Assembly (NCBI GenBank): GCA_035288465.1
Contig: DATEAH010000005.1
Location: forward strand, 3,636-67,635
From: Patescibacteria group bacterium
Lineage (GTDB): Bacteria; Patescibacteriota; UBA1384; DATEAH01
Length of the DNA stretch: 64,000 nucleotides
Direction of reading: 5' to 3'
In this document: positions 1 through 64,000 of the stretch, piece by piece
How positions within the stretch are numbered: position 1 is the first letter of the stretch
Layout: every line of letters starts with the position of its first letter
Notes under the pieces: generated by a model
What the model was told of the DNA's origin: nothing
The model's database searches: none
The model's input: the letters and a program-made list of their open reading frames with translations, nothing else
Translations under genes and position numbers: made by a program

Positions 1-113
1 TTCATTTTAAAATCAAGGTTCCCTTTCGGACCTGAAACTTTGACTTTTTGATCACCAACCGTGACTTGTACCCCTTCTGGAATTGTAATTATTCTTCGGC
101 CAAGCTTTGACAT
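1..113 (-). CDS. rplF: 50S ribosomal protein L6, N-terminal part only (gene continues past window start)
   Basis: Reverse-complement translation MSKLGRRIITIPEGVQVTVGDQKVKVSGPKGNLDFKM matches the L6 N-terminus. Start codon (cat on + strand) at 111-113; lies immediately downstream of rpsH in the conserved order. Confidence 0.85.
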   Translation of the reverse strand, partial: MSKLGRRIITIPEGVQVTVGDQKVKVSGPKGNLDFKM

Positions 114-121
114 TTATCTCC

Positions 122-511
122 TTACCAAACTCGACAAATTACTTCACCGCCTAAACCAGTTTTTTTTGCATCCATATCGTTCATTAAACCTTTTGGCGTG
201 GAAATAACTAATCGGGTATAACCTCGGGTGAGTTTGGAAATTTCTTTGGTTGAAATATAATACCGGCGGCCAGGTTTCGAAATACGAATTATATCAGAAA
301 TTGCCGGTCGCTCATTTTGATATTTTAAAGTTAGCACCAAAAACATTCTTTTAGCCCTGGTAACTTTTTTAAAACTATCGATAAAATCTAATGTTACTAA
401 AACTTTGGCAAAATTTTCTTTAAATTTGGAATGAGGCACGAATACTTTCGCTTTTTGAATATTCTGGGCATTTTTGATTCTGGCAATCATGTCTGATATT
501 GGGTCTGTCAT
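122..511 (-). CDS. rpsH: 30S ribosomal protein S8
   Basis: ORF MTDPISDMIARIKNAQN... has the typical S8 N-terminus and length (129 aa); operon position between L5/S14 and L6. Confidence 0.93.
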   Translation of the reverse strand: MTDPISDMIARIKNAQNIQKAKVFVPHSKFKENFAKVLVTLDFIDSFKKVTRAKRMFLVLTLKYQNERPAISDIIRISKPGRRYYISTKEISKLTRGYTRLVISTPKGLMNDMDAKKTGLGGEVICRVW

Positions 512-529
512 TTTGAATCTCCTTTGATC

Positions 530-715
530 TTACCAACTCGCTTTGGTTATTCCTGGTAAATCCCCTTTTGAAGCTAATTCGCGGAAACAAATTCTACACA
601 AGCCAAAATCCCGCATAAAAGCTCTTTTTCGACCACATTTTAAACAACGGCTGACTTTTCTGGTTGAATATTTTGGTTTACGTTGTGATTTTAAAATTTG
701 CGATTTTTTAGCCAT
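530..715 (-). CDS. rpsN: 30S ribosomal protein S14 type Z (zinc-binding)
   Basis: 61 aa, two CxxC pairs (CLKCGRK ... CRICFRE), ends ...KASW; position between L5 and S8. Confidence 0.92.
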
Positions 716-1274
716 TTTTCTCCTTAGTTTGGAAAATAATTCCTAATTGTCGAAATAATAATTCGGCTTCTTCTCTATTTTTGGCATTGGTGACAAAATT
801 AATCTGAAGCCCAAAGGTTTTGACAACTTGATCTGGTTTAATCTCAGGAAACACAATTTGTTCACGAATGCCTAAATTTAAATTAAAACCTTGATCTAAA
901 GCTGATGGTTTTACTCCACGAAAATCTCTAATTCGAGGCAAGACAATATTGATAATTTTATCCATAAAATTATACATTCTTTTGCCTCTTAGAGTTACCA
1001 CCAAACCGACCGGCATGCCCTTTCTCAATTTAAAACCAGAAATGGCTTTAGTTGATTTGGCAACCTTGGGTTTTTGGCCGGTTATATGGGATAAATCCAA
1101 AATTATAGGCTCTAAACTTTTAGAATCTTCAGACATCATCCGGCCAATTCCAACATTAACAATCACTTTAGTAACTTTGGGAACGGCTAAATTATTTTTA
1201 TATCCAAAATTTTTCTTGAAAAAGGGGATAATTTCTTTTTGGAATTTGGTTTGTAATTTGTCCATAAACCTCAT
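708..1274 (-). CDS. rplE: 50S ribosomal protein L5
   Basis: 188-aa ORF with L5-like sequence ([14 protein letters not shown]..., [12 protein letters not shown]...); conserved position. Confidence 0.92.
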
Positions 1275-1278
1275 TTGT

Positions 1279-1629
1279 TTAAATTTCTTCAGCGCATTTT
1301 TTACAAATTCTAACTTTTTTTTGCGCCGTGATTTTAAAACCTGTTCTGGTGGCTTTGTGACATTTTGGGCAAATCAACATTAAATTCGAAGTGGTGATCG
1401 GAACGGCAATTTCAACTTTACCACCTTTGGGATTTTTTTTAGTCGGTTTGACATGTTTTTTAATAATATTAATGCCTGAAATTTGAACTTTGCGATTCTT
1501 GGGAAATGCTTTTTCGATTTTACCGGTTTTACCACGATCTTTGCCTGAAATTACTAAAACATTGTCGCCTTTTTTAAGTTTAATGCTGATATTTTTTAAA
1601 TTTTTATTCTGAAACTTATGAATTTTCAT
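1279..1629 (-). CDS. rplX: 50S ribosomal protein L24 with C-terminal CxxC...CxxC zinc-ribbon-like extension
   Basis: KOW-type core (GDNVLVISGKDRGKTGKI) followed by tail ICPKCHKATRTGFKITAQKKVRICKKCAEEI; position between L14 and L5. Confidence 0.9.
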   Translation of the reverse strand: MKIHKFQNKNLKNISIKLKKGDNVLVISGKDRGKTGKIEKAFPKNRKVQISGINIIKKHVKPTKKNPKGGKVEIAVPITTSNLMLICPKCHKATRTGFKITAQKKVRICKKCAEEI

Positions 1630-1632
1630 TTT

Positions 1633-2001
1633 TTATACTACCTCTGGGGCTAAGGAAATAATTTTTTTATAACCCCTTTCCCTTAATTCTCGAGCGACTG
1701 GCCCTAAAATTCGGGTGCCTTTCGGATTTTTATCAGGATTAATAATCACCACGGCGTTATCATCAAATTTAATTGACGAACCGTCTCGGCGTTTAAAATT
1801 CTGGCGTTGTCGGACAATGACGGCTTTCACCACCTGCTTTTTCTTAACTTGACCATTTGGAATAGCACTCTTTACAGATGCAGTGATTAAATCGCCAATT
1901 CGAGCATAACGACGCTTAGTGCCACCAACAACTTGAATACACAATAATTCTCTGGCACCAGAATTGTCGGCAACTTTTAATCTTGAATATAATTGAATCA
2001 T
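1633..2001 (-). CDS. rplN: 50S ribosomal protein L14
   Basis: [27 protein letters not shown]... aligns with canonical L14 ([15 protein letters not shown]). The ORF track extends 16 codons upstream (to 2049), but the MIQ start fits L14 and avoids overlapping rpsQ. Confidence 0.9.
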
Positions 2002-2021
2002 AATACTCCTAAAATCACAGT

Positions 2022-2321
2022 TTAGGCGAGGCGTCTTAAGACTTGCCAATGTTTATTTTTTGAAATTGGCCGAGATTCAATAATTTCGACGGTTTCGCCT
2101 TCTTTGAATTCGTTTTTGGGATCATGAGCTTGAAAATGTCGATTAATTTTAAATTTCTTGCGATACACAGGATGTTCTTTCAAGCGCTCAACTGAAACTA
2201 CCACGGTTTTATCCATTTTATCGGAAATAATAACGCCTTTTAAAATCTTTTTATTGGAAAATTTAGGTAAACTTTTAGATTTTTGGGAAGATTTTTTAAT
2301 AGGAGTAGTTTTAGTTTTCAT
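2022..2321 (-). CDS. rpsQ: 30S ribosomal protein S17 (with basic N-terminal extension)
   Basis: [43 protein letters not shown]... is S17-like; operon position. Confidence 0.9.
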
Positions 2322-2616
2322 TTTGATCCTTATGGTTATCTATTTTTTGGGATTGATTATTTTTAATTTTTTTATCTGCTGTTTCTTCTTTTAAGGAAGA
2401 ATCTTTAATTAAATCTGCGGCTATTTTTTCTCGAATCACAGTTTGACAACGGGCGATATTTTTTTTGACTTTTTTTAAATCAGCGGTTTTCTTTAATTTT
2501 TCCATTAAATGATCCTTTCGCATTTGAAAATATTTTTCCCGCTCAACTTGTAATTCTTTGACCAACTCGGGTAAGTTTTTATTTCGAATTTTCTTTAATT
2601 CCTCTTTAGTCTTCAT
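2311..2616 (-). CDS. rpmC: 50S ribosomal protein L29 (with long charged C-terminal extension)
   Basis: [35 protein letters not shown]... L29-like helical N-terminus; position between L16 and S17. Confidence 0.85.
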
Positions 2617-3027
2617 TTATTCTTCCTTTTCCACAAATCTGGTTCGAATTGGTAGTTTAAAGGCGGCTAGAGTGATGGCTCTTTTAGCTAATTCTCGGGT
2701 AACTCCATCCATTTCAAACAAAATTGTCCCAGGTGCTACGCGAGCCACAAAATGTGAAACCGCTCCTTTACCACCACCCATTCGAGTTTCAACAGGCAAA
2801 GCTGTTTTAGGTTTGTCCGGATAAATTCTAATCCAAACTTCTCCGCCACGCTTAATTTCCCGGGTCATGGCACGTCTAGCAGCTTCAATCTGACGAGCGG
2901 AAATTAATCTAGCTTCTAAAGCTTTTAAGCCATATCTGCCAAAGACCAAATTTTGACCTTTGGTGGCAACTTTTCTCAAAGTGCCTTTTTGCTGTTTTCG
3001 ATATTTCATTTTTCGTGGCATTAACAT
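2617..3027 (-). CDS. rplP: 50S ribosomal protein L16
   Basis: [15 protein letters not shown]... [23 protein letters not shown] is L16-like; position. Confidence 0.93.
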
Positions 3028-3056
3028 GATAACTCTTTTTTAATACTTATTTTAGG

Positions 3057-3692
3057 TTATTTATTATTTTCTTCGATTTTTTTATAAACCCAAACTTTAA
3101 TACCAATGGTGCCATATTTAGTAAAAGCATCAACTTTGGCAAAATCTAAGGGGATTTTGAGGGTTTGCGTCGGAATCGAGCCTGAACCAAATTTTTCTCG
3201 ACGCGCAATTTCAGCACCATTTAAACGTCCCCCAATTTCAATTTTAATCCCGATGGCGCCAGCATCTTTAGCACGCTCAATTGCCATATTAACGGCGCGG
3301 CGATATGCGACCCGACGGGCAAGTTGAAAAGCAATATTTTCAGCAATAATTTGCGCTCTCGTGTCTGGATCGTGAACTTCAAAGATTTCAATTTTGACTT
3401 TTTTACCGATTTTTTTGTCTAAATAATTTTTTAAATCTTCAGTCCCCTTACCGCTGCGACCAATGAGGACACCCGGTTTCGGGGTATAAATTAAAATTTT
3501 AATATCCCCACCTCGTTCTCTAACAATTTCAATTAACTCAATCGTGCCAAGGCTAAATTTGGCTTTGATTTCTTTTCTAATATTTAAATCTTCCATCACG
3601 ATTTGAGGATAATTTTTTTTGCTATACCATTTTGAATGCCAATTTTTATTTAGAGGCAGTCTTAGACTTTCTGGATTGACTTTTTGTCCCAT
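3057..3692 (-). CDS. rpsC: 30S ribosomal protein S3
   Basis: MGQKVNPESLRLPLNKNWHSKWYS... with KH-domain region GVLIGRSGKG; 211 aa. Confidence 0.93.
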   Translation of the reverse strand: MGQKVNPESLRLPLNKNWHSKWYSKKNYPQIVMEDLNIRKEIKAKFSLGTIELIEIVRERGGDIKILIYTPKPGVLIGRSGKGTEDLKNYLDKKIGKKVKIEIFEVHDPDTRAQIIAENIAFQLARRVAYRRAVNMAIERAKDAGAIGIKIEIGGRLNGAEIARREKFGSGSIPTQTLKIPLDFAKVDAFTKYGTIGIKVWVYKKIEENNK

Positions 3693-4164
3693 TTTCTTCT
3701 CCTTTTTTTGCAGCTGGGGTTATGGTTGGTTTATTATTTTTATGGTCGGTTAATTTTTTTGAAGTGTTTTTTTCGGTTTTTGTAGATTCAACTTTATCTT
3801 CATATTTGGATGGTTTTTGGGGAGCTTTAACGTCTGCTAAAATGATGGTCAGATGAGAGGTGCGACGCTTGATAATGTCGGCTCGGCCTTTGGCGCGAAT
3901 TTTTCTTCTTTTTAAGGATGGACCGCCGTCAACTCTAATTTCTTTAATAGAAAGTTTTTCACCATCTAAATCCTTTTCTTTGGCAGCTGCGAGGGCGGAT
4001 TTTAACAATTGATGAATATATTTTGCCGATTTGGTGGGTGAAAATTTCAACGATTCTTCGGCTAAAATTGCCTTTTCGCCACGAACGGAATCGGCGATTA
4101 ATCTCGCTTTTTTGGGTGAAACTCTGGCATATTTGAAACAAACCTTAATCTCTGTTTTTTCCAT
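3646..4164 (-). CDS. rplV: 50S ribosomal protein L22 with ~60-aa Lys/Thr-rich C-terminal extension
   Basis: Core VRVDGGPSLKRRKIRAKGRADIIKRRTSHLTIIL is L22-like; the tail overlaps the rpsC start by ~47 nt. Confidence 0.88.
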   Translation of the reverse strand: MEKTEIKVCFKYARVSPKKARLIADSVRGEKAILAEESLKFSPTKSAKYIHQLLKSALAAAKEKDLDGEKLSIKEIRVDGGPSLKRRKIRAKGRADIIKRRTSHLTIILADVKAPQKPSKYEDKVESTKTEKNTSKKLTDHKNNKPTITPAAKKGEENGTKSQSRKSKTASK

Positions 4165-4172
4165 TTTTTCCT

Positions 4173-4511
4173 TTATTTTTTAGTCGCAGTTGCACTTTCG
4201 CTAGTTGTGCTAATTGCTCCGGCTTGGCGTTGACCCATTTCTTCCTCACGAGCCATTCTACCACCATGTCTGGTAAATTTTCTGGTTTTTGAAAATTCAC
4301 CTAATTTATGTCCGACCATTTCCTCGGAAATTTTGACTGAAATGTGTTCTTTGCCATTGTGAACGCCAAAAGTAAAACCAACCATCTCCGGGGTAATTGT
4401 GGCTGATCTTGACCAAGTTTTAATTGGTTTTGAATCGCCAGCGGCTTTTTTGGCAACTTTTTTCAATAATTTTTCATCAATATATGGACCTTTTTTAAGG
4501 GATCTGGACAT
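4173..4511 (-). CDS. rpsS: 30S ribosomal protein S19 (with C-terminal extension)
   Basis: [19 protein letters not shown]...[33 protein letters not shown] is S19-like. Confidence 0.92.
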
Positions 4512-4526
4512 GATACTCCTAAGATA

Positions 4527-5348
4527 TTATTTTCTTTTTTTAACAATTAATCTGTCAGAAGCTTGGCGTTTTCTGGTTTTATAACCTTTTGTAGGTTTGC
4601 CCCAAGGAGTTTTTGGCGATGGCATACCAACCGATGAGCGACCTTCACCACCACCATGAGGGTGAGCGTTTGGGGACATGGCCACACCTCGGACTTTGGG
4701 TCTAATATTTTGCCAGCGTTTTCGGCCAGCTTTACCAATCTTGATGAGTGAATTTTCTGGAAATGACAAGGCGCCAATTGAGGCTGAGCATTCGGCTAAG
4801 ACTTTTTTAACTTCTCGGGATGGAAACTGAATTGTAACATATTTTCCCTCTTTTGACAAGAGTTGAGCCGAAGCACCTGCCGATCTAACAGTTTGTCCGC
4901 CACGACCAGGATTTAACTCGATATTGTGTAAAACCGTACCAGTGGGTAAATTTTTTAATTTGGCGCGATTTCCAGTTTTGACCGGGGTTTTATCGGCAAA
5001 AATTACCGAATCTGTAACTTTTAAACCTTGTGGCGCTAAAATATATCTTTTTTCACCATCCGAAAAAACAATTTGAGCAATTCGAGCGGTTCGATTAGGA
5101 TCATATTCAATTGAAACTACTTTGGCTGAAAGATTTAATTTATTCTGTAAAAAATCAATTTTTCGAAAAAGTCTTTTGGCACCACCGCCTCTTTGACCAA
5201 CCGAAATTCCAGCTTTGGTGTGACCTCTCTTGCGATTATTTTTAACAATTAAAGATTTTTGCGGCTTTTTGGCGGTAATTTCTTTAAAATCTGCGCCGGA
5301 CATTTTTCGACGCGCTTGTGAAGTATTTTTATATTTCTTAATTCCCAT
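4527..5348 (-). CDS. rplB: 50S ribosomal protein L2
   Basis: 273 aa; GRNxxG..TxRxRGGGxKR-like motifs (GRGGQTVRSAGASAQ, SPNAHPHGGGEGR). Confidence 0.94.
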   Translation of the reverse strand: MGIKKYKNTSQARRKMSGADFKEITAKKPQKSLIVKNNRKRGHTKAGISVGQRGGGAKRLFRKIDFLQNKLNLSAKVVSIEYDPNRTARIAQIVFSDGEKRYILAPQGLKVTDSVIFADKTPVKTGNRAKLKNLPTGTVLHNIELNPGRGGQTVRSAGASAQLLSKEGKYVTIQFPSREVKKVLAECSASIGALSFPENSLIKIGKAGRKRWQNIRPKVRGVAMSPNAHPHGGGEGRSSVGMPSPKTPWGKPTKGYKTRKRQASDRLIVKKRK

Positions 5349-5375
5349 AAGAATCCTTTTTAAAGATGTTTAAAA

Positions 5376-5675
5376 TTATTTAATCGTTTCAAAGCCGGGA
5401 ATTTTTTGACCCTTTTTCAAAACCACGATGGCCTTTTTTTGACCTTTGATTTTTCGAACCATCATCCCATGCTTGGTAGGAGTTGCTTTCTGTTTGCCGG
5501 GATTTTTGGTAATGTTTATTTTAAGCGGATTAACTTTATATATTTTCTTGACTGCCGCATTAATTTGATTTTTGGTAGCAGTTTTAGCAACTAAAATCGT
5601 AAATTTACCGCTGTTAGCTAAAAAGGCGGTTTTTTCGGTTACTTTCGGGCCGATAATTATTTCATAACTTTCCAT
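5376..5675 (-). CDS. rplW: 50S ribosomal protein L23
   Basis: MESYEIIIGPKVTEKT...; 99 aa; position between L4 and L2. Confidence 0.9.
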   Translation of the reverse strand: MESYEIIIGPKVTEKTAFLANSGKFTILVAKTATKNQINAAVKKIYKVNPLKINITKNPGKQKATPTKHGMMVRKIKGQKKAIVVLKKGQKIPGFETIK

Positions 5676-5691
5676 TAATGCTCCAGGAATA

Positions 5692-6354
5692 TTAAAATGT
5701 TTTAACTATTTGTTCAAAACCAGCCTTGGTAGTTAAAATATATTCGAAATTTAATAAATCTAAAATATTTAAACTATCAGGCGATAAAATCTTTACATAA
5801 GCTAAATTCCGTGCAGATTTAATGATCTTTTCATCACGAACATCAGGAAGCAATAACACGGTGTCAAAAATATTCAAATTTGATAAAATTTCCTGCATTT
5901 TTTTAGTTTTAATTTCAGATAAAGCCAATTTTTCGACAATGATTAATTTTTGATGGGCAATTTTATCAGACAAAACCGCTTGGACGGCACTTTTTCGTTC
6001 TTTTTTGGGCATTTGAATTTGATAATTATTTTCAGGAGTTGGCCCAAAAGCGACGCCACCTTTTCGCCAAATTGGGTTTCGAGACGACCCAAATCGAGCA
6101 CGTCCGGTGCCTTTTTGCCGCCAAGGTTTTTTACCACCGCCCCGTCTTTCGGCTCGGTTTTTGGTGTGGGCCGTGGAAATTTGTTTCTTGGCTAATTGCC
6201 ATTGAACGGCTTTTAAAATCAAGTGTTCTTTGGGGGTAATTTTTAAAACCTCAGGAATTGAAATTTGGCCAGCTTTTTCGCCGTTTAATTTAAAAACCTG
6301 AATCTTTAAAACTTTTTTATTGGTGGGGATTTTTTGAGCAATTGTTTTTGGCAT
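5692..6354 (-). CDS. rplD: 50S ribosomal protein L4
   Basis: 220 aa; RRGGGKKPWRQKGTGRAR motif. Confidence 0.93.
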   Translation of the reverse strand: MPKTIAQKIPTNKKVLKIQVFKLNGEKAGQISIPEVLKITPKEHLILKAVQWQLAKKQISTAHTKNRAERRGGGKKPWRQKGTGRARFGSSRNPIWRKGGVAFGPTPENNYQIQMPKKERKSAVQAVLSDKIAHQKLIIVEKLALSEIKTKKMQEILSNLNIFDTVLLLPDVRDEKIIKSARNLAYVKILSPDSLNILDLLNFEYILTTKAGFEQIVKTF

Positions 6355-6361
6355 TAGACTC

Positions 6362-6976
6362 CTATTCAGCTTTAACTAAGACTAAATTACTCTTGGCTGC
6401 ACCCGGAACAGCCCCTTTGATTAATATAATATTTTTATCAGCTTGAACATCAATGATGACGGCTTTTTTAATGGTGATATTATCACTGCCCATATGTCCC
6501 GGCATTTTTTTGCCTTTTACGACGTGTTGTGGAAACATGGAACCAATTGATCCTGGACGACGATGGTGGTGTGAACCATGAGTCTCTGGACCTCGAGAAA
6601 AGCCATGTCTTTTGATTACACCAGCAAAGCCTTTTCCCTTTGAAACTCCTTGAACATTGACTTTATCGCCAGTTTGAAAAATATCCGCTTTGATTTCTTG
6701 CCCAAGTTCCAAATTATCAATTTTCTTGGCGGGAATTTCTCTAACAAAACTTAAATTTTTCGAAATTTTAGCTTTAGCGAGATGACCCTTTTGGGTTTTT
6801 AAAAGATGCTTTTTTTCACGAAAAGCTAATTGGACGGCGGTGTAACCATCTTTTTCTGGCGTCCTTAATTGCGAGATATAACATGGCCCAGCTTCAACGA
6901 CGGTGACTGGCTGAGGATGATTTTTATCGTCATAAACTTGGGTCATGCCAATTTTTCTGGCGAGAATAAAATTCAT
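6362..6976 (-). CDS. rplC: 50S ribosomal protein L3
   Basis: MNFILARKIGMTQVYDD... GKKMPGHMG; 204 aa. Confidence 0.93.
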   Translation of the reverse strand: MNFILARKIGMTQVYDDKNHPQPVTVVEAGPCYISQLRTPEKDGYTAVQLAFREKKHLLKTQKGHLAKAKISKNLSFVREIPAKKIDNLELGQEIKADIFQTGDKVNVQGVSKGKGFAGVIKRHGFSRGPETHGSHHHRRPGSIGSMFPQHVVKGKKMPGHMGSDNITIKKAVIIDVQADKNIILIKGAVPGAAKSNLVLVKAE

Positions 6977-7102
6977 ATTATCTCTCTAAAAAATAAATTA
7001 ATCGTCCGGAACTAGCCTTAATTTTATCTTTTAATTATCTAAAAGTATCAAGGCTGTTATCTGGACTTTAACTTTAAAATTATCAATTTAGCAATTATTT
7101 AT

Positions 7103-7131
7103 ATTCTATCTCAAAATTTTTAGAAAGTCAA
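7103..7131 (-). promoter_or_regulatory. Sigma-70-like promoter upstream of rplC (minus strand: TTGACT-N17-TAGAAT)
   Basis: rc of 7126-7131 = TTGACT; rc of 7103-7108 = TAGAAT; 17-nt spacer; ~120 nt upstream of the rplC start. Confidence 0.5.
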
Positions 7132-7155
7132 CATTTATAGTATTTATAGTATTTT

Positions 7156-7824
7156 TTAGGTGGTAAATTCAAAAGTGGCAAGAATATCATCAGAGATTGA
7201 ATCGTGAGTGCCAGCCGCATTTGAATTTTCCCACATAATCGAATATTCTTTACCTTTATAAATGATATAAATCGTCGTTTGAAAGCTGCCGTCCAACATG
7301 CTGGGGGTGGTGGAGACTAATTTTAAAGCACTTTGACCATCAACAGTAATAGTAGATTCGATATCGGCTGAGTCTTGGCTTCTTAATTGGGCAAAGGTTT
7401 GTGTTTCAGAAGGAATTACCACGGACAATTTAGTAATTTTATATTCTGATTCGCAAGGAGGAGTATTGCCAAAATCAGTATCATCAACTAAAACTAAATC
7501 TTTGGTGCCAACTCTTCTACTATAGGTTTGGGTATCATAGCAACCTTCAGCGACAAAATAATTTGTTGGATATTTGAATTGATAATTTTGAGGCTCATTA
7601 ATATAGGTTTTCCAGTCGGCAGTTTTTTTATCGATCCCGGAACTACTTTCATCATCTGAGGTTGAGTTAGGTTTTACAGTCACGGTGGCGCTCTTTTTTT
7701 CTAAATCTGGAATGATTTTGTAATTGTAATAAGCCCAGACACCACCGCCGGCAGCCGCAGCAGCTAAAAGCACCAATAAAATACCCAAAATTGTGGAAAT
7801 CCCTTTTTCGGAATTTGGTTCCAT
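7156..7824 (-). CDS. Hypothetical membrane-anchored protein (N-terminal signal-anchor, extracytoplasmic domain); paralog of 7864..8838
   Basis: N-terminus GISTILGILLVLLAAAAAGGGVWAYYNYKIIPDLEKK is near-identical to that of the adjacent upstream gene; contains an FKYPTNYF motif. Inserted between rpsJ and rplC. Confidence 0.7.
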   Translation of the reverse strand: MEPNSEKGISTILGILLVLLAAAAAGGGVWAYYNYKIIPDLEKKSATVTVKPNSTSDDESSSGIDKKTADWKTYINEPQNYQFKYPTNYFVAEGCYDTQTYSRRVGTKDLVLVDDTDFGNTPPCESEYKITKLSVVIPSETQTFAQLRSQDSADIESTITVDGQSALKLVSTTPSMLDGSFQTTIYIIYKGKEYSIMWENSNAAGTHDSISDDILATFEFTT

Positions 7825-7863
7825 TTTCCCTCCTTGATGAATTGTTTTATAATTTAGAATATT

Positions 7864-8838
7864 CTAAAACTTTAATGATTTCATTGCCAAATCAATGGTG
7901 TCCATTAATTCACCAAAACTCAATTGACTTCGTGTTTTAGATTCAATTAAAGTTTTAAATTCAGCATGGATTCTTGTATTAACGATTTCTTGTTGATTGA
8001 GGGCGGTATTATTTAATTGATCATTGAGAGCTTTGGTTTCTTTGGTAAAGGAAGACATACTATAATCAATGTTTACAACCGCGTTTTCGTCTTGATTAAA
8101 AAGTACTACATAATAGGTAGGATAAATCCCGACATCTTGTCCGGAAGTATTAATGCAAGAGAAACCGCGTGATTTATTGTCTGTGGAAGCAATGTATTTC
8201 CAGCTAATGGCGGACGAACCATTATATGGAAAAAATTCAATACTGAATTTACTTAAACGATTTATCAATTCGGGGGCTAGCTTTTGATTACTATATATTT
8301 CTTTCATCAAGGTTAATGCTTGCTTTCTTTCCGCTGAGGGCATAGTATATGGTTCGTTGGACGAATAGTTGCTCCATTTTGTCAAATTAGCATATTCTCC
8401 AATAACATTTGATTCGGTTTCTTTTTTATTCACCATATAAAATGAAATATCTTCCTTGGTGTTATTTTCCCATCCACTCTCCCTTCCACTCTCCCTAGTA
8501 ATTTTCCAGGTTTCTGGATATTTTAAAGTTGCTTTAGAAAAATCTAGGGTTAAAGTTTTCCAATTTGCAGTTTCGTCAGTTTTCGGGGTGGTGGTTGTTG
8601 AAGTCGAGGCTTTGTTGAGGTCTGGGATGACTCGATAGTTGTAATACGCCCAAACGCCACCACCAGCTAATAGCGCAATTAATAATAAGAGCAAAATTCC
8701 AGTAATTGTGGAAATGCCCTCTTGTGGATTTTCTCCATTGGTTGGCTCGCTTGTTGGTGCAGCTGGTGCTTGTTCGGTTGGTGGAGTTGGATCAGGTGCG
8801 GGATTAGCCACATGAAATTGATCTTGTTCTTCGCCCAT
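7864..8838 (-). CDS. Hypothetical membrane-anchored protein with Pro-rich cytoplasmic N-terminus; paralog of 7156..7824
   Basis: GISTITGILLLLLIALLAGGGVWAYYNYRVIPDLNK anchor; LKYPETWKI motif; 324 aa. Confidence 0.7.
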   Translation of the reverse strand: MGEEQDQFHVANPAPDPTPPTEQAPAAPTSEPTNGENPQEGISTITGILLLLLIALLAGGGVWAYYNYRVIPDLNKASTSTTTTPKTDETANWKTLTLDFSKATLKYPETWKITRESGRESGWENNTKEDISFYMVNKKETESNVIGEYANLTKWSNYSSNEPYTMPSAERKQALTLMKEIYSNQKLAPELINRLSKFSIEFFPYNGSSAISWKYIASTDNKSRGFSCINTSGQDVGIYPTYYVVLFNQDENAVVNIDYSMSSFTKETKALNDQLNNTALNQQEIVNTRIHAEFKTLIESKTRSQLSFGELMDTIDLAMKSLKF

Positions 8839-8892
8839 GGGTTCCTCCTTTTAGTTCAATTTAAAAATAAAAAAATAGATATTATATATTAA

Positions 8893-9225
8893 CTACATTT
8901 TAATTTCAATATCAACTCCGGCGGGTAAATCGAGTGTCATCAAAGAATCTACGGTTTTTGAAGTGGGATTGACAATATCAATTAAACGTTTGTGAACACG
9001 CATTTCAAACTGTTCTCGGGCATCTTTATGGACATTCGGCGATTTTAGGACGGTATAAAGAGTCCGTTGCGTGGGCAAAGGAATTGGACCCGACACTAAG
9101 GCACCGGTTCTTTCCGCGGTTTCAACAATTTTCTCCGCGGCATTATCGGCAATTCGATAATCAAAGGCAGTTAATTTAATGCGAATCTTGGTTTTCTTTT
9201 TAATACTAGTGGTCTTGGGAGACAT
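8893..9225 (-). CDS. rpsJ: 30S ribosomal protein S10
   Basis: [39 protein letters not shown]... is canonical S10. Confidence 0.93.
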
Positions 9226-9239
9226 TTTTTTAAATTCCT

Positions 9240-9384
9240 AAATATTTTCTACAAAATACGAATCGGCACAAAAATACAAAAAGTTGATTGAAGTTGATTG
9301 ATTTTATATAATACGAATTCTGACAAAAATACGAAACGTAAAATTTTATTTTTGTATTTTGGTATAATTTTTGTATTTCGTAGA
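9240..9384. promoter_or_regulatory. Repeat-rich tuf-rpsJ intergenic region (CAAAAATACGAA units, direct and inverted; tandem GTTGATTGA x2)
   Basis: Direct reading: acaaaatacgaatcggcacaaaaatacaaaaag ... aatacgaattctgacaaaaatacgaaacg ... ttttgtatttcgtag. Confidence 0.35.
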
Positions 9385-10572
9385 TTACTTTATAACTTTA
9401 GTAACGACACCGGCACCAACAGTCTTGCCACCTTCTCGAATGGCAAATCTCATTTTTTCTTCGATGGCAACCGGTTGAATTAATTTAATTTTTAAATTAG
9501 TGGTGTCGCCCGGCATAACCATTTCCGTACCTTCTGATAATTCAACTTCGCCGGTCACATCAGTGGTGCGAATATAGAATTGTGGTTTATAACCTTTAAA
9601 AAACGGGGTATGTCGACCACCTTCTTCTTTTGTCAAAACATAAACTTCGGCTTCAAATTCGGTATGAGGCGTAATTGAGCTGGGCTTGGCTAAAACTTGT
9701 CCTCGCTCAACTTGGTCCCTTTCGATACTTCTCAAAAGCACCCCGACATTATCGCCGGCTTGACCTTCGTTTAGGGATTTTCTAAACATTTCTACGCCGG
9801 TGACAGTGGTTTTTTTAGTCGGATGCAAACCAATTATTTCTAATTCCTCGCCAACTTTAACAATGCCTCTTTCAATTTTGCCGGTCACGACAGTACCGCG
9901 ACCTTTAATTGAAAAAACGTCTTCAACTGGCATCAAAAATGGCTTGTCGGTTTCTCTCTTGGGATCTGGGATAAAATCATCCATGGCTTTTAAGAGTTCT
10001 TCGATTGATTTTTCCGCTTCCGCATCGCCTTCTAAGGCTTTTAAGGCAGAACCTCGAATAATGGGGGTTTTATCGCCAGGATATTTATATTTGGTTAAAA
10101 GATCTCTAATTTCTTCTTCCACCAAATCAATTAATTCTGGATCTGAAACTTGATCAACTTTATTGATGAAAACAACAATTTCAGGCACACCCACTTGTCT
10201 GGCTAACAAAATGTGTTCTCGAGTTTGTGGCATTGGGCCATCAGTCGCGGCCACGACTAAAACGGCGCCATCCATTTGCGCGGCACCAGTAATCATGTTT
10301 TTGATGTAGTCTGCATGACCTGGAGCGTCAATGTGTGCATAATGTCGCTTGTCGGTTTCATATTCCAAATGATAAAGTGAAATTGTGAGTCCACGCTCTT
10401 TTTCTTCGGGAGCGTTGTCAATTTGGTCAACTTTAAAAGGCTCAGCTTTGCCTTTTTTGGATAAGACATGGGTAATGGCCGCAGTTAAAGTAGTTTTTCC
10501 ATGGTCAACATGACCAATCGTACCTACGTTTAAGTGGGGCTTGGTTCTTTCGAAGGATTTTTTCTCTGCCAT
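9385..10572 (-). CDS. tuf: Elongation factor Tu
   Basis: [34 protein letters not shown]... The ORF track adds 4 codons upstream (MRRK); MAEKK taken as the start. Confidence 0.95.
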
Positions 10573-10641
10573 TTTTCTCCTCAAAATTTTAGTTTAATGG
10601 ATTTTTATAAATTGATGATTCTATTTTATCAGACTTTTGTT

Positions 10642-10670
10642 ATTTTAACAAACTTTAAATTATATGTCAA
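10642..10670 (-). promoter_or_regulatory. Sigma-70-like promoter upstream of tuf (minus strand: TTGACA-N17-TAAAAT)
   Basis: rc of 10665-10670 = TTGACA; rc of 10642-10647 = TAAAAT. Confidence 0.45.
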
Positions 10671-10712
10671 GCGCCAACTTTTGGCTTTTTGGGAAAATTT
10701 TTAAATTTTAAA

Positions 10713-11330
10713 CTAATTAAATTGAAATGATTTTGCAAATGCTTCAAAAATTGGCCAGAATTCATCTTTATCTTGAGAGGCAAACCAACCATCGATTATT
10801 ATTAATTCATCTTTATTTTCGAATTTAATTTCTGCAGGAGCGGTATCTTCTGCAACATCTATATTGCTAATTAAATATTCTGAGGCTAAAAATTTTCCGA
10901 GAGTAATTTTCTTATTAATTTGGAATCGATCGCTGTTGTCGGTGTAACCTTCAAAAATTCCGATGGGCAAAATGCGGACGACAATTTGTGAACCATTTTC
11001 GATTTTTTTCTGGGGAGTGCTACCCCAATTCAAGTCTGAGCTAGAAAAACTAACAAAATCCTGAGCTGGCGATTTAGTGGTATCTTTATCTTCGCTAACT
11101 TTCCAAGTTGAAGGGTGACGAACGCTATAACTATAAGTTAAATTGGAATATTTTATCCAACTTGAAGTTAGCGTCTTTTGCAAATTTGAAGTTTTGTTTT
11201 TAGCGGCATCGGCTGCGGCTTGGTTTGAAGCTGGCACCAAACTTAAACCGGCGGCCCAAATCAAAATTGCCGCGACAGTGGCGCAGGTTATTAGCACAAA
11301 TAAGGCTGGAATTGGATGAACTCTTCTCAT
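10713..11330 (-). CDS. Hypothetical membrane-anchored protein (signal-anchor + extracytoplasmic domain with YSYSVRHPSTWKV motif)
   Basis: N-terminal hydrophobic segment ALFVLITCATVAAILIWAAGL; inserted between fusA and tuf. Confidence 0.65.
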   Translation of the reverse strand: MRRVHPIPALFVLITCATVAAILIWAAGLSLVPASNQAAADAAKNKTSNLQKTLTSSWIKYSNLTYSYSVRHPSTWKVSEDKDTTKSPAQDFVSFSSSDLNWGSTPQKKIENGSQIVVRILPIGIFEGYTDNSDRFQINKKITLGKFLASEYLISNIDVAEDTAPAEIKFENKDELIIIDGWFASQDKDEFWPIFEAFAKSFQFN

Positions 11331-11370
11331 TGCCCCTCAAATACATTATATACAAAACCGGTTGAGTTTA

Positions 11371-13494
11371 TCAACTTTTTTCAGTTTTAGTTTTTTCAAA
11401 ATCTCCCACAATTCGTTCAAAAATATGGTGTGGAACCGGTTCATAATGATCAAATTCCATAGTGGATGAACCGCGACCAGAAGTAAGGGTTCGCAAGGCG
11501 GTGGTGTAACCAAACATGGTTGCCAAGGGCACTTTAGCATCAATGACTTTCATATTGGTGCGGTCTGAAACTTGTTCAATCTGAGCACGGCGGCTGTTCA
11601 GGTCACCGGTGACATCACCCAAATCATCACTGGGGATAATAACTTCTAATTTCATAATCGGTTCGAGAATTTGTGGGGTAGCTTTTTTAACCGCACTTTG
11701 CAAGGCCATGGAACCGGCAATTTGGAAAGCAATTTCCGAAGAGTCAACTTCATGATAAGAACCATCATAAAGAGTCACGGCCAAATCAGTCAAAGGATAG
11801 CCGGCAAGAACCCCTCTTTGCGAAGCTTCTTTGATACCTTTTTCGACTGCTGGAATAAATTCTCGAGGAATGCGGCCACCGACAATTTTATCAATAAATT
11901 CAACGCCTTCGCCCCGTTCTTTGGGCTCAATATTAAGTAAAACGTGACCATATTGACCGCGACCACCGGTTTGTCGAATAAATTTGCCTTCAGCCTTGGC
12001 AGGTGCGGAAATGGTTTCTCTGTAAGCTACTTGAGGATTGCCAATATTAGCTTCGACGGAAAATTCACGCTTCATGCGGTCAACCAAAATTTCTAGATGT
12101 AATTCACCCATGCCAGAAATAATTGTTTGGCTGGTTTCTTCATCAACTTTGACTTTGAAGGTGGGATCTTCCTCGGCCAATCTTTTTAACGATTGGGCTA
12201 ATTTTTCTTGATCGGCTTTTGTTTTCGGTTCAATGGCAATGGAAATGACCGGATCTGGAAAATTAATTTTTTCCAAAATAACCGGTTTTGCGGGGTCACA
12301 CAAGGTATCGCCAGTAGTGGTCTCTTTTAAGCCCACGGCCGCGGCAATATCACCCGCATAGACCTCTTTGACTTCTTCGCGATGATTAGCGTGCATTCTT
12401 AAAATTCGGCCGATTCTTTCTCTCGCGCCGGTGCTGGCATTTAAAATATATGAGCCCGAGGATAAGGTTCCAGAATATACCCTAAAAAAGGCTAATTTGC
12501 CGACAAAAGGATCAGCGGCAATTTTAAACGCTAAAGCCGCAAATGGGGCGGAATCTTCGGGTTTAATTTCAATTTCGGTTTCATCTTTGGGGTTAGTACC
12601 TTTAATTTGAGGAGCTTCCAAGGGTGATGGTAAAAATCCAGCCACCGCATCTAATAAAGGCTGAACGCCTTTGTTTTTTAGGGCAGAACCGGTTAAAACT
12701 GGATAAATTTTATTTTCAATAGTGGCTTTTCGCAAAGCTTGATATAACTCATCATTAGTAATTTCTTTGCCGTCTAAATATTTTTGTAAAAGATCGTTTG
12801 AAGTCTCAACAATTTCTTCAATCATTTTATGACGCCATTTCTCAGCTTGAGCGTGATATTCCTCAGGCATTTCACTGGTGGTTAAGTCTTTGCCCAATTC
12901 ATCAGCGTGTTTATAGGCTTTCATTTCAAATAAATTGATAATGCCTTCAAATTTATCCTCAGAACCGATTGGGATTTGGATGACAACGGCTTTGGCACCT
13001 AATTTATCTTTGATTGATTTAAATGATTTTTCAAAATCGGCACCCATACGATCCATTTTATTGATAAAACAAATTCGAGGCACTGCAAATTTATCAGCTT
13101 GACGCCAAACAGTTTCTGATTGTGGTTCAACACCGGCGACACCATCAAAAACTACCACCGCACCATCTAAAACACGGAGTGAGCGTTGGACTTCAGCGGT
13201 AAAATCAATGTGGCCCGGAGTATCAATAATATTAATCAAACAATTACCGTTAGAATCATCTAACCATTTGGGGATTGGCCAAAAACTGGTGGTCGCCGCC
13301 GCCGTAATAGTGATGCCGCGTTCTTTTTCTTGTTCCATCCAGTCCATCACCGCCGTACCTTCGTGAACTTCACCAATTTTATAGGTTTTTCCAGAATAAT
13401 ATAAAATGCGCTCTGTGACAGTGGTTTTGCCAGCATCAATATGAGCAATAATACCAATATTTCTAATTTTTTCGATCGGGTATTCGCGAGCCAT
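11371..13494 (-). CDS. fusA: Elongation factor G
   Basis: [35 protein letters not shown]...; 707 aa. Confidence 0.95.
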
Positions 13495-13598
13495 AATAAG
13501 TCCTTTGGAAAAGTTATAAATTTTATTGAGCCTAAATTAATGATTATATTATAGGAATAAAAAAGCCTCTCCTTTAACTTTTAGCTTGAAACTCAGGC

Positions 13599-14096
13599 TT
13601 AAAGCCTGGCATAGTGGGCAAAAGCACGATTAACTTCAGCTAATTTGTGCATTTCCTGTTTTTTCTTGACCGCCGCCCCGATATTTTGAGCGGCATCCAT
13701 TAATTCTTGAGCAAGATAATCTGCCATTTGACTACCTTGGCGATCGCGAGCCGCTTGGATAATCCAACGCATCGCTAAAGTTTGTTGGCGGTCCCTTTTC
13801 ACTTCCATGGGTACTTGATAGGTCGCACCACCAATTCGACGCGAGCGCACTTCAAGTTGAGGGCAGGAATTGGAAATAGCGGTCTCAAAAATATCAACGG
13901 CTGGTTTTTTAAGTTTTACTTCACAAATTGCAAAAGCGGCATAAACAATTTTTTGAGCGGTGGATTTTTTGCCCCGTCTCATTAATTGATTAATAAATTT
14001 AGCTACTTGCGTAGAATTATATTTGGGATCCGGTTCAATTTGATTTTTTTTATAATTTCGAGCCTTACCTCTCATAAAATTCCTTTTTAAATCCAA
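13599..14096 (-). CDS. rpsG: 30S ribosomal protein S7
   Basis: EPDPKYNSTQVAKFINQLMRRGKKSTAQKIVY...; the true start may be the internal Met (MRGKAR, ~14075). Confidence 0.9.
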   Translation of the reverse strand: MDLKRNFMRGKARNYKKNQIEPDPKYNSTQVAKFINQLMRRGKKSTAQKIVYAAFAICEVKLKKPAVDIFETAISNSCPQLEVRSRRIGGATYQVPMEVKRDRQQTLAMRWIIQAARDRQGSQMADYLAQELMDAAQNIGAAVKKKQEMHKLAEVNRAFAHYARL

Positions 14097-14104
14097 TTAA
14101 GATA

Positions 14105-14515
14105 TTATTTGCCTCTTTTGGCACCATATTTAGAACGTCCTTGCTGCCGATTTTCCACACCAGCGGTGTCTAATTTCCCTCTCACTATATGATATCTGAC
14201 ACCAGGCAAGTCTTTGACTCTGCCACCGCGCAGCATAACCACAGAATGTTCTTGAAGATTATGGCCAATGCCGGGAATATAAGCGGTGACTTCTTGGCCA
14301 TTAGTAAGCCTGACCCTAGCAATTTTTCGCAGGGCTGAGTTTGGTTTTTTAGGGGTGACGGTGGTGACTTTAATGCAAATGCCTCTTTTAAATGGTGAGG
14401 GATGAGAATATGACTTTCGTCTAAGGGTGTTAAAACCCCTTAAAAGAGCTGGCACTTTGGATTTTTTCTGGATTTTCCGACGCGGTTTTCTAATTAATTG
14501 TGATATGGTGGGCAT
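14105..14515 (-). CDS. rpsL: 30S ribosomal protein S12
   Basis: [14 protein letters not shown]...[11 protein letters not shown]... Confidence 0.95.
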
Positions 14516-14567
14516 TTTGGTTTCCTTAACTTTCTTATTTTATCCTAAAATTTAACTTTTGGCAAGC

Positions 14568-17500
14568 CTATTTGTAGTTTTTTAAATATTTTCCTAATTC
14601 TTGACCAATTATGCTGTGGCTAAAGCCAGTCCCGGCCGGGATAATTCGACCAATAATGACATTTTCTTTTAAGCCTCTTAAATGATCGATTTTACCTTTA
14701 GTGGCGGCATCGATTAAAGTTCTGGTGGTTTCTTGGAAAGAGGCCGCAGAAAGAAAACTTTCCGTGCTCAAAGCGACCTTGGTAATACCTAAAACGATAT
14801 CTTCCATAATCGCTTGTGGCTTATTTTTATGGCTTAATTTTTCATTTTCAGTGACCACTAAAAACCGATCCACAATTTGGTTGGGTAGCCAAGCGGTGGC
14901 GCCGGGACTTTTAATGCGAACTTTTTGCAACATTTGTCTGACAATTAATTCAATATGCTTATCGTTAATGGTCTGACCTTGTGAGCTATAAATATTTTGG
15001 ATTTCTTTAACAATATATTTTTCAACCATGCGTCGGCCAGAAATCTTCAACATTTGGTTAAGATTCCAAGCCCCTTCAGTTAAAGCAGTCCCTTTTTCGA
15101 CCAGATCACTATTAGCAACCCGCAAATGCACCAAAGGAGAAACTTGATATTCGACAACCTTATATTCTCTGGAGGTTAAAGTGAGTTTATCTTTTTCGAT
15201 TTTTACTTCGCCGTCAAAGATGGCTCTAAGCGGAGACTTGCTTGGGCAATTGGCTAAAATTTGTTTAGCTTTAACTTTATCGCCATTTTTAACGACCATT
15301 TTGTAGCCTTTGGCGAGCTTATATTCTTGAGTGCTTTTTACATTTGATTTAATGCGAATAATTTTATGGTCTTTTTCGTTCGCAAGACTGATATGACCGG
15401 AAATTTCCGAAATTTGGGCAGGATTGCGAGGGTTCCGAGCTTCAAAAAGTTCTTCAACGCGAGGTAAACCCTGAGTAATATCTTCACCGGCAATACCACC
15501 AATATGAAACGTCCGCATCGTCAACTGCGTACCAGGTTCACCAATGGCTTGCGCGGCAATAATACCGATGGCAGTACCAGTTTCTACTAAAGTGCCGGTG
15601 GCTAAATTGCGACCATAACATTTTTGGCAAATGCCGGGTTTAGCTTTACAGGTTAGGACGGAGCGAACCTGAACCTCGGGAATCCGATTTTTCATAATCG
15701 TCTCAACGGCAACTTTACCAATTTCTTGATCTTTTTCTAAAATTACTTCACCAGTTTTAGGGTCAACTAAGGGCTTGGCAGTATATCTTCCGAGGACATT
15801 AGTTTCAAAATCGTCGCCGGCTTCTTCGGTTTCAGCCAAATTAACGGTAATACTGTCAGTGGTTTTACAGTCTGCAGAATCGACAATTAAATCTTGGGAA
15901 ACATCAATTAGACGGCGGGTCAAATATCCAGCGTCAGCCGTTCTTAAAGCCGTATCTGATTTTCCTTTTCTGGCACCGTGTGAAGAAATAAAATATTCAA
16001 ACTCAGATAAACCATCCTTATAGTTGGCTAAAATCGGCAACTCAATAATTTCACCAGCCGGGTTAGCCACCAGACCTCTCATGCCGGCAATCTGGACCAA
16101 CTGGTCCGGAGTCCCTTTTGAGCCTGAATTTACCATCATATAAATTGGGTTATCGGTCGAAAAATTATCTAACATCGCTTTTTTGATACGCGCTTTCACG
16201 TCAATCCATAAATCAACTGCTTTCAAATATCTTTCAAAAGAAGTAATTAAACCTTGCTGAAATTGTTTAGTAATTTCCGCAATTTGTTTTTCAGCTTCAG
16301 CAATTAATTCCTTTTTCTGTTCAGGAACTTTCACGTCATTTACCGAAAAAGTGATACCAGATTGGGTGGCGTAATGAAAACCTAATTTTTTAATATCATC
16401 GACAAATCTGACGGTTTCTTTATTGCCATATTTTTCAAAACATTCTAAAACTAAGGCTTTTAGAATTTTTTTATCAATGAAAAGATTTTTAAATTGCATG
16501 CCGATTGGGATAACTTGATTCAAAATAATTCTGCCTACTGAAGTGTCAATATTTGCACCATCGATTTTAACCTTAATCAGCGCTTTCAAACCAATAATTT
16601 CGTTTTCATAGGCCAATAAAGCCTCATCAGTATCAGCGAAAATACGACCGGCACCTTTGGCATTTTCTTCAATTTTAGTTAAATAGTAACAACCCAAAAC
16701 TATTTCCTGAGAAGGGGCAATGATTGGTTCACCTGAGGCTGGTTTTAATAAGTTTCGAATTGAATACATCATGCGATCGGCTTCAAAATTTGCTTGTCGA
16801 GATAAAGGAATATAAACTGCCATTTGGTCGCCATCAAAGTCAGCATTATAAGCTGGGCAAACCAAAGGATGAATCTGAATCGCTTTACCTTCAACCAAGA
16901 CTGGCTGAAAGGCTTGAATTCCTAAACGATGCAAGGTTGGCGCGCGATTTAAGAAAACTAAATGATTTTTAATAATGCTTTCTAAAATATCCCAAACTTC
17001 AGGGGTTTGTTTTTCTAATAATCGGCTTGCATTTTTAACATTATGAGCAAAACCATTCGAAATTAATTTGGAAATAATAAAAGGCTTAAAGAGTTCCAAA
17101 GCCATCATTTTAGGTAAACCGACTTGATTTAATTTCAATTGAGGACCAACCACAATCACAGAACGGCCAGAATAATCAACTCTTTTTCCTAAAAGATTTT
17201 GTCGAAAACGGCCTTGCTTGCCTTTAAGCATATCTGATAATGATTTTAATTTGCGACGGCCAGCGGTGGTAACCACGGAGCGGTCTCGGCGCGCCGAATT
17301 GTCGATTAAAGCATCGACGGCTTCCTGTAACATTCTTTTTTCGTTTCGACAAATGACTTCAGGGGCTTTTTGATCAATTAAACGCTTTAAACGATTGTTG
17401 CGGTTAATGACGCGTCGATATAAATCATTTAAATCCGAAGCGGCAAAACGACCACCATCTAATTGGACCATTGGTCTCAAATCCGGAGGAATCACCGGCA

Positions 17501-18380
17501 AGACTGTCAGCACCATCCATTCTGGTCTTAAGCCGGCTTTTTTGAATTCAATTAGGGTTCTTAATCTTTTTAGGTTCTTTTTGGATTCTTGTTCAGTCTT
17601 TTTTCTTAAACGATTTTGAATATCTTTAATTTCCCGGTCCAAATCAATTCTTTTGAGCAATTCGTAAATCGCTTCGGCACCAATACCAACCTTAATGACT
17701 TGACCATATTTTAAAGACAAGTCCAAATAATTTCTTTCGGAAATAATTTGTTTAGGTTTTAAATTTTTAATTTCATTTTTTGCAGAAAGATAAGAAATTT
17801 CGAGCTCTTCAACTTCTTTGCGCGATTTTGGACTATCGGCTTTGGTGGTTTCAATTTTTAAATTTTTAGTGGAAATTTTGGCGCCAGCGCGCATTTGTGA
17901 TTTAATTTTTTTCATTTCTGAATCAAGATCGGTTAAGGCTTTTTTTTGAACATCCTCAAAAACATCTAAAATAATATAATTAGCAAAATAAATCACTTTT
18001 TCTAATTCTTTAACCGATAAACCTAAAATTAAACCAATTTTAGATGGCACGCCGCGAGCATACCAAATATGGGTGATGGGAACGGAAAGCGCAATATGGC
18101 CCATTCGTTCACGTCTCACCGAGGCTCTGGTGACTTCGACCCCGCATTTATCACAAATTACACCTTTGTATCGGATCTTTTTATATTTTCCGCAATAACA
18201 TTCATAGTCTTTGGTCGGACCGAAAATTCGTTCATCAAATAAACCATCGCGTTCTGGTTTTTGGGTGCGGTAGTTGATCGTCTCAGGTTTTGTCACTTCC
18301 CCATATGACCATTTTTTAATATCCTCCGGAGAAGAAACCGAAATTCGAATTGAGTCAAAATCAATATTTTCTTCTGGCAT
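14568..18380 (-). CDS. rpoC: DNA-directed RNA polymerase subunit beta'
   Basis: 1270 aa; NADFDGDQMAV catalytic motif; zinc-finger CxxC..CxxC near the N-terminus. Confidence 0.95.
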   Translation of the reverse strand: MPEENIDFDSIRISVSSPEDIKKWSYGEVTKPETINYRTQKPERDGLFDERIFGPTKDYECYCGKYKKIRYKGVICDKCGVEVTRASVRRERMGHIALSVPITHIWYARGVPSKIGLILGLSVKELEKVIYFANYIILDVFEDVQKKALTDLDSEMKKIKSQMRAGAKISTKNLKIETTKADSPKSRKEVEELEISYLSAKNEIKNLKPKQIISERNYLDLSLKYGQVIKVGIGAEAIYELLKRIDLDREIKDIQNRLRKKTEQESKKNLKRLRTLIEFKKAGLRPEWMVLTVLPVIPPDLRPMVQLDGGRFAASDLNDLYRRVINRNNRLKRLIDQKAPEVICRNEKRMLQEAVDALIDNSARRDRSVVTTAGRRKLKSLSDMLKGKQGRFRQNLLGKRVDYSGRSVIVVGPQLKLNQVGLPKMMALELFKPFIISKLISNGFAHNVKNASRLLEKQTPEVWDILESIIKNHLVFLNRAPTLHRLGIQAFQPVLVEGKAIQIHPLVCPAYNADFDGDQMAVYIPLSRQANFEADRMMYSIRNLLKPASGEPIIAPSQEIVLGCYYLTKIEENAKGAGRIFADTDEALLAYENEIIGLKALIKVKIDGANIDTSVGRIILNQVIPIGMQFKNLFIDKKILKALVLECFEKYGNKETVRFVDDIKKLGFHYATQSGITFSVNDVKVPEQKKELIAEAEKQIAEITKQFQQGLITSFERYLKAVDLWIDVKARIKKAMLDNFSTDNPIYMMVNSGSKGTPDQLVQIAGMRGLVANPAGEIIELPILANYKDGLSEFEYFISSHGARKGKSDTALRTADAGYLTRRLIDVSQDLIVDSADCKTTDSITVNLAETEEAGDDFETNVLGRYTAKPLVDPKTGEVILEKDQEIGKVAVETIMKNRIPEVQVRSVLTCKAKPGICQKCYGRNLATGTLVETGTAIGIIAAQAIGEPGTQLTMRTFHIGGIAGEDITQGLPRVEELFEARNPRNPAQISEISGHISLANEKDHKIIRIKSNVKSTQEYKLAKGYKMVVKNGDKVKAKQILANCPSKSPLRAIFDGEVKIEKDKLTLTSREYKVVEYQVSPLVHLRVANSDLVEKGTALTEGAWNLNQMLKISGRRMVEKYIVKEIQNIYSSQGQTINDKHIELIVRQMLQKVRIKSPGATAWLPNQIVDRFLVVTENEKLSHKNKPQAIMEDIVLGITKVALSTESFLSAASFQETTRTLIDAATKGKIDHLRGLKENVIIGRIIPAGTGFSHSIIGQELGKYLKNYK

Positions 18381-18381
18381 T

Positions 18382-21300
18382 TTACCCCTTAGGTTTAATT
18401 TGAGTATTTTGACCGGCTTTTAATAATTCGACTGATAAACCCAAGCTCTGCAATTCTTTAACTAAAACATTAAATGATTCCGGAATAGAAACTTGGGTAA
18501 TGGGATCGCCCTTGATAATGGCTTCGTAGGCTTTGCTGCGACCAGTGACGTCATCAGATTTGATCGTCAACATTTCCTGCAAAGTATAGGCGGCGCCATA
18601 GGCTTCGAGGGCCCAAACTTCCATTTCTCCAAAACGCTGACCGCCGAATTGAGCTTTACCGCCTAATGGTTGCTGCGTGACCATCGAATATGGGCCAATG
18701 GAACGAGCATGCATCTTATCATCGACTAAATGGATTAATTTCATTATGTAAACGGCACCCACGGTGACTTCGTGCTCAAAAAGTTCACCAGTGCGGCCAT
18801 CATATAGTTTGGTCGTACCATTTTCAGATAAACCAGCTTTTTTAAGTTCTTGGCGGATCATGGTTTCGTCAACAGATCTAAAAACCGGATTGGCAATTTT
18901 ATAGCCTAAAACCTGAAGTGCCCGCCCCAAGTGGGCTTCGAAAATCTGACCAATGTTCATTCGAGAAATTACTCCCAACGGATTTAAAACCACATCAACT
19001 GGAGTGCCATCAGGTAAAAAGGGCATATCTTCTTGTGGTAAAATTCGAGAAATAACACCTTTGTTGCCGTAGCGTCCGGCTAATTTATCACCAATTGAGA
19101 CTTTTCTTAATTGGGCCACGGAGACTTCAATCATTTGAAAAACACCGGCGGAGAGTTCGGCACCTTTTTCTTTGGAAAAGATTTTTACATCGACAACCTT
19201 GCCTCTTTCGCCATGCGGCAATCTCAAAGAGGTATCGCGAACGTCTTTGGCTTTTTCACCAAAAATCGCTCTTAAAAGTCTTTCTTCAGCGGAAAGTTCG
19301 GTTTCGCCTTTGGGGGTAATTTTTCCAACTAAAATATCACCAGCTTTAATTTCGGCGCCGATTCGAACAACCCCCCCTTCATCGAGGTTGCGTAAAGTTT
19401 CTTCGGAAACATTGGGGATATCGCGGGTGACCACTTCTGGACCCAATTTAGTATCACGAACTTCAATCGCATATTTTTCGATATGAATTGAAGAATAAAC
19501 ATCATCTTCAACTAATTTTGAAGAAATGACAATCGCGTCATCACAGTTAGCACCCTCCCATGGCATATAAGCGACAACCACATTCTGACCTAAAGCCAAT
19601 TCTCCTAAATCAGTTGCCATTGAATCTGCCAAAACCGTGCCTTTTTCCACTTTTTGATTTAGGGTGACGGCTGGTCGTTGGTGCAAACAAGTACCTTGGT
19701 TAGAACGTAAATAATTTATTAAATGATAAGTTTTTTCTTCCTTAGAACCCTTAACCACAATTTTAGAAGCATCTACCTCGGTGATGGTACCGGCTTCTTG
19801 GGCAATTAAAAGCTGGCCAGAATCTCTAGCACAAATTTCTTCAATACCAGTCCCGACAATTGGTGAAGCGGCTTGAATCAACGGTACGGCTTGACGTTCC
19901 ATGTTAGCACCCATTGAAGCTCTCACACCATCAGTATGTTCCAAAAATGGGATTAGAGCGGCGGAAATAGAAATGATTTGTTCTGGAGAAATACCAATAT
20001 AATCAATTTTATCAATTGACTCAATGTCGGGTTTGCCAAATTTTCTAACCACCATTTTTGATTCAATTAACTGATTTTTTTCATCAACAACTTCAGTGTC
20101 GGCATAAGGCGAAGGGGCAATAGTGCATTGCTCTTCTTCGGCGGCATCCAAATATTCCAAATGGCTGGAAATAAATGGTCGCACTTTAATATTTTCTTGG
20201 ATTTTCTTTAAAGATTTTTGAATAGATTGAGTGATTGGTTGATTTTTTTCAATAATCACTTGATTAGTCTTGGGATCCGTGACTTTCTCGAAAGCTAATC
20301 TGCCAATTATTTTGGAAGATTTTGTGGGTAAAAGATTTATAATTTTTTTATAGGGACTTTCGATAAAACCATATTCATTAATTCTAGCATATGAAGCCAT
20401 ATAACCGACCAAACCAATGTTTGGACCTTCGGGAGTTTCCACTGGGCAGATTTTGCCATAGTGAGAACTATGAACATCGCGGGCTTCAAAACCAGCTCTT
20501 TCTCGAGACAAGCCACCCGGACCAATCGCCGACAAACATCGTTTGTGCTCAAGTTCAGCTAAAGGATTGGTTTGGTTCATAAATTGAGATAGTTGCGAAG
20601 AGGCAAAAAATTCCTGCAAAATCGCAATAATCGGACGAGCATTAATCATCATCGCCGGCGTGGCTAAATTTGGATCAACGACACTCATGCGGTCCTTGAC
20701 AATTCTTTCTAGTCTCACTAAACCGACTCGGGTGCGATCTTGAACTAATTCACCCACCGAGCGAATTCTTCGATTTGACAAATGGTCAATGTCATCTGGT
20801 TCAGATCCCGGAGTCAAATTTAAGCGCACGACCTCTTTGGTAACTTCGGCAACATCCTCGGGTTTTAGGACTCGATTTTCAAAACTGATGGCAATTTTTT
20901 GGTGTAAACGTTGGTTGAGGCGATATCGGCCAACTTTGGATAAATCGTATCTTTTTAAATCAAAAAACATGCTATCAAATAAAGATTTGGCATTTTCGTA
21001 AGTTGCCATTTCACCCGGTCGAATTCTTTTATAGGTTTCTAAAACTGCTTCTTGGTGGTTTTTGGAAGGATCTTTTTCAAGAGTCGCTTTAAAATAATCA
21101 TGGTCAGGATCCGAACCGGCAGCATCAAAAATTTTCTTGAGTTCTTCATCTGAGCCATATCCCAAGGCTCTTAAAAAAGTGGTGATTGGCAATCTTCTTT
21201 TTTGATCGATTCGAACAGAAATGACATCTTTTTGATTGGTTTCTAATTCTAGCCAGGCGCCGCGTTGAGGAATAATTTTGGCGCCAAATAAATTTCGGCC

Positions 21301-21735
21301 GTTAACTTCATCGGCGACGAATAAAACCCCGTAAGATCTAATAATTTGATTTACGACGACTCTTTCCACGCCGTTGATAATAAAGGTGCCTCGGTTAGTC
21401 ATTTGTGGAAAATCGCCCAAAAAGACTTCTTGCTCTTTAATCTCGCCGGTCTCTTTATTAACCAGTGATAATTTAACTTTAAGAGGCGCTTTATAAGTTA
21501 AATAATTTTCCCGAGCAAAGATTTCATCAAATTTAGGCTTTTCAAAAAAATAATCCCCAAATCTGAGTTCCATTTTTTCACCAGTAAAGTCAATGACTGG
21601 AGAAATCTCTTCAAAAAGTTCGCCCAAGCCTTGTTTTAAGAACCAATTATACGAATCAAGCTGGATTTCAATCAAATTAGGAAAAGGAAAATTTTCTTTG
21701 GACAAAAACTTTCTGCCGATTTGATTCTGAATCAT
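18382..21735 (-). CDS. rpoB: DNA-directed RNA polymerase subunit beta
   Basis: 1117 aa; typical beta-subunit motifs; directly followed by rpoC. Confidence 0.95.
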   Translation of the reverse strand: MIQNQIGRKFLSKENFPFPNLIEIQLDSYNWFLKQGLGELFEEISPVIDFTGEKMELRFGDYFFEKPKFDEIFARENYLTYKAPLKVKLSLVNKETGEIKEQEVFLGDFPQMTNRGTFIINGVERVVVNQIIRSYGVLFVADEVNGRNLFGAKIIPQRGAWLELETNQKDVISVRIDQKRRLPITTFLRALGYGSDEELKKIFDAAGSDPDHDYFKATLEKDPSKNHQEAVLETYKRIRPGEMATYENAKSLFDSMFFDLKRYDLSKVGRYRLNQRLHQKIAISFENRVLKPEDVAEVTKEVVRLNLTPGSEPDDIDHLSNRRIRSVGELVQDRTRVGLVRLERIVKDRMSVVDPNLATPAMMINARPIIAILQEFFASSQLSQFMNQTNPLAELEHKRCLSAIGPGGLSRERAGFEARDVHSSHYGKICPVETPEGPNIGLVGYMASYARINEYGFIESPYKKIINLLPTKSSKIIGRLAFEKVTDPKTNQVIIEKNQPITQSIQKSLKKIQENIKVRPFISSHLEYLDAAEEEQCTIAPSPYADTEVVDEKNQLIESKMVVRKFGKPDIESIDKIDYIGISPEQIISISAALIPFLEHTDGVRASMGANMERQAVPLIQAASPIVGTGIEEICARDSGQLLIAQEAGTITEVDASKIVVKGSKEEKTYHLINYLRSNQGTCLHQRPAVTLNQKVEKGTVLADSMATDLGELALGQNVVVAYMPWEGANCDDAIVISSKLVEDDVYSSIHIEKYAIEVRDTKLGPEVVTRDIPNVSEETLRNLDEGGVVRIGAEIKAGDILVGKITPKGETELSAEERLLRAIFGEKAKDVRDTSLRLPHGERGKVVDVKIFSKEKGAELSAGVFQMIEVSVAQLRKVSIGDKLAGRYGNKGVISRILPQEDMPFLPDGTPVDVVLNPLGVISRMNIGQIFEAHLGRALQVLGYKIANPVFRSVDETMIRQELKKAGLSENGTTKLYDGRTGELFEHEVTVGAVYIMKLIHLVDDKMHARSIGPYSMVTQQPLGGKAQFGGQRFGEMEVWALEAYGAAYTLQEMLTIKSDDVTGRSKAYEAIIKGDPITQVSIPESFNVLVKELQSLGLSVELLKAGQNTQIKPKG

Positions 21736-21985
21736 TCGACCTCCTCAAAATTTTGACACAAAAAAGACACTATTAAAATAATAGAGTTTAATCTAATTTA
21801 ATTTGTTTCGCAAAAATCTGATGCCAAGTTTAAGCCTTAACCCGCTCCTCAATTTGCCATTCAATAATTTTGATAAAATAAAATGGCAAAAATCGAGGCT
21901 AAATAAATGCTTTGACCACTAAAAACACTAAAGAAAAAGTTCTTTAGCAGAACTGGTCAAATCAATTTTAATTAATTCTATCTTT

Positions 21986-22014
21986 ATCTTAGCATACCGC
22001 TAAATCCTTGTCAA
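21986..22014 (-). promoter_or_regulatory. Candidate promoter for rpoB-rpoC (minus strand: TTGACA-N17-TAAGAT)
   Basis: rc of 22009-22014 = TTGACA; rc of 21986-21991 = TAAGAT; ~250-nt leader to the rpoB ATG, which has a GAGGAGG RBS. Confidence 0.4.
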
Positions 22015-22233
22015 TACCTCCACCTTAAAAAATAATAATTGACAGGTATTGACCCCTCTTAATCGCATCTTGAGCCGTGAACGAATAGTTCTCACCTGCC
22101 CGCCATCAGCTGCACTTCAGGCACTAGCAGGTGGGAAAGGCGAAAGATAAGATTTGTGGGGTCAAGCCCCTAAATTTTATAAAATGGATTTTTCGGGAAT
22201 TTTTTTGGGAAATTTAGCGGTTTTAAATATAAT

Positions 22234-23346
22234 TTAATAAATATAAATGCCATAATTGGTTGGGACGGTGCGATAATTTACTCGACCCCAACCAACATAA
22301 TTCATTTCAGAAATTGTGATCGTGCCACCATGGACTGCCTCAACATAAGCGACATGGCCCCACCTACTTTCACGAGTGGCTAAAATTGCACCCACGGCGG
22401 GAGCATAGCCGGTTCGATAACCATATCTGGAAGCTTGATAGGGCCAAGTTTCGGCATTGCCACGCCACGGTACGTATCTTCTCGAAGCGACATACCAAGT
22501 GCACCAGCCGAACGGAAAACTATTCGGACCACGTTGATTTCGAACCACAATACCGGCAACCTGACCAGACCCAGAACGATTGCTGGCAAGTTTAGTTCGA
22601 GTTGGAGCAGGTTTAGTGCCGCCAATAATAACTAATTTTTGACTGGCAAAGATGGCAGCAGATCCTCCTAAATTATTGGCTTTAATAGTGCCTTGCAAAT
22701 TTCCCTTGTAGGCAGCAACGATCTCGCTTAAGGTTTCTCCCCTTGCCACTGTATGTACGATTCCATCTGTAGGTAAGATGGTTAATTTTTGTCCAGGTTG
22801 AATCGTATCGCCAGATAAATTATTGGCATTTTTAACTGTAATATAGGAAATTCCAAATTTTTGCGCAATTGAGGCTAAGGTATCACCACCTTTGACTATA
22901 TAATAGGTAATACCAGCTCTTTGGGTGGCTGTCGCGGTTTGTATCGCGTTATTGCCTTGCGCGTATGTGGTTTGAATCACGGCTGGGCTAGCCACAAATT
23001 GACTATCATCGGTGATGATGGCATTTTTTAAGACAATTCTTTGAACAATGGCAGTTGGTTTTTGGGCTTTCACGGTTTGCGGAGTATATTTTTGGATTTT
23101 TGAGACTAGCGCGACTAAATCTTCTTCAGAAACTGCCGAAGATTCAGACAAAGCAATGTCAGTGTAATATTCTTCAGTAATAATTTTTGAACCCCGAGCG
23201 CTGATAAAATTGGCGGCAAAAACTATGCCGGCTAAGATAAAAAGGCCTAAATGCCGAGTCACAAAATTGTTAGCAAAATTAATTTGAAAAGTTTGAATTG
23301 GTATTGGGCTAATAATTTGCTTTGGCGTTGATTTATTTTTTGCCAC
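22234..23346 (-). CDS. Membrane-anchored peptidoglycan hydrolase: two LysM domains + C-terminal CHAP (Cys/His amidohydrolase-peptidase) domain
   Basis: LysM-like repeats (YYIVKGGDTLASIAQKFGISYITVKNANNL; HTVARGETLSEIVAAYKGN...). CHAP-like C-terminus (FPFGWCTWYVASRR...WGHVAYVEAV). Start set at GTG (MAKNKSTPKQ... before the TM helix); the ORF track extends to 23547. Confidence 0.65.
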   Translation of the reverse strand: MAKNKSTPKQIISPIPIQTFQINFANNFVTRHLGLFILAGIVFAANFISARGSKIITEEYYTDIALSESSAVSEEDLVALVSKIQKYTPQTVKAQKPTAIVQRIVLKNAIITDDSQFVASPAVIQTTYAQGNNAIQTATATQRAGITYYIVKGGDTLASIAQKFGISYITVKNANNLSGDTIQPGQKLTILPTDGIVHTVARGETLSEIVAAYKGNLQGTIKANNLGGSAAIFASQKLVIIGGTKPAPTRTKLASNRSGSGQVAGIVVRNQRGPNSFPFGWCTWYVASRRYVPWRGNAETWPYQASRYGYRTGYAPAVGAILATRESRWGHVAYVEAVHGGTITISEMNYVGWGRVNYRTVPTNYGIYIY

Positions 23347-23661
23347 AAATCTTTTGACTAATTGATTTGGTCTAAGCTGGTGTAAAATAATTTGAGACAA
23401 ACGGTAAAACCATACTCTTAGGGTATGGTTTATAAAATTCAAAAATAAAAATTTAATTTTACTGAAAATTATCAAATAACTTTGGGTGCGAAGATGTCTT
23501 ATAAGCCTGGACTTTTTAGAGTTCGGCTTTAAAGTAAAAATTGTCACCTCCCAAAACCTAAATTTATGATTCCGAATACAACAAATATTGTATAGGCTTT
23601 AAAAATAATGTCAAGGGTTTTTGGTGTTTTTTTACAAATTTAGGTTTAAAATTTGACAATA

Positions 23662-24714
23662 TCAACTGAAAATTACCAAAAAATGGAGGGTTTTTTTGAG
23701 CTCATCGCGAATTTCAGGATTAAGCTCTTTTTTAAGACGTTTTCGAAGATGTGGGATGGCTTTTGGATTGCGCAAATTGGAAATTGCTAAAATTGCTTGG
23801 AGCTGTAAAGATCGATTGGTACCCTTTAAAAGTTTGAGCAAGAATGGTAATGATTGATCAACTTTAAAGCTATTAAAAGCTAAAACTGCTTCAAATAAAA
23901 TTTCTTCAACCAGCTCTTGAGTTAATAAAAATTTAATTAATTCTAAATCATATTGATTTTTTCTCGCCGCAGCCATTGACCAAATTAGATTTTTTTGGAT
24001 GATTTCTGGTAAGTTATTAAATTCTTCAAGAAGCTTTTTAATTTGTCCATATTTCTCATTTTGGACAAAATAATCTACATATTCATTTAAAATTTCTGGC
24101 TCCAATTGTAAATTAAATTGCTTTTCTAGGAATTCGGCAGCTTCCGCGGGATCAATCTTGGCTAATAATTTGATGATTTTAGACTTAACCTGCAAATTGT
24201 TATCTTCTAAATATAATTTTTCGAGGCTAAAAATGCTAATTTGAGAATGCAATTTTTCTAAAGCATCAAGCGCTGATAATTTTAATTCGTTTTCCAGATG
24301 CCAGAATAAAATAGTTTCCAAAGCCTCAATAATTTCTTTATTCGGCCTCGTTGAAGCTAAAATCGCGATAATTTTCTTTTTAATTTCAAGGTCAATATTA
24401 GAAAAAAGTAAATTAATTAATTCATCAACCACCTCGTCCCCGGCTAACTGTCCTTGAGCGAGCAAGATTTCATTTCGAACATGAAAATTTTTTTCTTCAT
24501 TTTTGAGCTCAGATAATTGTTTATTTAAGGGCAAAAAACCAGATTGTCCAGATTGGCGTAAAAGTTCGATTTTCTGGTTCGGATCATTAATTTTCGAAAA
24601 GGTACTTTTTCTTAGTTTTTTTTGCAAAACCAAACCATCAACATTTTGAGGGGGATTTTTTATTTCAAGATTATTATTTTTAGGATCGGCAAAATCACTA
24701 AAATCAATTTCCAT
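23662..24714 (-). CDS. HEAT/PBS-lyase-type repeat protein
   Basis: Repetitive alpha-helical units, e.g. AIPHLRKRLKKELNPEIRDELKKTL, typical of HEAT repeats. Confidence 0.55.
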   Translation of the reverse strand: MEIDFSDFADPKNNNLEIKNPPQNVDGLVLQKKLRKSTFSKINDPNQKIELLRQSGQSGFLPLNKQLSELKNEEKNFHVRNEILLAQGQLAGDEVVDELINLLFSNIDLEIKKKIIAILASTRPNKEIIEALETILFWHLENELKLSALDALEKLHSQISIFSLEKLYLEDNNLQVKSKIIKLLAKIDPAEAAEFLEKQFNLQLEPEILNEYVDYFVQNEKYGQIKKLLEEFNNLPEIIQKNLIWSMAAARKNQYDLELIKFLLTQELVEEILFEAVLAFNSFKVDQSLPFLLKLLKGTNRSLQLQAILAISNLRNPKAIPHLRKRLKKELNPEIRDELKKTLHFLVIFS

Positions 24715-24722
24715 GCTTACCT

Positions 24723-25937
24723 TTATTTAATATTTACCACGACATTGTTAGGAATATAACTAATAATTGAAACACCGTTGGGAACTGAAATTGAGTCTTT
24801 ACCAATACCAATCATATGGCTTCCAGAAGAACGTCCAGACAAATCCAAATTGATCACGACATTATCGGCTGACAGATTTTGCAATAATCCTGGAGGACCC
24901 GAAACCATCACGATCACATTTTGTGGCGTCATACCCTGAACAGTTACCCCTGAACCTAAACCAGAATAAGAAAATCCGGCGGCAATCTCGCGAGTTTGAG
25001 CAGAAAGCGAAACTTTAACTTTGACAATAATTGTTTCGGTTTCTCCTTCAACCATGACCGCACCCTTGGGTAAGGCCGGGGTAATTTCAAATTCTTTGTC
25101 TTGATTTAAACCGGCGATATTAATCGGTTGTGTTTCGATCCATTCTAATTTTTCGACCACATCCTCATTTCCGGTGACGCGAATAGAGGCTGGCTCAAAA
25201 CTAACATTAGAAATCCAATACCCAGATGCAACCGATCCTGCAAATTTTGGCTTAATTCCGACGACTTTACCGCCACCAGATTTTGCCACACTAATTTTTA
25301 TGGTTACTTTCTCGGGTGAAAAGATGATATTTTTCACTTGTTTATCATATTCATCATAGGCTGACAATTTTACCTTTTGTTCAATATCTCGATCCTGTCC
25401 GGCTAAATTTACAACTGCCGTTGCCTGGGAAACGCTGTCAATGAGGTCCCTGGCTCCTCGAGCTTCAATTTTGACTGGATCAAGCTTGGTTTCCATCACT
25501 TCATAGCCTGCGGCTAATTGGCCTTCAAGCCGAGAAGATACATTTAATTGGGCAGTGACGGCAGTCTCAACACGCACCCTAATTTCCGCTGGATCTAATT
25601 CGACAATTTGCACACCAGGCACAGAACTCGTCACTTTGACCGGCACTTGGTGAGTTCCCAAACTCAAATTCCCCAAATCCACAAAAGCGACAAAATCCTC
25701 CAAAACTAATTTTTTCCAAACCGAGGCGGGAGCAGAAATTTTCACTCGAACTGTATCTTGATCATAAACTGGCGCTAAATTTGGAGCTAAATTTTGAGTT
25801 TCAATATTAATTTCACCTGGAAAATAATCAGTACGATTTTCAACGGTCACCACAAAAAGCCACAATGAAATTGCCAATAACAAACTTAAAAATTTGAGTG
25901 ATAAATTCTTGGTAAAAAACGACTTGATTGAACTCAT
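24723..25937 (-). CDS. cdaR: YbbR-domain protein (CdaR-like regulator of diadenylate cyclase)
   Basis: N-terminal TM helix followed by repeated beta-rich YbbR-like segments; immediately downstream of cdaA as in cdaA-cdaR operons. Confidence 0.7.
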   Translation of the reverse strand: MSSIKSFFTKNLSLKFLSLLLAISLWLFVVTVENRTDYFPGEINIETQNLAPNLAPVYDQDTVRVKISAPASVWKKLVLEDFVAFVDLGNLSLGTHQVPVKVTSSVPGVQIVELDPAEIRVRVETAVTAQLNVSSRLEGQLAAGYEVMETKLDPVKIEARGARDLIDSVSQATAVVNLAGQDRDIEQKVKLSAYDEYDKQVKNIIFSPEKVTIKISVAKSGGGKVVGIKPKFAGSVASGYWISNVSFEPASIRVTGNEDVVEKLEWIETQPINIAGLNQDKEFEITPALPKGAVMVEGETETIIVKVKVSLSAQTREIAAGFSYSGLGSGVTVQGMTPQNVIVMVSGPPGLLQNLSADNVVINLDLSGRSSGSHMIGIGKDSISVPNGVSIISYIPNNVVVNIK

Positions 25938-25948
25938 TTGGGCTTCCG

Positions 25949-26785
25949 TTAATTTAAATGAAATAATTTTTCAATAATTTGTTTAATGTCAGTCATGGTT
26001 AAACTTGATTCTAACTCGCCTTCGAAGGCCACCGAAATTACCCCTCTTTCTTCACTAATCACAATTACTAAAGCGTCGGTATGTCGGGAAAGGGTGCGGG
26101 CCGCACGATGCCTGGCGCCCCATTGCTCTTTTTCCTCGGAAACCGGCAAAACGCAGCCAGCGGCTATTAATTTATTGCCAGATATTAAAACTGCCCCATC
26201 GTGTAGAGGCGAAGGTGGCGTAAAAATACTTAAAATTAATTCCTGCGAAACATCAGCGTTTAAGGTATGACCTGATTTGTTATATTCTGAAAGAGGTATT
26301 TTTCGTTCTAAGGCGATGACAGCTCCTAAATGACGTTGCTGAATGGTTTGTACGGCGGTTAAAATTTCCGATAGAGTTTGGCGAGTAAATTTATGATTAT
26401 TCGCAAAACCAGCGCGACCGAGTTTGTCGAGGGCGGCTCTAATTTCGGGCTGAAAAATAATGGGAATTGCCACCACTAAAATTACTCCTAAGTATTTTAA
26501 AAGCCAGTTTAAGGTGGCTAAATTTAATAAATGGCCAACAATTAGTAATAAAATAATAATGATAATCCCATATAAAACTCGCACCGCTTTAGATTCCATA
26601 ATTTTGGACAAGAACCAGTAAATTATGAAAGCTGTCACTAAAATATCTAAAATAATCCAATAATTACCCTCAATGTGGGTGGTGGCAAAAATTCGAGACG
26701 ACCATTGGGTTAGGCTAAACAATAAGTTTTTTGAGAGTTCAGTTAAGGTATCTCCAAGATTTTGGAGCAAATCCCCTCCTTGCAT
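25949..26785 (-). CDS. cdaA: Diadenylate cyclase CdaA (DAC domain, membrane-anchored)
   Basis: Three N-terminal TM helices followed by a DAC domain with PLHDGAV and GARHRAA motifs. Confidence 0.88.
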   Translation of the reverse strand: MQGGDLLQNLGDTLTELSKNLLFSLTQWSSRIFATTHIEGNYWIILDILVTAFIIYWFLSKIMESKAVRVLYGIIIIILLLIVGHLLNLATLNWLLKYLGVILVVAIPIIFQPEIRAALDKLGRAGFANNHKFTRQTLSEILTAVQTIQQRHLGAVIALERKIPLSEYNKSGHTLNADVSQELILSIFTPPSPLHDGAVLISGNKLIAAGCVLPVSEEKEQWGARHRAARTLSRHTDALVIVISEERGVISVAFEGELESSLTMTDIKQIIEKLFHLN

Positions 26786-26926
26786 TATCCATTAAAAATT
26801 ACTTCTTAAGTTCAAAATTTAGAAATAAATTAATCATACTCAAAATTTGGGTCGAAAAAACTAGACTTAGTTATATTTTACAACTTTGCACAAATTTAGC
26901 AAATCAATATCGTGGATTTGAGATCG

Positions 26927-28906
26927 CTATTTAATTTCGGGCATTTTTTCTTCGATTTCGAAAGCCTTGATCTTATCGCCAACCAGCATTTCAAAATTTG
27001 CCTCTAAACCAATTCCGCACTCATTATTTTTTTCTATCTCTCGCACGTCTTCTTGTTTTATTTTCAAGGAATCAATTTTACCGATACCAACTTGATCTTC
27101 ACCTCGAAAAACCTCGACTTCGGCGCCATTAACTAATTTCCCCTCAGTAATATTGGCACCGATAATTTTCTCGCCTTTGCCATGTTTGAAAACGGCTAAA
27201 ATTTTAGCAGTGCCAATTTCTTTGCGAGTTCGAATTGGACCGATTAATTTGGCTAACATTTTTTTAGCTTCATCAATAAGTTCATAAATTATGGAAAAGG
27301 AAGCAATTTTAATTCTTTTTTCTTGTGCTAATTCTTTGGCAGCTGGCGAGATTAAAGCACGAAAGGCTAAAATAGCCGCGCCAGAAGCATCAGCAGACAT
27401 CACATCTGATTCGGAAACGGCGCCAACCCCAGCCATGATGACAAAAACTTCGCCTTGATCATTTTTAATTTTTTTCACCGCGTCTAAAACTGCTTTTAGG
27501 GAACCGGCCACATCAGCCTTGATAATAACATTTAATTTTTGCACGCCCGGTTTTTGACTCGAAACTGTGTTTGCCATTTGGGCAATCATCCCCTTATACG
27601 ACCGACGCTTGTCTAATTCCAAAAGATATTCTTTGGCGGTTTTTTCGGTCTCAAAAGCGGTCATTTCTTCGCCAAAATCTGGCACGGCGCTAAAGCCATA
27701 AACTCGAACTGGATCAGAAGGCTTCGCTTCGCGAATTTTTTGGCCTAAAAAGTTTTCCATGCTTCGAATTTTACTAATTCTATCCCCGGAAACTACAATA
27801 TCTCTAACTTTTAAAATTCCTTTTTGAATTAATATGGAAGCAGTGGAACCTTTTTGCGGATCTAAATGTGATTCAATCACCACGCCTTTAGCGGTTCCGG
27901 AATAACTGGTTTTTAAACCCTCTAAATCCGTGGAAAGCAAAATCATTTCCAGCAAACCTGATACGCCTTTACCGGTCTTGGCGGAAACTGGAATCATAAT
28001 CGTGGCACCACCCCATTCCTCTGGAGTAAGATTTATTTTGGCTAATTGCTTTTTAACTCTTTCAATGTCTGCTTCGGGTTTATCAGCTTTATTAATAGCC
28101 ACAATAATCGGCACGCCGGCGGCTTTGGTGTGATTAACCGCTTCGATGGTTTGCGGCATCACCCCTTCGTCGGCAGCCACCACTAAAATTGCCATATCAC
28201 AAAGCTTGGTGCCATGTTCACGCATCGCTACAAAAGCTTCATGGCCGGGTGTGTCTAAAAAAGTAATCAAGCGCTTTTTGCCCTCTTTTTTAATTTCAAT
28301 TTGATATGCGCCGATATGCTGAGTAATTCCCCCAGATTCACCACCAACAATATTTGTTTTTCGAATATAATCTAATAAAGATGTTTTGCCATGGTCAATA
28401 TGACCAATAATAGTGACAACTGGTGGTCTGGTTTGCAGGTCTTTGGCGGAAACTTTTTCTTTAACCTCAATTTTTTCTTCCTCAGCCGGCTTAACGCTGT
28501 AACCTAAATCTTCGGCAATAATCGCGGCAGTTTCAAAATCAATATTTTCGTTAATAGTAGCCATGACGCCATTTTTGACTAATTCTTTAATTACCTCAGT
28601 GACTGGTAAATTAAGTCGGGTTGAAAAATCTTTCACGGTGACGATGGGTGGCAAAACAACGGTTTTTGTTTTTAGGTTAGTTTTGGGAGACTTTTTTTCA
28701 TCTCGAGGTGCAATATCTTTAATGCTGGCCGCTTCTGATTTTTCTAAAAATTCTTTTTCTTTATTGATTTTATCAATGACTTCTTCGGCAATTTTATCTT
28801 TTATGGTGCGTGATTTTTTGCCAACTTCATAGCCAAAAACCGAGATTTTCTCTCTAAGTTCTTTGGGGGTAAAATCTAATTTTTTGGCTAAATCAGCAAT
28901 CTTCAT
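26927..28906 (-). CDS. infB: Translation initiation factor IF-2
   Basis: GTPase motifs [17 protein letters not shown]; 659 aa. Confidence 0.93.
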
Positions 28907-29050
28907 AATAATTTAAAGTGTAAAATGTAAATATCAAAGTGGCAGTTTAAAGTGCAAAATTATCTAATTTAAATTTATATTTTAAATTCCTATTTTACAT
29001 TTTGATTTTTAAATTTTGATTTAGCTTTATTATATCACGAACGAAGCAAT

Positions 29051-29098
29051 AAAAAAAGGCGTCACGCAAGATTGGTTTTGTGGGGGGGTAAATCTTGG
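29051..29098 (-). terminator. Possible hairpin terminator downstream of 29120..29515 gene
   Basis: 7-bp inverted repeat caagatt (29067-73) / aatcttg (29091-97) with a G-rich loop; a T-run follows on the minus strand after a 9-nt gap (imperfect). Confidence 0.3.
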
Positions 29099-29119
29099 CA
29101 ACACCAAGGGATGAAAAAA

Positions 29120-29515
29120 TTAATTATTGGAAGTGGGAGCAGGGCTTGGAACAGAAAGTGTTGAATTTGGAGTAATTGGTACTGACATTTCGGGCAATTT
29201 GGAAGTTGGATTAGCGTCAGTTCGAGGTTCTATTAATACTATCCATATTTCCTGAAATACAACAATATTCTTAATCCTATTATCAATAGAAATGGCTTTA
29301 AGATAATCTATAGGATTAAAATATGATAAATTACCGGCTCTTGTAGGTCTTAGAATAATAATTTCATTGGGAACAATAATTTCGTAGGGGTTTCTGCCTT
29401 GAAGTTCTGTATCTGTCGCGACCATATTATGAGGTGCATAAAATAATGCACTCAATATGGCAAATGCCGCTAAAACAATCATAACCATAATAGCTATATC
29501 TTTTGTTGCTGGCAT
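29120..29515 (-). CDS. Small single-pass membrane protein (hypothetical); candidate SOS-type division inhibitor (see findings)
   Basis: 131 aa; N-terminal TM IAIMVMIVLAAFAILSALFY; Pro/Ser/Thr-rich C-terminal tail. Confidence 0.6.
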   Translation of the reverse strand: MPATKDIAIMVMIVLAAFAILSALFYAPHNMVATDTELQGRNPYEIIVPNEIIILRPTRAGNLSYFNPIDYLKAISIDNRIKNIVVFQEIWIVLIEPRTDANPTSKLPEMSVPITPNSTLSVPSPAPTSNN

Positions 29516-29529
29516 CCATCTCGCCTCCC

Positions 29530-29543
29530 AGAACTGATGTTCT
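29530..29543. promoter_or_regulatory. Perfect palindrome AGAAC-TGAT-GTTCT (GAAC-N4-GTTC, Gram-positive-type LexA/Cheo-box core)
   Basis: Lies between the consensus promoter (below) and the GGGAGG RBS of the 131-aa gene, at ~+9 to +22. Confidence 0.35.
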
Positions 29544-29559
29544 GAAAGCGAACAAAAAT

Positions 29560-29588
29560 ATTATATTAAAAAACATTAAAGATGTCAA
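29560..29588 (-). promoter_or_regulatory. Consensus sigma-70 promoter (minus strand: TTGACA-N17-TATAAT) for the 29120..29515 gene
   Basis: rc of 29583-29588 = TTGACA; rc of 29560-29565 = TATAAT; 17-nt spacer. Confidence 0.55.
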
Positions 29589-29636
29589 GGTTTTTGACAA
29601 TTATCGAATTGGTTGAAAATTAAATTGTTTATATAT

Positions 29637-32621
29637 TTAGATCTTGCGTTTTTTCCAAAGCGTTGAGTCTTTACCCCAATAATTAGGTTCATCGCTTTGA
29701 ACGACTTTGGGAGTTGGCGGGGTAATTTTTTTCTCCACAAAACCAGGAACAATGGTTTTTGGTTTTGGGGGTTTAACGGTTTTGGTTTTTAGGGCGGTTT
29801 TTTTCGGTTTTTTCGCTCGACTTAATTTTTGAGTCTTTCCGCCAGGGGCGGGTTGTCTCTTGGTCAACTTTTTAGGTTTAGCTTTTGTGGTTTTTTTCTG
29901 AACAATCTGCTTTTTGGTTGAAGTTTTACGAACTGGTTTTTTCTTTATTTTTGCCTGTTTTGGCTTTTTTGGGGCGGTTTTATTGACTGATTTTTTAAGT
30001 TTTCGAGCCGCAACCTGATTTGCAATTTCTTGGCGATCTTTGGCTCTTTCTTTATCCTCAATTTCATCCATCGGTTCTTTAATTAGAATTGTTACTGAAG
30101 CGACGCTATCTCTTAAATTTAATTTCATTAAGCGAACACCAGAGGTGGCGCGACCCAACCTTTTAACATTTTTAATTGGCGTTCGAATCACCTGACCTCT
30201 TTTAGAAAAGATAATTAAATCCGCTTTTTCATTTTCGGTAATTTTCGTTTGGATAATTGGTCCAGTTTTTTCGGTAATTCTGGCGGTTCTTAAACCAATG
30301 CCACCGCGAGATTGCAAAGGATAATTTTTAAGAGCGGTTTTTTTGCCATAACCTTTTTCTGTCACCACCAACAAATCCGAAGAAAAACTTTTCAATTTTA
30401 CATCATGAGCCATGATAGCGGTATCAGCATCAATATTAACCCCTGATATTTTTGCCGGACTTAAAACATCCATACCCACGACAGCATCTTTTGGTTTTAA
30501 GCGAATGCCTCTCATACCACCCGCTGATCTGCCCATAGGTCTGATTAAACTTTCTTTAAATTTAATTGCTTGGCCATTTTTGGAAACAATGATGATTTGA
30601 TCTTCGCCAGTGGTGGGTCTGACCCATTTTAGAAAATCGTCTTTGCGCAATTTGATCGCGTTTAAACCAGATTTTCTAATTTTTTGAAAATTTGCCAAAG
30701 GAGTTTTTTTGATTTGGCCTTTTTCTGTGACCATTAATAAATATTTGGCATGATTGCTTTTGGCAACATTAATAATACCGGTAATAAAATCATTGGGATT
30801 AATCTGTAAGAGATTAACAATCGCCTGACCTTTAGAACGGCGCGATCCCAAAGAGATTTCGTAGGCTTTTGAACTCAAAACGCGACCCGAACTGGTGAAA
30901 AATAAAATATCATCATGATTATTGGCAATTAATAAATGCTCGACTAAATCTTCTTCTTTGGTGGTCATACCGATAACACCTTTGCCGCCCCGATGTTGGC
31001 TGCGACAAACTGAAATCGGCATTCTTTTGATATAATTGCCGCGAGTCAAAGTAATCATCACTTTGCGGTTTGGAATTAAGTCTTCTTTTTCAAAAGATTC
31101 AATTCTTTGTCGATAAATGCGAGTTTTTCGCTCGGAAGGAAAATTCTTTTTGAGATTTTTTAACTCTTCTTTAATAATATCCAAAATCATTTGCGGATTT
31201 TCTAAAATCTCAGTTAATTTGGTGATTAATTTCTTGAGCTGATCAAATTCAAGTTCTATTTTAGTCCGCTCTAAATGCGCTAAGGTGGCTAATTTCATCT
31301 CCAAAATCGCGTTGGCTTGAATTTCGGTTAAAGCAAGTTTCTTTTCTAAACGAACTTTAGCTTCTTCGCGATTTTCCGAAGCTTTGATAGTTTTAATCAC
31401 CTCATCGATTTGTTTTAAAGCAATTAACAAACCTTCTAAAATATGGAGACGGTTTTTAGCTTGGTTTAATTCATATTGGGTGCGTCTAAAAATTACTTTT
31501 TGGCGATGCTTTAAATATTCTTCTAATATATTTTTTAAGTTTAAAACGGTTGGTTTAATGCCGTCCACCAAAGCTAACATATTAATATGAAAAGCTTCCT
31601 GCATTTGGGTATATTGATAAAGTTGATTCAAAATTTTTTTAGGGTAAGCGTCTTTTTTGAGATCAATGACAACCCGGATACCGTCTTTGTCAGATTCATC
31701 GCGCACATCGGCAATGCCAACGATTTTTTTATTTTTGACCAAATCGGCAATTTGTGTGACCAAAACCGATTTGTTAACCTGATATGGGATTTCGGAAATA
31801 ATAATTTTAAATGCGGATTTTTTGCCTTCAACGATTTCCGCTTTGGCGCGCATCACGATCCTGCCTTTGCCTTGCGCATAGGCATTTTTGATTTCATCTG
31901 AATCATAAATTTGTGCGGCGGTGGGAAAATCCGGACCCAAGACAAATTGGCACAAATCTTCAACCGTCGAATCTGGATGATCAATTAAACGAATGGTGGC
32001 ATCACAAACTTCGCCTAAATTATGTGGCGGAATATTGGTCGCCATACCCACGGCAATGCCCATGGCGCCATTTACTAACAGATTTGGTAATTTGGCGGGT
32101 AAAAATTGGGGTTCTTTGCGGGTGCCGTCATAGTTGTCTTGATAATTAACGGTATCTTTGTCTAAATCGGTTAACATTTCTTCGGCGATTTTGGTCATTT
32201 TGGCTTCGGTATAACGCATCGCCGCCGGGTTATCACCATCAACAGAACCAAAGTTGCCCTGGCCATTTACCAAGGGATAACGCATCGCAAAAGTTTGTGC
32301 TAATCTCACCATAGAAGGATAAACAATCGCTTCACCATGAGGATGATAATTACCGGAAACATCACCACAAATTTTCGCTGATTTTCGGTGTTTGGCGGTG
32401 TGTTTTAAATTTAAATCATTCATAGTTACCAAAATTCGGCGATGCACCGGTTTTAAACCATCGCGAACGTCTGGAAGAGCTCGAGAAACAATGACTGACA
32501 TAGCATAATCCAAATAAGAGGTTTCCATTTCCTCTTCGATGCGGCGGGGTAAAACCGTGCCTAAATCTGATTTTTCCTTTGTCGGCTCTAGGTTGTTGTT
32601 GGGATTTTTAATATCTGGCAT
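29637..32621 (-). CDS. gyrA: DNA gyrase subunit A with ~150-aa Lys-rich C-terminal tail
   Basis: Active-site region ...AMRYTEAKMTKIAEEML...; GyrA-box-like beta-pinwheel repeats. The tail KKSVNKTAPKKPKQAKIKKKPVRKTSTKKQ...KTKTVKPPKPK is translated from ~29637-30090. Confidence 0.93.
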   Translation of the reverse strand: MPDIKNPNNNLEPTKEKSDLGTVLPRRIEEEMETSYLDYAMSVIVSRALPDVRDGLKPVHRRILVTMNDLNLKHTAKHRKSAKICGDVSGNYHPHGEAIVYPSMVRLAQTFAMRYPLVNGQGNFGSVDGDNPAAMRYTEAKMTKIAEEMLTDLDKDTVNYQDNYDGTRKEPQFLPAKLPNLLVNGAMGIAVGMATNIPPHNLGEVCDATIRLIDHPDSTVEDLCQFVLGPDFPTAAQIYDSDEIKNAYAQGKGRIVMRAKAEIVEGKKSAFKIIISEIPYQVNKSVLVTQIADLVKNKKIVGIADVRDESDKDGIRVVIDLKKDAYPKKILNQLYQYTQMQEAFHINMLALVDGIKPTVLNLKNILEEYLKHRQKVIFRRTQYELNQAKNRLHILEGLLIALKQIDEVIKTIKASENREEAKVRLEKKLALTEIQANAILEMKLATLAHLERTKIELEFDQLKKLITKLTEILENPQMILDIIKEELKNLKKNFPSERKTRIYRQRIESFEKEDLIPNRKVMITLTRGNYIKRMPISVCRSQHRGGKGVIGMTTKEEDLVEHLLIANNHDDILFFTSSGRVLSSKAYEISLGSRRSKGQAIVNLLQINPNDFITGIINVAKSNHAKYLLMVTEKGQIKKTPLANFQKIRKSGLNAIKLRKDDFLKWVRPTTGEDQIIIVSKNGQAIKFKESLIRPMGRSAGGMRGIRLKPKDAVVGMDVLSPAKISGVNIDADTAIMAHDVKLKSFSSDLLVVTEKGYGKKTALKNYPLQSRGGIGLRTARITEKTGPIIQTKITENEKADLIIFSKRGQVIRTPIKNVKRLGRATSGVRLMKLNLRDSVASVTILIKEPMDEIEDKERAKDRQEIANQVAARKLKKSVNKTAPKKPKQAKIKKKPVRKTSTKKQIVQKKTTKAKPKKLTKRQPAPGGKTQKLSRAKKPKKTALKTKTVKPPKPKTIVPGFVEKKITPPTPKVVQSDEPNYWGKDSTLWKKRKI

Positions 32622-32629
32622 GTTGAATC

Positions 32630-32842
32630 CTAATAATCTTTTTTAGCTTTTTTAATTTTTTTCCCAGCCATATCTAATCTGGGCTTACCGAGTTGTTTTC
32701 CCATAGCATTAGCCAAATACCACTTATTATGGGCTCGTTGAGTTTCTAAATAAGTATTTTCGACAGCAGTTTTGGCTTGGTTATTTTTGGACAATTTTGT
32801 GGATTTTAATCTTTTTGAATTTTCGGTTGGAAATTTTTTCAT
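32630..32842 (-). CDS. Small basic hypothetical protein (70 aa) between gyrB and gyrA
   Basis: ORF MKKFPTENSKRLKSTKLSKNNQAK...KKIKKAKKDY; no recognisable motif. Confidence 0.4.
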   Translation of the reverse strand: MKKFPTENSKRLKSTKLSKNNQAKTAVENTYLETQRAHNKWYLANAMGKQLGKPRLDMAGKKIKKAKKDY

Positions 32843-32861
32843 TAATTTACTCTTAAAATTA

Positions 32862-34784
<1,923 letters not shown>

Positions 34785-34889
34785 TTATAGATTTTAATTG
34801 CAAATCACTTCTTAATTATAGCTGAAAATGGTTCCTTTTGCAAGCTGCCCAAAAATAAAAAAAGACGTTTCTCGGTAATTTTTCTGGCG

Positions 34890-36833
34890 TTATTTAATAC
34901 GTAAATTAACCTGCCGATCAACCTTTAAAACATCTAAATATTTAAAATTATTTAAATTTTGAGTGATATAATCAGGGCTAAAATTTGAAACTGACAGATT
35001 GGCCGGTTTATTAATTTCAATTGCCAGTGGATCAGCGTCGCGGCCGGCTTGTTTTTGAACATAAATTTGATAATGGTCGCTTAAATTATTAATTTGAAAT
35101 GGTAATTCCCAGCTTAAGGTTAATTTACTAGACTGCACGGCAAAAACAATAAAATCTTTAATGCCAAAAACAGTTTTATCCAGTTCGGAAAAAGTGAAAA
35201 TTTGCGAAGCGGGAACATCAATTTCGCCCATTTTAGCCGAAAGTAATTCTGAACCCGACGGTACAAATACTTCTACAAAACTACAATCCTTATCAGCCAA
35301 CAAGCCTGATAATTTTGTGGCGTCATGGGTAATGGTAAGGGTATTTTTGACCTGGCCTGAATTATTAATATTCACGGATAAATTTAAACTTTGCCCCATT
35401 TTATAACTCGATTTAGTGCCGCAGGTGTTGGCATTTGTGACCATTAAATAATCCGGAGAGGAAGATTTTAAAGCCCCGCTCCAACCAAAATTGCCAATTA
35501 CTTCTTCGACTTTTTGATCTTTGGCATAGAGGAGAAAATGTTTTTCATCTAAATTTTGAAGAAGACTTTTGATAATTTTTACTTTTTGGTCTTTGGAGCT
35601 GTTTTCAATTTTTTGCAGGAAAAGTGGGGTAAAATCTTGGAGGATTTTTTTGGGATCGTAAATACCTTCACCGCGCTTAAAGGCGTTATCGACTTCAACT
35701 TTATACATTAAGGTGTCGCGAAAGTTCGCTTTGTTTAGGGTGGCGTTATAATCTGGCATTTCGATATCGCCGATAATTCCCATAATATCTTCAAAAATCT
35801 TGGGATCTAAGGCAATCACGCCACTTGGGGCAGGTTCACCATAAAGCTGATAAAGCCTCATCATTTCCTTGGCAGTGGTGGGAAAATCTGCTTTCCAATT
35901 ACCTTCGTAAAAATATAATCGGTCGCTTAAATACTTTAGAGGAATTTCTGGTTTCAACATCGGCTCTTTATCGTTTAAATGCTCCTTGCGGAGATTGTAG
36001 ACATCATCAACTTTCATTTTGGATACTTTGCCGCCGGTTAAAGTGATTTCGCCATAATTGCCAATGAATCCACCGGCCGGCCTAGCTTCGGCAGGATTTT
36101 GAAAGAGAATTAAATAACTTTTTGAGCCTGATTGACCAACAATGCTCGGCATTACTGTAATGACACTTTGTAATTTGGCGAGGACAGTTGAAGCTTGTGC
36201 TAATTCTAAACGAATTGTTTTGGCATTTTGTATTGGTAAATTTTGAAGATTTTTTTCCGCCGCCAACGCGACTTTTTGGGTTTGGGTAATGTCTTTTTCA
36301 ATTTGTGAAATAAGGGTGAGCAGATTTTGATTTTGATTAAAATTGGACAATGACTCTAAGTGTGCTAAATCTTTTTTTAGCCAATAACAAAGCTCAATAG
36401 CATTATTTAAAGCGGAATCCGCGAGGATAATTTGATTTTCGGAATTTTGAAAATTAGTCAAATAATTGGAGTTTTGTCCAGATTTTGCCAACAAAAGTTG
36501 CGCTTGATTGAAATTGGTTTCAGATTGAGTTAATTCCAGTTGCGCCAAGGCTAAATCATTTTGTACAATAGCTTGTTTGGCTAATTCGAAATGATTCGCC
36601 GCTTCACTACTAAATCCTAGAATTTGGGTTTTAATTTTTGGGGTCTTAAAATAAAAATTAAACCCAGATATGATGAGGGCTAAAAGAAAAACTACCAAAA
36701 ATGAGTCTGCAAAAAATCTTTTGGCGGAAAAAGTCGCCGTTTTAGTTTGGGCGATGGCGACTGCAGGAATAATTTGGGAACGGCGAGCTCTATAAATGCC
36801 GTCAACGAGTTTGGGATGTTGCTGCCCCTCCAT
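34890..36833 (-). CDS. DUF4012-domain membrane-anchored protein (polysaccharide-locus associated)
   Basis: Hallmark DUF4012 motif SYLILFQNPAEARPAGGFIGNYGEI; N-terminal TM; coiled-coil region. Confidence 0.7.
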   Translation of the reverse strand: MEGQQHPKLVDGIYRARRSQIIPAVAIAQTKTATFSAKRFFADSFLVVFLLALIISGFNFYFKTPKIKTQILGFSSEAANHFELAKQAIVQNDLALAQLELTQSETNFNQAQLLLAKSGQNSNYLTNFQNSENQIILADSALNNAIELCYWLKKDLAHLESLSNFNQNQNLLTLISQIEKDITQTQKVALAAEKNLQNLPIQNAKTIRLELAQASTVLAKLQSVITVMPSIVGQSGSKSYLILFQNPAEARPAGGFIGNYGEITLTGGKVSKMKVDDVYNLRKEHLNDKEPMLKPEIPLKYLSDRLYFYEGNWKADFPTTAKEMMRLYQLYGEPAPSGVIALDPKIFEDIMGIIGDIEMPDYNATLNKANFRDTLMYKVEVDNAFKRGEGIYDPKKILQDFTPLFLQKIENSSKDQKVKIIKSLLQNLDEKHFLLYAKDQKVEEVIGNFGWSGALKSSSPDYLMVTNANTCGTKSSYKMGQSLNLSVNINNSGQVKNTLTITHDATKLSGLLADKDCSFVEVFVPSGSELLSAKMGEIDVPASQIFTFSELDKTVFGIKDFIVFAVQSSKLTLSWELPFQINNLSDHYQIYVQKQAGRDADPLAIEINKPANLSVSNFSPDYITQNLNNFKYLDVLKVDRQVNLRIK

Positions 36834-36843
36834 AAAACCTCTT

Positions 36844-37998
36844 TTATTTATTATTTTTTGAATTTTTTAACCACCGGCTATATTCACGCACCATCATTTG
36901 TAGAAATTTTATTTGAAATGATTGAATGGAAAATTTTTTCGCATGGCTTCTTAAACTTCGAGCCAAGTATTTTTTACGGTTAAATTTGGTTATTGCCAGG
37001 TTGAGTGAAGCTGGGTTTGGTTGGTGGAAAAAGGTACCAGTTTTACCTTCAATAACGGTTTCTAGGGCGCCACCTTTAGCAAAAGCAATTGTCGGCGTGC
37101 CGCAAGCGGCCGCTTCCAAAGGCACTAAACCGAAATCTTCTTCTTGTGGAAAAATGACCGCCTTAGCAGCGCTATATAAATCTCTCAATTTCGTATCTGA
37201 AACTTCGCCTAAAAATTCAATATTACTTGAAGCCGAGGCTTTAAGAGAATCGAACATTGAGCCTGTACCAACTACTTTTAAAGGTAAACCATTTTTAACA
37301 AAGGCTAAAACTGCTAAATCAGGCTTTTTATGTGGCTCTAGCCTAGAAATATACAAAAAGAAATCAGAAGTCTGACCAGTTGGCCTAAAAAAGTCCCAAT
37401 CAATCGGCGGATAAATTATCTGACTATTTCTATTATAATACTTTTTCACCCTTTTTTGCACGTTTTTGCAAATAGACACAAAAATATCAGGTCTTTTCGC
37501 GGCCTCAAAATCCCATTTTTTCAAACGATTAATAAAGTAGGGGATAATTTTCTTAAAAGGCCCGAAAAATTGAGTTCGCTTGATGTGTTCTGTTGGATTT
37601 AACCATAAATATCTGGTTGGCGTATAACAATAATTAATATGAAAAGTCTTATTACCGGTAATGACACCTTTGCTAAAACTATGATTATCAGAAATCACCA
37701 GATTATACTTTGAAAAATCCAAAGATTCAACGGCTTTCGCCATCCAAGGCAAATATAACTGATATTTGGAAACACCGCCTAAAAAATGCTGCAAAAATGA
37801 GCTCTTAATTTGATGAGGTTTTTTGAGAATTTTTCTAACTTGATCGGGATCATAGACAATCGTAAAAATATCGGCTTTAGGAAATAAATCAGTTAACACT
37901 TTTAAAACCCGCTCTCCCCCGCCAATTTTCACTAAATATTCATGCATGAGGGCAATTTTCAGTTTTTTAATATCTAATTTTTTATTTATATTTTGCAT
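36844..37998 (-). CDS. Glycosyltransferase, GT4 (GT-B fold) family
   Basis: N-terminal Rossmann-like region (LKIALMHEYLVKIGGGERV) and C-terminal GT1/GT4 region (EDFGLVPLEAAACGTPTIA). Confidence 0.75.
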   Translation of the reverse strand: MQNINKKLDIKKLKIALMHEYLVKIGGGERVLKVLTDLFPKADIFTIVYDPDQVRKILKKPHQIKSSFLQHFLGGVSKYQLYLPWMAKAVESLDFSKYNLVISDNHSFSKGVITGNKTFHINYCYTPTRYLWLNPTEHIKRTQFFGPFKKIIPYFINRLKKWDFEAAKRPDIFVSICKNVQKRVKKYYNRNSQIIYPPIDWDFFRPTGQTSDFFLYISRLEPHKKPDLAVLAFVKNGLPLKVVGTGSMFDSLKASASSNIEFLGEVSDTKLRDLYSAAKAVIFPQEEDFGLVPLEAAACGTPTIAFAKGGALETVIEGKTGTFFHQPNPASLNLAITKFNRKKYLARSLRSHAKKFSIQSFQIKFLQMMVREYSRWLKNSKNNK

Positions 37999-38038
37999 TT
38001 TATATCTTTTATCTTTTATTTTTTATCTTTAATTTTAT

Positions 38039-39436
38039 TTAGTAAGCGCCGACTTTAGTCACGACCATAATCATGGTTCGCAATAGTATTTGAAAGTCTA
38101 ATTTTAAAGACCAATTTTCAATATAATATTTATCTAATTTGACCCAATCGGAAAAGGATAAATTTGATCGACCCGATACTTGCCATAAACCAGTCATACC
38201 AGGTTTAACGCCAAGACGTTTCTTTTGCCAATGATTGTATTTGGCAACTTCTTCGGGCATCGGCGGTCTGGGTCCAACTAAACTCATATCACCGATAAGA
38301 ACATTAAAAAGCTGGGGCAATTCATCAAGGCTGGATTTTCTCAGCCATTTTCCAAATCGTGTTACCCTAGGATCATTTTTTAGTTTGAACATAATCCCGT
38401 ATTTTCTCATATATTTTAAGTGTTCTTTTTCAGCGCCTGGTTTCATGCTGCGGAATTTCAAAAAAATAAAATTCCGATCTAAACCGACTCTTTTTTGGCG
38501 AAAAAAGATTGGACCTGCCGAATCAATCTTAATAATAATCGGAATAACGATAAAAAACGGCGAAAGAATAATTAAGGCCAGAATAGCACCCACGATATCG
38601 ATAATTCTTTTGACAATTCTGCCCCAACCATCAAGTGGAGTCCGTTTTAATTCTAAAATCGGCAAACTTTGCCAAATTTCAATATCAATATTGCGCGTTC
38701 CCAATTCAAAAATCGAGGGCGAATATTTAAAAATTAAACGGCAATCATGACAATATTCTAAAATTCGATTTGTTTTCTTTTCCGATAAATCCGGATCAGC
38801 TAAAATAATTTCTTTAATCCGATATTCTTTGACAATCCGGTCAAGCTCTTTTAATTTGCCTAAAACCGGTATATGAACAAAATGTTTATCTGGGGTCAAA
38901 TTCGTACTAATTATGCCAACAACCCGATAGCCTAAATATTTGTCCGAAAACTCTCGGATGATTTTTCTGGCAATCCGGGTGGTGCCAATAATTAAAACCA
39001 GTCTTTGGCCATGGCCTCGATAATACATAATTTTCAAAATTATCCGCGCCAATAATCTGCCCGAAGTAACCAAAACAATTGCTAAGATCCAGGCGAATAA
39101 AACAATTAATCTGGAAAAGAAAAAGACGCGGCTAAAAAAGAAGATGCCAAAAAGAACCGCGATCCCGGCTGAAACTGCCATGACAATCGCCACTAATTCA
39201 TCTAAAAAGGGCTGTTTTTTGAAGCTATATAAACGGTTTAAGCTAAAAAGAACCAACCAAACTGGAATAATAACAATTAGCCAACGCAAATATTCGGTTT
39301 GAGACATCACTGAAGTGAACGGCACCCAGCCGGTGAAACGCACCAAAAAAGCCAGCCAAAAAGCCAAAAAAATCATGGCGGCATCAAGCGGCAAAAGCAA
39401 AAAATTAAAAATTAATTCAAACTTATTCCGATTCAT
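38039..39436 (-). CDS. Polyprenyl-phosphate sugar phosphotransferase (bacterial sugar transferase, WbaP/CpsE-like)
   Basis: Multi-TM N-terminus; C-terminal catalytic domain KRIIDIVGAILALIILSPFF...FRQKRVG...FLKFRSM...DELPQLFNVLIGDMSLVGPRP. Confidence 0.85.
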   Translation of the reverse strand: MNRNKFELIFNFLLLPLDAAMIFLAFWLAFLVRFTGWVPFTSVMSQTEYLRWLIVIIPVWLVLFSLNRLYSFKKQPFLDELVAIVMAVSAGIAVLFGIFFFSRVFFFSRLIVLFAWILAIVLVTSGRLLARIILKIMYYRGHGQRLVLIIGTTRIARKIIREFSDKYLGYRVVGIISTNLTPDKHFVHIPVLGKLKELDRIVKEYRIKEIILADPDLSEKKTNRILEYCHDCRLIFKYSPSIFELGTRNIDIEIWQSLPILELKRTPLDGWGRIVKRIIDIVGAILALIILSPFFIVIPIIIKIDSAGPIFFRQKRVGLDRNFIFLKFRSMKPGAEKEHLKYMRKYGIMFKLKNDPRVTRFGKWLRKSSLDELPQLFNVLIGDMSLVGPRPPMPEEVAKYNHWQKKRLGVKPGMTGLWQVSGRSNLSFSDWVKLDKYYIENWSLKLDFQILLRTMIMVVTKVGAY

Positions 39437-39523
39437 TTTCCTCGTTTAAGCTTGATTATAGCAAAAAATTAATACTTTGACAAGACTAAAATTAAAATTG
39501 ATTTAAACATATAATAAGACGAT

Positions 39524-39575
39524 AAAAAAACGGCCTAAGCTTTGGGATGATTTGGGAAAAATCATTCTGGGCCGA
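39524..39575 (-). terminator. Rho-independent terminator of the 39597..40556 gene
   Basis: Minus strand: CGGCC-cagaATGATTTttcccAAATCATcccaaagcttaGGCCG followed by TTTTTTT. Confidence 0.55.
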
Positions 39576-39596
39576 GACCGCGAAATTGCACAAGAG

Positions 39597-40556
39597 TTAA
39601 TAGTCAGTTTTTGGATATTTTAATTCTTGAATGGGTTTTTCAAGGGCGACGGCAATTCTAAGTAAGGCACACTCTAATTCCTCAAAAGGTATGGCAGCGG
39701 AATATTGGTCATAATAAACCTCATTCCTTAGTCCTAAAACAACTGAATAACCAATTTCTGTGGGGTGATAAGCTAATTGTTCGGCTGATCCGACCAGAAT
39801 TAGAGCTCGGCAAATTGTTTTATTTTGCCACTCACCGCTTTGACGAACTCGTTCCTCTTCTTGCCAGAATGGCAATTCCATTCTTGACTCTTCAGAATCC
39901 CTAAAGGGATCATATTTCGGATCATTAAGGTGCTCGTCTAAAACCTGCAAAACAATTTGGCTGTGGATGGCGGCTTCAACCATCTTTCGAGAAATTGTTA
40001 AAGCTGGGTCCTGGCGATAGTTCCAAGTTTTATAATTGGCCCAAAAAGTAAAAATCATTTCAACGGATTGGCGAAAAATATCAGGCATCCAAAATTGATA
40101 GCGACCAGTCTGCGGATCAATCGTGTGCAGGCAAGATCCAGCACATTTATGATCGCCATAATCAGCTAGGTCTAAAACTGCCCGGATGGCATGATTGCCA
40201 ATTCCTTGGCTTCTAATTAACCCTTGTTCCCTCGTGCTTAAAGCGACTTCCATGGCAAGATTAAGGACTTGAAGATGTTCAAGCATTCGATCTTGTTGGC
40301 CCTGGCCAGTTAAACAAGTAAGGTTATGAGAATATTTTCCTGGCACCTGAGCAACTTTGGGTAGGACATCAAGCAAACTGCAGGCAAATTCTAATTGTTT
40401 TGGTCCCTCGAGATTTTGCCGCCAAAGCTCAGACCATTGCTTAAAATCTTTAACTTCATGCCACTCATCTGGTTTTGGAAGCGCCACGATGATCACCTTC
40501 CAGTTTGGAGTATGCTGAGTTGCCGCGGGGGTAGAATTACTATATAAATTGTACAT
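39597..40556 (-). CDS. Hypothetical protein (319 aa), GC-richer than surroundings
   Basis: Long ORF with diverse composition and no recognised motifs; own terminator. Confidence 0.6.
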   Translation of the reverse strand: MYNLYSNSTPAATQHTPNWKVIIVALPKPDEWHEVKDFKQWSELWRQNLEGPKQLEFACSLLDVLPKVAQVPGKYSHNLTCLTGQGQQDRMLEHLQVLNLAMEVALSTREQGLIRSQGIGNHAIRAVLDLADYGDHKCAGSCLHTIDPQTGRYQFWMPDIFRQSVEMIFTFWANYKTWNYRQDPALTISRKMVEAAIHSQIVLQVLDEHLNDPKYDPFRDSEESRMELPFWQEEERVRQSGEWQNKTICRALILVGSAEQLAYHPTEIGYSVVLGLRNEVYYDQYSAAIPFEELECALLRIAVALEKPIQELKYPKTDY

Positions 40557-40642
40557 TATCTAATGAGTTTAGTCAACAAAGACAAAATTAATTTTCTAAA
40601 ACTTGACAAAATGGGATTATTCAGGATATAATTAGGATAATC

Positions 40643-41179
40643 TTGGAACCGGAAATGATCGGAGGGGAGGAAAATCTGGTGGGAGTAAAAGAACCGCCAC
40701 TCTATCATCTGGCTCGAAGTATTATTGAAGATTTGGATTTATCCTTGAGCAACGAAGAAATAGTGAACCGATGCAATTTGACTTCAACATCACCCCATGG
40801 TTGGCAGGCGATTGTCAGACCGGGCTGGTTTGAGTGTTTCGCGGCGATTCTTCGCGAATGTTTATCCCCTGAAAAAGAACCACGAGAGGAATTAAAAGAA
40901 CAACAACAAAGATGTACATTATTTGCAAATCAACTGCTATATGCTGGCAAGCCGGAAAATGCCATGGAGCCGGTAGAGACAGAATTTAAAGATTCCGGAA
41001 ACAGCACCACGTCAATCGTGATTGGACTACTTACAAGAATTTATTTTCATCAAACCGCCAGTCTGGTCGGGATTGAAATTTTGCCCGAAGAACAAAGCGA
41101 ATCATCCGATGGTTCCGATCATGACGATTCCGCTGACGTTAAAATCAACCAAAGACCTAATTTGTCATTAGTTGAATAA
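40643..41179 (+). CDS. Hypothetical acidic protein (178 aa), divergent from the preceding gene
   Basis: ORF MEPEMIGGEENLVGV...; acidic C-terminus; followed by a terminator. Confidence 0.55.
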   Translation: MEPEMIGGEENLVGVKEPPLYHLARSIIEDLDLSLSNEEIVNRCNLTSTSPHGWQAIVRPGWFECFAAILRECLSPEKEPREELKEQQQRCTLFANQLLYAGKPENAMEPVETEFKDSGNSTTSIVIGLLTRIYFHQTASLVGIEILPEEQSESSDGSDHDDSADVKINQRPNLSLVE

Positions 41180-41186
41180 TGAACCC

Positions 41187-41235
41187 AGCCTTGCTTGCAG
41201 GTCCAAAACCCAAATCTTGCGCAAGGCTTTTTTTA
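41187..41235 (+). terminator. Rho-independent terminator
   Basis: agccttgc (41187-94) ... gcaaggct (41221-28) followed by TTTTTTT. Confidence 0.6.
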
Positions 41236-41493
41236 TTGTCTCGATGACAATAATCCCGCACTCCATACGTTAAGATGGAAAAATTGCGCATTGCCCCACC
41301 TTGCTCTTTGATAACTTTTCGCATCAGCCAGATTTGCAAAATCCATACCGACATGTCCCGGAATCAGTGGCCAATCCTTTTCGCAATTACTTCACTGGCT
41401 GTTTCCAATCACCTCCAAGACAGACTTTTTACCGCTACTATCAGTATTATTTAAAATTATATCATAATTCCAGATTAAATCAAAAACATTTTT

Positions 41494-42732
41494 TCAATGT
41501 CTGATTTCGTATCTGGGTTTGCCAAAAGCGATGCGGTCTGGGGCGGTTTTTAGAACCTGATGCATCGCGGCAGGATAAATAGTTTCGGCGCCAAATTTAT
41601 CATTTAATTTATCCAAAGCTTCGGCTGATTTTTTGATTTTTTCCATTTGCGGAAAAATAGCAATTTGGTGATTTTTTAAATCCGGTTTGAGCCAAAAAGC
41701 CGATACTGACACCCAAATTGGCTGACCATGCCACAAACAATCTGCCAAAAGGCTGAAGATATTTTTAGTAAAACTCAAATTATCAGAAAAGGTAGGCACG
41801 CGGCGGCTTTTGGCAAATGAGGTGCGGTTTGTAAATCTGACCGCCACGCTCACGCCAGAAGCGGAAAAACCCTTTTGTCTTAATCTCGAGCTTGACTTAA
41901 AAATTAATTTTTTAATCACAGCCTCCGCTGATGTACGATTTCTAAACTCAGGCGCTAAAACATGGGAATGGCCAATATTTTGGGTCTGGCTCGCATAATC
42001 GTCAACCTCAAAACCGCGCAAACGCAAATACCATAATTTCCCCCAATGTTTTAAAATTTTTTCTAATTGATGAGAGCTTTTTTGAAAAAATTGCTCAGGC
42101 GTCTTGATCTGAAAAAAATTTAATCTTTTGGCAAGTTGGCAATTTATACCAGTCAGATCAGTCAATTTAGAAAATTCAACATAAAAATTATTTAATTTGG
42201 CAAGTTCCACCACGGCTAAACCGTCGGGCTTGTTTTCTTCGGAGATCATTTTCGCCAAAAAACGGTTTGGCCCAATCCCCACCGAACAAGTCAAGAAATC
42301 GCCGACTTGGCTTTTGAGATTGGTTTTGATTTTTCGGCCAATTTCAGTAGCTTTTTGAAAATTTTGTTCAGAAGGCGAGAGCGGCAAAATAAATTCATCC
42401 ACACTTAAGGGCTGATAAAAAGGGGTAATATTTTCCAGGGCTTTTTTAATTTCTTGATGATAAATCATATACAAAGCTGGTCGAGCCTCGACAATTTTAA
42501 TTTTGGGGTAAATTCTTTTCGCCTCGCCAACACCCATGCCAGTTTTCACGCCGACAGTTTTAGCTTCTTTGGAGGCGGCAATCACGCAACCGGTGGCGCC
42601 GGTGTAAGGCGCAATACCAATTGCCTGGCCTCGAAGAGGCGGCTGCACTTGCTGCTCAATAGAAGCGAAAAAAGAATCCATATCCAAAAACAAAACTTGA
42701 AAATCGCAAGGTTTTTGATTCAATGAGAACAT
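41494..42732 (-). CDS. dinB: Y-family DNA polymerase (DinB / Pol IV-like)
   Basis: N-terminal LDMDSFFASIEQ (matches DinB DMDxFFA[SA]VE), catalytic GIGPNRFLAKM-type region; 412 aa. Confidence 0.85.
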   Translation of the reverse strand: MFSLNQKPCDFQVLFLDMDSFFASIEQQVQPPLRGQAIGIAPYTGATGCVIAASKEAKTVGVKTGMGVGEAKRIYPKIKIVEARPALYMIYHQEIKKALENITPFYQPLSVDEFILPLSPSEQNFQKATEIGRKIKTNLKSQVGDFLTCSVGIGPNRFLAKMISEENKPDGLAVVELAKLNNFYVEFSKLTDLTGINCQLAKRLNFFQIKTPEQFFQKSSHQLEKILKHWGKLWYLRLRGFEVDDYASQTQNIGHSHVLAPEFRNRTSAEAVIKKLIFKSSSRLRQKGFSASGVSVAVRFTNRTSFAKSRRVPTFSDNLSFTKNIFSLLADCLWHGQPIWVSVSAFWLKPDLKNHQIAIFPQMEKIKKSAEALDKLNDKFGAETIYPAAMHQVLKTAPDRIAFGKPRYEIRH

Positions 42733-42780
42733 TTAAAAAATCCTTTGCCCCTTTATTTTCACAAATTTCTAGCCAAGCCA

Positions 42781-42808
42781 TCATATTCTAATTATACAAA
42801 AGGTTATA
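42781..42808 (-). promoter_or_regulatory. Candidate dinB promoter (minus strand: TTGACC-N16-TATAAT)
   Basis: rc of 42803-42808 = TTGACC; rc of 42781-42786 = TATAAT. Confidence 0.45.
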
Positions 42809-43003
42809 CAAAGGTCAATAATCAAACTTGTGGATAACTAAATAAATTGTGGGGTTCGTTTTTAAACTTCAACCAACTGACGATTGTGTTTAGTGAGTAC
42901 TAAATATTTTACCAGTTGATTTTGGGGGATACAGCTTAAATTATAAGTAATACCGCCGCACATTTTGCGCCTTAGTTTATTTTCTTTTAAATTACCTTAG
43001 TTT

Positions 43004-43687
43004 CTATTTAAATTCAAGGCTGCGAATTAATTGCTGGAAAAGTTCGCCATAATCTGAGTCCAAAGAAGCTGAACCTGAGGCTGGGAAAAACATAGTCGCC
43101 AAAAAATTAGTGCCGTTATGGGTAAAAGGAGCGCGGATTACATTAGTATTTCTGGGATTATCAGTGGTGGCAGGTTGATTATAGAAAGAATATTTGACGG
43201 TTTGGCAAATAATTTGCATATCTGTTTCAGATTCGAGATTTAAACCTTTGGTAGTAAAACCGCTCACTTTATCACCAGCCACAATAATAATATTTGAAAC
43301 CTTCGCAATATCCTCTTCGCCACTCACAACACTGACTTCTGTCCATTTGTTCACGCCAGTATCAGCAATCGACCAATCATCAGGATATTTAAAAGAATGA
43401 TTATATTCAGTATTAGTAAATGTTTTCCAGCCTGGCATTTGCGCCTTATCGGTCGAGGTTAGCGAATCTGCACAGGGTGTATTTTGAGCAGTAGCGGTAG
43501 TGGCTGAATTAGTGGTGGTAGCGCTGTCGGATTTTTTCTCGCCAGAACCAATCTCAGAGACTAAGGCCGGGGTATTTTTACTTTCCTTGATAATCGTCCA
43601 GGAATAATATCCTAAAACTCCTAACGCTAAAACTGCGATTATTAGCATCACAATTTTCACGGTTTGCACTTTGTTAAATGAACCCAT
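43004..43687 (-). CDS. Hypothetical membrane-anchored secreted protein (FKYPDDW motif family)
   Basis: Start taken at MGSFNKVQTVKIVMLIIAVLALGVLGYYSW (avoids overlap with the sortase gene); Thr/Ser-rich linker; FKYPDDWSI motif. Confidence 0.6.
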   Translation of the reverse strand: MGSFNKVQTVKIVMLIIAVLALGVLGYYSWTIIKESKNTPALVSEIGSGEKKSDSATTTNSATTATAQNTPCADSLTSTDKAQMPGWKTFTNTEYNHSFKYPDDWSIADTGVNKWTEVSVVSGEEDIAKVSNIIIVAGDKVSGFTTKGLNLESETDMQIICQTVKYSFYNQPATTDNPRNTNVIRAPFTHNGTNFLATMFFPASGSASLDSDYGELFQQLIRSLEFK

Positions 43688-43716
43688 AACCCCCCTTTTT
43701 AAATTCAATTTGGTTT

Positions 43717-44319
43717 TTATTTTATTTTGGCAATAATTACTAATCTTTTTTCCAAGGAACCTATCGGCCAGCAAGTCATTAAAGTTAATCTTTTCTCAAA
43801 AGTTTGCCCTAAAACTGAAAAATCATCAGGTTGAACAATTTTTTTCCCAATAACTTTGTATTCGTATTCTCGACTTTTATAAACCACTTTTATGGTATCA
43901 TCATCTTGCAGATCGTTTAAGTTAATAAAAATCTGGCGGTAATGGCCCCCAAAATCACTTGATGAATGCCCAAAGATAAAAATATTTCCAACCTTTCCCG
44001 GATAGGGTGTACCTGAATAATGGACAACGCCTTTTTTGAGCAATTTCTGATATAAATCTGGCTGGTTACTATCAGCTTCACCCGCAACTGGCACCCTGAC
44101 ATTGATTTTATCAATTTGAAGGCCAAATTTTTGGAAAGCGACTTCATCAATTTGAAGACTTGACTCGGCATTTTTTTCAGCATTAACTTTATTTGTTTTT
44201 TGAAATGGATTTTTAGGGTGCAATTTATAAAATATAGAATAGCCGATAATAAAATTAATTACCAAATAAACTAAAATCCCAGATGAAATTAGGAAAATCT
44301 GCTTTTTTTTATTGTTCAT
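43717..44319 (-). CDS. Sortase (transpeptidase)
   Basis: N-terminal TM; conserved His (IFIFGHSS) and catalytic Cys in an LTLMTCWP (TLxTC) motif. Confidence 0.85.
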   Translation of the reverse strand: MNNKKKQIFLISSGILVYLVINFIIGYSIFYKLHPKNPFQKTNKVNAEKNAESSLQIDEVAFQKFGLQIDKINVRVPVAGEADSNQPDLYQKLLKKGVVHYSGTPYPGKVGNIFIFGHSSSDFGGHYRQIFINLNDLQDDDTIKVVYKSREYEYKVIGKKIVQPDDFSVLGQTFEKRLTLMTCWPIGSLEKRLVIIAKIK

Positions 44320-45940
44320 AAATTCTTTTATATTTCCGTCGAATTAGCGATGCCATCATTAAAACCAAAGGAATAGATAATAGAATCGGGATAATAGGCT
44401 TATTGGAAGTGATTTTCCCAGTGGCTGGTAGGGTGGCTGCATCAATGTGCAGGCTCAATTGCCGATATACAAGTTGCTGTGGAGAGCCCGAATCTAAAAC
44501 AACAACATAAAAAGTATAATCACCGGCCACAGTTGGCGTCCCGTTAATTCGGCCTGAACTACTATCTAAAGATAAACCGGCCGGTAAGATGCCAAAATAA
44601 TCCTCACATTCTTCATCCCCGGGATTATATAAATTAAGATCTTTAAGCCCTTCTTTGAAAAGATCGGCTTCTTGTGGTTGCAAATCACCGTAATCAATTT
44701 GGCAAAAATATGAAGCGACATACCAGCTTAGCGGATTTGTGCCGGAATTTGACTCTAAGCTCGTCGAATAACTTGAACCTTGGGTTCCGTTTGGCAATTG
44801 AGTGGTGGTGATACTCAATAAATCTACTGGGCTTGACCGCCAAACCTCGGTGCCAGTACCGGCGTTAGAAAAAGCCACATAAAGCCTTTCATTAAAAGTG
44901 ACGGCAAATAAAGCATAATTTGCCGCACTGCCAAAACCATCGGTTTTTTCTTTTGTCCAAGTGGTACCATTAGTGCTGCGATACAATTGGGCACCAGTCA
45001 CCCCATTTCTGGTTCCGAGCCAAAATACTCCATTCACCACCGCCCCCTCATAACCTACCCAAATGTTGTTATCAGAACCAAAACCATCTGTATTAGCTTG
45101 AGTCCAAGCAGTGCCATTGGCTGATCGCCATAATTCCGTGCCGGTCGCAGAGTTTATTGTGCCGGCGTATAAATAACCATTGAATGATTGTAATAAATTG
45201 GTTGAAGAATTGGCAGCTGAACCAAAGCCGTTGGTATTTACTTGCGTCCAACTTTCTCCATCTAAGCTTCGATATATTTTCGTCCCAGTCGCATTGGTGA
45301 CTCCAGCATACAGATAACCGCCAAAAATACTCAAAGAACGAGTTGATGTATTAGCGGCAACGCCAAAACCATCAGTGTTGGTTTGGTCCCAGCTTGTGCC
45401 GTTTGTGGTTCGCCAAATTTCCGTACCTGTGGTGATATTTTCAGTTGCCACATATAAATATCCACCAAATGAGGCAACAGCTCTGGAACCTAAATTATTA
45501 GCATCGCCAAGTCCATCGGTGCCTGATTGTGACCAAGTCCCGGTGGCACCAGTGGCCGAACGCCAAACTTCTAAAACTCCGGCGCCGCTGGTGATGGTGG
45601 TGGCATAAAGATAACCTCCATGACCCACAAAAGCATGAATTTCATCATTATCAGCATTACTAAAACCGCCAGAGACAACTTGACTCCAAACCGTACCATT
45701 GGCTGATCGCCAAATTTGAGCACCAGCGGCAGTATTTGATACCCCGGCAAAAACATAGCCGCCATAAACATAAAGACGAATATCACCCCAGTTAGCGGCA
45801 TTACCAAAACCATCGTCATTAACTTGGCTCCAAGTATATAAATCAGCGGCTTTGGTGGTGGTGGGCAAAAACGAAAAAATAATAAAGAAACATATTAATA
45901 AATAAAAAACAATTCTTGGGCCGAATTTCGTTTTTCTCAT
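44309..45940 (-). CDS. LPXTG-anchored surface protein with ~8 tandem ~48-aa beta-propeller-like repeats and an Ig-like domain
   Basis: Signal peptide. Repeats WxQxNTDGFGxAANxxxxxLxxFxGYLYAGTxNxxTGTELWRSxNGTxW. C-terminal sorting signal LPATGK + hydrophobic segment + RRKYKR. Confidence 0.8.
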   Translation of the reverse strand: MRKTKFGPRIVFYLLICFFIIFSFLPTTTKAADLYTWSQVNDDGFGNAANWGDIRLYVYGGYVFAGVSNTAAGAQIWRSANGTVWSQVVSGGFSNADNDEIHAFVGHGGYLYATTITSGAGVLEVWRSATGATGTWSQSGTDGLGDANNLGSRAVASFGGYLYVATENITTGTEIWRTTNGTSWDQTNTDGFGVAANTSTRSLSIFGGYLYAGVTNATGTKIYRSLDGESWTQVNTNGFGSAANSSTNLLQSFNGYLYAGTINSATGTELWRSANGTAWTQANTDGFGSDNNIWVGYEGAVVNGVFWLGTRNGVTGAQLYRSTNGTTWTKEKTDGFGSAANYALFAVTFNERLYVAFSNAGTGTEVWRSSPVDLLSITTTQLPNGTQGSSYSTSLESNSGTNPLSWYVASYFCQIDYGDLQPQEADLFKEGLKDLNLYNPGDEECEDYFGILPAGLSLDSSSGRINGTPTVAGDYTFYVVVLDSGSPQQLVYRQLSLHIDAATLPATGKITSNKPIIPILLSIPLVLMMASLIRRKYKRIYEQ

Positions 45941-46169
45941 TTATCCCCCCTTTTTTTTGGTGATAAATTAAATAAATTTAGAACAACATATTCCTATATA
46001 TATTATAGAAAACCCTTTCCAAATGTCAAGCTGAAAAATACCCATGAAATAATTTATATAACGATTCTTAATATTTTATCTCGTTCAAATTTACAACTGA
46101 CGATGATTAGCCTAAATACGCTGAAAATATTCTTGACAATAATATAACAATTTGAGAAAATGGATTTAG

Positions 46170-46195
46170 ATACCTATACCATAGGTGCGGGTAAT
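46170..46195. promoter_or_regulatory. Operator-like palindrome ATACCTATACCATAGGTGCGGGTAAT upstream of csoR
   Basis: 6-bp inverted repeat ACCTAT-acc-ATAGGT plus a GGGTA element. Resembles known CsoR operators of the ATACC...GGGGGTAT type, but this comparison is from memory. Confidence 0.35.
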
Positions 46196-46237
46196 TAGAA
46201 ATATATTATATAAGAAGAATATCCAAGGATTAAAAAA

Positions 46238-46510
46238 ATGAATCTTCAAAAGCAAAAAACTACCATTTGCTTTAAAAAAGCACAGAGCTTGATCACTAAA
46301 ATTTCCCAAATGATTGAAAAGGACGAATACTGCATTAATATTATGCAGCAAAATTTAGCCGTAATTGGCTTGTTAAAATCTGCTCATCAATCTTTGCTGG
46401 AAAACCACCTTGCCACCTGTTTTAAACATGCAATAGATTCTGGCAATTATCGTCGAAAAAAAGCGATGGCTGATGAAATTTTAAAAGTTACTAAACTTTA
46501 CAATAAATAA
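46238..46510 (+). CDS. csoR: CsoR/RcnR-family metal-sensing transcriptional repressor
   Basis: 90 aa, all-helical; conserved Cys/His positions (C..H..C); directly upstream of the copper ATPase cluster. Confidence 0.75.
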   Translation: MNLQKQKTTICFKKAQSLITKISQMIEKDEYCINIMQQNLAVIGLLKSAHQSLLENHLATCFKHAIDSGNYRRKKAMADEILKVTKLYNK

Positions 46511-46520
46511 GAGGGGCTTA

Positions 46521-48242
46521 ATGCCAAAAACAATTGTACCGATTAGGGGAATGCATTGTCGTTCTTGCGAAATATTAATAGAAGATGAAATATTAAAACT
46601 TAGCTGGGTCAAAAAAGTTGAAGTCTCACATCAAAAAGCACAAGCTAAGATTTATTATCGCCATAAATTTGATTATTCGGCAGTTGAAAAAGCAATTTCA
46701 AAAGCAGGCTATAGGTTAGGCAATTCCAATAAAAAACAATTTATTTCTAAGAATCCTCAAGATTTTATTGATTTGGTAATTGCCGCAATTTGTCTTTTAG
46801 GATTATTTTTGTTTCTGAAAAAAACTGGTTTAATCAATATCAAATTTGCGTCATCACCAAGTTTAACTAATATATCTGGAGCTTTATTAATTGGAATATT
46901 GGCTGGATTTTCGACCTGTATGGCGTTAGTGGGTGGTTTAATTTTGGGAATATCTGCCCGACATTCAGAAAAGCATCCCAACGCTTCGACCTGGCAAAAA
47001 TTTCGTCCTCATCTCTTTTTTAATCTTGGCAGAATCGCTTCTTTCTTTATCTTAGGTGGCTTGATAGGATTTGCAGGCTCAGCTTTACAGCTTTCAAGCA
47101 GGATATCCGGAACTTTAATGATTGGGGTGGGATTATTAATGCTAACATTAGGCATTCAGCTCACCGAAATTTTTCCCAAGATTAGTTCTGGAAGATTTAC
47201 TCTACCTAAAGGTATTTCTCAAATTTTGGGAATTAAAAAACGAGAACAACTGGAATACAGTCATAAAAATGCCGTAATTTTGGGGGCCGCCACTTTTTTT
47301 CTACCTTGCGGTTTTACACAAGCAATGCAATTATTGGCGGTGAGTTCGGGAAAATTTTTAGTGGGTGCTGAAATTATGGCCTTATTTGCAATTGGGACCA
47401 GCCCAGGATTATTGGGAATTGGTGCTTTAACTTCAGTTTTTAAGGGGACGATGGCTAAAAAATTTTTCAAGTTTGCCGGATTAGCAGTAATTTCCTTAGC
47501 GCTCTTAAATATTGTAAACGGCTATCATCTTTTGGGTTGGAAATTCTCCTCAAAAAAAGCACCAATCGCCAATGCTCAGGATCCAAATGTTAAAATTGAA
47601 AACGGAATCCAAAAGATTTATATGGTACAAAAAAGTTCGGGATATGCTCCCGACCATTTTACAATTCAAAGGGGAATTTCTACCCAGTGGATAATCAATT
47701 CCGAAGATGCTTCTTCTTGTGCTTCCGCAATTACTGCTCCTGACCTTGATATCAAGAAAATTTTAAAACTTGGTGAAAATATCATTGAATTCACGCCTCA
47801 AAAAACTGGCGAAGTTGGATTTTCTTGTTTAATGGGAATGTATCGAGGTTATTTTTCCATTATTGAAAAAAAAGATTCTCAAGATACACAAACCCAAACA
47901 CAAAATCAAAAACCGAAAACGGAATCCGAAGTTACTCCTCCAAAAACTAATCCGGCGCCAATTACGAATGAGCAAATCATCAAAACGACTTATACTCTCA
48001 ATGAAGATATTGTTCCAAAACAATTCATGGTTCAAGCTGGACTGCCAGTCCGTTTTGAAATAGACGTCAAGGAAGATGGCCAAGGCTGTATGAGCACAAT
48101 CGGAATTCCAAAATTAATAGATGAGCCCCAATTTTTAGAAAAAGGCAAAACAATCGTTTTCACTTTTACGCCCGAAGAACCTGGGGACTATTATATTACT
48201 TGTGCAATGGGATCAATTAGAGGCAAAATTTCAGTAAAATAA
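46521..48242 (+). CDS. Fusion protein: N-terminal HMA metal-binding domain + DsbD_2/UreH-like multi-TM permease with two conserved TM cysteines + two C-terminal cupredoxin-like domains
   Basis: GMHCRSCE (MxCxxC); TM segments with FSTCMALVGG and FFLPCGFTQAMQ; tandem C-terminal domains ending GEVGFSCLMGMYRGYFSII and GDYYITCAMGSIRGKISV. Confidence 0.6.
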   Translation: MPKTIVPIRGMHCRSCEILIEDEILKLSWVKKVEVSHQKAQAKIYYRHKFDYSAVEKAISKAGYRLGNSNKKQFISKNPQDFIDLVIAAICLLGLFLFLKKTGLINIKFASSPSLTNISGALLIGILAGFSTCMALVGGLILGISARHSEKHPNASTWQKFRPHLFFNLGRIASFFILGGLIGFAGSALQLSSRISGTLMIGVGLLMLTLGIQLTEIFPKISSGRFTLPKGISQILGIKKREQLEYSHKNAVILGAATFFLPCGFTQAMQLLAVSSGKFLVGAEIMALFAIGTSPGLLGIGALTSVFKGTMAKKFFKFAGLAVISLALLNIVNGYHLLGWKFSSKKAPIANAQDPNVKIENGIQKIYMVQKSSGYAPDHFTIQRGISTQWIINSEDASSCASAITAPDLDIKKILKLGENIIEFTPQKTGEVGFSCLMGMYRGYFSIIEKKDSQDTQTQTQNQKPKTESEVTPPKTNPAPITNEQIIKTTYTLNEDIVPKQFMVQAGLPVRFEIDVKEDGQGCMSTIGIPKLIDEPQFLEKGKTIVFTFTPEEPGDYYITCAMGSIRGKISVK

Positions 48243-48270
48243 TATAATTAATGTCGAGAAAGGATAAGAA

Positions 48271-50541
48271 ATGAAAAAAGAAATTTATAAGATTGAGGGT
48301 ATGCACTGCGCTTCATGCGCGGCAAATATTGAACATCGGCTCGCCAAAGAATCAGGCATTCATAAAGCAAATGTTAATTTTGCCGTGGAAAAACTTTACT
48401 TAGATTACGACGAGAACATCATTAGTTTTGATCAGATTGAGAAAATAATTAATAGTTTAGGGTATAAATTATTCCCGGAAAAATCAGACGATGAAACTGG
48501 CAAAATGGATCATCAAAATCACGAACAAGACCAAAGCCATGCAGATCATAAACATACCGAACCAACCAAAGAAAAAGAAATTCAAAAACTCCGTCAACGC
48601 TTTTTAATTTCCCTAATCTTTGGTTTGCCCATCATCTACATGGTCATGGGTAAAATGCTCCAGGCGCCGATACCGATGTTTTTAGAAAAAAATACCATCC
48701 TCTTGGAATTTATTTTAGCGACGATTATTATTGGCGCTTCGATTACAATTTGGCTTTCCGGAATCAAAGAATTATTAAGGTTTCGACCGGGCATGGATTC
48801 TCTTATTTTCATCGGCACAGTTGCTGCTTATATTTATAGTATTATAATCTCAATAAGTATCATGATGGGAAAACAAATTGGAACAATGGATAATTTGTAT
48901 TATGAAAGTGCGGCCTTTATTTTAATTTTTATTAATTTAGGGAGATATTTAGAGGCTGCGACTAAGGGCCGCACCAGCTTAGCAATTAAAAGATTGATGG
49001 GCTTAGCGCCAAAATATGCTTTAGTGATAAAAAACGGGCAAGAAATAAAAATCCCAATTTCTGAAGTTGTACCCGGCAATATAGTTTTGGTTAAACCCGG
49101 TGCTAAAATCCCAGTTGATGGTGTTGTCATTGATGGATATTCAGCGGTTGATGAAAAAGCCATTACTGGGGAAAGCATTCCAGCGGAAAAAAATAAAGGT
49201 GATAAAGTGATCGGCGCGACCATTAATAAAACCGGGGTTTTAAAAATTAAAGCCCAACATGTTGGTAAAGACACAGTTTTGGCACAAATTATTAAAATCG
49301 TTGAAGAAGCGATGGGTTCTAAAGCCCCCATCCAATTATTGGCGGATAAGGTTTCTTTTTATTTTGTCCCAGCAGTTATTGTAATCGCCCTTATCTCAGC
49401 TTTAATCTGGTTGCTTTTGGGCTTTTCTTTTTCTTTTAGCCTCACAATTTTTGTGGCAGTTTTAATAATTGCCTGCCCTTGTGCCTTAGGATTAGCAACT
49501 CCAACCGCAATTATGATGGGTTCTGGCTTAGCGGCGCAAAGAGGTATTTTAATTAAAAATGGCGAAGCCCTGGAAAAAGCCCAAAAAATTAATTTTGTTG
49601 TTTTCGATAAAACTGGGACATTAACAAAAGGGGAACCTAAAGTTGTTGATATTATTGAAATTGGGGGAGATAAATCAACAATTTTAAAACTCGCAGCCAG
49701 CATCGAAAAAAATTCAGAACATCCCTTAGCCCAAGCAATTATTAATAAAGCAAAATTGGAAAAAATCGAATTATATAATCCCACTGATTTTCAAGCCGTC
49801 CCAGGCCAAGGAGTTAAAGCCAAAATTGATAATAAAGAAATTCTTTTAGGAACTCGGAAATTATTGCAGGAAAATAAAATCAATATTAATGAATTTGAAA
49901 AGAATATTAGTAATCTTGAAAATTTGGGCAAGACGGTGATTATTTTGGCTTTTGGCGAAAAAGTTCAAGGTTTATTAGCCTTAGCTGATACGTTAAAAGA
50001 AAATTCCCAAAAAGCGATTAAACTGCTTCATGAAAATGGTATTAAAACCGCCATTCTCACCGGCGATAATGCACGGGTCGGCAAAGCAATTGCTAAAGAA
50101 GTTGGCATTGACAAAGTATTGGCTGAGGTATTACCTCATGAAAAAGCGGCTAATATTAAAAAATTACAAAAACAGGGTTGGAAAGTGGCAATGGTTGGTG
50201 ATGGCATTAATGATGCGCCAGCTTTAGCTCAAGCTGATTTGGGGGTTGCTTTAGGTTCTGGCACAGATGTTGCTATGGAAACTGGCGAACTAATCTTGAT
50301 TAAAAATAATCTTTTGGATGTCGTCACCGCAATTGATTTATCAAAATATACTTTGCGCAAAATTAAACAAAATCTTTTTTGGGCGTTTTTTTACAATATT
50401 ATTAGTATCCCGGTGGCGGCGGGTTTGCTTTATCCTTTTTTTGGTTGGATTTTAAATCCCTCAATTGCCGCGGCCGCGATGGCATTTTCTTCGGTTTCGG
50501 TGGTCACCAACGCCCTCTTAATGAAAGGATATAAGAAATGA
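48271..50541 (+). CDS. copA: Copper-translocating P1B-type ATPase
   Basis: N-terminal HMA GMHCASCA; TM CPC motif (ACPCALGLATP); DKTGTLT; GDGINDAP. Confidence 0.93.
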   Translation: MKKEIYKIEGMHCASCAANIEHRLAKESGIHKANVNFAVEKLYLDYDENIISFDQIEKIINSLGYKLFPEKSDDETGKMDHQNHEQDQSHADHKHTEPTKEKEIQKLRQRFLISLIFGLPIIYMVMGKMLQAPIPMFLEKNTILLEFILATIIIGASITIWLSGIKELLRFRPGMDSLIFIGTVAAYIYSIIISISIMMGKQIGTMDNLYYESAAFILIFINLGRYLEAATKGRTSLAIKRLMGLAPKYALVIKNGQEIKIPISEVVPGNIVLVKPGAKIPVDGVVIDGYSAVDEKAITGESIPAEKNKGDKVIGATINKTGVLKIKAQHVGKDTVLAQIIKIVEEAMGSKAPIQLLADKVSFYFVPAVIVIALISALIWLLLGFSFSFSLTIFVAVLIIACPCALGLATPTAIMMGSGLAAQRGILIKNGEALEKAQKINFVVFDKTGTLTKGEPKVVDIIEIGGDKSTILKLAASIEKNSEHPLAQAIINKAKLEKIELYNPTDFQAVPGQGVKAKIDNKEILLGTRKLLQENKININEFEKNISNLENLGKTVIILAFGEKVQGLLALADTLKENSQKAIKLLHENGIKTAILTGDNARVGKAIAKEVGIDKVLAEVLPHEKAANIKKLQKQGWKVAMVGDGINDAPALAQADLGVALGSGTDVAMETGELILIKNNLLDVVTAIDLSKYTLRKIKQNLFWAFFYNIISIPVAAGLLYPFFGWILNPSIAAAAMAFSSVSVVTNALLMKGYKK

Positions 50542-51029
50542 AAATGTTTGGTATTTTTATCGCGATCATTTCCATCATCATTATTGCCGCAGTTTGGATA
50601 GGTTCATCTGTTTCAGAATCATCAACGCCAACTTATTCTAAAGATGACCCCAACCGCCCGAATGTAAAGTTGTCGGAAAAGTCTTTTGACTTTGGCGAAA
50701 TAAACATTAAAGAAACTCGAGATCATATTTTTAAAATTACCAATGTCGGTAAAAGTGATTTAAACCTGTCCAGAGTTTCCACATCCTGCGATTGCACATA
50801 TGCTTATATCATCAACGCGAATGGCGAACAAAGCCCAAAATTTTCGATGCATGACACTAGTTCTTGGCAAATGGCCCTTAAGCCTCAGGAATCAGCGAGC
50901 TTAAAAGTATATTATAAACCTTCAATTATGCCAGTTGAGGGCGCTGTTGATCGCACCATCAATGTTGTCACCAATGACCCGACAAATCCTAACCTTGAAA
51001 TAAAAATTACAGCCACGGTGGTAAAATGA
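50538..51029 (+). CDS. DUF1573-like membrane-anchored protein
   Basis: FDFGEINIKETRDHIFKITNVGKSDLNLSRVSTSCDCT matches the DUF1573 pattern (FDFG...N.G...L.I..V..SCGCT), as recalled from memory. Confidence 0.55.
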   Translation: MKMFGIFIAIISIIIIAAVWIGSSVSESSTPTYSKDDPNRPNVKLSEKSFDFGEINIKETRDHIFKITNVGKSDLNLSRVSTSCDCTYAYIINANGEQSPKFSMHDTSSWQMALKPQESASLKVYYKPSIMPVEGAVDRTINVVTNDPTNPNLEIKITATVVK

Positions 51030-51697
51030 ACCTATGGCCACTTTTTTTAGCCGGCATTACTGATTCATATAACCCTTGCAGTATTGGCGTTTTACTAATA
51101 TCCTTGACAATTCTTTTCAGTTTAGGTCGGAAAAAATTAATTGCTTTGTTTGGCTTAAGTTATTTGGCGACAATTTTTACCACCTATTTTTTAATCGGCT
51201 TGGGATTGTTGCGCGCTTTTCACCTTTTTGGAATTCATGGCTTTTTCGGATATGCCGCAGGTGTAATTTTAATTGTGGCTGGGTTGATTCATTTGGCGCC
51301 TGGACCAATTAGAAACTTACCCGGGATCCGCTGGATTCTGGGCTGCCACCTTCCCAAAAATATCGAAAAACACCTTGAAAATAGTGTTTTTATTTCTGGA
51401 ATAATTTTAGGTTTTTTGATTGGTTTGTGCACGGTACCATGCGCGGGCGGAATCTATTTAGGCGCGATTGGTTTATTGGCAAGCCGAGTTAGTTATTGGC
51501 GCGGGGTCTTGGGAATCTTTATTTTTAATCTCGGTTTTATTCTGCCATTATTGGCAATATTTTTAGTGGCAAGCCGCAAGTCGGTTTTAGAAAAACTCCA
51601 AAAACTCAATGTTAAACTTAGCTCATATAGTCACTATATTATCCCAATCATAATGATTTTAATGGGAATTATCCTAATTTTAATCGCGAAAAAATAA
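51026..51697 (+). CDS. ccdA: CcdA/DsbD-family thiol-disulfide transmembrane transporter
   Basis: Six predicted TM helices; conserved Cys in TM1 (YNPCSIGV) and TM4 (CTVPCAGG). Confidence 0.7.
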   Translation: MNLWPLFLAGITDSYNPCSIGVLLISLTILFSLGRKKLIALFGLSYLATIFTTYFLIGLGLLRAFHLFGIHGFFGYAAGVILIVAGLIHLAPGPIRNLPGIRWILGCHLPKNIEKHLENSVFISGIILGFLIGLCTVPCAGGIYLGAIGLLASRVSYWRGVLGIFIFNLGFILPLLAIFLVASRKSVLEKLQKLNVKLSSYSHYIIPIIMILMGIILILIAKK

Positions 51698-51727
51698 GTT
51701 TGTCATCACTTAAATAAAGGAGTTAAA

Positions 51728-51862
51728 ATGATGAATGTCAATAATATGATGGGCGTCAACGGCTTTTCAATGATGTTTTTTGGCTGGATTATTTATATAA
51801 TTATCCTGATTGTTTTGGTTTTGGCGATTATCGCCCTCGTAAAATATATTGAGAAAAAATAA
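51728..51862 (+). CDS. Small hydrophobic peptide (44 aa), not in the ORF track
   Basis: AAAGGAG RBS 5-11 nt upstream of ATG; MMNVNNMMGVNGFSMMFFGWIIYIIILIVLVLAIIALVKYIEKK. Confidence 0.4.
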   Translation: MMNVNNMMGVNGFSMMFFGWIIYIIILIVLVLAIIALVKYIEKK

Positions 51863-51863
51863 A

Positions 51864-52805
51864 TTAGATTCCTTTTTGTTTTAAGATTTTGGCATGAATT
51901 GATATGGCGGCTAAGGCACCTTCGCCGCCAGCCACAATCGCTTGGTCTGGACCTTCGTTAACTGGACCTGTGGCATATAAATTTTTAACTGAGGTTTCGA
52001 AAGTTTCAAAATTTACTTTTAAAAATCCGTCCTCATCTCTTTTTGGTTTTAGACCACCTCGAGCTAAAAATCCATCCAAATGGACATAGCCTAATTCGGT
52101 AAATAAAACTTCGGCTTCGACTTTCGTGCCGTCTTTAAGCTGGATTTTTTGCAAATACCCATTTCTACCTTTAAGTTTGGTAATTGGGCTTGAAAATACG
52201 GCAATTTGGTTCTTTTTCGCTTTTTGTACCATTTTCTTGGAAAATTTGGTGGGAACGGCGGGTACGACCGCAAGTTTAGGCGGTTTTTGCATCGAATTAA
52301 TAGCCAAAGCAGTGGTAATAGCTGAGTCGCCATTACCAATCACGGCAATTTTTTTATGGCGGTTTTGATACCAATCACAAGTCAAACAATGAAAAATCGA
52401 GTGGTCATAATACGGATCAAGGCCGGAAATCTCAGGCATTTTGTCAATTAAACCCACTGCCACGACCAAATATTGAGCTTGATATTTTTTGCCAGTATCA
52501 GTAATAACCAAAAATTGGCCTTGGTTATTTTGGCTGACTTTGAGGACTTTTTCTGAAATTCTGGAAATTGGAAATCTGGCCAATTGCTTATCAATTCTGG
52601 CTAAAAAATCTGTGCCTGAGGTTTTTCGCCTATGGCCTAAAAAGTTTTCAATTGTGGTCGCCATTGAAGTGCGGCCATGAACCTTAATGCCGGCATCAAT
52701 TAATATCACCGGATGATTATAACGAGCTAAATAAATAGCCACTGATGAACCGGCAGGTCCAGCACCAATAATAATGGTTTTTTCGCTTGGATTATTTTTT
52801 GCCAT
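51864..52805 (-). CDS. Thioredoxin-reductase-like FAD/NAD(P)-dependent oxidoreductase
   Basis: GAGPAGSSVAIYLA FAD-binding motif; CLTC redox-pair candidate; second Rossmann motif IAVIGNGDSA. Confidence 0.75.
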   Translation of the reverse strand: MAKNNPSEKTIIIGAGPAGSSVAIYLARYNHPVILIDAGIKVHGRTSMATTIENFLGHRRKTSGTDFLARIDKQLARFPISRISEKVLKVSQNNQGQFLVITDTGKKYQAQYLVVAVGLIDKMPEISGLDPYYDHSIFHCLTCDWYQNRHKKIAVIGNGDSAITTALAINSMQKPPKLAVVPAVPTKFSKKMVQKAKKNQIAVFSSPITKLKGRNGYLQKIQLKDGTKVEAEVLFTELGYVHLDGFLARGGLKPKRDEDGFLKVNFETFETSVKNLYATGPVNEGPDQAIVAGGEGALAAISIHAKILKQKGI

Positions 52806-52884
52806 TTTGCCTCCATGTTTTATATTCCTATTATATTATATAATTTTTGGTTTTAAAGAAGAACTGTAAAAATCAACAAAACCA

Positions 52885-52913
52885 TTGACTATAATTTGTT
52901 TTAGTGATATATT
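52885..52913 (+). promoter_or_regulatory. Candidate promoter TTGACT-N17-TATATT for the following gene
   Basis: 52885-52890 TTGACT; 52908-52913 TATATT; supports ATG 52957 as the true start. Confidence 0.4.
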
Positions 52914-52956
52914 TTCTAATGACGCAAACCATCCTGTTGTACGTGGAGTGAAAGTC

Positions 52957-53862
52957 ATGAGCCGTACGGTCTGTCTCTATTCTATTGCGGGCATGCTTAA
53001 GGCAGCCGAAGAATATCTAGGCTTAGGGATTGAGGGGGGAGTCGAACCTGATTGGCAAACAAAAAACGTCGCGCAAAGAAAGTTTATTCGACAATACTAT
53101 AATCCCTGCCGTGCGGAAATTGATAAAATTCCCGAAATTGAATACACCGCCTCCCCGAAAGCCTCGGAGATTAACGAATTTCTGCGGCAACGCGGTTTTA
53201 GCATCTCGATCGATTTTCCAGAAAACCCCATGCACTTTGGGGCGGCTGGAGTTTTGGATGTTTTAGTTGAGTGGAAGATTAAGGGCGAAAAGAAACCAAT
53301 TAGAATGGGAACTAAGGTAATTCCAGATGCGGTCCGCCTACCCAAAGAAGGTGTTGGTTTTGTGAAACTTCTGTCTTTGTCCGAACCTATTGTCCATCTT
53401 GAGACCAAATCGGATGTCCATGTATTTATGTACCAACATCCAGAACATATTGATGGTTTTGAACTTCTGGAAATGGCGTCTGACTTAACTGCCCAATGCC
53501 AATCTACCTTTAACTACCATAGAGATTATGACGGAATTCATTTTCCCATGGTCAATTTGCAGCAGCAAGTTGATTTGAGTTGGCTGCTTGGCATCAACAT
53601 CGACTCTTTAGATGGAGTACCGGTTGATTTGGTCCAAGTTTTGCAAGAGAATAAACTCCGCATCAATGAAATCGGCGCTCGCGCCCAAAGTGCCACTGTC
53701 GGCAAAATGGTTTTTCGGGGAATTGAAATGCCCCTACCCGATTATATCATTGATCAACCCTTCCTGATTTGGTTTGTTCGCGCTGGTCTTTCCATGCCAT
53801 TCTTTGCCGCCTGGGTTTCAGAAGAAGACTGGAAAGAACCGCCAGATATTCACAAAGCGTAA
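52957..53862 (+). CDS. Serpin-like protein (short), GC-richer gene
   Basis: C-terminal region resembles the serpin reactive-centre-loop hinge and s1C/s5B strands: NEIGARAQSATVG (cf. EEGTEAAAATA) and IIDQPFLIWFV (cf. DRPFLFLI). Confidence 0.4.
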   Translation: MSRTVCLYSIAGMLKAAEEYLGLGIEGGVEPDWQTKNVAQRKFIRQYYNPCRAEIDKIPEIEYTASPKASEINEFLRQRGFSISIDFPENPMHFGAAGVLDVLVEWKIKGEKKPIRMGTKVIPDAVRLPKEGVGFVKLLSLSEPIVHLETKSDVHVFMYQHPEHIDGFELLEMASDLTAQCQSTFNYHRDYDGIHFPMVNLQQQVDLSWLLGINIDSLDGVPVDLVQVLQENKLRINEIGARAQSATVGKMVFRGIEMPLPDYIIDQPFLIWFVRAGLSMPFFAAWVSEEDWKEPPDIHKA

Positions 53863-53888
53863 TTATTGGCGAAATCATTATAAATTTT

Positions 53889-53930
53889 CCCTCGTAGGGA
53901 TGCTAACCTCATCGTGCGAGGGCTTTTTTT
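53889..53930 (+). terminator. Rho-independent terminator
   Basis: ccctcg ... cgaggg stem followed by CTTTTTTT. Confidence 0.55.
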
Positions 53931-53997
53931 ATATAAAGAAAATTTAAAAAAGCCGAGGCTCGATTGTGAGCTGCGGCTCAGGAACTAAATTAAATTG

Positions 53998-54456
53998 TTA
54001 GGAGGGGTCTAGTCGATATTGCGGAGGAAGAATAATGTCCAAACCTTCATTTTTGATCGCTTCAATGACTGCCTTAGGTTCAACGCGGCGCCTCAGAGCC
54101 AAGGTGACAATTGCCCGAATACCGGCAGTTTTATTAATTTCCCCAACTTTCACATTTACATCGGCTAACCAGGCGTAATAACGTTCAATAGACGCTTCGT
54201 CAATTTGCGAAAATATTTCCGTATTAACCAGGTCTGTGAGTTCAACCCTGTGTTGTTCAACTTCTGCTTCGATGCAATAGATACAAACAGTGGTGCCGTC
54301 ATCAAAACCCAAATGGGGCTTTTTGTGTTTCAGGCAATAGACTCCGGATTTCTTGGCGCATTCCAAACAAGCAATAGTATTTAAACATCCATCAGGTCGA
54401 TGAAGAGGTAAAATAACAAGCAGATTAGCATCTTTTTCGCATTTCTCGCAGTTCAT
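53998..54456 (-). CDS. Cys-rich hypothetical protein (zinc-ribbon-like N-terminus)
   Basis: MNCEKCEK...CLECAK...CIYC; 152 aa. Confidence 0.5.
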   Translation of the reverse strand: MNCEKCEKDANLLVILPLHRPDGCLNTIACLECAKKSGVYCLKHKKPHLGFDDGTTVCIYCIEAEVEQHRVELTDLVNTEIFSQIDEASIERYYAWLADVNVKVGEINKTAGIRAIVTLALRRRVEPKAVIEAIKNEGLDIILPPQYRLDPS

Positions 54457-54462
54457 GCTCTA

Positions 54463-54993
54463 TCACCTCCGGGTTGGTTCAGTTTGGTGTTTGCGCCACC
54501 ATTTGTCCAATTCGGAAAATTCGTTTTTTTCGGCAATGTATTTGGCCAAATCGACAACCTCATCCGGTAAATCAATTTGCTGAGTTTCTCGCAGCAATTC
54601 CCGTTGAAGATTATACTCAACATCATCGACTATCTCGACGGCAGGTTGCTTAGCAATTGCAAAGACGAGAAAAACTGCCTCAGGCCGAATGACATTTCGG
54701 GCAAAAAGTGCTGCTAATTCATCAGCTAAAATATTAGCCATCGTTCCAACGCAAAACCCATTTTCCATTTCTTGAGTTGGGAGATTCGAAATAGCTTCCA
54801 TTAATTCAAAATCTTCTTCAGTGTCTTGCGAAGTATACCCGACGGCGTTTTCTAAAGCTCTCGCCATTTCAAATTCTTGAATTTCTTCAGGAGTGGCGTC
54901 AGGAATGTCCAAACCGACGGCTTCCAATGCCAAAATAGCTTTCCTAACTCCTTCAGGAAGAAGATCTTCTATCCTCGGACACATGCTGGTCAC
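54463..54993 (-). CDS. Acidic hypothetical protein (176 aa)
   Basis: ORF with own TTGACT-N18-TATAAT promoter upstream (~55005-55035, minus strand). Confidence 0.5.
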   Translation of the reverse strand: MTSMCPRIEDLLPEGVRKAILALEAVGLDIPDATPEEIQEFEMARALENAVGYTSQDTEEDFELMEAISNLPTQEMENGFCVGTMANILADELAALFARNVIRPEAVFLVFAIAKQPAVEIVDDVEYNLQRELLRETQQIDLPDEVVDLAKYIAEKNEFSELDKWWRKHQTEPTRR

Positions 54994-55226
54994 CTCGTTT
55001 CGGGATCTATGATTAATAAAATTATACCATTAATCTCCTGAAATAGTCAAGATTTTTTATTTTTTTGTGAGGGTAATGAATATTATTTATTAAATTTGTG
55101 GATAATTGCTACTTGACAAATATATAGTGATTTGCTCTACTCGAGTAGAGATCGGGTGGGTTGCCGATTGTTTGGCGCTTCACCTTTGGTGGAGGCAAGG
55201 CCAGCTTTAAGCAATCCCCGATTTAT

Positions 55227-55277
55227 AAAATCCTCGGCCGCAGGTTTCGCCCTGCAACTTGGCGGAGGATTTTTTTA
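55227..55277. terminator. Strong GC-rich hairpin flanked by T-runs on both strands; terminator of the DUF433/DUF5615 operon
   Basis: aatcctcggccGCAGGtttcgcCCTGCaacttggcggaggatt followed by TTTTTTTATTTT (+); minus strand followed by TTTTATAAAT. Abuts the stop codon at 55275-77. Confidence 0.55.
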
Positions 55278-55664
55278 TTTTGGTTTTATATAATTAATTT
55301 TATCAATTGAAACACGACAAATTTTACCTTTTAATTTATTAATAGAAATAGCTTTGAGGTGACGTTTTAAGATGGTAATTAATTTAGTAGAACGCGGATC
55401 ACTACTTTGGATAAGAATAATGCCCATACTCTTGCTAATTATTTCAGATAAATTTTTATTTGCTTTGAAATCCTTATCCAGAGAGACAAAAATTCTTTGA
55501 TGTTTATTAGCTTCTTTAATTTGAGCAAAATCACTTAATTTTCTTGGCTTTCTTTTTATGGGAGTATAGATTATATTATGTCCCTTCGAACTTAAAAACT
55601 TCCCCGTTGGAATGGGGAAGTTTTCGTCGCAGTAAAAATGAAATTTAGGCATTCTTGGGTTCAA
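55275..55664 (-). CDS. DUF5615-family PIN-like toxin
   Basis: MPKFHFYCDENFP...GHNII...SDF...RIFVSLDKDF matches the DUF5615 pattern (FLxDENxP...GHxV...D...R.xxTxDKDF). Confidence 0.7.
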   Translation of the reverse strand: MNPRMPKFHFYCDENFPIPTGKFLSSKGHNIIYTPIKRKPRKLSDFAQIKEANKHQRIFVSLDKDFKANKNLSEIISKSMGIILIQSSDPRSTKLITILKRHLKAISINKLKGKICRVSIDKINYIKPK

Positions 55665-55872
55665 GCTTTATCCTTTCCCTTATTGCCCGCTTTTCAATAT
55701 AATTTAAGGCTGATATAATTTGTTCTTTAGTCAAATGAGGATAATCTTTTTGTATCTCTTTAATTCCATAACCCATAACAATATAATCTGCAATTACATC
55801 AACTGATATTCTTGTATTTGAAATTCTTTTTTTGCCACTTAAAACCTGTTTTGTAGAAATTATTCGAGTCAT
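55645..55872 (-). CDS. DUF433-family antitoxin
   Basis: LSGKKRISNTRISVDVIADYIVMGYGIKEIQKDYPHLTKEQIISALNYIEKRA; overlaps the downstream DUF5615 gene by 20 nt. Confidence 0.7.
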   Translation of the reverse strand: MTRIISTKQVLSGKKRISNTRISVDVIADYIVMGYGIKEIQKDYPHLTKEQIISALNYIEKRAIRERIKLEPKNA

Positions 55873-56020
55873 TTTTTCCTCCAGTTTTATACCATATTCA
55901 TCTTAATTATATTATTTGCAATCGTATCTGTCAAATTAACACTTTTTAATATAAATGCTAGCCTTTAACAGATAAATTTAATTTTAAAAATACATAACAC
56001 GAATTCTAAAATCCCAGCCA

Positions 56021-56880
56021 GAGGTGGGGGACGAGGTGGGGGACGGTTCTCTTTGAGCGAGGTGGGGGACGGTTCTCTTTTAAATAGACTTTTTGGCTTT
56101 TCTTACTAGCTTCCTCCATCTTTCTTTAGTTTTCGGTTTATCTTTTGCCTTTCCAAATATCTCTGATTATCACTTCCCCAGATATCTTTATTATACGATT
56201 CTTTAATTATTTGATCTACCATCAGCCGTTGATAGTTTGTTTGGCGCTCTTTTGAATTATCTCCTAATGCCCTGCAAAAGAAATCATCAGTTAAAAGTTT
56301 GTCTTTTTGACCTTGAGCATAATGGTTGTAGCTTGAAAAACGATATTTTTCAGGGCTCTTTACAAGTCTAGCCCTTACTGGATTTAATTCAATATATTTC
56401 CCGCATTGGATGAAGTACTCATCTTTTCCTATCGGTTGGCTCTTGAATCTACCTTGCCAAAAGTGTCCTGTCCAGCCATATCTTTTTTTAAAATAATGAA
56501 AGTATGCAAGGTTGAGTTTTTTCATAAAGATAGAGAAATCAGGAGCTTTTTTGGTTTGAATCAAGAAATGGACATGGTTTGGCATTAAACAATAATGATA
56601 AATATCAAACAAATGTTCTTTTTTGTACTTATTGATTAAATCTAAAAAATGGAGATAATCTTCCTTTGTTTTAAAAACAACATTTCGATTATTACCTCTT
56701 GTTATGATGTGGTAATAAGATTGAGATAAAATAAAACGAGGTGGTCTTGGCATAATTTAATGATAACATATATCAGCCAAAACGCCTAATTTCCTGTTCA
56801 TTTGAGAACCGTCCCCCAATCCAATCCGTTTTTTATGGACTACCAAGCTATCTGACCCCGCTCACGCGGGGTTTTCTTTT
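56021..56880. mobile_element. RAYT / IS200-like tyrosine-transposase element with REP-like terminal repeats
   Basis: HUH/Y1 transposase gene flanked by GAGGTGGGGGACGGTTCTCTTT (x2 plus a partial copy, 56021-56080) and an inverted copy GAGAACCGTCCCCCAA (56804-56819), plus a GC hairpin ccccgc..gcgggg (56856-56871). Confidence 0.6.
56106..56753 (-). CDS. REP-associated tyrosine transposase (RAYT) / IS200-like HUH transposase
   Basis: MPRPPRFILSQSYYHIITRGNNRNVVF (typical RAYT N-terminus); HUH motif MPNHVHFLI; candidate catalytic Tyr in RFSSYNHY. Confidence 0.8.
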   Translation of the reverse strand: MPRPPRFILSQSYYHIITRGNNRNVVFKTKEDYLHFLDLINKYKKEHLFDIYHYCLMPNHVHFLIQTKKAPDFSIFMKKLNLAYFHYFKKRYGWTGHFWQGRFKSQPIGKDEYFIQCGKYIELNPVRARLVKSPEKYRFSSYNHYAQGQKDKLLTDDFFCRALGDNSKERQTNYQRLMVDQIIKESYNKDIWGSDNQRYLERQKINRKLKKDGGS

Positions 56881-56946
56881 TATCTTATTTTACCAGATTT
56901 CCAGATATTTTATCTAAAAACTAAAGATAGTTTATTCAATTAAACT

Positions 56947-56976
56947 TTGACAAATTAAAAATTAGGTTTATAATAT
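56947..56976 (+). promoter_or_regulatory. Promoter TTGACA-N18-TAATAT
   Basis: 56947-52 TTGACA; 56971-76 TAATAT; GAGGAG RBS before ATG 57009. Confidence 0.45.
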
Positions 56977-57008
56977 AAATAACCCCGAAACGCGAGGAGT
57001 GGTGTAAG

Positions 57009-57497
57009 ATGTCGGCAAAGAGAGTTGTCGGTTTTGTGACTATTATGCTGCTTTCTCTGATTTTGACCCAAGTCGCCATTGCTGGCCCCAAGGGTCGGCG
57101 TAACACTGCCGCTATTCTTGGCGGTCTCACCGTTTATCACGCCCTCAAAGGGCACGACAATGAAGCATTAACTTTTGGACTGGCTACTATTGTTGCCAAC
57201 GAACGATATCGAGATTCGCGAGAGCAAGATTACTCATATGGCAGGCACAGACCGCGTCCCCATCCCTATTCTTATGGTGGTGGCTATGATAGTTACTACC
57301 GTCAGCCTTCATACTATTACCCTTCATCTTATGATTACACGCCTCGTTACTATGCGCCTTGTTATGAACCTCGCTATCGGCGGGTTGATGAATCTTATTA
57401 CGGGCCGCGTCGGTCTTTATTGGAGCGATACGAAGAACGCCCAATCATTATTATTATTGAAGCCGCTCCTGCCAATAACAGATATTACGGCCGGTGA
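57009..57497 (+). CDS. Secreted Tyr/Arg/Pro-rich low-complexity protein
   Basis: Signal peptide VGFVTIMLLSLILTQVAIAG; YSYGRHRPRPHPYSYGGGYDSYYRQPSYYYPSSYDYTPRYY...; GC-rich codons. Confidence 0.55.
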   Translation: MSAKRVVGFVTIMLLSLILTQVAIAGPKGRRNTAAILGGLTVYHALKGHDNEALTFGLATIVANERYRDSREQDYSYGRHRPRPHPYSYGGGYDSYYRQPSYYYPSSYDYTPRYYAPCYEPRYRRVDESYYGPRRSLLERYEERPIIIIIEAAPANNRYYGR

Positions 57498-57683
57498 GAA
57501 TCTTCATCTTTATGCCAAACCAGGCACATCCTCCATAGGAATTTGCCTGGCTTTTTTTATTGAAAAAATTTATTTAATTTTAAGAATCAATGTTCACGAA
57601 TTCCAAAATCCACTTTTTGAGAAATTTATTATTTCACTTCTAAAATCTGTACACCCTCGGAATATTCAAGTTTTTCGGAAGCC

Positions 57684-57986
57684 TTAAAAATTCCATGTGT
57701 CTCTATTTAAAACCTCGTGTTTTTTACAGAGTAATTTAAGGTCAGTTTCAAGCTCGACGATTTTATTTTTTTGTATTTCAATTTCATCTTTAACTGCTAA
57801 TACAATATATTTTTGAGTTTCCGCCAGCTCATCATTTTTCTCCTCAAGCTCGACCAATATCCTTTCTTCAACTTTAAATTGATTTTCCAAATTTTCCAAC
57901 TCGTCTTTTTCTTTTTCCAAATCTTCGCGAAAACAATTAGCTTGCTTTTTTACATTTTCAAGTATTTCTTTCGATGCCAAAATCAT
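57684..57986 (-). CDS. Coiled-coil hypothetical protein (100 aa)
   Basis: Heptad-like Glu/Lys-rich sequence. Confidence 0.45.
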   Translation of the reverse strand: MILASKEILENVKKQANCFREDLEKEKDELENLENQFKVEERILVELEEKNDELAETQKYIVLAVKDEIEIQKNKIVELETDLKLLCKKHEVLNRDTWNF

Positions 57987-58267
57987 TTTTATTCTCCTTG
58001 TTCAATTAAATCTTCGACTTTGGATTTGGCTTGTTCGAGTAATTCTTTGGATTTTTGACGCGCTATAATTCTTCGATTCTAATGAACTTTAAATTTTCCT
58101 TTTCCACCGGCATCGTGTCGCCATTTTCAAGACAAATATCAAATAAATAGGTTTTAGGATTCGCCCAATTTTCCATTTCTACTAACCCGTCCCCGTACTT
58201 ACTTTTGACTTTTACACCCATCATCTCAACCCTCCTCTTTAATTAAACTTTCAACTTTTATTTTTAT

Positions 58268-58740
58268 TTATATTCCTTTTATTGTATTTTTATTGCAAAG
58301 ATTCATTAAATCACTCCTAATATATTCATCGCGCCAGTCAGTTAGTTTTATTGGCTTGAATGGCAATTCCTTTTTAAGAATTTTCATTGCATAAACTATT
58401 AAACTTTTATTACCATTTCTAATAAATATTCCTTTATTCGTATCTTCTCTTACACAAGCTTCGATTCCATTACAAATATTATTCTGTTTATTTTTAAATT
58501 CTTTAATAGTAAATTTTTTATATAATTTTTTAATTTTACAAACAATACAATTATCGGTTCCCCAATTAAAATTATTATTAAAAAATTTTGCCGTATCTTG
58601 AATATTTTGAACCCTATAATCTTTACCTGTTTTTTCTTTAATAGTTTTTTAATATTATTCCAATTACAATCGTCGTCCGAATTTAATTCATAATAAACTA
58701 TTGCATTATAGAAATCACTTAATTTCTTAATTTTATTCAA
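58268..58740 (-). pseudogene. Hypothetical gene disrupted by a -1/+1 frameshift in an A-run (or sequencing indel)
   Basis: Frame 1 is protein-like only to ...IKKLLK, then low-complexity. An alternative frame from the A-run (~58625-58641) gives a protein-like 120-aa continuation ...TGKDYRVQNIQDTAKFFNNNFNWGTDNCIVCKIKKLYKKF... Confidence 0.35.
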
Positions 58741-58810
58741 TTATTTTTTAACTCCCAAATATTTTGCCGTGAGTAAAATCTAATGAGAACTATCCACATC
58801 AAATAGTTAA

Positions 58811-59263
58811 TTATTCTGACACAATTTTATATACTTTCTCGCATGCCGAAATTAATTTTGATGAATATTCTTGATTTAAAAATGTTGCTTCATGTACAAA
58901 TAAATTTCTATACTTTACTGACATTTTAAAAAAATCCCAATCTATCCCCAATTCATTTTTAATATTCACATGTTTAATCCCGAAAACCAGATTGACTAAT
59001 CGGATTACTTTTGTATTACGATATTTTTCATATTTTTCTTCTACAGTTAATGAATTATCATCAGAATGGATAATAATACTTCGAGAAACTGCCTCAATCA
59101 AAGAACATAATAATGCCACATCTTTTATCCCAACATCAAAATATTGATAAAGTTGATTAGCTATATTAATTCGTGATTTTGATGGTACAGAATAATATTT
59201 TCTTCGTAATTCAATAACATGACGTTGCATTTCCATCAAAAGCTGTTGGTCATCATTACTCAT
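58811..59263 (-). CDS. Hypothetical protein with HEPN-like Rx4H motif (RNLFVHE)
   Basis: 150 aa, helical; R-x4-H near the C-terminal third. Weak assignment. Confidence 0.4.
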   Translation of the reverse strand: MSNDDQQLLMEMQRHVIELRRKYYSVPSKSRINIANQLYQYFDVGIKDVALLCSLIEAVSRSIIIHSDDNSLTVEEKYEKYRNTKVIRLVNLVFGIKHVNIKNELGIDWDFFKMSVKYRNLFVHEATFLNQEYSSKLISACEKVYKIVSE

Positions 59264-59290
59264 TTTTGATTTCCTTATTAAATTTTCTCA

Positions 59291-59761
59291 CTAATTTTTG
59301 TTTAATTTTTCCATTACATCAACAGCATGGCCAATTGTAATTTTTTTATCCCGGATATTTATATCAACGATATATTCTCCAATGGGATCTCCTGCAGTAC
59401 TCTTCATTAAACAAACAAGATAGGCAAAACTATTCTTATCCAATTTTGATATAAGCCAACAAGATTCAAAATAATTGCAATCTATTTTTTTAGATAGCGA
59501 AGGAATTAATATTTGACCATTTTTATCAGAAAAAATTATTAACCCATATCCCTCGGCATAATGTTTTCCCTTTTTGGTTTTTTTATTTATTGCATCAATT
59601 ATTGCCATTTCAAGATCACCTTGAATAAATCTAGGTATAAAAACTTGTTCAAATGCAATACCAACCGGGATATTATTTTTATCGAATCCAATAATATTTC
59701 CATCTCGACCGTCGGGATCTGATGAAGGTACAACTAACACCGGAGATATAATGACCCACAC
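59291..59761 (-). CDS. Hypothetical protein; N-terminus may be supplied by the overlapping ORF 59679..59939 (frameshift near 59755-59775)
   Basis: Both ORFs look protein-like only in their non-overlapping parts. Confidence 0.35.
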   Translation of the reverse strand: MWVIISPVLVVPSSDPDGRDGNIIGFDKNNIPVGIAFEQVFIPRFIQGDLEMAIIDAINKKTKKGKHYAEGYGLIIFSDKNGQILIPSLSKKIDCNYFESCWLISKLDKNSFAYLVCLMKSTAGDPIGEYIVDINIRDKKITIGHAVDVMEKLNKN

Positions 59762-59961
59762 AGCACACTATAATAAGTCCAAAAAGTTCACGAAATAATA
59801 AATCCATTTTCTCTATTTTTTTTGAAGAATAGAGTATATCCGGATTTTTTAATAATTCCGGAATAATTATCTTTTCCAGTATTACTTCTACTGACTTCGC
59901 TGCTATTATTTTTTTATTTATGCCAAATTTTTTTATCATAACTATTCCTTAAATTTTTTAA

Positions 59962-60198
59962 TTAAATTTTGCCGATTTTTCTCCTTGCCTTGTGAATCCT
60001 CATGTGTTTTATCTTTGTCACAACACGTGTTCCCTTAGAAGTAGTTTTTCCTCCCTCAACGATAGGTTTGACGTGGTGCAAAACTTTACCTTTGGGTAAT
60101 TTGCCTTTATTATAACCTTTTTGTTTAAGAACTTTTTTAATTTTTAATGGATTTCTTTCTTTTTTAATTTGTTTTTTAGATAGTTTTCTTTTCTTCAT
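59962..60198 (-). CDS. Small basic HNH-endonuclease-like protein
   Basis: LHHVKPIVEGGKTT...HMRIHKARR fits the HNH pattern (HH..P...GG...H..H). Start taken at the ATG preceded by an AAGGAG RBS; the ORF track begins 10 codons upstream at GTG. Confidence 0.5.
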   Translation of the reverse strand: MKKRKLSKKQIKKERNPLKIKKVLKQKGYNKGKLPKGKVLHHVKPIVEGGKTTSKGTRVVTKIKHMRIHKARRKIGKI

Positions 60199-60292
60199 TC
60201 CATACTCCTTTTTATATAAGTTATCCACAGATTGACTTTCGATTTATTTTCGATTATATTTTAATTATAATGCGTAAAAAAGGGGGTGTCAA

Positions 60293-61855
60293 ATGATCAC
60301 TAAACGCCAAAAACAAGTTCTCGAATTTATTAAAAAATTCATTAGAACGCATGACTACGCTCCCTCTTTAGAAGAAATTAAAAAGCACCTCAATCTTTCT
60401 TCTGTTTCTACTGCCCATCATCATATTTCAAAACTATACAATAAAGGATTTATTAATAGATTAAAAAATAATCCACGAGCGATCGAACTTGTTGAGACTA
60501 AAAAACTAAATTTAATTAAAATCCCTATTGTGGGAACAATAGCTGCGGGTCAACCGATTGAAGCGATAGAAGTTCCTGGTCAGTCAGTGACTCTATCACG
60601 AGATGAAATTGGAAAATTCGGAAATTTTTATGCTCTGAAAGTTGACGGCAATAGTATGATCGACGAAGGTATATTTGATGGTGACTTTGTAATAATTCGC
60701 AGACAAGAAACTGCTGATAATGGACAGACGGTCGTGGCGATTATTGATGATAACGAAGCTACCCTTAAAAAAATTTATAAAGAAAATAAAAGAATTAAAT
60801 TACAGCCAGCGAATCAGGTTATGCTACCTATCTTTCGAAAAGAGGTAAAAATTCGTGGTGTAGTGGTTAAAATCATCAGAAACTTAGAAAATAGCGTTCA
60901 GGATAATACACTGGCTTATAAAAAGAAAATATTATTAAATCGCATTAGAAGTTCTAATCCTAATAGTAGCAATAAATATAAAAGAGTTGCTCTTTCAACA
61001 ATAAGATATGCTGGTGGGAAAAGCTTGGCAGTTGGACATGTGATTGAATTGTTGCCAGACAATATCGAAAAGGTTATTTCTCCGTTTTTTGGTGGTGGTT
61101 CAATTGAAATAGCTATGAGCAAAGAGCTAGATTTGGAAGTAGTAGGTTATGATATATTTGATATCCTTTGCAATTATTGGAAATTTCAGATAGAAAAACC
61201 GAAACTTCTTTATGAAAAATTAAAAGTACTAGAACCAAATAAAAAAACTTTTGAGAAAATTAGATTAATCTTGAATAAAGTATGGAAAAAAAGAATAAAG
61301 TTAGACCCTATAACATTAGCGGTTTATTATGTTTATAACTTTAACTTATCATATGGCCCAGGATTTATGGGTTGGGCTTCTGATATTTATTTAAATGAGA
61401 AAAAATATAATAGAGTAATTAAAAAAATTAGAGACTTTGATCCTAAAAATTTACGGGTTAAATGTGAAGATTTCCAAAAAGTAATCAAGAATCACCCAAA
61501 TGATTTTCTTTATTGTGATCCTCCATATTATATTGGAAAGGATTCAAAAATGTTTAAAGGAATATATCCGATGAGGAATATTCCTGTCCATCATAATGGA
61601 TTCCCACATGAGGCATTAAGAGATTTGCTGAAGAAACACAAGGGTGGCTTTATTTTATCCTATAACAATTGTTCGACAATAAGGGAATACTACAAAGAGT
61701 TCCAACAAGTATTTCCAAGTTGGCAGTACACAATGGGACAAGGAGAAACAAGAATAGGCCAAAATCGCATTAATAATGGGAGTAAAAATCATATAAAGTC
61801 ATCTCATGAAATAATTATTTACAATTTGCCAAAGAATAAATTTTATAATTCTTGA
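60293..61855 (+). CDS. Fusion: complete LexA repressor (wHTH + S24 autopeptidase) + Dam-family N6-adenine DNA methyltransferase
   Basis: LexA hallmarks: ITKRQKQVLEFI, cleavage-site IVGTIAAGQP (Ala-Gly), nucleophile VDGNSM, GDFVIIRR...GQTVVAIIDDNEATLKKIYK (catalytic Lys), VVVKIIRN. ~35-aa linker. Dam hallmarks: RYAGGKS (AdoMet motif I), CDPPYY (motif IV). One 520-aa ORF, no in-frame stop. Confidence 0.8.
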   Translation: MITKRQKQVLEFIKKFIRTHDYAPSLEEIKKHLNLSSVSTAHHHISKLYNKGFINRLKNNPRAIELVETKKLNLIKIPIVGTIAAGQPIEAIEVPGQSVTLSRDEIGKFGNFYALKVDGNSMIDEGIFDGDFVIIRRQETADNGQTVVAIIDDNEATLKKIYKENKRIKLQPANQVMLPIFRKEVKIRGVVVKIIRNLENSVQDNTLAYKKKILLNRIRSSNPNSSNKYKRVALSTIRYAGGKSLAVGHVIELLPDNIEKVISPFFGGGSIEIAMSKELDLEVVGYDIFDILCNYWKFQIEKPKLLYEKLKVLEPNKKTFEKIRLILNKVWKKRIKLDPITLAVYYVYNFNLSYGPGFMGWASDIYLNEKKYNRVIKKIRDFDPKNLRVKCEDFQKVIKNHPNDFLYCDPPYYIGKDSKMFKGIYPMRNIPVHHNGFPHEALRDLLKKHKGGFILSYNNCSTIREYYKEFQQVFPSWQYTMGQGETRIGQNRINNGSKNHIKSSHEIIIYNLPKNKFYNS

Positions 61856-62613
61856 AATTTAGAAATCGCTCTACCGTGGACTAAAACATTATTATATTTA
61901 ATTTTTATTTTATTAATTTTATTTTTTAATAAATTTAGTGTTTTTTCTCGACTCATCCAAAATTTGATTTCTCTATAATGCACATCACTATCATTTCTAA
62001 GTTCAATTTCGCCAATAGTTACACCCTTATTAATCAATATAAAAATAACTTTTTGAGCATCCATCTGCCCAATTCTTTTTGCTTTTGAATTTGAAATCGT
62101 GGTAGAATTATCAAGGGCTTCGATAGCTTCATACCCATCAAAAACATGAAATTGATGATTTTCTTTAATGGTTAAATAATCAACTTCTCCATTATTCAAA
62201 AATGCTTTTTTGAAAAAAATAATTTTGTTTTGCCCTTTATTTAAATATTTACTTAAATTTTTCATTGCAATAGTCAGTAATTCCTTAAACTTTATTTTAT
62301 TTAGTAAATATTTATCTCTAGATGAGGGGAAACAATTAAGACAATCACGAAGAAAATTTGATCCTTGGAAATCAATATCAGTCATTAACCTATTATAACC
62401 ATATAAGAATATTTGCCATTTTTTCTCTCCACTTTTCACGGAATGTATATCACCACGTTTGTCTATTACATCTTTTTTCTTGCCACTACCATGCGTTTTA
62501 CCCCCGATTATACACGCAAATTCTTTTTCGGCATCATGACCACGCTGTCTTACCATCCTAGCATTTTCAGAAGTCATTGCACGACGTTTTATTATTGTAT
62601 TCTTTTGATCCAT
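61843..62613 (-). CDS. Hypothetical protein (256 aa); candidate restriction endonuclease partner of the methyltransferase
   Basis: Convergent with, and overlapping by 13 nt, the 3' end of the LexA-MTase gene. No confident motif (possible D...EIELR). Confidence 0.5.
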   Translation of the reverse strand: MDQKNTIIKRRAMTSENARMVRQRGHDAEKEFACIIGGKTHGSGKKKDVIDKRGDIHSVKSGEKKWQIFLYGYNRLMTDIDFQGSNFLRDCLNCFPSSRDKYLLNKIKFKELLTIAMKNLSKYLNKGQNKIIFFKKAFLNNGEVDYLTIKENHQFHVFDGYEAIEALDNSTTISNSKAKRIGQMDAQKVIFILINKGVTIGEIELRNDSDVHYREIKFWMSREKTLNLLKNKINKIKIKYNNVLVHGRAISKFQEL

Positions 62614-62628
62614 TTTATATTCCTTTTC

Positions 62629-62650
62629 TGCTTCAAGTTTACTCTTTAAA
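62629..62650. promoter_or_regulatory. 18-nt element TGCTTCAAGTTTACTCTT (+AAA), copy 1 (copy 2 at 63898-63918)
   Basis: Identical sequence 15-37 nt upstream of the 256-aa gene start and ~40-60 nt upstream of the 87-aa/308-aa operon start. Confidence 0.5.
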
Positions 62651-62667
62651 ATGATTTTTGTACTTTT

Positions 62668-63594
62668 TTATCCTTTTATTAGCTTAAAACTGATTTTATA
62701 TGTGTAAAAGTCAATATTTTGGGTTACAGACAAGGCACGATGCAGACGAATATCATCTTCATGAGCAATAATTAATCCGCAAACTTTTTGACCTTTTTCG
62801 GCAAGTTCTTCTTTAATATAACCCATATAACTCTGCACTTGACCGATAACAACATCACTCGCTCTTCCTCTTTTAAGTTCTATGACTAATAATTCCTTTT
62901 TGTCCTTGCTGATTGCGAGAATATCAAGCGGCCCGGTGTCTGTTTGATATTGCTTACCAATAATTTCACCCTTTTCTTTAAAAATATTATATTTTTTCCC
63001 TAGAATTGTATGTTCCCAGTTTTGGACCAAAAAATCTTCTAAATACTGCTCGAGCGCAAAAACCGAAGGATCCTCAATGGTTTCATCGGTCGCAATAATA
63101 TCTGCGGGTTTTTTGCCAGAAATGAGTTTTTCAATCTCCTCTGCATATCCTGAGATATTGATAGCCGTTCCGGCTGCGCCTGTTGAATTTTGAAGAGCTT
63201 CACTCATTTGATTTCTTTCAATAACCCCCGGAAACCAACGTACTCCTCGACGATGGGGTAATTTTTCACCTTTTTGATATTCGTAGTTAGTTGTGATTTC
63301 GCCAACCATATATTCGGCTCTACCATTAGGACAAAGAACGATATCATCAACATTTATTCCTTTTGCAATAGTCCAAAGCATGCCACAAGCAAGACCAGCC
63401 GCGACTCTTGATCTCCCTGGATTTTCTTTGAGATATTTAGGAATCATCACTTTATTAAATTCGCGCCAATTTTCGGGTAGTTTATTTGATAAATCTGTTT
63501 TTTTAATCCACCCAACACCAATAAAATTACCAACATGGGCTTCTTCTGCATAAATACTATTTTGCCCTAGCATAATTCTATAATATGCTCTCAT
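62668..63594 (-). CDS. Nuclease: N-terminal PUA/EVE-like domain (tentative) + C-terminal NucS/DUF91 (Shedu-like) PD-(D/E)xK domain
   Basis: C-terminus GPLDILAISKDKKELLVIELKRGRASDVVIGQVQSYMGYIK matches the NucS-type D...ExK...Q..Y motif. N-terminus has FIGVGW...VDDIVLCP..AEYMVGEI...HRRGVRW (PUA-like pattern). Confidence 0.6.
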   Translation of the reverse strand: MRAYYRIMLGQNSIYAEEAHVGNFIGVGWIKKTDLSNKLPENWREFNKVMIPKYLKENPGRSRVAAGLACGMLWTIAKGINVDDIVLCPNGRAEYMVGEITTNYEYQKGEKLPHRRGVRWFPGVIERNQMSEALQNSTGAAGTAINISGYAEEIEKLISGKKPADIIATDETIEDPSVFALEQYLEDFLVQNWEHTILGKKYNIFKEKGEIIGKQYQTDTGPLDILAISKDKKELLVIELKRGRASDVVIGQVQSYMGYIKEELAEKGQKVCGLIIAHEDDIRLHRALSVTQNIDFYTYKISFKLIKG

Positions 63595-63596
63595 CG

Positions 63597-63860
63597 CTAT
63601 TCCTTTATTTTTGTTCTATTGATAATATTTTCGATTACCCAATATTTATAACCATAAATTTTTAGATATTTGTATTTTTTGCCATAAAATGATTTTTTAT
63701 AACCATTTTTATCGATCTCGGCAATAAAAGTATTAATTTCTTCCGATTTTTCCGGATATAAGTCTGTAACAATATATTCGTGGGGAATTTCGGGCATCGT
63801 TTTAGCAAATTGCCAATCAACTGACTTGATTAATTTTTCAATCTGCATTAAATTATTCAT
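63597..63860 (-). CDS. Small hypothetical protein (87 aa), first gene of an operon with the nuclease
   Basis: MNNLMQIEKLIKSVDWQFAKTMPEIPHEYIV...KYKYLKIYGYKYWV; its stop abuts the nuclease start. Confidence 0.45.
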   Translation of the reverse strand: MNNLMQIEKLIKSVDWQFAKTMPEIPHEYIVTDLYPEKSEEINTFIAEIDKNGYKKSFYGKKYKYLKIYGYKYWVIENIINRTKIKE

Positions 63861-64000
63861 TCAGTTTTGTTTTTTAATCTCCAAAAGAAAATCTATTTGC
63901 TTCAAGTTTACTCTTAAATTGGGTGGAAAGCAAGAAGTTGTGGGCACAATAGGAAATTAACCTAATTAGTCTAATTATTCTAAAATTGTTATGTTAAGGC

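What the first reader, a model, noticed from the sequence alone, without database searches (positions are those of the whole stretch)
62629..63918. Identical 18-nt element upstream of the two nuclease transcription units
TGCTTCAAGTTTACTCTT (followed by TAAA / AAA) occurs at 62629-62650 and 63898-63918. Each copy lies just upstream (minus-strand sense) of a gene start: the 256-aa gene, and the 87-aa/308-aa operon. An 18-nt perfect repeat at equivalent positions strongly suggests a shared operator or promoter element. Both units are therefore probably co-regulated by one DNA-binding protein; the LexA-domain fusion is an obvious candidate.
Basis: seen in the sequence. Interest (0 to 1): 0.55.

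Follow-up and report, generated by a model that had tools for sequence, protein, structure and literature searches.

The report
Short repeat bracketing a defence-gene pair
An exact 18-base repeat is really there and is not chance, but it brackets a mobile two-gene nuclease module placed in front of a restriction gene and looks more like an insertion junction or shared leader than a LexA-controlled operator.

Summary
TGCTTCAAGTTTACTCTT occurs exactly twice (62629-62646 and 63898-63915). There is no other match with up to 3 mismatches in the window or in 9.6 kb beyond it. With one indel the repeat extends to 24/25 nt, and the flanks are unrelated.

Both copies lie on the coding (minus) strand side of gene starts. 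One ends 37 nt before the 87-aa gene, the other 15 nt before the 256-aa restriction-like gene. Together they bracket exactly the 87-aa + 308-aa pair. The 308-aa protein is the PADLOC candidate PDC-S02.

That pair, or the 87-aa gene with other nucleases, occurs in unrelated contexts in other genomes. None of 80 loci with a homologue of the 256-aa gene carries it.

No terminator and no canonical promoter separates the three genes, so they are probably one operon rather than two units.

The LexA idea is not supported. Footprinting across homologous LexA-methyltransferase loci gives a different operator, TTTCGR-N5-TTTCGR. It is found only at the fusion gene's own promoter and is absent near both 18-mers.

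There is no RNA structure, no Rfam hit, no palindrome and no conservation elsewhere, apart from one 11-mer core in one locus.

Best reading (about 0.4): a junction repeat from inserting the module into the restriction gene's leader. A true shared promoter or operator for an unknown factor remains possible (about 0.3).

The parts
62629..62653 (-). Copy 1 of the repeat. The exact 18-mer is 62629-62646; the gapped 25-nt version runs to 62653. On the coding strand it reads CATTTTAAAGAGTAAACTTGAAGCA and ends 15 nt before the ATG of the 256-aa gene.
63898..63921 (-). Copy 2 of the repeat. The exact 18-mer is 63898-63915; the gapped 24-nt version runs to 63921. On the coding strand it reads CAATTTAAGAGTAAACTTGAAGCA and ends 37 nt before the ATG of the 87-aa gene.
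63597..63860 (-). 87-aa gene. A small alpha/beta protein of unknown function with no HTH. Its homologues sit directly upstream of various defence nucleases.
62668..63594 (-). 308-aa gene: DUF8426 plus a NucS_C/PD-(D/E)XK nuclease domain. It matches the PADLOC candidate single-gene defence system PDC-S02.
61843..62613 (-). 256-aa gene, the presumed Type II restriction endonuclease. It has no Pfam match. In 74 of the 80 homologous metagenome loci a D12 methyltransferase lies next to it; the other 6 are short or truncated contigs.
60293..61855 (+). Fusion of LexA (HTH + S24 peptidase) with a D12 N6-adenine methyltransferase. It is convergent with the 256-aa gene, and their 3' ends overlap by 13 nt.
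60232..60260 (+). Promoter of the fusion gene, TTGACT-17-TATATT, with the conserved direct-repeat operator TTTCGATTTATTTTCG (60237-60252) in its spacer. This is the candidate LexA box and is unrelated to the 18-mer.
63968..63997 (-). Best sigma-70-like site upstream of the 87-aa gene, TTAACA-18-TAGACT. It is weak: 9/12 matches and 4.2 bits. If it is used, copy 2 lies at about +46 to +63 of the leader.

Best explanation
The 18-mer (24/25 nt with one gap) is a short direct repeat marking the two junctions of a promoter-less, horizontally mobile two-gene defence module: the 87-aa gene plus the 308-aa PDC-S02 nuclease. The module sits in the leader of the restriction gene of a LexA-methyltransferase/restriction system. 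As a result, one copy precedes the module and one precedes the restriction gene. All three genes are read as one operon from weak upstream signals.

Each copy carries a -10-like TAAACT and ends on an A at the expected start-site distance. The duplication may therefore also hand the restriction gene a copy of the same weak start region.

Shown: the repeat, its sharp ends, the exact bracketing, the mobility of the module, the absence of a terminator or canonical promoter between the genes, and the absence of the LexA box. Inferred: that the repeat arose by insertion (an att-like or target duplication), and the operon structure.
For: The two copies bracket exactly the 87+308 pair, with a spacing of 1269 nt.

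The repeat has sharp ends and unrelated flanks.

The module is mobile:
- The 87+308 pair recurs in unrelated contexts (L142, L211).
- The 87-aa gene also precedes GmrSD (L140, L145) and DUF4268 (L146-148) nucleases.
- The 308-aa homologue occurs without the 87-aa gene next to a Type I system (L120).
- Recombinase or integrase genes lie nearby in two loci.

None of 80 loci with a homologue of the 256-aa gene has the module upstream. There the upstream neighbour is instead an XRE-type controller gene, a divergent LexA gene, or the gene's own promoter.

GC content steps from about 0.38 in the 308-aa gene to 0.21-0.31 in the 256-aa gene across copy 1.

No terminator lies between the genes.

The genome's real promoters score 11.6-18.2 bits. 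The best candidates here score 4.2 and 3.2 bits upstream of the 87-aa gene. Upstream of the 256-aa gene the best is 5.6 bits, and it lacks the TA...T of a -10; the 18-mer-based site there scores -0.7 bits.

Perfect identity over 18 nt with no graded decay fits a copy event better than two independently selected sites.
Against: No empty-site relative was found: all ~23 contigs of this species are at least 99.6% identical, 20 of them 100%, and all carry the arrangement.

No recombinase or transposase lies inside or next to the 1.25-kb segment, and it has no terminal inverted repeats.

Eighteen to 24 bp is long for a transposase target duplication.

Other 87+nuclease modules are not flanked by direct repeats of 12 nt or more.

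The reconstructed 'pre-insertion' upstream region of the restriction gene shows no significant similarity to the upstream regions of relatives (z <= 1.5).

An 11-mer core GTAAACTTGAA lies 31 nt upstream of an 87-aa homologue in another genome (L140/L141). That hints the sequence may be a functional part of the 87-aa gene's leader.
Confidence: 0.4

Rival explanations
1. The element is a genuine shared cis-regulatory site. It would be a non-canonical core promoter (-10-like TAAACT through +1) or an operator overlapping it, recognised by an unidentified factor other than LexA. That factor would switch on the PDC-S02 module and the restriction gene together.
For: Both copies are intergenic, in the sense orientation, and at plausible -10 distances. 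The -10-like hexamer ends 44 nt and 22 nt before the ATGs. For comparison, the -10 ends 32-45 nt before the ATG in 87-aa homologue loci and 21-32 nt before it in loci of 256-aa homologues. Copy 2 has TTGCTT at a 17-nt spacing. Both genes lack canonical promoters in a genome whose promoters are near-consensus. The 11-mer core recurs upstream of an 87-aa homologue in L140/L141; my estimate is p of about 0.001-0.004.
Against: Promoter scores are at background level: 3.2 and -0.7 bits. The closest 87-aa homologue locus (80% identity, L139) and four others have ordinary promoters and no such element. There is no dyad or internal repeat symmetry. No candidate DNA-binding protein is present in the locus: the 87-aa protein has no HTH or RHH and no known fold. 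Only two copies occur in 74 kb. Independently maintained sites are rarely identical over 18 nt.
Confidence: 0.3
2. The element acts in the RNA. It would be an unstructured site, present in the leader and again in the intercistronic gap of one polycistronic mRNA, that is bound by a protein or small RNA or cut by an RNase to set the relative expression of the nucleases.
For: If transcription starts at the TTAACA-18-TAGACT site, both copies are transcribed. No terminator lies between the genes. Both copies are predicted to be largely single-stranded, hence accessible.
Against: There is no structure signal (z +1.36, -0.32, +1.30, +1.17) and no Rfam match. No complementary copy exists in the window. 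The distances to the start codons differ (15 vs 37 nt), so it is not a common ribosome-site operator. It is not conserved in relatives.
Confidence: 0.1
3. One reading: the element is an operator bound by the LexA domain of the LexA-methyltransferase fusion, placing both nucleases under SOS control.
For: A full LexA (TIGR00498, 189.6 bits against a cutoff of 110.95) is fused to the methyltransferase next door. In several related loci a LexA-type gene lies beside the restriction gene.
Against: The operator conserved at the promoters of these fusion genes is TTTCGR-N5-TTTCGR. It is absent from both 18-mer regions (best 3.6 bits, against 22-33 bits for real sites). It is also absent upstream of homologues of the 256-aa gene in all 11 loci examined. 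The only exact match in the window is at 60237-60252.
Confidence: 0.03
4. The match is a chance coincidence in AT-rich intergenic DNA.
For: One other exact 18-nt direct repeat exists in the window, at 31611/59141.
Against: My expected number for an 18-mer pair within 1.3 kb is about 0.004 per window. In addition, both copies are intergenic and co-oriented with the genes, and the match extends to 24/25 nt.
Confidence: 0.02

Closest known systems
Direct repeats (att-core or target-site duplications) flanking integrated gene cassettes or genomic islets
   Same: Short identical direct repeats sit exactly at the two ends of a horizontally acquired, self-contained gene module inside a defence island. 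The flanks on either side are unrelated.
   Different: No integrase or transposase is associated with the segment, it has no terminal inverted repeats, and no empty site has been observed. At 18-24 bp the repeat is longer than typical transposase duplications. Other copies of the module elsewhere lack such repeats.
Controller (C-protein) operators, the C-boxes of Type II restriction-modification systems
   Same: A cis element upstream of the restriction gene that could time nuclease expression. Relatives of this restriction gene do have an XRE-type C gene overlapping its start.
   Different: There is no C gene here. The element is not palindromic. It occurs twice, 1.27 kb apart, rather than as adjacent OL/OR sites. 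No similar sequence occurs in the C-controlled relatives.
Methyltransferases with an N-terminal DNA-binding domain that autoregulate and tune the restriction gene (SsoII/Ecl18kI/EcoRII type; reviewed in PMC3874152, plus my own knowledge)
   Same: The neighbouring methyltransferase carries an N-terminal DNA-binding domain (a whole LexA) and has a conserved operator inside its own promoter.
   Different: That operator (TTTCGR-N5-TTTCGR) is a different sequence from the 18-mer. It lies 2.4 kb away, at the far end of a convergent gene pair. Nothing links it to the promoter side of the restriction gene.
LexA (SOS) boxes
   Same: The size is comparable (about 16-20 bp) and the position is near a possible -10.
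   Different: It does not match the clade's deduced motif, has no repeat or dyad symmetry, and is not found upstream of orthologues.

Membership tests
LexA/SOS box | Matches the LexA-binding motif of the clade | tested here: not met
   A PWM built from 8 conserved sites upstream of LexA-methyltransferase genes scores true sites at 22-33 bits. The best hits within 62600-62700 and 63870-64000 score 3.6 and 3.2 bits. The published Patescibacteria motif (Sanchez-Osuna et al. 2017, cited in PMC8565304) could not be read.
LexA/SOS box | Conserved upstream of orthologous target genes | tested here: not met
   No LexA-box hit lies upstream of homologues of the 256-aa gene in 11 loci. No 18-mer-like sequence lies upstream of any of the 80 homologues.
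C-box of a controller protein | An HTH controller gene adjacent to or overlapping the restriction gene | tested here: not met
   The 87-, 256- and 308-aa proteins have no HTH by Pfam. The 87-aa model is alpha/beta with no DNA-binding fold match. Relatives do have such a gene.
C-box of a controller protein | Dyad-symmetric paired operator sites | tested here: not met
   Reading the sequence directly, only 3-bp arms are present (CTTgAAG).
Sigma-70 promoter | -35 and -10 hexamers at 16-18 bp with a score comparable to the genome's own promoters | tested here: inconclusive
   TTGCTT-17-TAAACT scores 3.2 bits and AGTACA-17-TAAACT scores -0.7 bits, against 11.6-18.2 bits for 13 promoters of this window. 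The key bases (TTG, TA...T) are present in copy 2 only. Weak promoters cannot be excluded in silico.
Insertion junction repeat (att core / target duplication) | Direct repeats exactly flanking a discrete acquired segment | tested here: met
   The copies bracket the 87+308 module, with 1251 nt between them. The flanks are unrelated. The module is found in other contexts elsewhere.
Insertion junction repeat (att core / target duplication) | An empty site with a single copy in a relative | tested here: inconclusive
   All contigs of the species are essentially identical and occupied. More distant relatives share no alignable flank.
Insertion junction repeat (att core / target duplication) | An associated recombinase or transposase, or terminal inverted repeats | tested here: not met
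   No such gene lies in or next to the segment. The nearest is a Y1 transposase about 6 kb away with its own, different repeats. The ends of the segment are no more complementary than shuffles (242 of 500 as good).
Structured RNA leader / riboswitch | Stable or conserved secondary structure, or an Rfam match | tested here: not met
   z-scores are +1.36, -0.32, +1.30 and +1.17. No Rfam match at E <= 1.
Dispersed intergenic repeat (REP/MITE-like) | Many copies per genome, usually hairpin-forming | tested here: inconclusive
   Only 2 copies occur in about 74 kb, and there is no hairpin. The rest of the genome could not be searched. Hits in the public collections are at the chance level: 15 single hits in genome contigs, about the ~17 I expect by chance, and 17 single hits in viral contigs (no expectation calculated).

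The most novel reading that the evidence does not exclude
The 18-24-nt element is a dedicated start or recognition site for a factor other than the housekeeping sigma or LexA. Examples would be an alternative sigma, or an activator induced on infection. In a Patescibacteria cell this factor would fire an unrelated stand-alone nuclease module and a Type II restriction gene together. The same sequence would double as the homology patch by which such modules are swapped into defence operons.
Probability: 0.12. Interest if true: 0.5.

Novelty: new member of a known kind. Interest (0 to 1): 0.25.

Why it matters
If the repeat is a junction, it gives a concrete, datable example of how a promoter-less defence module is slotted into the leader of a restriction gene in an ultra-small (CPR) bacterium. 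That creates a composite three-gene nuclease operon.

If it is a regulatory site, it would be a first handle on how such bacteria co-ordinate unrelated nucleases. Either way the consequence is local and modest.

The more valuable by-products concern the surroundings:
- the recurrent LexA-methyltransferase fusion with its own conserved direct-repeat operator;
- the widespread 87-aa 'leader' protein of defence nucleases.

Tried and rejected
- Exact 18-mer search of the public collections. It returned 15 scattered single hits in genome contigs and 17 in viral contigs, the chance level, and none from a relative. The source genome is not in those collections.
- Search for an empty-site variant by exact look-up of the three proteins. 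Every contig has the same arrangement at 99.6-100% identity.
- Homology of the flanks, or of a reconstructed pre-insertion junction, to relatives. Nothing significant.
- Larger duplication. Rejected.
- Terminal inverted repeats. None.
- RNA structure and Rfam. Nothing.
- LexA box. A different motif, absent here.
- Methylation-sensitive site. No palindrome lies inside the 18-mer. The avoided palindromes GGCC and GATC are not in it, and only a trivial TTAA sits at its edge.
- The 87-aa protein as the regulator. The model is confident (pLDDT 91), but there is no DNA-binding fold, no PDB sequence match and no Foldseek match.
- Sigma-32-like CTTGAA, sigma-54 TTGCW, the RfaH ops element and integron core sites were compared by eye. 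The partner elements are missing, so these were dropped (own knowledge).
- Small antisense ORFs translating the 18-mer as CFKFTL (62413-62649 and 63826-63960, + strand). They lie antisense to real genes and have no support, so they were treated as spurious.
- The 2017 paper on the Patescibacteria SOS network is not held, so its motif could not be compared.

Full report
OBSERVATION

The 18-mer TGCTTCAAGTTTACTCTT is present at 62629-62646 and 63898-63915. No other match exists in the 64-kb window, even with 3 mismatches allowed. The source contig was recovered from several metagenomes (L033-L038). In L033, which extends 9.6 kb past the window end, the same two copies are again the only matches.

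Ungapped, the repeat is 21 nt with one mismatch. With one gap, on the coding (minus) strand, it reads CA[T/A]TTT[A/-]AAGAGTAAACTTGAAGCA, 24 of 25 positions. Outside this the flanks align no better than shuffled sequence. It is therefore a discrete short repeat, not the visible core of a larger duplication.

At 37% GC I estimate about 0.004 chance pairs of this length within 1.3 kb per window. The window holds only three regions with exact repeats of 18 nt or more.

ANATOMY

All relevant genes are on the minus strand:
- the 87-aa gene, 63860-63597;
- a 2-nt gap;
- the 308-aa gene, 63594-62668;
- a 54-nt gap containing copy 1;
- the 256-aa gene, 62613-61843.

Copy 2 ends 37 nt upstream of the 87-aa ATG. 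Copy 1 ends 15 nt upstream of the 256-aa ATG. The two copies therefore bracket exactly the 87+308 pair.

The 308-aa protein has DUF8426 plus a NucS-type PD-(D/E)XK domain. It matches the PADLOC candidate PDC-S02 at E about 1e-147.

The 256-aa protein has no family match. In 74 of the 80 metagenome loci a D12 methyltransferase lies next to its homologue; the other 6 are short or truncated contigs. This identifies it as the restriction partner of the convergent gene at 60293-61855.

That gene encodes a complete LexA (HTH + S24 peptidase; TIGR00498, 189.6 bits) fused to a Dam-family methyltransferase. The organism is a Patescibacteria (CPR) bacterium, according to the names attached to identical proteins.

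ONE OPERON RATHER THAN TWO UNITS

No terminator-like site lies between the three genes.

Promoters in this genome are close to consensus. Thirteen upstream regions in the window carry TTGACA-like/TATAAT-like pairs scoring 11.6-18.2 bits on a PWM built from them.

Against that standard:
- the best site upstream of the 87-aa gene is TTAACA-18-TAGACT (63997-63968), at 4.2 bits;
- the site using the 18-mer, TTGCTT-17-TAAACT, scores 3.2 bits;
- upstream of the 256-aa gene the best is TTTACA-19-GCTAAT at 5.6 bits, which lacks the TA...T of a -10, and the 18-mer-based site AGTACA-17-TAAACT scores -0.7 bits.

The restriction gene therefore has no credible promoter of its own. It is most simply read through from the module.

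THE LEXA PROPOSAL

I aligned the regions upstream of the LexA-methyltransferase genes in the window and in homologous loci. A conserved direct repeat, TTTCGR-N5-TTTCGR (TTCG-N7-TTCG, 11-bp period), lies between the -35 and -10 hexamers. In the window it reads gaTTGACTTTCGATTTATTTTCGATTATATT. Stand-alone LexA genes that diverge from the restriction gene in L051 and L061 carry the same kind of repeat.

A PWM from eight sites scores true sites at 22-33 bits. It finds exactly one site in the window (60235-60255). It finds none upstream of any homologue of the 256-aa gene. Near the two 18-mers it gives nothing above 3.6 bits. On present evidence the LexA domain regulates its own gene, not the 18-mer.

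COMPARATIVE EVIDENCE ON THE ELEMENT

None of the 80 loci with a homologue of the 256-aa gene carries the 87- or 308-aa genes upstream. The upstream neighbour there is one of three things:
- an XRE-type controller gene whose stop overlaps the start of the restriction gene (L045, L047, L049, L050, L054, L059);
- a divergent LexA gene;
- an ordinary promoter, for example TTGTTT-17-TAGAAT, 21 nt before the ATG in L039.

The 308-aa family is huge (more than 7700 proteins) and highly conserved. It occurs without the 87-aa gene beside a Type I system (L120).

The 87-aa family precedes PDC-S02 (L142, L211), GmrSD (L140, L145) or DUF4268 (L146-148) nucleases. It sometimes lies inside longer operons or beside recombinases. 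It also has 62 distant homologues in viral contigs.

The module is thus clearly mobile. None of these loci contains the 18-mer, and none of the other modules is flanked by direct repeats of 12 nt or more.

There is one exception. In L140/L141 the 11-mer GTAAACTTGAA lies 31 nt upstream of the ATG of the 87-aa homologue. Only one other 11-mer sub-word hit occurs in about 0.97 Mb of related sequence. I estimate p at about 0.001-0.004 for this. It is a hint, not proof, of function. The closest homologue locus (80% identity, L139) has an ordinary TTTACC-17-TATAGT promoter instead.

TESTS OF OTHER READINGS

- RNA folding of both regions gives z-scores from -0.3 to +1.4, and Rfam finds nothing.
- The element has no dyad or internal repeat symmetry.
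- It contains no palindrome that could be a methylation site. The avoided palindromes GGCC (z -11) and GATC (z -4.9) are absent from it.
- The ends of the bracketed segment are not inverted repeats.
- No recombinase lies in or next to the segment.
- No empty-site variant exists among about 23 essentially identical contigs.
- A reconstructed pre-insertion junction shows no significant similarity to the upstream regions of relatives.
- The 87-aa protein folds confidently (pLDDT 91) into a small alpha/beta domain. It has no PDB neighbour and no DNA-binding motif, so it is not an obvious regulator.

INTERPRETATION

Two explanations survive.

(a) Junction repeat. A promoter-less 87+PDC-S02 module was inserted into the leader of the restriction gene, duplicating or recombining through an 18-24-bp sequence. 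This explains:
- the exact bracketing;
- the sharp ends and perfect identity;
- the unrelated flanks;
- the unequal distances to the two ATGs;
- the lack of a promoter in front of the restriction gene;
- the absence of the element from every other locus.

Its weaknesses are the missing recombinase, the missing empty site, and the unusual length for a target duplication.

(b) Shared start or operator site for an unknown factor. This explains the sense orientation and the promoter-like placement (TAAACT, with each copy ending on an A at the +1 distance). It also explains the lack of canonical promoters and the 11-mer in L140. Its weaknesses are the background-level promoter scores, the absence of any candidate binding protein, the lack of conservation, and only two copies.

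I rate (a) at about 0.4 and (b) at about 0.3. An RNA-level site gets about 0.1, the LexA operator about 0.03 and chance about 0.02. The two leading readings are not exclusive: a duplicated leader segment could also give the restriction gene a weak start site.

VERDICT

The co-expression idea is reasonable, probably through one operon. The LexA link is contradicted by the operator actually conserved at these fusion genes. The element belongs to a familiar kind, a short direct repeat at the borders of an acquired defence module or a shared leader, and is of modest interest on its own.

Noticed in passing
window 60232-60260; L039, L040, L044, L045, L051, L054, L060, L064 upstream of the LexA-methyltransferase genes: A conserved direct repeat TTTCGR-N5-TTTCGR (11-bp period) lies in the promoter spacer of every LexA-D12 methyltransferase fusion gene and of stand-alone LexA genes in L051 and L061. 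It is a candidate LexA box of this Patescibacteria clade, with a geometry like the alphaproteobacterial GTTC-N7-GTTC. The fusion with a convergent restriction gene recurs in at least 20 metagenome loci.
   Followed up: partly
window 60221-60229 (also 42829-42837 and 55097-55105); L044, L045, L049, L051, L054, L060, L061, L064: A perfect DnaA-box-like 9-mer, TTATCCACA / TGTGGATAA, sits beside the LexA-methyltransferase promoter in the window and in most homologous loci. The window has 3 copies against 0.57 expected. Unexplained.
   Followed up: partly
window 63597-63860; L139-L148, L211-L213, L149-L210: The 87-aa protein carries invariant W16, K20, M22, P26, H27, Y29 and a Y73-W74 pair. It belongs to a family placed directly upstream of different defence nucleases (PDC-S02, GmrSD, DUF4268), with 62 distant homologues in viral contigs. 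The AF2 model is confident (pLDDT 91) with no PDB fold match, and no Pfam, PHROG or PADLOC family matches it.
   Followed up: partly
L033:9060-9600, immediately beyond the window end (the window's last bases, about 63998-64000, touch it): A GC-rich stretch of about 540 nt (0.41-0.47 GC against 0.27-0.33 in the flanks) lies between the NYN-domain gene and the operon. It was called as a 186-aa gene but looks non-coding. It folds far better than shuffles (z -3.6, 0 of 100 as good), is preceded by TTGTCA-17-TAATAT, and has no Rfam match. It may be an unknown structured RNA or a long leader of the nuclease operon.
   Followed up: partly
L045, L047, L049, L050, L054, L059 (upstream of the 256-aa homologue); L051-L053, L061-L063, L068: Relatives of the restriction gene are preceded either by an XRE-type controller gene whose stop overlaps the restriction gene's start, or by a second, divergent stand-alone LexA gene. 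The window's locus has neither. Control of this restriction family has been rewired repeatedly.
   Followed up: partly
window 61843-61855: The 3' ends of the convergent 256-aa gene and the LexA-methyltransferase gene overlap by 13 nt. Colliding transcription could contribute to their balance.
   Followed up: no
window 31611-31628 and 59141-59158: A second exact 18-nt direct repeat, ATATTGATAAAGTTGATT, has its copies 27.5 kb apart. The second copy lies inside the 150-aa gene (58811-59263, minus strand). It was not examined.
   Followed up: no
window 56032-56080 and 56804-56818, flanking 56106-56753: A Y1 (IS200/IS605-type or REP-associated) transposase gene is flanked by a tandem pair of a 23-26-nt G-rich repeat (CGAGGTGGGGGACGGTTCTCTTT) on one side and an inverted copy on the other. 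These are probably the element's end hairpins.
   Followed up: no
L139:3900-4000 and L144:2900-3000: Upstream of two 87-aa homologues, a GC-rich arm inside the promoter spacer (TCGCCCCTGA / ACCGTTCCTGA) is complementary to a sequence covering the ribosome-binding site (TCAGGGGGCGA / TTGGGGCGGT). The changes between the two loci preserve the pairing. It may be a regulatory stem or a split operator. It is absent from the window's locus.
   Followed up: no
whole window: GGCC is strongly under-represented (120 observed against 245 expected, z -11) and GATC moderately so (z -4.9). This suggests past or present restriction pressure on these sites.
   Followed up: no

Follow-up and report, generated by a model that had tools for sequence, protein, structure and literature searches.

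The gene examined here, which lies in a 64,000-nucleotide stretch of a Patescibacteria contig (the window), probably encodes a stand-alone, single-polypeptide, modification-dependent (type IV-like) restriction nuclease with a role in defense. We infer that its product binds a modified base, cleaves DNA, and functions against phage. The layout of the protein is that of a type IV enzyme: an intact nuclease active site is combined with a separate specificity domain, and there is no cognate methyltransferase. The protein aligned from aa 1 to 307 with positions 1-307 of the 308 in PADLOC models PDLC04824 and PDLC04799 (E ~1e-148), which places it, with no sequence difference, in PDC-S02. This single-gene system is often embedded in type I restriction-modification (R-M) operons and represents a widespread, already catalogued family of candidate anti-phage nucleases. 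PDC-S02 is itself a candidate family, and its HMM set is mixed, with some models covering only the N-terminal domain and others only the nuclease domain.

The predicted open reading frame is genuine, as a 308-aa frame that starts with ATG and is followed by a stop codon exactly fills its interval on the reverse strand (Table 1). The translated protein is 100% identical to one from a Patescibacteria metagenome-assembled genome (P0001), identical copies occur on at least 22 contigs, and its homologs number more than 7,700. Two Pfam domains, DUF8426 (PF28530) and NucS_C (PF01939), are annotated on P0001; the assignment to PF28530 is the precomputed annotation of that identical protein, whereas NucS_C was scored directly on the window nuclease. 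A promoter and terminator scan of the region from 61.7 to 64 kb returned counts near those expected from shuffled sequence, and none of the sites was informative.

Table 1. Positions in the window of the nuclease gene and of the domains and motifs assigned to its product.
Feature	Positions	Strand	Basis
Complete ORF; DUF8426 + NucS_C, PADLOC candidate PDC-S02	62668..63594	-	ORF list, PADLOC, identical protein P0001
N-terminal domain, aa 1-160; Pfam DUF8426, YTH/PUA-like fold, predicted nucleic-acid (modified-base) reader	63115..63594	-	AlphaFold, Foldseek, conservation, fusions
Flexible linker, aa 161-180	63055..63114	-	pLDDT <50 at aa 164-180 of the full-length model
C-terminal PD-(D/E)xK nuclease domain, NucS_C type, aa 181-308	62671..63054	-	Pfam, Foldseek, phmmer
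Catalytic core D224 ... E239-L-K241, peptide DILAISKDKKELLVIELK	62872..62925	-	Translation, invariant alignment columns, NucS alignment
Q252 ... Y256 (GQVQSY), second conserved NucS-type motif	62827..62841	-	Invariant Q252 and Y256; opposite NucS 'sQmkrY'

The original prediction described the C-terminus as carrying a catalytic motif of the NucS/Shedu type. Pfam NucS_C matched aa 204-278 of the window nuclease (E 3.7e-7) with 30.6 bits, which exceeds the gathering cut-off of 24 bits, and YhcG_C also matched the C-terminus (E 1.9e-5). Alignment of this region by phmmer to NucS of P. abyssi and EndoMS of T. kodakarensis placed D224 opposite the D of 'GIVDVMG' in NucS and E239/K241 opposite 'ELK'. 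Loss of catalytic residues, which would have told against the prediction, was not seen: D224, E239, K241, Q252, and Y256 are intact, with codons confirmed by translation, and are invariant in an alignment of 33 homologs. No match to DUF4263 was found in Pfam and none to the Shedu models of PADLOC (E <= 1 in both), and thus only the NucS half of the proposed motif is verified. Judged from the sequence, the NucS-type signature is genuine and far above chance.

A genuine NucS/EndoMS-type endonuclease would be expected to act in mismatch or lesion repair on the host chromosome. In keeping with such a role are the NucS_C match, the name given by NCBI ('endonuclease NucS domain-containing protein'), and the Foldseek search with the full-length model, in which EndoMS (5gke) and NucS (2vld) were the best matches. 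The likeness comprises a C-terminal catalytic domain with the D...ExK...Q...Y motif. However, the N-terminal domain differs: NucS_N was not matched in Pfam (E <= 1), and neither 2vld nor 5gke is among the Foldseek matches listed for the model of the N-terminal domain. The NCBIfam equivalogs for NucS scored 34.4 and 21.9 bits, far below their cut-offs of 216 and 252, and the homologs are mobile and defense-associated, with a patchy distribution of the type left by horizontal gene transfer, carriage on plasmids, and embedding in R-M operons. NucS orthology was therefore rejected on the sub-cut-off equivalog scores and the N-terminal domain comparison, and we consider a repair function highly improbable.

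DUF8426 is a family without any characterized member, and a literature search with its name found no paper. From four hydrophobic motifs, the N-terminal region had been predicted to resemble PUA/EVE-like barrels. All four are present (IGVGW, aa 25-29; DDIVLCP, 83-89; MVGEI, 96-100; GVRW, 117-120) and lie on strands beta2, beta3, beta4, and beta5, respectively, of the AlphaFold model of the domain (pLDDT 97). The element order of this model, beta1-alpha1-beta2-alpha2/2'-beta3-beta4-beta5-alpha-beta6-alpha, is the same as that of the YTH topology. A Foldseek search with the model returned YTH domains as the top three PDB matches, YTHDF1 (prob 1.0) and YTHDC2 (prob 0.96) among them, with probabilities of 0.96-1.0; the superposition, obtained with one method only, is of borderline quality (TM 0.43-0.55, rmsd 6-10 A). 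Weaker, partial fold matches were to RsmE PUA domains and phage ASCH proteins, and structures of archaeal YTH-McrB and EVE were absent among the matches listed. YTH is a member of the PUA-like superfamily and the closest structural relative of EVE (PMC7641849), and a fold unrelated to PUA was thus not what the model revealed.

Sequence profiles did not extend this relationship. A Pfam scan of 49 DUF8426 domain sequences (E <= 10) detected no YTH, EVE, or ASCH domain and only one weak match to PUA_4; hhalign of DUF8426 against YTHDF2 and YTHDC1, with YTH sequences that may be approximate, gave probabilities below 1%; and a DUF8426 profile searched against PDB sequences retrieved nothing meaningful. 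The predicted PUA/EVE-like character of the domain is accordingly borne out by fold but not by a profile link to YTH, EVE, or ASCH. Among 49 diverse domains, the most conserved residues of DUF8426 are an aromatic at position 29 and Y104, Y106, H114, R116, and W120. By their positions in the model, aromatic-29, Y104, Y106, H114, and W120 may be analogous to the YTH cage, in that conserved aromatics follow beta2 and occupy the loop from beta4 to beta5, where the cage tryptophans of YTH are located.

Screening of 150 DUF8426 representatives revealed fusions to NucS_C (23), YhcG_C (9), PDDEXK_4 (5), McrB-type AAA_5 (5), GmrSD (2), HSDR_N (2-3), Mrr_cat (2), and HEPN_Swt1 (2), and the domain is also found arrayed with RAMA, DUF4357, and MrcB_N. 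In McrB-like, GmrSD-like, and Mrr-like proteins DUF8426 takes the place of the reader module. By analogy, this pattern is the behavior of sensor modules of type IV restriction, and fusions of YTH-like domains with McrB or PD-(D/E)xK nucleases are on record (PMC7641849). Further partners are CBS, AAA_15/AAA_21, and alpha/beta hydrolase domains; the fusions to HEPN_Swt1, CBS, and alpha/beta hydrolase give no pointer to DNA.

The same structural and fusion data bear on whether the YTH-like domain instead reads modified RNA (m6A or another mark in tRNA, rRNA, tmRNA, or phage transcripts), with the protein acting on RNA or RNA-DNA hybrids. The best structural matches are eukaryotic readers of m6A in RNA, the two HEPN_Swt1 fusions join DUF8426 to RNase domains, and CoCoNuT systems contain YTH-like domains for which the same has been proposed (PMC11090510). 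However, the effector of the window protein is a NucS-type PD-(D/E)xK domain, characterized relatives of which cut DNA (PMC12191111; 10.64898/2026.09.05.749240), most fusion partners of DUF8426 are DNA restriction modules, and archaeal YTH-McrB reads m6A in DNA (PMC7641849). We consider an RNA target improbable.

The nuclease is broadly distributed. Whole-protein identity is 60-75% across Patescibacteria, Bacteroidota, Proteobacteria, Chloroflexi, Nitrosopumilus, Nanoarchaeota, and Methanosarcinales, and the PDC-S02 gene was identified in 425 of ~185,000 species-representative genomes, with a range that extends from CPR bacteria to Thaumarchaeota. Homologs are also carried on conjugative and mobilizable plasmids, and we propose that the gene has spread by horizontal transfer. 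No phage-encoded copy was detected by tblastn in 50,697 phage records. One metagenomic protein labeled 'Myoviridae sp.' has the same N-terminal domain fold. The gene in the window is ordinary defense-island cargo.

PADLOC defense candidates (PDCs) were defined by their embedding in R-M, BREX, or DISARM systems, that is, through 'guilt by embedding' (Payne et al., 2024; 10.1101/2024.01.29.577857). Homologs in PDC-S02 are embedded in this manner, whereas the gene in the window adjoins a type II-like R-M pair instead. Among 80 species genomes, a subunit of a type I or IIG R-M system immediately adjoins the nuclease gene in 31, and the gene is positioned strictly between hsdS and hsdR in seven. 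On Acinetobacter plasmids, the RefSeq annotation gives the order hsdS-hsdM-hsdS-[nuclease gene]-abi-hsdR, and the plasmid-encoded nuclease (WP_058952590) is 54% identical to that of the window. A precedent is TgvAB, a type IV system that lies inside the operon of a type I R-M system (PMC11411939).

This strong physical linkage to type I R-M operons would also suit a back-up or abortive-infection nuclease that reads no base modification, as in PrrC, which is likewise embedded in a type I R-M operon. In that case DUF8426 would respond to a different infection cue, for example an anti-restriction protein, a nucleotide signal, or an end or structure in DNA, and would free a non-specific NucS-type nuclease. 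An Abi-family gene adjoins the nuclease gene on the Acinetobacter plasmids, the fusions of DUF8426 to CBS, AAA_15/AAA_21, and hydrolase domains are compatible with such a sensor, and in the sole published test of PDC-S02, a representative of unspecified subfamily failed to protect E. coli B from T4, T5, or T7 (10.1101/2024.09.26.614923), a negative outcome that includes modified T4 and also weighs against modification-dependent restriction. On the other hand, ~60% of the 80 loci, the window included, lack a type I R-M neighbor, and the nuclease must therefore work alone. DUF8426 stands where McrB-, GmrSD-, and Mrr-type proteins carry their reader, a fusion pattern typical of sensors of DNA modification, and its best fold matches are to modified-base readers. 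On balance, this alternative appears unlikely.

A link between the nuclease and a Dam-like methyltransferase had been suggested from their proximity, and in its strongest form the two would constitute a classical type II pair in which the nuclease cuts unmethylated DNA. The D12-class (Dam-like) methyltransferase, a LexA fusion, lies ~800 bp from the nuclease gene, and adenine methyltransferases are frequent neighbors of the nuclease in other genomes. The methyltransferase is, however, convergent with a 256-aa ORF (61843..62613), and the same pair recurs at another locus (L092; 73% and 52% identity) from which the nuclease is absent; the 256-aa family adjoins a D12 methyltransferase in 4/4 loci examined. 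Nuclease homologs, for their part, adjoin many different R-M systems and share no conserved partner among methyltransferases; for some, no methyltransferase is encoded nearby. These observations indicate that the methyltransferase and the 256-aa ORF form a separate mobile R-M module of the type II-like kind and are not partners of the nuclease. The suggested link is not upheld, and type II pairing, largely refuted by genomic context, would now be very surprising. No partner gene is conserved across the loci that carry the nuclease, and the 256-aa ORF and an 87-aa ORF (63597..63860) were both rejected as partners when tblastn returned no match to them at the other 86 nuclease loci (L005-L090).

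Several characterized systems resemble the window nuclease in architecture. One of them is Madara (PDC-S11) from E. coli ECOR34, a combination of NucS-like and EVE-like domains that restricts T4 with glucosyl-hmC but not T4(C) (10.64898/2026.09.05.749240). Both comprise a NucS-type PD-(D/E)xK effector, a linker, and a sensor like those of the PUA superfamily in one gene, both genes are found next to a classical defense system, which Madara complements, and PADLOC PDC-S11 models match the window protein in its nuclease domain (E 2.5e-8). In Madara, however, the nuclease is N-terminal, such that the domain order is reversed, and the sensor is of another family, as DUF8426 has no match to PDC-S11 models. 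Furthermore, restriction by Madara is experimentally supported, whereas the function of PDC-S02 is predicted from sequences and models.

Modification-dependent enzymes with PUA-type readers (the MspJI/SRA, EVE-HNH VcaM4I/TspA15I, and YTH-McrB types) share with the window protein the combination of reader and nuclease, independence from a methyltransferase, location in defense islands, and, by Foldseek, a PUA/YTH-like reader fold. They differ in that DUF8426 has no detectable sequence relation to EVE, YTH, ASCH, or SRA and has two additional long helices (aa 43-79) that separate beta2 from beta3. END-Mag, which combines a NucS-like PD-DExK nuclease with an inactive EndoIII (iEndoIII) sensor and acts against phages that carry modified G (PMC12191111), is a further example of a NucS-like nuclease as effector of an anti-phage enzyme that senses modified bases, and its sensor, too, occurs on McrB GTPases. 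That sensor has the helix-hairpin-helix glycosylase fold, in contrast to DUF8426 in the window protein.

In a modification-dependent mechanism, the YTH/PUA-like alpha/beta barrel of DUF8426 would bind nucleic acid and accept a flipped-out base that carries a chemical modification in a predicted pocket lined by the near-invariant residues listed above (aromatic-29, Y104, Y106, H114, R116, and W120). The flexible linker of 20 residues would tether this reader to the PD-(D/E)xK domain, with D224, E239, and K241 in its active site, and this domain would cut the bound DNA, probably upon dimerization as in NucS and other PD-(D/E)xK enzymes. Acting without a cognate methyltransferase, often within or beside classical R-M operons, the nuclease may cover phages whose modified DNA evades those R-M systems. 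General N6-methyladenine is an unlikely target because adenine methyltransferases so often occur alongside the nuclease gene. It is also conceivable, but with low probability, that DUF8426 is a new, unusually conserved reader of a mark that is neither m5C/hmC/ghmC nor m6A, or else a sensor of type I R-M inactivation, and that PDC-S02 is a mechanistically new sensor-nuclease and not another type IV enzyme of the EVE/YTH type. Candidate marks would be hypermodified purines or thymidine, backbone modifications, and modified RNA.

If the prediction of a modification-dependent nuclease is true, few single-gene restriction nucleases would have been transferred as widely as PDC-S02. Once found, the ligand of DUF8426 would establish a new domain that reads modified nucleic acids and could serve as an epigenetic tool enzyme, and it would account for the insertion of such nucleases inside type I R-M operons.

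The gene for the 308-aa nuclease is real and strongly constrained: at least 22 metagenomic contigs encode the same protein sequence, the homologs scored exceeded 7,700, and an alignment of 33 homologs (66–75% identical to the query) had a mean column identity of 74%. The N-terminal motifs IGVGW, DDIVLCP, MVGEI, and GVRW and the C-terminal D...ExK...Q..Y signature quoted in the original prediction were all found in this ORF. The identical protein carries the record name 'endonuclease NucS domain-containing protein [Patescibacteria group bacterium]'. A match to the PADLOC phage defence candidate family PDC-S02 spanned the full length of the nuclease (E about 1e-148), and existing catalogues list the family both as PDC-S02 and as DUF8426 + NucS_C. 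Its kind is well known, namely a PUA-like reader joined to a PD-(D/E)xK nuclease and predicted to be a modification-dependent restriction enzyme.

Residues 204–278 were assigned to Pfam NucS_C (E 3.7e-7, 30.6 bits; cut-off 24 bits), with YhcG_C as a weaker Pfam match to the C-terminal domain. Residues 200–278 were aligned by phmmer to Pyrococcus abyssi NucS (2vld) and T. kodakarensis EndoMS (5gke), with D224, E239/K241, Q252, and Y256 facing equivalent NucS residues. All five residues were intact and invariant among the 33 homologs, and their codons were confirmed by translation. EndoMS and NucS also ranked first in a Foldseek search with the full-length AlphaFold model (pLDDT 76.7; linker at residues 164–180 disordered). 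The proposal of a NucS/Shedu-type nuclease therefore stands in its NucS part and not in its Shedu part, since Pfam and PADLOC scans of the nuclease revealed no similarity to Shedu/DUF4263. The same matches raise the reading of a true NucS repair function. However, the protein is not a NucS ortholog, because its scores for the NCBIfam equivalogs, 34 and 22 bits, fall below the cut-offs (216 and 252, respectively) and no NucS N-terminal domain was detected by Pfam; NucS was also not among the listed Foldseek hits of the N-terminal domain model. We consider a repair function very improbable.

Precomputed annotation assigned residues 1–160 to DUF8426 (PF28530), a domain for which a literature search returned no paper. 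With residues 1–170 as the query, 797 proteins were recovered at E <= 0.001 from 1.84 billion cluster representatives, and an AlphaFold model built from an alignment of the query and 48 diverse domain sequences (31–53% identity) had a pLDDT of 97 and a pTM of 0.90. The modeled elements are beta1 (4–7), alpha1 (16–22), beta2 (24–27), two long helices (43–57 and 63–79), beta3 (85–89), beta4 (94–100), beta5 (114–126), a helix (132–138), beta6 (144–146), and a final helix (148–158). This order is that of YTH domains, as in YTHDC1, except that the helix between beta2 and beta3 is doubled in DUF8426.

The top Foldseek matches of this model in the PDB were exclusively YTH domains, among them YTHDF1 (7yz8; prob 1.00, E 4e-4, TM 0.48/0.43) and YTHDC2 (9h35; prob 0.96, TM 0.46/0.55), while lower-ranked matches were weak, partial, and to PUA domains of RsmE-type methyltransferases. 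In BFVD, the one clear homolog of the model came from a metagenomic myovirus (TMq 0.74), and ASCH/DUF3850 proteins matched weakly. The PUA-like superfamily includes YTH, EVE, and ASCH, within which EVE is structurally closest to YTH (PMC7641849), and the top matches thus agree with the PUA-like N-terminal fold that had been proposed. At the sequence level, Pfam scans of all 49 domain sequences gave one weak PUA_4 hit and no YTH, EVE, or ASCH, hhalign comparisons with YTHDF2 and YTHDC1 gave nothing, and the domain profile found no relative among PDB sequences. Because the structural matches were favorable and the sequence-profile tests negative, the predicted PUA-like/YTH-like fold is rated as moderately supported.

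Among the 49 domain sequences, Y104, R116, and W120 were each present in 49/49, an aromatic residue occupied position 106 (Y106 in the query) in 48 and position 29 in 47, and H114 was conserved in 47. The most conserved residues sit just past beta2, in the beta4–beta5 loop, and on beta5 of the model. YTH domains have their methyl-adenine cage at the matching positions, suggesting from position that the conserved DUF8426 residues may correspond to this cage.

Domain fusions provide a separate line of evidence, which does not depend on the predicted fold. Among the best 150 representatives carrying DUF8426, the domain was fused to NucS_C (23 representatives), YhcG_C (9), PDDEXK_4 (5), McrB-type AAA_5 GTPases (5), HSDR_N (2–3), GmrSD_N/C (2), Mrr_cat/Mrr_cat_2 (2), and MUG113 (1). 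It occurs together with DUF4357 and MrcB_N in one McrB-type protein (P0182) and beside RAMA, DUF4357, and an MGMT-like DNA-binding domain in one GmrSD protein (P0260). EVE and YTH-like domains are documented as swapped type IV reader modules (PMC7641849, PMC6765204, PMC7897488, PMC11090510), and the exchange of DUF8426 among McrB, GmrSD, Mrr, and assorted nucleases is the behavior of a type IV specificity (reader) module. Fusions to HEPN_Swt1 RNases (2 representatives), a DUF900 hydrolase, and CBS domains were also observed, and a DNA target is therefore not required for every DUF8426 member. An RNA-directed reader, on which the RNase fusions bear, is distinctly unlikely for the window protein with its NucS-type domain.

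Coordinates of the nuclease, its neighbors in the window, and two plasmid-borne proteins
Feature	Coordinates	Strand	Remark
Nuclease ORF, 308 aa, ATG start	62668..63594	-	ORF list
87-aa ORF	63597..63860	-	precedes nuclease, 2-nt gap
256-aa ORF	61843..62613	-	54 nt past nuclease
520-aa LexA + D12-class Dam-like methyltransferase fusion	60293..61855	+	Pfam, NCBIfam
IS200-type Y1 transposase	56106..56753		gene calls, identical contig L001
DUF433/DUF5615 toxin-antitoxin-like pair	55275..55872		gene calls, identical contig L001
Putative accessory island	55275..64000
Nuclease copy, 54% identical (L094, Acinetobacter pittii plasmid pAP2044-1)	NZ_CP087717.1 270229..271164
330-aa protein annotated 'restriction endonuclease' (L095, Proteus mirabilis plasmid pHFK418-NDM)	4944..5936

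The original prediction had also drawn a link to the adjacent Dam-like methyltransferase, of which the adjacency held and the functional tie did not. The methyltransferase is fused to a complete LexA (LexA_DNA_bind and S24 self-cleaving peptidase; TIGR lexA E 5e-56) and is convergent with the 256-aa ORF, which it overlaps by 13 nt. The roughly 700 homologs of this ORF are all named 'hypothetical' and lack Pfam domains, and a D12 methyltransferase adjoins the family in 4/4 loci examined (the window, Caldimicrobium thiodismutans, L092, and L093). In L092, an unrelated metagenomic contig, the same LexA-S24-D12 fusion (73% identical) is convergent with a 52%-identical 256-aa protein. The DUF8426 nuclease was absent from these three other, unrelated loci. 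Since the pair recurs without the nuclease, the methyltransferase and the 256-aa ORF belong together in a mobile R-M module, probably of type II; the nuclease is a separate neighbor within the accessory island, and the adjacency is defence-island clustering. That the nuclease is a type II partner of the methyltransferase, as proximity might imply, is accordingly highly unlikely. N6-methyladenine in general is likewise disfavored as the target, because the frequent coexistence of the nuclease family with adenine methyltransferases argues against it.

Positions 55275..64000 resemble an accessory island, with a G+C of 0.26–0.31 at 57.5–62.5 kb versus 0.38–0.44 further left in the window. The 256-aa family is a candidate undescribed type II restriction endonuclease, with a possible D48...E63-K-K65 motif seen by eye only. 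An R-M methyltransferase carrying an SOS-type repressor is unusual, and the LexA-D12 fusion may tie R-M expression to DNA damage. As partners of the nuclease, both the 256-aa ORF and the 87-aa ORF were rejected, neither having a homolog in the other 86 nuclease loci (L005–L090); the 87-aa ORF was also assigned to no family by Pfam, NCBIfam, PADLOC, or PHROGs.

When a single genome was scanned for each GTDB species, 425 loci were identified. In the best 80, the nuclease was 59–75% identical to the query, and the hosts comprised Patescibacteria, Bacteroidota, Gamma-, Delta-, and Alphaproteobacteria, Chloroflexi, Planctomycetes, and Omnitrophota among Bacteria and Nitrosopumilus, Nanoarchaeota, and Methanosarcinales among Archaea. 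So wide a host range at this identity indicates extensive horizontal transfer. ORFs were called in these 80 loci, and the immediate neighbors were scanned against Pfam and clustered. In 31/80 loci, the nuclease directly adjoined a subunit of a type I or type IIG R-M system; downstream neighbors included HsdR (14/73) and N6_Mtase domains (7/73, 6 of these with HsdM_N), upstream neighbors included HsdS (11/69), and the nuclease lay strictly between hsdS and hsdR in 7 loci. Single look-ups placed homologs beside an MmeI-like type IIG enzyme, ahead of hsdM, beside RadC, and near a SNF2/PLD and Eco57I-type system. No neighbor gene was conserved across the family in the surveyed loci, and the nuclease gene is a single-gene module.

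The survey independently reproduces the basis on which the PDCs, 145 untested 'phage defence candidates', were selected, namely embedding in type I R-M, BREX, or DISARM operons (10.1101/2024.01.29.577857). One PDC-S02 representative gave no protection against T4, T5, and T7 in E. coli B (10.1101/2024.09.26.614923), although its architecture may differ, because the PADLOC PDC-S02 HMM set is heterogeneous. Copies 52–54% identical to the nuclease occur on seven Acinetobacter megaplasmids, and in the one examined, pAP2044-1, the RefSeq order is hsdS-hsdM-hsdS-[NucS domain protein]-[Abi family protein]-hsdR. Such an operon would also suit a back-up nuclease of the PrrC or Abi kind that responds to a cue other than base modification; with the reader-like fusions of DUF8426 set beside it, we regard this reading as unlikely. 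On the Proteus plasmid, which is conjugative and carries NDM, the 330-aa protein distantly resembles DUF8426 over residues 25–194 (28% identity) and lies downstream of a methyltransferase, DEAD/DEAH helicase, and GIY-YIG nuclease cluster.

Collectively, we consider it fairly probable that the protein is a modification-dependent, methyltransferase-independent nuclease complementing classical R-M, with the probability left by the rivals named here falling to none of these readings. DUF8426 would bind DNA and capture a flipped modified base, and the NucS-type domain, which probably dimerizes, would cut nearby, as its intact active site and its relatives suggest. Such a nuclease would need no methyltransferase and would complement classical R-M systems. 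Madara (PDC-S11) combines a NucS-like nuclease with an EVE-like domain, and the window protein shares its NucS-type nuclease domain, which matches the PDC-S11 models (E 2.5e-8). Madara restricts glucosyl-hmC T4 and not T4(C), and its catalytic-Asp mutant is inactive (10.64898/2026.09.05.749240). END-Mag joins a NucS-like nuclease to an inactive EndoIII sensor, a type also found on McrB GTPases, and targets modified-guanine phages (PMC12191111), while TgvAB is a type IV system inside a type I R-M operon that complements the latter against hypermodified phages (PMC11411939). Unusually high conservation across domains of life, together with no sequence link to EVE or YTH, makes the nuclease a reasonable experimental target, and the family can readily be studied in cultured Acinetobacter strains that carry a plasmid copy.
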